NCBI GenBank assembly: GCA_963652285.1
Contig: CAVJSY010000055.1
Span: 1 to 10,082 of the forward strand
Length of the DNA stretch: 10,082 bases
Direction of reading: 5' to 3'
Origin: Oribacterium sp.
GTDB lineage: Bacteria > Bacillota_I > Bacilli_A > RF39 > UBA660
Shown: piece after piece, positions 1-10,082 of the stretch
Numbering within the stretch: position 1 is the first letter of the stretch
How the letters are laid out: each line of letters begins with the position of its first letter
Notes under the pieces: generated by a model
The model's database searches: none
What the model was told of the DNA's origin: nothing
Seen by the model: the letters and a program-made list of their open reading frames with translations, nothing else
Translations under genes and position numbers: made by a program

Positions 1-1171
1 CTTGAATGTTTTTTTTATATTTTTTATGTTCTTTTTCCGCTACTGACATTGCTTCTTCTACTGTTTCTATATTTAATCTTTTCCATTGACCGGCAATAGT
101 TTCTGCTAATGCTCTTGTTAATTTATTATTATTTGTTTTTAAGATATAATCTATTAGTACGTTTACTACTCCTGGTTTTAATTTATATTCTACTACTAAA
201 TCTTCTGCTAATTTAATATCTCTATTTGTAGGTTCTGCTCCATTATTTTTGCTTTTTAATAAGTCATAGGGACTTATTGTTTCAAATGTATATATCATTT
301 TAGCTCTTTTTGAGGTATCTCCTATAGGTGATTTTAAATACTCTGGTTGAGAGTTATAAACGACTGTTGGCAATACTCCTTTATTATCAAATTGATAATA
401 GTTTCTACAGGTCTTTCTAAATTCTTCTTTGTTTAATGTGCCTCTTTCTGTGATACAAGTTTTAATTATATCTTGTATCTTTAATGTATCTAAATCATAT
501 AAAAATGATAGTTCTAATATTAATTCTTTTGTTTCTTTAGTTAATAGTTTATCTTTATCAATCTTCTTTGGTAATGATTCTATTAGAAAGTTAAAGTCAA
601 AATTAGTATTAATATTTAGTTTTAATTTATTATATTTCCTTATGTTATCATTTACTATTTCATATGATGTTAATGGTACTGGGGTAAATACTTCTGAGAA
701 TGATGAGGTTATATCTGTATAGCCTGTAGTATTAATTCTTGGAAGTTTAAAATAACTTTTTAATTTTTCATATTCTTTTTTTCCAACATTATTATATAAT
801 ACTATGTTTAATATTGGGTGAGAAAAAAATTCATGGGCTGGTATGGGAGAATATAATTCATATAAGTAATTATTAATATTATCATTTTTATAAAATGTTT
901 TTAAAAGACCTATTGCTTCTAATTTTTTTCTTGCTTCTACAAATTCATCTAAGGACAAATGTAGGTTAGTTGTTAGATGATGGTGTGTATATTCTATACT
1001 TAGTATTTCATTTTTATCTAAGTCTGACCATAATGAATAATATAACATAATTGGTATTGGGCCTATGATTGGTAAGTATAACATATTTAGGATTTTTCTA
1101 TCTTCTGCGTTCATTATGCTTTTATTTACCACTACATAGGTATCTGCTGGAAGAATATTATATTTTTGCAT
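1..1171 (-). CDS. DnaD/DnaB_2-domain replication initiation / helicase-loading protein (Bacillus DnaB-like); 3' end runs off the window; absent from the supplied ORF track
   Basis: I reverse-complemented 1171-2 by hand and found 390 codons with no stop, which is very unlikely by chance at this AT content. The ATG at 1171-1169 is preceded by AAGAGGA about 10 nt upstream. The N-terminus reads MQKYNILPADTYVVVNKSIMNAEDRKILNMLYLPIIGPIPIMLYYSLWSD, typical of Firmicute DnaB/DnaD loaders. The distal part reads GVVNVLIDYILKTNNNKLTRALAETIAGQWKRLNIETVEEAM, matching the DnaB_2/DnaD C-terminal repeat (YI...L...Y...IA..W....I.T.E.A). The plus-strand ORF 429-722 is its antisense shadow. Confidence 0.75.
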   Translation of the reverse strand, partial: MQKYNILPADTYVVVNKSIMNAEDRKILNMLYLPIIGPIPIMLYYSLWSDLDKNEILSIEYTHHHLTTNLHLSLDEFVEARKKLEAIGLLKTFYKNDNINNYLYELYSPIPAHEFFSHPILNIVLYNNVGKKEYEKLKSYFKLPRINTTGYTDITSSFSEVFTPVPLTSYEIVNDNIRKYNKLKLNINTNFDFNFLIESLPKKIDKDKLLTKETKELILELSFLYDLDTLKIQDIIKTCITERGTLNKEEFRKTCRNYYQFDNKGVLPTVVYNSQPEYLKSPIGDTSKRAKMIYTFETISPYDLLKSKNNGAEPTNRDIKLAEDLVVEYKLKPGVVNVLIDYILKTNNNKLTRALAETIAGQWKRLNIETVEEAMSVAEKEHKKYKKNIQ

Positions 1172-1321
1172 TACAACCACTGTCCTCTTAATAACATTTT
1201 AATATAAAAGGGGTAAAAAGTAAAGAATTTATTTAGTTTTTGGAGTACAATACATAACTAATTAATTGATATTATCTAATAGAAAAAAACTTATATAATA
1301 TAGTTAATTTATATAAATATT

Positions 1322-1380
1322 AAAATAATTAAACATAATGTACCATACAATTTAAAATCGTGTGGTACATTATGTTTGAG
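1322..1380 (-). terminator. Putative intrinsic terminator closing the four-gene ATPase/vWA operon
   Basis: Perfect 15-bp inverted repeat: AAACATAATGTACCA (1331-1345) and TGGTACATTATGTTT (1363-1377). It extends to 18 bp with one mismatch. It begins 37 nt past the stop codon at 1414-1416. On the minus transcript it is followed by the U-rich tract AAUUAUUUUAAUAUUU. The stem is AT-rich and the U tract is interrupted, so confidence is moderate. Confidence 0.55.
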
Positions 1381-1413
1381 ATATAAAGAAATATGAACTT
1401 TTGTCCTGATTAT

Positions 1414-2688
1414 TTATCTTGTTTTTTCTTTTGATTTATTGGAAGTAGCTAATCTTTTTAAGTCTTCGTCACTTATATATATTACTCTTCCTCCTAATGG
1501 ATTTATTTTTCTTCCTCCAAATACTATCCAAATGGCATCAACTTTCTTTTGAGGCATTGATGCCCAGCCATCTGTGAATATTATTTTATTGTTGGCATTT
1601 TTTGAGAAGGCATTTATTGCTGCATCAAAGTCTGTTCCTCCTCCTCCTTGAAATTTTAAGTTTTCAATATCTTTAGATGACTTTACTTCACTGAAACCAT
1701 AGAATTTTGTATCAAAGCATCCTACTTTAACTTTTGACTCTTTTAATATATTTTTACATTCTCTAAGGAAATTTCTAAGTAAATCATCATCAATGGATCC
1801 ACTTGTATCTAATACTATTTCTGTTTCATTTTTTTCTATTGGGTCTATTGTAGGCATAATTATTCCACTTTCTACTTCCGGATTAAGATATGACCAATCT
1901 TCATCTGTTTTAATTGCATTTTTTAATAATCTAGTCCAATTTATTAATGGTATTGCACTTCCTATATCACTTATGTTTCTTTGGTCTGCTAAAGAACTAT
2001 TACCATAACTAGTTGATTGCTGAGCCAGAGACTTTCTAAGTTTCTCTAATTGTTCATCTCTTAACTTTTCATTTTCTTCAAAGATTTTCTTTTCTCCTAT
2101 TTTTCCCATTTTTTCTATATCTTGTTCTATTTTTTGTTCTTTTGGGGTAGAATGATTTTCTTTATTTTCCTCTTGCTTATGTTTCTTTTTTACTGCATCT
2201 TCCCACATAGTATGACTATCATGTCCAACTTGTTTATCATCATTTGAATTATTATTATCTTTTGATTTTTTGTTTTCATTCTCATTATCTTTTTTATCTT
2301 TTAATAGTTTTTCATACAATTGTTCAGCATCATACATATAAGCATCTTTTATGTCTACTCCACCTTCTATTAATGGTAAGCCATCTTTTTGAGTTAAATA
2401 TGAATTAATTACAGCATCTGTTGCTATATTCCAAGTTTCATGATCTTTTCCTTTACTTCTATAAATGTGATTAAGTGCTATATGGCATAATTCATGGGCA
2501 AATAAAAATATTTGTTCTTTTTCTGTTAGAGAATTTGTAAATTCAGAATTGTAATATATATTTTTTCCATCAGTTGCAGCAGTGTCAACTGTTTTTGTCT
2601 CTTCAAAAGTTGTGTTTGCTAGTATGTTGCCAAAGAAGCCATATTTGATTAGTAATTTTCTTTTTATACTATTAATATTTAATTCCAT
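1414..2688 (-). CDS. Zincin-like metallopeptidase (DUF2201_N-type) fused to a vWA-like MIDAS domain (DUF2201-type), joined by a long charged low-complexity linker
   Basis: 424-aa ORF with GAGGT 7 nt upstream of the ATG at 2688. The N-terminal domain carries TAATDGKNIYYN and HELCHIALNH (HExxHxxxxH, nt 2467-2496), then WNIATDAVIN. The C-terminal domain carries IVLDTSGSID (MIDAS DxSGS, nt 1795-1809), QGGGGTDF and IIFTDG. These motifs match the putative-metallopeptidase plus vWA-like family that is usually found next to AAA_5 ATPases, assigned from memory rather than a search. Confidence 0.88.
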   Translation of the reverse strand: MELNINSIKRKLLIKYGFFGNILANTTFEETKTVDTAATDGKNIYYNSEFTNSLTEKEQIFLFAHELCHIALNHIYRSKGKDHETWNIATDAVINSYLTQKDGLPLIEGGVDIKDAYMYDAEQLYEKLLKDKKDNENENKKSKDNNNSNDDKQVGHDSHTMWEDAVKKKHKQEENKENHSTPKEQKIEQDIEKMGKIGEKKIFEENEKLRDEQLEKLRKSLAQQSTSYGNSSLADQRNISDIGSAIPLINWTRLLKNAIKTDEDWSYLNPEVESGIIMPTIDPIEKNETEIVLDTSGSIDDDLLRNFLRECKNILKESKVKVGCFDTKFYGFSEVKSSKDIENLKFQGGGGTDFDAAINAFSKNANNKIIFTDGWASMPQKKVDAIWIVFGGRKINPLGGRVIYISDEDLKRLATSNKSKEKTR

Positions 2689-2697
2689 AGTTTACCT

Positions 2698-3093
2698 CTA
2701 CATTGTTATAACTAGTGATTTAATAGTATCATTAATTTCTTCCAATTTTCCATTTACTAGTATTATACAATTTTTAGGTAGTTCAAGATTACCAATTTTT
2801 CTATACTTTAATATTTCATAAAATTTTTCTTGTTCTTCTTTAGATATTTTTGATAAATCTGTTATTATCAATATAGTACTTTCTTTGTTACATTTTTTTA
2901 CTAATTCATTATACCAATTTGGTGGTAATAATTTACCTTCATTTAATGTTCCATTTAAAGAAGATTTTTTTATATTTGCAGGTAATATAACTGCATCTTT
3001 TTTTATAAAATTAACATCAACGTCACTTACTAATATTGGGGCTACATTTGCCTTTAAATATGCTCTTAATTCATTTATTCTTTCTTTATTCAT
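2698..3093 (-). CDS. Small (131 aa) degenerate AAA+ core paralogue lacking Walker A and the Walker B glutamate (putative pseudo-ATPase subunit or adaptor)
   Basis: Its ATG (3093-3091) overlaps the upstream stop as TAATG, and the SD AAGGAGGA lies inside the upstream gene tail. By eye it aligns to the neighbouring ATPases. PPNWYNELVKKCNKESTILIITDLSKISKEEQEKFYEILKYRKIGNLELPKNCIILVNG matches PPPWYTRLVEKCEKEPNKIHILFLDELNNASPNMQKYAFSIALDRKVNDRFELPKNVRIAAAGN. ANVAPILVSDVDVN sits where SNVAVFLHGKPGEGKS is found in the ATPases. Confidence 0.75.
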   Translation of the reverse strand: MNKERINELRAYLKANVAPILVSDVDVNFIKKDAVILPANIKKSSLNGTLNEGKLLPPNWYNELVKKCNKESTILIITDLSKISKEEQEKFYEILKYRKIGNLELPKNCIILVNGKLEEINDTIKSLVITM

Positions 3094-4310
3094 TATCTTT
3101 TTCCTCCTTTTTTTACATTTGATGTCATTTGTAATTCTGCTACTTTTTCTAATCTTTCTTTATCTCCGTGAGCCCAGATACTATAAAATGTATTTACAAA
3201 TTCTGGACCAAGATTTTCTATAAAGTCTTTTATAATTTCTACGTGTTCTTCACTTACTTGTGATAAACTTACTACCGTTGCATAACTTTCTGATACATTT
3301 AAATTTTTATAATCATTCATATCATAATCACCATTTATTACTTCTTCTACAGTTATTACTGGTTGCATACAGAAACTTATAAATTCTTGTGTTAGGTCTT
3401 CTCCTATTAAACCTCTTAGCATTTGAGGATTTTTAGTACTATATAACATTTTAGATGCCATTTCCCATTTTCTTGGGTCTGCTGTTGGTGTTTGTTTATC
3501 TGGATTTACTTCTGTTCTTAATACTCTTTCTCCACCGTAAGCAATAAATGCATATATAGATGGATGGATATTATTTAATGATGCCCAATTTAACCATTGT
3601 TCTGGTGTTGTTTTTATATTGACATGAGCAAATCTATCATATAATGGTTGAGATATATCATATGCTGATAACGAGTCTTCTACTTCATTTCCAGCGGCTG
3701 CAATTCTTACATTTTTTGGCAATTCAAATCTATCATTAACTTTTCTATCTAGTGCAATACTAAATGCATACTTTTGCATATTTGGACTTGCATTATTTAA
3801 TTCATCTAAGAATAGAATATGAATTTTATTTGGTTCTTTTTCACATTTTTCTACTAATCTAGTATACCATGGAGGAGGTGCATATTCTACTACTTTGGTA
3901 TCATTATTTTTAATTCCCATTCCTACTAAAAGTTCTGGTGTTAATGTGCCTAAAGATAACACTTCACAGTTAGGATCTATTTGTTTAATTCTAGATGATT
4001 TCCCTTCACCAGGTTTACCATGTAAGAATACTGCTACATTAGAGTCAATTGCTCCTTTTATTATATCTTCTTCACTTACTTCTTCAAATGTAAATCCATA
4101 TTGATTTTCTTTTGGTTTGATTTTTGTTAATGTTACTTCTTGAAATATTTCTTTTGCAAATACATTATCTATAAATTTTTTTATAGTTGTATTATCAAAG
4201 TCACCTATATATATTCCAGACTTTTCAAATGGAATGCCTGCGAAAAGAATTTTTTCTGTTACCATAACCTTATTCTTTTCATCAACTAACCATTTTATTG
4301 GTTGTACTCC
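3093..4310. repeat. Direct tandem repeat, copy B (pairs with 4852-6069, offset exactly 1759 bp)
   Basis: Line-by-line comparison shows an indel-free alignment across codons 181-585 of the two ATPase genes. Positions 3219-3821 show no mismatches against 4978-5580. The 126 nt on the 3' side have about 10 differences. Divergence rises steadily on the 5' side. Confidence 0.9.
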
Positions 4311-4850
4311 CATCCAAACAACATTATCCTGAATATTATTGGGATATCTTATGTATCTATGTCCATCTAATTCATATTCTGAATATTGTATTGTATTATC
4401 AGATGGATCTGTATATTTATTGCCTGTCAATTTTAATTTATTTTTTTTATAATATGAATCTACTATCATTTGCTCATCATCATCTAGATAATCTTGTGGA
4501 TAGTAACCGTACTCCACTTCTATAAATCCAGATTCATTAATTTTTTTCCTGTTATTTTCATAAATATCTGATATTGAGGAAAGCGGTAAAACTAAACGAG
4601 CACCTGTATCATCAAAACTAGGAATAGTAGCAGCTTGTAAACCTGCAAAATCAACTATATATACTCCTCTTCTATAACCTCTTGATTTTGTCCAATATGC
4701 TTTATGTAATTCATTGTTCCAATCACTAAATATATCAAATAAGTTAGCAAAATCTGTCATTTTTGCTGTAACATTAGTATCATCTTTAAATATTTCTAAT
4801 CTATTTTCTCCAAAAATTTGTTCTTTTGTTAAAAATGTAAAATCACTCAT
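3093..4850 (-). CDS. AAA+ ATPase (MoxR/AAA_5-like) with a ~250-aa N-terminal non-ATPase domain; downstream tandem paralogue (copy B)
   Basis: 585-aa ORF. The ATG at 4850 lies 1 nt after the copy A stop, with the SD AAGGAGGA embedded in the copy A tail. Walker A is GKPGEGKS (nt 3996-4019). Walker B is ILFLDE (nt 3801-3818). A sensor-1-like RIAAAGNE follows, then a helical lid region. The N-terminal domain carries YWTKS, GARLVLP, VEYGYYPQ and VQPIKWLV motifs. Confidence 0.9.
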   Translation of the reverse strand: MSDFTFLTKEQIFGENRLEIFKDDTNVTAKMTDFANLFDIFSDWNNELHKAYWTKSRGYRRGVYIVDFAGLQAATIPSFDDTGARLVLPLSSISDIYENNRKKINESGFIEVEYGYYPQDYLDDDEQMIVDSYYKKNKLKLTGNKYTDPSDNTIQYSEYELDGHRYIRYPNNIQDNVVWMGVQPIKWLVDEKNKVMVTEKILFAGIPFEKSGIYIGDFDNTTIKKFIDNVFAKEIFQEVTLTKIKPKENQYGFTFEEVSEEDIIKGAIDSNVAVFLHGKPGEGKSSRIKQIDPNCEVLSLGTLTPELLVGMGIKNNDTKVVEYAPPPWYTRLVEKCEKEPNKIHILFLDELNNASPNMQKYAFSIALDRKVNDRFELPKNVRIAAAGNEVEDSLSAYDISQPLYDRFAHVNIKTTPEQWLNWASLNNIHPSIYAFIAYGGERVLRTEVNPDKQTPTADPRKWEMASKMLYSTKNPQMLRGLIGEDLTQEFISFCMQPVITVEEVINGDYDMNDYKNLNVSESYATVVSLSQVSEEHVEIIKDFIENLGPEFVNTFYSIWAHGDKERLEKVAELQMTSNVKKGGKR

Positions 4851-4851
4851 A

Positions 4852-6069
4852 TTATCTTTTTCCTCCTTTTTTTATACTTGATGTCATTTGTAATTCTGCT
4901 ACTTTTTCTAATCTATCTTTATTTCCATGAGCCCAGATACTATAAAATGTATTTACAAATTCTGGACCTAAATTAGATATAAAGTCTTTTATAATTTCTA
5001 CGTGTTCTTCACTTACTTGTGATAAACTTACTACCGTTGCATAACTTTCTGATACATTTAAATTTTTATAATCATTCATATCATAATCACCATTTATTAC
5101 TTCTTCTACAGTTATTACTGGTTGCATACAGAAACTTATAAATTCTTGTGTTAGGTCTTCTCCTATTAAACCTCTTAGCATTTGAGGATTTTTAGTACTA
5201 TATAACATTTTAGATGCCATTTCCCATTTTCTTGGGTCTGCTGTTGGTGTTTGTTTATCTGGATTTACTTCTGTTCTTAATACTCTTTCTCCACCGTAAG
5301 CAATAAATGCATATATAGATGGATGGATATTATTTAATGATGCCCAATTTAACCATTGTTCTGGTGTTGTTTTTATATTGACATGAGCAAATCTATCATA
5401 TAATGGTTGAGATATATCATATGCTGATAACGAGTCTTCTACTTCATTTCCAGCGGCTGCAATTCTTACATTTTTTGGCAATTCAAATCTATCATTAACT
5501 TTTCTATCTAGTGCAATACTAAATGCATACTTTTGCATATTTGGACTTGCATTATTTAATTCATCTAAGAATAGAATATGTATTTTATCTGGTTCTTTTT
5601 CACATTTTTCTACTAGTCTAGTATACCATGGAGGTGGTGCATATTCTACTACTTTTGTATCATTATTTTTAATTCCCATTCCTACTAAAAGTTCTGGGGT
5701 TAATGTACCTAAAGATAATATTTCACAGTTAGGGTCTATTTGTTTAATTCTAGATGACTTTCCTTCACCAGGTTTACCATGTAAGAATACTGGTACATTA
5801 GAATCAATTGCACCTTTTATTATATCTTCTTCACTTACTTCATCAAATGTAAATCCATATTGATTTTCTTTTGGTTTGATTTTTGTTAATGTTACTCCTT
5901 GAAGTATTTCTTTTGCAAATATATTATCTATAAATTTTTTTATTGTTGTATTCTCAAAGTCACCTTCATATACTCCTGACTCTTCGAATGGGACACCTGA
6001 GAATTGTATTTTTTTTGTTACCATAATTTTATTTTTTTCATCGACTAACCATTTTATTGGTTGTACTTC
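4852..6069. repeat. Direct tandem repeat, copy A (pairs with 3093-4310)
   Basis: Same comparison as for copy B. The first ~105 nt of the two genes (6505-6609 versus 4746-4850) are also clearly similar. The poorly alignable segment (6070-6504 versus 4311-4745) lies between the two similar regions. Confidence 0.9.
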
Positions 6070-6609
6070 TATCCAATGATTTCTATCCACTCTTATGTAT
6101 CTATGTCCATTCAACTCATATTCTGGATAAAGTATTTTATTATTAACTGGGTCTGTATATTTATTTCCCGTTTCTCTTAATTTGTTTTTATGATATTCAC
6201 TATCTAATATCATACATAAATTTCTTGATATTGATTTTTGTGGATAGTAACCATATTCTACTTCTAGAAAATCATTCCATGTTTTATTTATTACAAATTT
6301 ATCATTAATAGGAATATTCAATAAGGATAAAAAAGGTATCACTAAACGAGCGCCAATTACTTCTGATTTAAAATATACATTACCATCTTGTCCAAATTCA
6401 TTAACAGCAATCCCCATATCTGGTATATTATATATTGATTTTGTCCAATAGTAACCATTTGATTGATTAAGTGAATCTATCGAATATAATACATCATTTT
6501 CCTGTGCAAAATCTGTTGCTTCTGCTTTAATGTTTTTATCATCTTTAAATATCTCTAATCTATTTTCTCCAAAAATTTGTTCTTCTGTTAAAAATGTAAA
6601 ATCACTCAC
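4852..6609 (-). CDS. AAA+ ATPase (MoxR/AAA_5-like) with a divergent ~250-aa N-terminal domain; upstream tandem paralogue (copy A), first gene of the operon
   Basis: 585-aa ORF with a GTG start at 6609-6607 preceded by GGTGGAG. The start is supported because copy B begins at the homologous MSDFTFLT with an ATG. Walker A is GKPGEGKS (nt 5755-5778) and Walker B is ILFLDE. From residue 181 to 585 it is colinear with copy B with no indels and few substitutions. Confidence 0.9.
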   Translation of the reverse strand: MSDFTFLTEEQIFGENRLEIFKDDKNIKAEATDFAQENDVLYSIDSLNQSNGYYWTKSIYNIPDMGIAVNEFGQDGNVYFKSEVIGARLVIPFLSLLNIPINDKFVINKTWNDFLEVEYGYYPQKSISRNLCMILDSEYHKNKLRETGNKYTDPVNNKILYPEYELNGHRYIRVDRNHWIEVQPIKWLVDEKNKIMVTKKIQFSGVPFEESGVYEGDFENTTIKKFIDNIFAKEILQGVTLTKIKPKENQYGFTFDEVSEEDIIKGAIDSNVPVFLHGKPGEGKSSRIKQIDPNCEILSLGTLTPELLVGMGIKNNDTKVVEYAPPPWYTRLVEKCEKEPDKIHILFLDELNNASPNMQKYAFSIALDRKVNDRFELPKNVRIAAAGNEVEDSLSAYDISQPLYDRFAHVNIKTTPEQWLNWASLNNIHPSIYAFIAYGGERVLRTEVNPDKQTPTADPRKWEMASKMLYSTKNPQMLRGLIGEDLTQEFISFCMQPVITVEEVINGDYDMNDYKNLNVSESYATVVSLSQVSEEHVEIIKDFISNLGPEFVNTFYSIWAHGNKDRLEKVAELQMTSSIKKGGKR

Positions 6610-6713
6610 TTTATCTCCACCTATCTATAGTAATAATATCATATTTTCTTTATTAATTAAAGAGATTTAGAAAAATAAACTATTAAATAAATCCTTTTTT
6701 GTAAATTATATTT

Positions 6714-6741
6714 ATTATAATTATTCTTATATTTCTGTAAT
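6714..6741 (-). promoter_or_regulatory. Candidate sigma-A type promoter for the ATPase/vWA operon
   Basis: On the minus strand there is ATTACA (6741-6736), a 16-nt spacer, then a perfect TATAAT (6719-6714). A second perfect TATAAT sits at 6710-6705. In DNA this AT-rich, -10-like hexamers are common, so this is only a plausible placement within the 6610-6742 intergenic region. Confidence 0.3.
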
Positions 6742-6742
6742 A

Positions 6743-6769
6743 GAAAAAAAGACTAATTCTTTAGTCTTT
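6743..6769 (-). terminator. Rho-independent terminator after the SDR gene
   Basis: A 9-bp stem, AAAGACTAA (6748-6756) pairing with TTAGTCTTT (6761-6769), with a 4-nt loop. It starts immediately after the TAG stop at 6770-6772. On the minus transcript the 3' arm runs straight into UUUUUUUCU. Confidence 0.75.
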
Positions 6770-7549
6770 CTACACTAATGATGCTCCTCCATCTATAATT
6801 ATAAATTGTCCTTGTACATAACTAGAGGCATCTGATGATAAGTAAATAATTGTACCATTTACTTCTTCTTTATAGCCTGGTCTATTTGAAGGATTTAGTT
6901 TATTATATATATTTAAAAATTCATCTGATTTAAATAAAGTATTCTCTGTCATTTCTGTTTCAAATAGTCCTGGTCCTATTGCATTTACTGTTATTCCATA
7001 TTTAGCATAACTACATGCCATAGCTTTAGTTAAACCTAAAACTGCTGATTTAGAAGCATTATAAGAATGTCTTATAAATATATCTTCTTTATCCGCTATA
7101 ACAGCATTTACTGATGCTATATTTACTATTTTACCATAATGTTTTTCTTTCATATGTGGTACTATATATTTACTCATTAGATATATACCTTTTACATTAG
7201 TATTAAATGATTTATCCCATTCACTTTCTTCTAAGGTATCTACTCCACCTTTAATTGCTATTCCTGCATTATTTAGTAATATGTCTATATGACCAAATTT
7301 ATTTATTATTGTATTAACCGCTTCTTTTACTTCTTCTTCTTTTGTTATATCACATTTTATAGTTAGACAAGCTCTACCTATCTTTGTTATTTCTTGTTTT
7401 ACTTCTTCTAATTTTTCTAATCTTCTTGCTAGTAATACTACATCTGCTCCATAGTTTGCATAGGCAATCGCTGCTCTTTTGCCTAGTCCAGAACTAGCTC
7501 CTGTTACTACTGCTACTTTATCTTTTAAGTTAAATAAATTGTTATTCAT
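6770..7549 (-). CDS. Classical short-chain dehydrogenase/reductase (FabG / gluconate-5-dehydrogenase-like)
   Basis: 259-aa ORF carrying VTGASSGLG (TGxxxGxG), LNNAG, the catalytic YNASKSA (YxxxK) and PGLFET. The SD AAAGGAAG lies upstream of the ATG at 7549. The start overlaps the upstream stop by 8 nt (ATGAATAA). Confidence 0.9.
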   Translation of the reverse strand: MNNNLFNLKDKVAVVTGASSGLGKRAAIAYANYGADVVLLARRLEKLEEVKQEITKIGRACLTIKCDITKEEEVKEAVNTIINKFGHIDILLNNAGIAIKGGVDTLEESEWDKSFNTNVKGIYLMSKYIVPHMKEKHYGKIVNIASVNAVIADKEDIFIRHSYNASKSAVLGLTKAMACSYAKYGITVNAIGPGLFETEMTENTLFKSDEFLNIYNKLNPSNRPGYKEEVNGTIIYLSSDASSYVQGQFIIIDGGASLV

Positions 7550-8225
7550 AATTTAATCTTCCTTTCTTTAGTATTGTTATTGATATTAAAAGTGATATTA
7601 GTCCTAATAGTAGGATATAAATATTAAATTCTTTTAAGAATATTGACATTATATTTGCTGATATATGTATTAATATTGGAACTTTTATATTATTAGATTT
7701 TATATATGTTATATTTAAAATAATTCCTAGTATAAATGCATATATTATTTTTATTATATTTAGATGTATTACAGCAAAGATAATGGTTGCTACAATAAGT
7801 GATTTTAATTTACTATTAAATTTATTTAGATTATTAAATAATATATATCTAAATAATATTTCTTCTAATATTGGTCCTATAAAACCAGTAGATATTATGC
7901 TTATATATAATGGTATTGTTACTTTATTTGGTTTACTAAATAGAAATAATGTTGTATTAAATATAGTAGATAAAGATATACCTAATAATATTAAAGGATA
8001 ACATGATAAAGGGTTTATATGCTTATTTTTTATATTATATTTTTTTATTAGATATGTTATTATTAGAAGATTTATTATTGTTAATATTATACTTAATTCA
8101 TTAGAAATAAAAGATGTTAAATCTTTATTAGATACTAGATAATATATAGAAGATAAAAGTATTAGTATAATGTATTGTAATACATATACTATTAAAACTG
8201 GTTTTAATGATTTTAAATATTTCAC
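7542..8225 (-). CDS. CPBP family (CAAX protease / Abi-type) intramembrane glutamic endopeptidase
   Basis: 227-aa polytopic hydrophobic ORF with the three family motifs: EEILFR (EExxxR), FAVIHL (FxxxH) and HISAN (HxxxN). The start as tracked is GTG at 8225 with no convincing SD, so the start is less certain than the gene itself. Confidence 0.8.
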   Translation of the reverse strand: MKYLKSLKPVLIVYVLQYIILILLSSIYYLVSNKDLTSFISNELSIILTIINLLIITYLIKKYNIKNKHINPLSCYPLILLGISLSTIFNTTLFLFSKPNKVTIPLYISIISTGFIGPILEEILFRYILFNNLNKFNSKLKSLIVATIIFAVIHLNIIKIIYAFILGIILNITYIKSNNIKVPILIHISANIMSIFLKEFNIYILLLGLISLLISITILKKGRLNYE

Positions 8226-8242
8226 TTTTCATTAATAGGATA

Positions 8243-9157
8243 TTAATCTTCCCATAAGTTGTTTGGATATTCTCTATTTTCTATTAATGTATGTATTTTA
8301 TTTTCTAAGTCTTCCATATCTTCTTTGTATGTAAGTCCTGCCCAGACACTTTCTGATACAATATTTCTTAGTAACAAATTGCCATTTGCTATATTTTTCT
8401 TAACTGTATCTGGTAAAAATACTTCTTTATCTTTTAATACTTCCTTATCATTATGAATAAATTCTTTGAAGTCTATTTCTAACATATCCATAAAATTTTT
8501 TTGAAATCCAAATAAATTCATTGATACTGGATGTGTTAATTTCATATCAAATTCTTCTTTAGTGTTTAAATTAGTACAATGAGCAAGTGTTTCTTTAATT
8601 TCAATTGAACATTCTGTTATTCCTGTTACATATTTTTTATCTTCTGATAATTCTATTACTCCTCTTTTTACACTTCCAAAATTGCTACTAGTTTTGATAA
8701 ATGGATAAGATATCATTACACCTTCATGTATATTATCAGATTCTTTTAGATAGTTTGCAACTTTTTTATAAGCATCATATCCGTAGAAATCATCTGCATT
8801 TATTATTGCAAATGGTCCATTTACTAACTCTTTAGCACATAATATAGCATGTGCTGTACCAAGTGGTTTAGTTCTATCTTTTGGTACATTAGAATCAATT
8901 GGTAGATTATTTATTTCTTGATATGCATATTCTATTAATATTTTTCCATTTACTCTTTTTTCTATAGTATTTTTAAATATTTGTTCGTGTTCTTTTCTTA
9001 TTACAAATACTATTTTATTAAAACCTGCTCTTATTGCATCATAGATTGAGTAATCTATTATAAATTCTCCACTTGGGCCTATTTCAGTTATTTGTTTTGG
9101 TCCGCCAAATCTACTACCCATTCCTGCTGCCATTACTACTAATGTTAAATTTTTCAT
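8243..9157 (-). CDS. Sugar-phosphate nucleotidyltransferase-like protein (NTP_transferase fold), paralogue 2; start revised from the ORF track
   Basis: Carries the MAAGMGSRFGGPKQ glycine-rich NTP loop, KPLGTAHA and INADDFYG. The tracked ORF starts at 9205. However, AAGGAGGG lies 4 nt upstream of the internal ATG at 9157-9155. That start gives MKNLTLVVMAAG, matching MKDITLVVMAAG of the upstream paralogue and the same 304-aa length. It also removes the 38-nt overlap with the upstream gene. Confidence 0.85.
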   Translation of the reverse strand: MKNLTLVVMAAGMGSRFGGPKQITEIGPSGEFIIDYSIYDAIRAGFNKIVFVIRKEHEQIFKNTIEKRVNGKILIEYAYQEINNLPIDSNVPKDRTKPLGTAHAILCAKELVNGPFAIINADDFYGYDAYKKVANYLKESDNIHEGVMISYPFIKTSSNFGSVKRGVIELSEDKKYVTGITECSIEIKETLAHCTNLNTKEEFDMKLTHPVSMNLFGFQKNFMDMLEIDFKEFIHNDKEVLKDKEVFLPDTVKKNIANGNLLLRNIVSESVWAGLTYKEDMEDLENKIHTLIENREYPNNLWED

Positions 9158-9167
9158 TTTGCCCTCC

Positions 9168-10082
9168 TTATTTTTGCCATAAATTATCTGGATATTCTCC
9201 ATCACTAATTAATTTATTTATTGTTTCTTTTAATTTTGGTAAGTCTTCTTTATATGTTACTCCAGTCCATATTCCATTTGAAACTATATTTTTTAATTTT
9301 AATTTATTTGATTTTAAATATTTTTGGGCTGTTTCTGAAATAACTAATTCTCCTTTTAATAGTTTTTCTTCATCTTGATGGATAAATTCGTTAAAATCTT
9401 CTTCTAATAAATCTAAGAAATTTTCTTTAAAACAGAATAAATTCATTGATACTGGATGATCTAATGATATAGTAAAACTTGGGCTTCCATCTAATGGTTC
9501 ACAGTTTGCAATATTGCCATTAGTTGTTATTTTTGATTCTATTAATTCTTTAATGTAATTTCCATCTAATTCTATTACTGCTCTTTTTACGCTTCCAAAT
9601 TCACTTGCAGTAATACCATATGGATATGATATAACTGCTCCAGTATTTTCATCAGTTTCTTCTTGTAAAAACTTTACTGCTTTTTCGTAAGAGTCTCTTC
9701 CATAAAAGTCATCTGCATTTATTATTACAAATGGTCCATTAATTTTTTCTTTTGCACATAATATGGCATGATCTGTTCCCCATGGTTTTACTCTTTCTTT
9801 TGGTATTTTTACATCACTTGGAACATTTTCTAATTCTTGATATACATATTCTATTTTTATATTATTATCTTTATTAATTCTTTTATCTATAGTTTCTTTA
9901 AATACTTCTCTATGTTCTTTTTTTATAATAAATACTATTTTGTTAAATCCTGCTTTTATTGCATCATATATAGAATAGTCTATTATAAATTCTCCACTTG
10001 GGCCTACTGGTGTTATTTGTTTGGGGCCTCCAAATCTGCTACCCATTCCTGCTGCCATTACTACTAGTGTTATATCTTTCAT
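9168..10082 (-). CDS. Sugar-phosphate nucleotidyltransferase-like protein (NTP_transferase fold), paralogue 1
   Basis: 304-aa ORF whose ATG sits exactly at the window edge. Motifs are MAAGMGSRFGGPKQ, KPWGTDHA and INADDFYG. It is colinear with the downstream paralogue along its whole length. Substrate specificity cannot be read from the sequence. Confidence 0.85.
   Translation of the reverse strand: MKDITLVVMAAGMGSRFGGPKQITPVGPSGEFIIDYSIYDAIKAGFNKIVFIIKKEHREVFKETIDKRINKDNNIKIEYVYQELENVPSDVKIPKERVKPWGTDHAILCAKEKINGPFVIINADDFYGRDSYEKAVKFLQEETDENTGAVISYPYGITASEFGSVKRAVIELDGNYIKELIESKITTNGNIANCEPLDGSPSFTISLDHPVSMNLFCFKENFLDLLEEDFNEFIHQDEEKLLKGELVISETAQKYLKSNKLKLKNIVSNGIWTGVTYKEDLPKLKETINKLISDGEYPDNLWQK

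Follow-up and report, generated by a model that had tools for sequence, protein, structure and literature searches.

Kaur et al. 2020 (PMC7159879) and Doré et al. 2024 (PMC10907252) predicted MoxR-vWA conflict systems that are diversified by diversity-generating retroelements (DGRs). A MoxR ATPase paired with a metallopeptidase-vWA protein is also encoded by phages, where it has been proposed to act as a virion-assembly chaperone and peptidase (Iyer et al. 2021, PMC7824862). DGR targets that include an ATPase comprise the CLec-AAA/NTPase proteins of CPR bacteria, as far as they are covered by the passage of PMC10907252 that cites Paul et al. 2017, and the 'UVR4/Midasin' class (Wu et al. 2018, PMC5758913). 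Here we describe a four-gene operon of an uncultured gut bacterium, from a window of 10,082 nt (the whole stretch of DNA that was analysed), which we interpret, with a probability of roughly 0.55, as encoding a ligand-triggered cytoplasmic AAA+/vWA-protease conflict sensor, a variant of the systems predicted by Kaur et al. and Doré et al.

In a preliminary description the operon had been presented as four packed co-directional ORFs, which ORF calling confirmed, placing all four on the minus strand (Table 1) with the spacings given there: ATPase 1 is separated from ATPase 2 by a 1-nt gap, ATPase 2 shares 1 nt with the gene of the small protein S (TAATG), and a 9-nt gap precedes the zincin-vWA gene. 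The catalytic motifs reported there, i.e. GKPGEGKS (K284) and ILFLDE in both ATPases, and HELCH (E66) and DTSGS (D294) in the zincin-vWA protein, are indeed intact, and its domain assignments were verified as well: MoxR/AAA_5 by Pfam and Foldseek, an AAA relic by profile-profile alignment, and DUF2201_N with a DUF2201 vWA domain by Pfam, which matched no further family in the four proteins. No transmembrane segments or signal peptides were predicted in any of the four, and all of them look cytoplasmic. The two hairpins thought to flank the unit both fold, the downstream one strongly (-25.5 kcal/mol, z = -6.5, equalled by 0/200 shuffles) and the upstream one more weakly (a 10–11-bp stem followed by UUUUUUU, about -9 to -10 kcal/mol, z = -2.1, matched by 6/200 shuffles); the former is a probable terminator at the 3' boundary. 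Neither was picked up by a generic terminator scan, because each stem contains fewer than 3 G-C pairs.

Table 1. Features of the operon and its borders (positions in the window)
Feature	Position	Strand	Remarks
Strong hairpin, 21-bp stem	1331..1377	-	Downstream of the zincin-vWA stop; putative 3' boundary of the unit
Zincin-vWA protein	1414..2688	-	424 aa (ORF call)
DUF2201 vWA domain	1474..1818	-	aa 291–405; MIDAS DTSGS
DUF2201_N metallopeptidase domain	2101..2661	-	aa 10–196; HELCH
Small protein S	2698..3093	-	131 aa; start overlaps the ATPase 2 stop
ATPase 2	3093..4850	-	585 aa, paralogue of ATPase 1 (ORF call)
Hypervariable cassette of ATPase 2	4120..4778	-	From comparison of conspecific genomes
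ATPase 1	4852..6609	-	585 aa, GTG start (ORF call)
Hypervariable cassette of ATPase 1	6070..6537	-	aa 25–180; includes the DGR-VR equivalent, aa ~57–92, nt 6334–6441
Ribosome-binding site GGTGGAG	6615–6621	-	5' of ATPase 1
Promoter-like site ATTACA-16 nt-TATAAT	6714..6741	-	Only 10/12 consensus match; in the AT-rich leader
Terminator-like hairpin with U-tract	6748..6769	-	Ends the upstream SDR gene; putative 5' boundary of the unit

Both 585-aa proteins are MoxR/AAA_5-class ATPases. ATPase 1 comprises a β-rich, receptor-like N-terminal domain (the head, aa 1–~240), an AAA+ core (aa ~262–412, with the Walker A K284 and the Walker B D349/E350) and a helical C-terminal extension, while ATPase 2 combines another N-terminal cassette with a nearly identical AAA+ and C-terminal part (81% identity overall, 30–57% over aa 25–180 and 97% over aa 256–585). 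The Pfam matches to AAA_5 are marginal (24.1 bits, E-value 3.8e-5, and 23.4 bits, with the cut-off at 22), and AAA_5 is matched by 25/42 homologues at E <= 0.01. Foldseek searches with the AF2 model identified NorQ/NorQD as the top match (E-value 5.5e-7, probability 1.0), followed by the MoxR protein CHU_0153 (2r44), McrB, MCM and dynein, the multidomain nature of the model keeping the TM-scores low; the sequence-profile search retrieved no relative of solved structure. Among phage families, the ATPases match phrog_1297 (E-values 1.2e-55 and 4.3e-56; aa 262–574 in ATPase 1). The motifs are conserved family-wide (Walker A in 95/95 members, Walker B in 94/95), and a vWA/MIDAS partner gene is found in the operon of the ATPase at 74 of 78 loci, the remaining 4 loci ending before that position.

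The small protein S belongs to a conserved family of ~130-aa proteins. Profile-profile alignment (hhalign) relates it to aa 262–391 of the ATPase (probability 95.9%, E-value 5e-9), which upholds the earlier assignment of S as an AAA relic devoid of the P-loop: Walker A is missing, as is the Walker B Glu, and the Arg-finger position likewise appears to be replaced according to our reading of the alignment. GK[ST] is absent from 69/72 homologues. S is a catalytically dead AAA+ α/β core. In 55 loci its gene shares 4 or 1 nt with that of the ATPase, and in 52 the zincin-vWA gene follows it after 7–10 nt, a spacing which indicates translational coupling of both S and the zincin-vWA protein to the ATPase.

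The last gene encodes a metallopeptidase domain and a vWA domain joined by a variable linker rich in K, E, N and D. Pfam identified them, in that order, as PF13203 (106.3 bits, cut-off 23.2, E-value 2.8e-30) and PF09967 (54.6 bits, cut-off 26.4, E-value 1.5e-14), and the protein matches phrog_1314 (E-value 2.1e-68). The peptidase and MIDAS motifs proved to be conserved among the orthologues (HExxH in 65/68, MIDAS in 61/68), most of the exceptions belonging to the subfamily that lacks S.

Further observations concern the N-terminal domain of the ATPases. A canonical DGR (Avd, a template repeat, TR, and a reverse transcriptase, RT) is encoded directly upstream of the module in 24/59 scorable loci (~40%); the RT of the relatives matches RVT_1 (E-value 5.8e-18) and the upstream bAvd-like protein gives a weak match (E-value 0.002). 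The variable repeat (VR) lies within the N-terminal domain of the ATPase, and its mismatches to the TR are adenine-specific (17 loci with such TR/VR pairs, e.g. 12/12, 14/14 and 16/17 mismatches). In three genomes that share an identical TR, the VRs differ at 12–17 of 100 nt, nearly all at TR adenines, with 0.7–3.7% divergence elsewhere. The VR of these relatives maps to aa ~57–92 of ATPases 1 and 2, i.e. where the two paralogues diverge most. No RT, Avd ORF or TR-like repeat was found in the window or in the 20-kb contig L001, so this lineage appears either to have lost the DGR or never to have had one, and the DGR argument, as applied to the head encoded in the window, is one of homology with relatives that are 40–47% identical.

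In this lineage the head nevertheless varies. Its cassette occurs in at least 5 alleles set between flanks that are 92–100% identical; those of ATPase 1 are 26–50% identical to one another. Between conspecific genomes that are otherwise ~97% identical, strong divergence within the module is confined to the ATPase 2 cassette (63–83% nucleotide identity, positions 10326–11069 of contig L001 compared with L084). Arrays with multiple ATPase copies are commoner where the DGR is missing (12/35 loci vs 1–2/24 with a DGR, Fisher p 0.009–0.03). We regard the β-rich domain as the specificity determinant of the family, and variation is achieved here by two paralogues and by cassette replacement between strains, in place of a DGR. 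The preliminary suggestion that this domain is a variable sensor thereby gains strong independent support, both from the DGR targeting in relatives and from the divergent cassette within the species. As to the fold of the head, the AF2 model is confident (pLDDT 88, pTM 0.87), and Foldseek searches with it found no significant match in PDB or BFVD. Of 42 homologues, 4 match Pfam DUF6273; one of these scores 27.3 bits, exceeding the cut-off of 23.5, and its match covers the VR-bearing part. Over that part a few family members match DUF6273 (P0019 with E-value 3.8e-6, P0038 with 7.5e-5). The assignment of a lectin fold is weak.

Since the head is hypermutated by a retroelement in related bacteria, the operon probably encodes a so far uncharacterised sensor inside the cell that most likely recognises phages or other invaders. 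The module, i.e. one to five ATPases, S and the zincin-vWA protein, was found in 66/78 related loci, mostly of uncultured gut Bacilli. Its flanks are unrelated housekeeping genes, with defence genes only sporadic, and across the 78 loci no neighbour is conserved besides RT and Avd: neither a client enzyme nor a transporter or toxin partner. Several hallmarks of defence that had been expected were not borne out: a search with the PADLOC-DB 2.0 HMMs (E <= 0.1) gave no match to any component of the operon, no mobile element, prophage or defence island was found around the module, and its distribution is not patchy, as it is present in all 4 sufficiently long conspecific contigs found. Overall, the original proposal of a recognition-triggered ATPase controlling a peptidase is partly supported.

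Could the module rather be a classical MoxR-vWA chaperone or maturase with proteolytic processing, acting on a complex of the host or of a resident phage-like element, with a head that tracks a fast-evolving client? The best structural analogues, NorQ/NorD, are maturation factors, the phage pair to which a role in virion assembly has been ascribed is homologous, and the chromosomal position of the module does not vary within the species. However, the absence of a client enzyme conserved beside the module argues against a dedicated maturation chaperone, the family has only 1 full-length relative among the 2.9 million viral contigs of IMG/VR, and neither DGR hypermutation of the head nor strain-level swapping of cassettes fits well with a fixed housekeeping client. 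We consider this explanation unlikely.

We regard as still less probable a sensor of something other than phages, be it for discrimination of kin from non-kin, for imported variable molecules (bacteriocins, host-derived ligands) or for regulated proteolysis tuned to variable intracellular cues. DGR targets are generally used for ligand binding in many contexts, and for NTPase systems diversified by DGRs, kin recognition has been brought up as another possible role (Doré et al. 2024, PMC10907252); the location outside any defence island would also agree with such a role. Against it speak the apparently cytoplasmic components without a secretion signal, the lack of a conserved transporter or toxin partner nearby, and the hosts, which are small-genome unicellular gut Bacilli. 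To our knowledge, no such system for the recognition of kin has been described in these bacteria.

It is very improbable that the module is a decaying domesticated phage/DGR remnant without current function, its second ATPase copy being perhaps an assembly artefact. In favour of this reading, the locus lacks the DGR, some relatives have RT fragments that are a sign of DGR decay, and assembly collapse could explain a 540-nt stretch that is 100% identical between the ATPase copies as well as the SNPs relative to L001 that both copies share. Against it, the catalytic motifs are all intact and conserved, the gene spacing points to translational coupling, and the nine SNPs by which ATPase 1 differs between the two assemblies do not alter its amino-acid sequence. 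Four independent conspecific assemblies each carry the operon with two ATPase copies and distinct cassettes; the operon is not an assembly artefact.

For the conflict sensor that we favour, analogies to NorQ-NorD, CbbQ-CbbO and the VMAP-type systems, which are themselves predictions, suggest the following possible mechanism. The ATPases would assemble into a ring (perhaps a mixed one) on which the receptor heads are presented, and the zincin-vWA protein would dock onto it through its vWA domain. S, presumably unable to bind or hydrolyse ATP, might cap or gate the assembly of the ring and therefore set a threshold. Binding of a ligand by the head (most plausibly a protein of a phage or mobile element, given the cytoplasmic location and the hypervariability of the system) would trigger ATP-driven remodelling that releases or activates the zincin peptidase, which could then cleave a target of the invader or of the host. 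It is tempting to go further and to regard the module, tentatively, as a small immune receptor of the cell interior that can be programmed and is common among Bacilli of the human and animal gut, in which a head placed directly on a MoxR AAA+ motor licenses a zincin via a vWA adaptor upon recognition of an invader protein, with the dead AAA protein as the threshold device and with diversification by DGR, paralogue arrays or cassette exchange. If so, the system would either descend from the homologues in lytic phages or be countered by them.

Among known systems, the 'tentaclins', DGR targets of gut phages with a DUF6273/C-type-lectin-like domain (PMC10743442), resemble the present ATPases in the VR near the N-terminus, in its end (G-A/V-R-P-A-L in the module family) and in the DUF6273 matches of a few family members. 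However, they are extracellular receptor-binding proteins in which the VR domain is followed by Ig-like domains, whereas in the module the domain forms the head of an ATPase in the cytoplasm, and the Foldseek searches of PDB and BFVD did not confirm a similar fold. The CLec-AAA/NTPase targets of CPR bacteria, as they are summarised in the citing literature, are likewise single polypeptides in which a DGR variable region is fused to an ATPase of AAA type (Midasin/AAA_5-like), but in the opposite orientation, the NTPase lying upstream of a C-terminal VR; that summary describes no zincin-vWA or AAA-relic partner and concerns other phyla. NorQ-NorD, CbbQ-CbbO and other MoxR-vWA maturation pairs share the adjacent vWA/MIDAS partner, and NorQ and the NorQ-NorD complex are the best structural matches; the present module differs from them by the lack of a nearby client enzyme, the extra head, the additional dead AAA subunit and the peptidase on the vWA protein.

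The phage pair (PHROGs 1297 and 1314), present in >500 records of lytic phages (group 2.2 jumbo and N4-like), is homologous over the AAA+ core plus the extension that follows it at the C-terminus (1e-55) and over the whole zincin-vWA protein (2e-68), and has the same gene order with a small ORF in between, albeit one without detectable relation to S; the phage ATPases lack the N-terminal head of ~260 aa and the pair is not linked to DGRs. That the module itself is such a pair of a phage genome was considered and rejected, given the housekeeping flanks and the 375 relatives in cellular genomes vs the single full-length one in IMG/VR.

The closest parallel is offered by the VMAP-ternary systems (PMC7159879, PMC10907252), which also encode together a MoxR-class AAA+ ATPase, a vWA domain and a peptidase, with a DGR-hypermutated ligand-binding domain (the window has no DGR and is linked to one via its relatives), show paralogous or variable sensor parts and recurrent inactive enzyme copies, and are likewise computational predictions only. 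Membership among them was rejected, as the operon has neither the third VMAP protein nor an FGS/C-lectin domain on the vWA component. There, the hypervariable FGS/C-lectin domain is C-terminal and resides on the vWA protein, the third protein carries a trypsin or caspase effector, and the hosts are multicellular cyanobacteria, actinobacteria and γ-proteobacteria; in the present module, that domain lies close to the N-terminus of the ATPase itself, the third gene is the dead AAA core, the zincin is fused to vWA (DUF2201), and the hosts are small-genome gut Bacilli.

The four genes of the module, which encode ATPase 1 (A1), ATPase 2 (A2), a small protein S and a zincin-vWA protein, are packed in the window just as the preliminary description had stated, with successive spacings of +1, -1 (TAATG) and +9 nt. 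The motifs are also as claimed (GKPGEGKS and ILFLDE in both large proteins, HELCH and DTSGS in the zincin-vWA protein), and the residue numbering (K284, E66 and D294) agrees. Direct folding recovered both flanking hairpins; it was used instead of a generic terminator scan, which returned 0 sites in the window because AT-rich stems fail its G-C criterion. The downstream hairpin, between the zincin-vWA stop and a DnaB_2-like replication gene, folds on both strands, is unusually long and is stronger than a terminator requires. The window (G+C ~26%) is the reverse complement of contig CAVCKQ010000007 from the MAG GCA_963602645.1 (locus L001), save for 23 SNPs and an assembly gap; at the NTP_transferase pair the window resolves an N-gap of L001 that comes with a 9-nt duplication.

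Features of the module and its surroundings in the window
Feature	Coordinates	Strand	Remarks
NTP_transferase paralogues, tandem	8243-9205 and 9168-10082	minus	sugar-nucleotidyltransferase-like; ~70-72% DNA identity
Upstream hairpin	6748-6769		10-11-bp stem, then U-tract; closes the SDR gene
Promoter-like site	6741..6714		
Ribosome-binding site			GGTGGAG, ahead of the ATPase 1 GTG start
ATPase 1	6609..4852	minus	585 aa
ATPase 2	4850..3093	minus	585 aa
S	3093..2698	minus	131 aa
Zincin-vWA protein	2688..1414	minus	424 aa
Downstream hairpin	1331-1377		21-bp stem, near-perfect; -25.5 kcal/mol, z = -6.5
DnaB_2-like replication gene	start 1171	minus	

The two large proteins matched the Pfam family AAA_5 barely over the threshold. 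The PHROGs search related ATPase residues ~260-574 to phrog_1297 'ATPase' (1e-55), and the best PDB matches of the AlphaFold model (pLDDT 77.7) were NorQ and NorQ-NorD complexes, the MoxR protein CHU_0153, McrB, MCM and dynein. Both are MoxR-clade AAA+ ATPases with a helical C-terminal extension. S is a member of a conserved family of ~130-aa proteins, and its profile aligns with residues 262-391 of the AAA core of the large ATPases (hhalign 95.9%, E 5e-9). It has neither Walker A nor the Walker B glutamate, nor, according to our own reading of the alignment, the arginine-finger position, and GK[ST] is missing in 69 of 72 family members; its description as a P-loop-less AAA relic is thus correct. 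The zincin-vWA protein comprises DUF2201_N (zincin) and DUF2201 (vWA) according to Pfam and matches phrog_1314 from end to end (2e-68). Neither the ATPase profile nor the zincin-vWA protein had a match in the PDB sequence search, NCBIfam gave no meaningful match for any of the four proteins, and the source records assign them no names. PADLOC, whose defence models bear on the anti-phage role envisaged in the preliminary description, also left all four unmatched. No transmembrane segments or signal-like N-termini were predicted in any of them, the neighbouring CPBP protease with its seven hydrophobic segments serving as a control.

Over 2,800 relatives in the databases share the full-length architecture of the ATPase, i.e. 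an N-terminal domain (the head) followed by the AAA core; their typical length is 600-690 aa and their typical identity 43-47%. A scan of one genome per species yielded 375 relatives, the best 78 of which come almost all from uncultured gut genomes labelled 'Bacilli', 'Tenericutes', 'Clostridia' or CAG and sampled from humans, rabbits, mice and ruminants. ATPase, S and zincin-vWA genes are all present at 66 of these 78 loci; S is missing from 8, and at 4 the contig ends before the zincin-vWA gene. The ATPase stop overlaps the S start by 4 nt at 31 and by 1 nt at 24 of the 78 loci, and S is separated from the zincin-vWA gene by 7-10 nt at 52. The catalytic motifs are kept throughout the family; loss of the peptidase or MIDAS motifs among orthologues had been envisaged as counting against the proposed system. 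A subfamily devoid of S (loci L068-L073, L076, L036 and L065) is labelled mostly as Clostridia, Bacteroidaceae or Lentihominibacter; in 6 of 8 of its members the vWA protein has no canonical DxSxS MIDAS either. The number of ATPase copies per locus is one at 62 loci, two at 11, three at 3, and four and five at 1 each; the C-terminal parts of such paralogues are usually 88-100% identical, and their heads are sometimes far more diverged. One locus (L058, 4492-18283) is extremely expanded, with two complete modules and extra ATPases that bring the full-length copies to at least 5.

When the flanking ORFs of the 78 loci were clustered, no neighbours recurred except a ~349-aa protein (position -1) and a ~194-aa protein (position -2). 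The former is a reverse transcriptase, RT (RVT_1 5.8e-18, with YMDD and LGNQSSQ motifs), and the latter shows a weak match to the accessory protein bAvd (E 0.002). A template repeat (TR) of 77-103 nt lies between the RT and Avd-like genes, and a copy of it, the variable repeat (VR), is found 200-300 nt into the ATPase gene. Mismatches between the two repeats fall almost exclusively on TR adenines (e.g. 12/12, 14/14, 16/17 and 10/10), which is the signature of a diversity-generating retroelement (DGR). The RT is present at 24 of the 59 loci with sufficient upstream sequence. In three related genomes with 100% identical TRs, the VRs differ at 12-17 of 100 nt, with 12/12, 15/17 and 13/15 of the differences at TR adenines, and the remaining gene differs by 0.7-3.7%; the DGR is therefore active in nature. 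The VR corresponds to residues ~57-92 of ATPase 1 and 55-89 of ATPase 2 of the window, and ends with a conserved G-A/V-R-P-A-L motif that has drifted to GARLV[IL]P in the window. In several DGR-bearing MAGs (L005, L015, L052, split near 10230-10330, L062 and L063) the ATPase frame is broken exactly at the VR, probably not as a real pseudogene but as an artefact of assembling one consensus from a population whose VRs are mixed. An intact module seems to be accompanied by a decaying DGR at L007, L012, L021 and L022, where the RT ORFs are split or short and the search yielded no clean TR/VR pair. L009 (8530-17992), another extreme expansion, combines a DGR with four ATPase copies 96-100% identical, all with the same VR sequence.

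The window and the 20-kb contig L001 contain no RT, Avd or TR. A1 and A2 are 81% identical overall, and their divergence is sharply localised: identity is 96% over residues 1-24, 30-38% over residues 25-118, 57% over residues 119-180 and 97% over residues 256-585, and one 540-nt DNA stretch is 100% identical. A DGR origin of this difference was ruled out, as the divergence extends over ~470-740 nt with indels, not over a ~100-nt adenine-specific patch, and there is no TR or RT. The close clade contains at least 5 head 'alleles', which share 26-50% identity across residues 25-118, compared with 92-100% in the flanks on either side. L001 and the conspecific locus L084 share synteny and ~97% nucleotide identity over 20 kb, and the sole strongly divergent block in their modules is the hypervariable stretch, or cassette, of the ATPase 2 head (63-83% identity); a third conspecific contig has yet another head allele. 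The change in the ATPase 2 head is a recombinational cassette replacement rather than DGR mutagenesis, because it spans ~740 nt with indels. The preliminary idea of a variable N-terminal sensor is thus strongly upheld, both by the DGR targeting of the head in relatives and by the divergence of conspecific cassettes. Multi-copy ATPase arrays are commoner at DGR-less loci (12/35 vs 1-2/24; Fisher p 0.009-0.03, with phylogeny ignored), which suggests that paralogy and DGR are alternative routes to head diversification. Of the 23 SNPs that distinguish the window from L001, nine are paired at equivalent A1 and A2 positions (window 3360-3753 and 5119-5512), in or beside the 540-nt identical stretch, and point to concerted evolution by gene conversion between the paralogues or possibly to assembly collapse of reads. 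A second conspecific divergence hotspot is the M23 peptidase gene downstream of DnaE (L001 19620-20213; 67-87% vs ~97% nucleotide identity elsewhere).

The head modelled alone gives a confident, beta-rich structure (pLDDT 88.4, pTM 0.87). DUF6273, which has been reported as C-type-lectin-like and as a DGR target in receptor-binding proteins of gut phages (PMC10743442), was identified by Pfam over the VR-bearing part of a few homologues (P0019, 3.8e-6, above the cut-off; P0038, 7.5e-5). The Foldseek search with the isolated head gave nothing significant in the PDB (best match the 53BP1 Tudor domain, E 0.09) or in BFVD (DUF6273 proteins at E 0.3-0.9 only). A lectin-like fold is therefore likely but unproven. 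Residues 4-96 of ATPase 1 resemble the C-terminal, VR-bearing part of DUF6273 (profile positions ~77-168), here placed first; the segment W-x-V-x-P-I-K-W-L-V-D (residues 180-205), which we take to resemble the start of DUF6273, is yet placed later. The head of ATPase 1 could represent a permutation or a one-and-a-half-copy arrangement of DUF6273.

In the species of the window, the module is flanked by the SDR gene on one side and the DnaB_2-like/DnaI/DnaE genes on the other in 4 of 4 long contigs, while in a 57%-identical relative it is found between RNase J and the MraZ cluster. The upstream neighbours at the 78 loci comprise 185 Pfam families among 132 proteins, each with at most 3 occurrences; the recurring ones are mostly housekeeping (MraW, TsaD, FtsW and PheT). 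PADLOC matches among neighbours are sporadic (Type I R-M specificity subunit 2/141, AbiEi 1/141, generic HTH models), and the 2.9 million viral contigs of IMG/VR contain only one full-length relative. Neighbour clustering and Pfam thus reveal no conserved client enzyme beside the module at the 78 loci, and the same flanks, sporadic defence genes and single IMG/VR match indicate neither a prophage nor the defence-island setting anticipated earlier. In one conspecific strain (L089, 11020-12750; GCA_963641985.1) an IS with a DDE_Tnp_1 transposase separates the SDR gene from ATPase 1, and the upstream Rce1-like CPBP gene is apparently broken into small ORFs. An origin from a prophage or mobile element was ruled out, since the flanks carry no integrase or phage genes, IMG/VR yields one match and the IS adjoins the module in that strain only.

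A gene pair homologous to the AAA and C-terminal part of the ATPase and to the zincin-vWA protein occurs in 510-733 records of lytic phages (N4-like, PA5oct-like jumbo, rV5-like and Campylobacter phages). Unlike those of the window, the phage ATPases have no head, because the matches begin at residue ~260. The pair has been noted in group 2.2 jumbo phages, with a proposed role as virion-assembly chaperone/peptidase (Iyer et al. 2021, PMC7824862). In N4-like phages the order is MoxR ATPase, small ORF, zincin-vWA gene and a second AAA ATPase (phrog_2376). In Acinetobacter phage nACB1 the small ORF (L088, 4137-4550; 137 aa) occupies the position of S; it was rejected as an S homologue (probability 0.06) and has no detectable similarity to any PHROG.

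We regard as established that the ATPase, S and zincin-vWA protein form a conserved, translationally coupled cytoplasmic module, predicted to be catalytically intact; that the hypervariable head of the ATPase determines specificity and is diversified through DGR, paralogy or cassette exchange; that the module has no fixed genomic partner; and that its core is common to phages. Since a cytoplasmic binding domain undergoes targeted hypermutation, the head is best explained as recognising fast-evolving intracellular ligands, i.e. phage or mobile-element proteins. The earlier interpretation is thus supported in part: its anatomy and its variable sensor are strongly upheld, while the defence role stays putative and the context lacks several hallmarks of defence systems. 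If the module works like NorQ-NorD and CbbQ-CbbO, S might gate assembly of the ATPase ring, the vWA domain might dock to it, and ligand binding might then trigger activation of the zincin.

Until now, predictions of DGR-diversified NTPase 'antigen sensors' have mainly concerned multicellular bacteria with large genomes. With only three genes (plus Avd, TR and RT), the present family is a minimal version that carries the hypervariable receptor on the motor, and it is common in uncultured gut Bacilli. It is therefore a tractable test case for whether targeted hypermutation serves intracellular recognition in bacteria, and for the way in which a MoxR ring couples ligand binding to a protease. In the window's lineage, which has no DGR, paralogy and cassette replacement offer an alternative route to receptor diversity. 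The family also provides a functional entry point to two large groups that are still uncharacterised, the DUF2201 zincin-vWA proteins and the MoxR/zincin-vWA pair of hundreds of N4-like and jumbo phages.

A literature search for 'DUF2201' found nothing relevant. The main texts of Roux 2021, Wu 2018 and two gut DGR surveys contain no description of the module's DGR-target architecture, and in these large surveys VRs are described as systematically C-terminal. In the available accounts of CPR DGR targets with an AAA/Midasin-like domain, the domain order is opposite to that of the module's ATPase. The closest described concept is that of the DGR-diversified MoxR-vWA 'ternary' conflict systems (Kaur et al. 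2020, PMC7159879; Doré et al. 2024, PMC10907252). The module is thus of a kind known so far only as a prediction, and differs in architecture: the variable domain resides on the ATPase instead of the vWA protein, a zincin peptidase is fused to the vWA domain, VMAP (the third protein of the ternary systems) is absent, and a dead AAA subunit has been added.

Follow-up and report, generated by a model that had tools for sequence, protein, structure and literature searches.

How can two neighbouring genes be identical over part of their length and strongly diverged over the rest? The question is raised by a tandem pair of ATPase genes in a 10,082-nt stretch of DNA, the whole of which was analysed and is called the window here. 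The locus is chromosomal, with housekeeping genes on both sides, and forms a four-gene minus-strand operon encoding ATPase B, ATPase A, a degenerate AAA fragment of ~131 aa and a VWA-metallopeptidase. The upstream ATPase gene (copy B; 4852..6609, minus strand) was called as an ORF with a GTG start and the downstream gene (copy A; 3093..4850, minus strand) as an ORF with an ATG start, both of 585 aa. A ribosome binding site (GGTGGAG) lies ahead of the GTG of copy B, the junction between the copies reads TAA-T-ATG, and the Shine-Dalgarno sequence of copy A (AGGAGG; 4862-4867, minus strand) is located inside the copy B tail. Both proteins combine a variable N-terminal domain with a MoxR-class AAA+ core, containing Walker A and Walker B, and a helical C-terminal domain. 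Copies B and A matched Pfam AAA_5 with 24.1 bits (cut-off 22) and 23.4 bits, respectively, and copy B matched phrog_1297 ('ATPase') at 1e-55. An AF2 model of copy A (pLDDT 79.5) had NorQ and CbbQ, both MoxR AAA+ proteins, as top PDB matches.

The degenerate AAA fragment (131 aa; 2698..3093, minus strand) is without a P-loop and has TDL, not DEL, at the Walker B position. It aligned with residues 325-401 of copy A at 35% identity (BLASTP, E = 5e-10) and had no match in Pfam, NCBIfam or PADLOC. The start of its gene overlaps the copy A stop codon (TAATG), its Shine-Dalgarno sequence (AGGAGG; 3103-3108, minus strand) lies inside the KKGGKR codons of the copy A tail, and most of the 77 loci of the family have the fragment in this position, separating the ATPase from the VWA gene. 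The VWA-metallopeptidase (424 aa; 1414..2688, minus strand) consists of an N-terminal zincin-like metallopeptidase, with HELCH as its HExxH motif (2482-2496), and a C-terminal VWA-like domain. It matched Pfam DUF2201_N (2.8e-30) and DUF2201 (1.5e-14), and over its whole length phrog_1314 (2e-68). PADLOC gave no match for the locus, and no obvious signal peptide or hydrophobic N-terminus was seen by eye in any operon product. The operon boundary was read from the sequence at 6714..6769 (minus strand), where a terminator-like hairpin with a T-run (6744-6769), 3' of a short-chain dehydrogenase gene, is followed by a promoter-like site (6714-6741). Note that this promoter is a candidate only, because the promoter scan was no better than chance in AT-rich DNA. 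An inverted repeat 37 nt past the stop codon of the last gene (1331..1377, minus strand; 23-nt arms, 91% complementary) is the probable end of the operon; the terminator scan missed it because the stem is AT-rich.

The ORF coordinates place the two ATPase genes exactly 1759 nt apart, as originally predicted. In an ungapped comparison, 3219..3821 of copy A (gene nt 1030-1632, codons 344-544) equalled 4978..5580 of copy B with zero mismatch over 603 nt, confirming the predicted perfect block; differences spread evenly through 3219-3821 were not seen. This was the single run of such length, the runner-up measuring only 54 nt. The tract begins at Walker B (LFLDE; 3801-3815 in copy A, at the 5' edge, and 5560-5574 in copy B) and covers the last part of the AAA+ core plus the greater part of the helical C-terminal domain. 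The last 1038 nt of the gene contain 26 mismatches between the copies; in 200,000 random placements of these no run exceeded 469 nt, and an analytic bound gave P < 4e-9 for a perfect run of at least 603 nt. Synonymous divergence between the copies was zero (dS 0) in the block, compared to 0.19-0.30 in the flanking ATPase codons 271-360.

On the 3' side, the copy-specific C-terminal tails (3093..3218 in copy A and its counterpart 4852..4977 in copy B, both minus strand) differ at exactly 10 sites, where about 10 had been counted by eye, and translation bore out the replacements E/S, D/N, E/D and NV/SI. On the 5' side, divergence is progressive, as proposed: nucleotide identity per 30 codons was 93-97% at codons 241-360, 84-87% at codons 181-240 and as low as 44.8% at codons 61-90, returning to 90% at codons 1-30 (4761..4850, minus strand, in copy A; 6520-6609 in copy B). 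These first 30 codons and the ATPase half thus provide homology on both sides of the variable domain. The indels in this region do compensate, but the predicted single +5/-5 pair did not hold: copy B carries +2, +2, -1 and +2, then -5, in a protein alignment of 591 columns for 585 residues each.

We next compared the window with the other two-copy strains, L001, L002 and L081 (n = 4 in total). All assemblies used appear to be MAG or metagenome contigs, the underlying read type of which is not known. At 28 of the 28 block sites that vary between strains, both copies of a genome carried the same base. Within a genome the halves were identical over 603-938 nt, with the same codons being 1.2-3.8% apart between strains. 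The perfect tract measured 603, 603, 789 and 938 nt in the four strains, with ends differing by strain: the window, L001 and L002 share fixed tail differences, and in L081 the tract extends across the first six of them. At gene nt 849-1029, L001 is a patchy mosaic, its alleles changing between A-type and B-type within 19-27 nt; it also has new alleles present in both copies. The shared sites, strain-specific tract ends and L001 mosaic support the original prediction of recent conversion of the ATPase core.

Separate trees of the N- and C-terminal parts were discordant, with the block grouping by genome and the N-terminus by orthology, in agreement with the proposal that the N-terminal module is kept apart. 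B-type N-termini hardly vary, with strains differing by 0-1.1%. In the downstream copy, N-terminal alleles are 9-27% apart between strains with ~95% identical flanks, indicating that allele replacement by recombination occurs; at codons 31-110 their dN/dS was 1.1-1.9, elevated relative to the ATPase part (0.02-0.13). The downstream copy of L081 carries B-type alleles at alignment columns 74-93. In other species, the ATPase half contained perfect runs of 421-976 nt, and the adjoining N-termini shared only 43-78% identity; tract lengths overall formed a continuum from 52 to 976 nt. In L017, N-terminal identity was 0.45 within the genome vs 0.74 to another species, and C-terminal identity 0.97 within vs 0.91 outside; L009, L021, L008 and L073 showed the same discordance.

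Could the identity of the blocks have been created by assembly? Real differences of ~1-2% may have been overwritten by one consensus (short-read bubble popping), and different assemblies may have chosen different haplotypes, mimicking strain-specific changes common to both copies. Every locus appears on MAG or metagenome contigs, and assemblers can merge near-identical copies. The original warning about assembly risk was justified: the L080 contig breaks at the repeat, starting inside the tail of the upstream copy, and the tandem 1.9-kb copies of L031 are 100% identical, hard to assemble honestly. Moreover, the window and L002 show 23 mismatches over 10 kb, and the two blocks account for 18 of these, 9 each, a concentration that either recombinational import or assembler collapse would give. 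However, the supposedly collapsed cluster comprises 7 sites in 109 nt (gene nt 1098-1206), and equally dense A/B clusters were kept beside the block (7 in 127 nt at 903-1029; 10 in 103 nt at 1633-1735). In L001, window-like and L002-like alleles alternate within 16-21 nt, and A-type and B-type alleles within 19-27 nt, which picking between two real paths cannot produce. Block divergence is greatest for the most distant strain, L081, and the pattern recurs across many species and pipelines. We therefore consider an assembly artefact unlikely.

A single young duplication, followed by import of a foreign N-terminal allele and without ongoing conversion, would explain why downstream N-terminal alleles differ so much despite near-identical flanks, and the near-identity of the B-type N-terminus across strains with dS ~0.2 elsewhere suggests recent spread. 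Yet the B/A arrangement and the tail differences are common to strains up to 3.8% apart in the block, in each of which the two blocks are still identical at all 28 sites. Tract ends vary by strain, and this scenario cannot account for the N/C discordance in other species, making it highly improbable. A nucleotide-level constraint, for instance from an embedded RNA or binding array, has nothing in its favour but the identity itself. The block is not intrinsically invariant, because between strains the same codons vary freely at synonymous sites (dS 0.12-0.26, 14-27 synonymous differences), and such a constraint can practically be dismissed.

The predicted copy-number instability of the repeat was borne out as polymorphism: copy number varies, as other strains carry a single tail-chimeric gene. 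In one strain, the only ATPase gene combines a B-type front with a downstream-type tail. The 11.4 kb compared for this strain were identical in three fetched loci from three samples, and the protein was found on 8 contigs. L079 is also single-gene, with its B-like to A-like switch falling between alignment columns 57 and 74.

We then analyzed the variable N-terminal segment in the wider ATPase family, which is widespread in gut Bacilli MAGs, with the module conserved in 77 loci. A reverse transcriptase (RT) gene is located directly upstream of the ATPase in 25 of these. In about one-third of the family loci, an RT with a template repeat, forming a diversity-generating retroelement (DGR), hypermutates codons ~67-106, the mismatches between template repeat and variable region (VR) falling mostly at template adenines (e.g. 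12/12, 16/17, 12/13 and 10/11). By alignment, the VR of the homologues corresponds to residues 55-89 of copy A (4584..4688, minus strand; KS of YWTKS to GARLVLP) and residues 57-92 of copy B (6334..6441, minus strand), in the least similar stretch between the copies. The variable module, whose nature was missed in the original prediction, corresponds to the DGR-mutated segment of homologous loci. Multi-copy arrays were present in 19 of 52 RT-less loci vs 1 of 25 RT loci (Fisher P = 0.002, uncorrected for phylogeny or truncated flanks). The N-terminal domain was modelled with a pLDDT of 59.5 and had no PDB match below E = 0.045. Pfam DUF6273 was not detected in the window proteins; it was matched in 5 of 27 relatives, the three best-scoring of which cover only the last ~45 profile positions.

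It is conceivable, though rather improbable, that the N-terminal differences were written by a DGR that has since been lost or acts in trans, as opposed to ordinary allelic divergence and selection. This would affect only the proposal that the N-termini are kept apart and is compatible with conversion of the core. The homologues are DGR targets at exactly the VR-equivalent segment, and within it nearly all changes between copy A and L079 are non-synonymous; most affect codon positions 1 and 2, and the backbone is otherwise identical. Strain-allele changes in the copy A segment show the same codon-position bias. On the other hand, an RT profile search of the window, L001, L002 and L079-L082 revealed no RT ORF, the Pfam gene tables of L001, L002, L079-L081 and L085-L087 contained no RT, and the window has no template-like repeat of the segment. 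In addition, differences between the alleles include synonymous changes and indels and extend beyond the segment.

We favour, with a probability of roughly 80%, the interpretation that these are twin ATPases whose cores are homogenised by gene conversion and whose N-terminal recognition modules are kept different, serving a shared VWA-metallopeptidase machine. Repeated non-reciprocal homologous recombination (RecA-type gene conversion) would copy the core of one gene onto the other, through unequal pairing, between sisters or within the chromosome, of repeats spaced 1759 nt. Conversion would fade 5'-ward as identity drops and indels appear and, in the window strain, halt on the 3' side where 5 mismatches are crowded into 9 nt. 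Reciprocal exchange within the converted tract would alter copy number. The N-terminal ends of the ATPases are probably ligand-binding and may serve as recognition modules. Two copies would then provide two specificities, both feeding into one MoxR-type ATPase machine with the shared VWA-metallopeptidase, and the recognition diversity of this lineage would therefore derive from paralogues and divergent strain alleles and not from the RT used at sister loci.

Concerted evolution by gene conversion is known from tufA/tufB in Salmonella and rRNA operons (PMC5485169, PMC6053082, PMC8022953). As in these systems, within-genome paralogues are closer than inter-strain orthologues, conversion tracts extend over hundreds of nt and vary in their ends, and mosaics are patchy, as expected from heteroduplex repair. 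In contrast, the window repeats are directly adjacent in one operon, conversion is confined to a half-gene, sparing the variable domain beside the homogenised core, and the tract would also mediate copy-number change.

The locus also resembles the DGR target architecture reported as commonest in CPR bacteria and DPANN archaea, as cited in PMC10907252. Homologues in other gut Bacilli have RT and a template repeat directly upstream, and their N-terminal domain contains a variable region mutated at adenines, but the window locus is without RT or template repeat, and no RT gene turned up in the sequence retrieved around its strains. Midasin-like AAA matches were reported for one class of CPR DGR target (PMC5758913); the window ATPase is of AAA_5/midasin-MoxR type, a likeness of protein type. 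The vWA-MoxR 'ternary' conflict systems (Kaur et al. 2020, PMC7159879), to which DGR-diversified sensors are attached (PMC10907252), likewise combine a MoxR-type ATPase, a vWA protein and a peptidase, with the recognition domain DGR-diversified in the relatives of the window and no obvious signal peptide by eye in the window proteins. Unlike these systems, the window locus has no VMAP component, its variable domain is on the ATPase itself and not on the vWA protein, its peptidase is a zincin fused to the vWA domain, and its family's hosts are small-genome gut Bacilli rather than multicellular bacteria.

MoxR AAA+/vWA pairs with an N-terminal metallopeptidase on the vWA protein occur in group 2.2 jumbo phages, as a predicted assembly chaperone with proteolytic processing (PMC7824862). 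The two-gene core is the same (phrog_1297, 4e-56 over ATPase residues 259-574; phrog_1314, 2e-68), relatives of the ATPase half are encoded in 710 phage records, and BFVD fold matches include Bacillus phage G gp566. However, the N-terminal domain of ~255 residues is missing from the phage proteins, none of the phage matches covers 80% of the query, and the window locus is chromosomal, with an extra degenerate AAA fragment and two ATPase copies. In NorQ-NorD and CbbQ-CbbO, a MoxR AAA+ protein and its VWA partner act on a client enzyme, which they remodel or activate. The AAA+ core matched NorQ and CbbQ best in structure (Foldseek E = 1e-6 to 2e-5, probability 1.0), although at only about 12-15% sequence identity, and here too the VWA partner adjoins the ATPase. 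The window differs in having no client enzyme gene near the locus, in the extra N-terminal and C-terminal helical domains of its ATPases, and in a VWA partner that carries a protease domain.

The minus strand of the window carries two open reading frames of 585 codons each, an upstream ATPase gene (copy B, 4852..6609, GTG start) and a downstream one (copy A, 3093..4850, ATG start). Judging from the sequence, B and A are the first genes of a tightly packed operon, with a 131-aa gene next and a VWA-metallopeptidase gene last. Note that the operon boundaries were set by reading the sequence; a promoter scan returned 38 sites against 42 expected from shuffles, and a terminator scan called none. 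At the B/A junction, stop and start read TAA-T-ATG, and the A stop overlaps the start of the 131-aa gene (TAATG). The conserved C-terminal KKGGKR of each ATPase is encoded by AAAAAAGGAGGAAAAAGA (3096-3113 and 4855-4872), and the Shine-Dalgarno sequence AGGAGG of the next gene sits inside these codons. Thus, protein tail and translational coupling are specified by the same bases, and the 1759-nt unit is self-contained, since each ATPase gene end carries the Shine-Dalgarno sequence of the gene that follows.

The spacing of A and B is exactly 1759 nt, as the original prediction had stated, and an ungapped comparison at this offset returned the perfect tract that it had described (3219-3821 in A, 4978-5580 in B; hereafter the block) as one run of 603 nt. 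The second-longest identical run at the same offset was 54 nt. Exactly 10 mismatches lie in the 126 nt that adjoin the block at its 3' end, where about 10 differences had been noted. The progressive divergence claimed for the 5' side appeared in 30-codon bins as a stepwise drop in nucleotide identity, from 93-97% at codons 241-360 to 84-87% at codons 181-240 and a minimum of 44.8% at codons 61-90, with identity back at 90% over codons 1-30. Several small indels in this part offset each other and leave both proteins at 585 aa, also as claimed. Over their final 1038 nt, A and B differ at 26 positions; a run of at least 603 nt has a probability below 4e-9, and the longest run in 200,000 shuffles did not exceed 469 nt. 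The initial observation holds in all particulars.

To interpret this profile we relied on further assemblies of this species that carry the locus: L001 (GCA_963641985.1; 99.0% identical to the window), L002 (GCA_963602645.1; 99.6%) and L081 (~95.5%), each with two ATPase copies arranged as in the window. Among these four genomes the block has 28 variable sites, and at 28 of 28 both copies of each genome have the same base. Block divergence was accordingly 0% within each genome, compared with 1.2-3.8% between genomes. In the N-terminal part, B-type copies are 0-1.1% apart across strains and ~31% from every downstream copy. Contrasting the N- and C-terminal phylogenies had been proposed as a check, and the two are discordant: the N-terminus clusters by orthology and the block by genome. 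The perfect tract also varies in length: the window and L002 have 603 nt each, L001 has 789 nt (gene nt 844-1632), and the tract of L081, at 938 nt, passes beyond the 3' border seen in the window. The additional stretch in L001 is a mosaic, with A-type alleles in B at 849-891 and 994, B-type alleles in A at 903-975 and 1021-1029, and new alleles found in A and B alike. Within the block codons, dS is 0.12-0.26 between strains but 0 between the paralogues, and the block is therefore not intrinsically invariant. Within-genome identity, the 28 common sites, the discordance between N-terminus and block, the varying tract ends and the between-strain dS together support concerted evolution of the A and B ATPase halves by repeated gene conversion. 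These are the defining signs known from tufA/tufB and the rRNA operons (PMC5485169, PMC6053082). The strain comparisons thus bear out the interpretation first offered, gene conversion between paralogues, and indicate that conversion is ongoing.

Two other accounts of the block were rejected: constraint at the nucleotide level, because between-strain dS is normal, and a young duplication without conversion, because all 28 variable sites are common to both copies. The main risk to the gene-conversion verdict is assembly collapse. All sequences compared appear to be metagenome-assembled genomes (MAGs) or metagenome contigs, and graph simplification in the assembler might have merged near-identical copies, mimicking both perfect identity and common polymorphisms. 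It is uncomfortable in this respect that, of the 23 mismatches separating the window from L002, 18 fall in the two blocks. However, difference clusters of equal density were retained directly beside the block in the same assemblies, and the L001 haplotypes change allele type within 16-27 nt, which is impossible from picking between two real paths. Moreover, block divergence is greatest in the most distant strain, L081, and tract lengths form a continuum in other species. We consider collapse improbable as the source of the pattern. The practical lesson is that loci of this kind readily collapse, break or acquire a wrong copy number in short-read MAGs. Assembly trouble had been anticipated from the repeat, and one contig (L080) indeed starts within the tail of an upstream copy. 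A contig that begins inside a repeat is the usual sign of an assembler halting there.

The expected copy-number variation was likewise found, as single-gene loci in one multi-sample strain and in strain L079, compared with two genes in the window, L001, L002 and L081. The multi-sample strain has one ATPase gene between the same flanks as in the two-copy strains. Three of its loci were fetched (three samples, two studies) and are identical over the 11.4 kb compared; the protein occurs on 8 contigs. This gene has a B-type front, with 11 differences from window B in the first 720 nt, and the last four diagnostic tail sites are of the downstream-copy type. Such a gene would be the expected product of unequal crossover inside the common tract; alternatively, it may represent the ancestral state. 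The single gene of L079 has the upstream-type GTG start and a body ~90% identical to A.

We next turn to the proteins. Both copies consist of an N-terminal region of ~255 residues, an AAA_5 core and a helical C-terminal domain. The Pfam scores of the core are marginal (23.4 and 24.1 bits; curated cut-off 22), and the Walker motifs, GKPGEGKS and LFLDE, are intact in both. The best solved-structure matches of the core of the A model were the MoxR proteins NorQ and CbbQ (E = 1e-6 to 2e-5, probability 1.0), with TM-scores kept low by the three-domain query; when the full-length model was searched, only the AAA+ part was returned. Sequence and model together assign A and B to the MoxR-class AAA+ ATPases (AAA_5) with a VWA partner, for which hexameric ATPase activity on a client would be predicted. 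The ATPase half matches phrog_1297 at 4e-56 and has relatives in 710 phage records, which are without the N-terminal region. The 131-aa product aligns with ATPase residues 325-401 (35% identity, E = 5e-10) and has no Pfam match. With the P-loop missing and TDL in place of Walker B, it is a degenerate AAA fragment. In the product of the last gene, a zincin-like metallopeptidase is joined to a VWA-like domain (Pfam DUF2201_N, 2.8e-30; DUF2201, 1.5e-14), with HELCH (HExxH) at residues 65-69 and a match to phrog_1314 over the whole protein at 2e-68. PHROGs labels this family 'HNH endonuclease'; given the Pfam zincin-like peptidase and VWA matches and the HExxH in window 1414-2688, the label looks wrong. 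A, B, the 131-aa protein and the VWA-metallopeptidase have no match in NCBIfam or among the defence systems of PADLOC-DB 2.0. By eye, the operon proteins have no obvious signal peptide or hydrophobic N-terminus.

The segment in which A and B are least alike proved to be a diversification target in related loci. In the homologous locus L083, a 338-aa reverse transcriptase (RT) gene lies directly upstream of the ATPase gene, and a 103-nt repeat pairs DNA upstream of the RT (6583-6685) with ATPase codons 67-101 (8199-8301). Because 7 of the 8 mismatches in its 100-nt core are at adenines of the upstream copy, the repeat is the signature of a diversity-generating retroelement (DGR). Of 77 loci, 25 have such an RT ahead of the ATPase, and clean, adenine-biased pairs of template repeat (TR) and variable region (VR) were present in at least 10 of these 25. 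The proportion of TR/VR mismatches at template adenines was 12/12 in L057, 16/17 in L061, 12/13 in L042, 10/11 in L039, 11/12 in L066, 12/14 in L048 and 14/17 in L006. The VR of the homologues is bounded by conserved WWTKS and GARPALP motifs and aligns with A residues 55-89 (window 4584-4688) and B residues 57-92 (6334-6441), the stretch of least A/B likeness. In this part, DUF6273, the Pfam family with a C-type-lectin-like fold, is matched by 5 of 27 relatives, in the three examined only over the last ~45 profile positions (E = 3.5e-6 to 7.5e-5), and the window proteins have no significant Pfam match to it. A model of the isolated N-terminal domain was poor (pLDDT 59.5, residues 1-82 below 50) and gave no PDB fold match below E = 0.045, so no C-type lectin fold is proposed for the window proteins.

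In the window itself, a local DGR was rejected, as neither RT nor template repeat is present. A profile search found no RT open reading frame in the window, L001, L002 or L079-L082, and the Pfam gene tables of L001, L002, L079-L081 and L085-L087 contain none, the search covering 8-22 kb of DNA around the window's strains. There is no template repeat in the window, where the segment has no second copy apart from the paralogue. The front of the downstream copy is nevertheless variable: its N-terminal domain is 9-27% different between strains whose flanks are ~95% identical, with changes concentrated at codon positions 1 and 2. Its alleles have a raised dN/dS of 1.1-1.9 in codons 31-110 (significance above 1 is not established), compared with 0.02-0.13 in the ATPase part. 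The upstream B-type N-terminus, by comparison, is almost invariant across strains. When upstream copies are compared between strains, as for the window (4852-6609) and L081 (4248-5999), dS is 0-0.08 in the N-terminal part and 0.18-0.21 in the ATPase codons, which suggests that the B-type front has recently spread among strains by recombination.

More than 2400 relatives were found, nearly all without a name. We compared 76 species-representative loci, each with 1-4 ATPase genes, the ~131-aa gene and the VWA-metallopeptidase, mostly from MAGs of gut 'Bacilli', 'Tenericutes' or 'Clostridia'. The window species is absent among the GTDB representatives scanned (best match, 46% identity). The linkage of ATPase and VWA gene is kept in the family loci; the wider neighbourhood is not conserved. 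Counting the window, 20 loci have at least two ATPase genes. Many of them resemble it, with N-termini 43-78% identical beside ATPase halves 96-99% identical, and perfect runs of 421-976 nt occur in L009, L017, L021, L058 and L067. In several, an N-terminus is nearer to that of another species than to its neighbour's, while the C-terminal halves are nearest each other; in L017, N-terminal identity is 0.45 within the locus versus 0.74 outside, and C-terminal identity 0.97 versus 0.91. Discordance between N- and C-terminal halves and long perfect runs in several species therefore indicate that domain-restricted concerted evolution is recurrent in the family. Of 52 RT-less loci, 19 have multi-copy arrays, compared with 1 of 25 loci that carry an RT (Fisher P = 0.002, uncorrected for phylogeny or truncated flanks). 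This near mutual exclusion of paralogue arrays and RTs suggests two alternative routes to recognition-site variation on a constant motor. The sole RT-bearing locus with several ATPase genes is L031 (7974-17436), whose four copies include a pair, 75 nt apart, with 100% identity over 1890 nt; it is either a very recent amplification or an assembly artefact. The L031 copies differ mainly in their last ~40 codons, as do those of L034 and L043; a second variable module may lie in the C-terminal tail.

Three things are established for this locus: concerted evolution limited to the ATPase/C-terminal half, copy-number polymorphism, and homology of the divergent segment to the VR of a DGR. As to mechanism, RecA-type homologous recombination between the adjacent repeats would repeatedly overwrite one ATPase core with the other. 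Low identity and indels would bar conversion from the N-terminal domain, and selection for two specificities may also keep the N-terminal domains apart. The N-terminal domain would bind a ligand, and the ATPase ring would act with the common degenerate AAA fragment and the VWA-metallopeptidase; with identical motor halves, both variants would still fit these partners and perhaps one another. We put at roughly 0.35 the probability of a broader reading, in which the family diversifies one recognition site in two interchangeable ways, by a DGR acting on a single gene or by an RT-less paralogue array with strain alleles, whose motor halves are converted to fit their partners. The module would then serve as a cytoplasmic system for recognition and proteolysis, with phages or other invaders as plausible targets, and the window would show its RT-free form.

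Gene conversion between bacterial paralogues is well known and, as a mechanism alone, ordinary. The window case is unusually clean, with ongoing conversion that is confined to one domain and tied to copy-number change. The mechanism is thus known and the setting new, an RT-free, duplicated variant of a DGR-targeted sensor-ATPase module. The window exposes a widespread, uncharacterised operon of gut Bacilli, encoding a variable N-domain joined to a MoxR-type ATPase, a degenerate AAA fragment and a VWA-metallopeptidase, whose variable segment is a DGR target in sister species. We found no description of the module in Bacilli in the literature on DUF2201, on AAA_5 with DGR or on midasin with DGR. 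If the broader reading is true, this family would be a tractable one in which to ask what is recognised by cytoplasmic ATPases that a DGR diversifies.

A close parallel is in jumbo phages, where a pair of MoxR and vWA proteins, the latter with an N-terminal metallopeptidase, is a predicted assembly chaperone (PMC7824862). The window ATPase and VWA protein match phage families and share the N-terminal HExxH on the vWA protein; unlike the phage pair, they have no phage or prophage context. By analogy with vWA-MoxR systems (PMC7159879, PMC10907252), a conflict or sensing role is plausible. In contrast to the ternary conflict systems of this type, the window operon has no third (VMAP) component, encoding the ATPases, the degenerate AAA fragment and the VWA-metallopeptidase only.

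Neighbouring genes in the window code for a dehydrogenase, an Rce1-like protease and nucleotidyl transferases; in related strains, genes resembling DnaD/DnaI/DnaE lie farther along. A place for the module in a core housekeeping cluster is not supported by synteny, as the DnaD/DnaI/DnaE neighbours occur in this species only. In other species the module lies among unrelated genes, in L083 in a context like that of a conjugative element: there (1-17893), the DGR and ATPase module stand among genes for PrgI, a TraG/VirB4-like ATPase, CHAP, SSB, a PemK toxin and serine recombinases. The module thus appears to be carried on a conjugative or integrative element in one lineage at least.

The nucleotidyl-transferase genes form a second tandem paralogue pair in the window (8243-10082, minus strand; ~304 aa; repeat families D2 and D3). 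With only 73-85% nucleotide identity and no long identical tract, this pair is not being homogenised. The GTG start at 9205 is probably placed too far upstream, since the calls in related strains give 304 aa. In L001 (6244-7974), a DDE_Tnp_1 transposase gene separates the ATPase operon from the dehydrogenase gene, immediately upstream of the former, and is a strain-specific IS insertion at the locus edge; further upstream, two short unannotated open reading frames take the place of the Rce1-like gene. In L079 (4623-7618), the place of DnaD/DnaI downstream of the operon is taken by an unannotated open reading frame of 180 aa followed by an AbiEii toxin gene, together with an HTH_38 protein, a further sign of flux at the locus edges.
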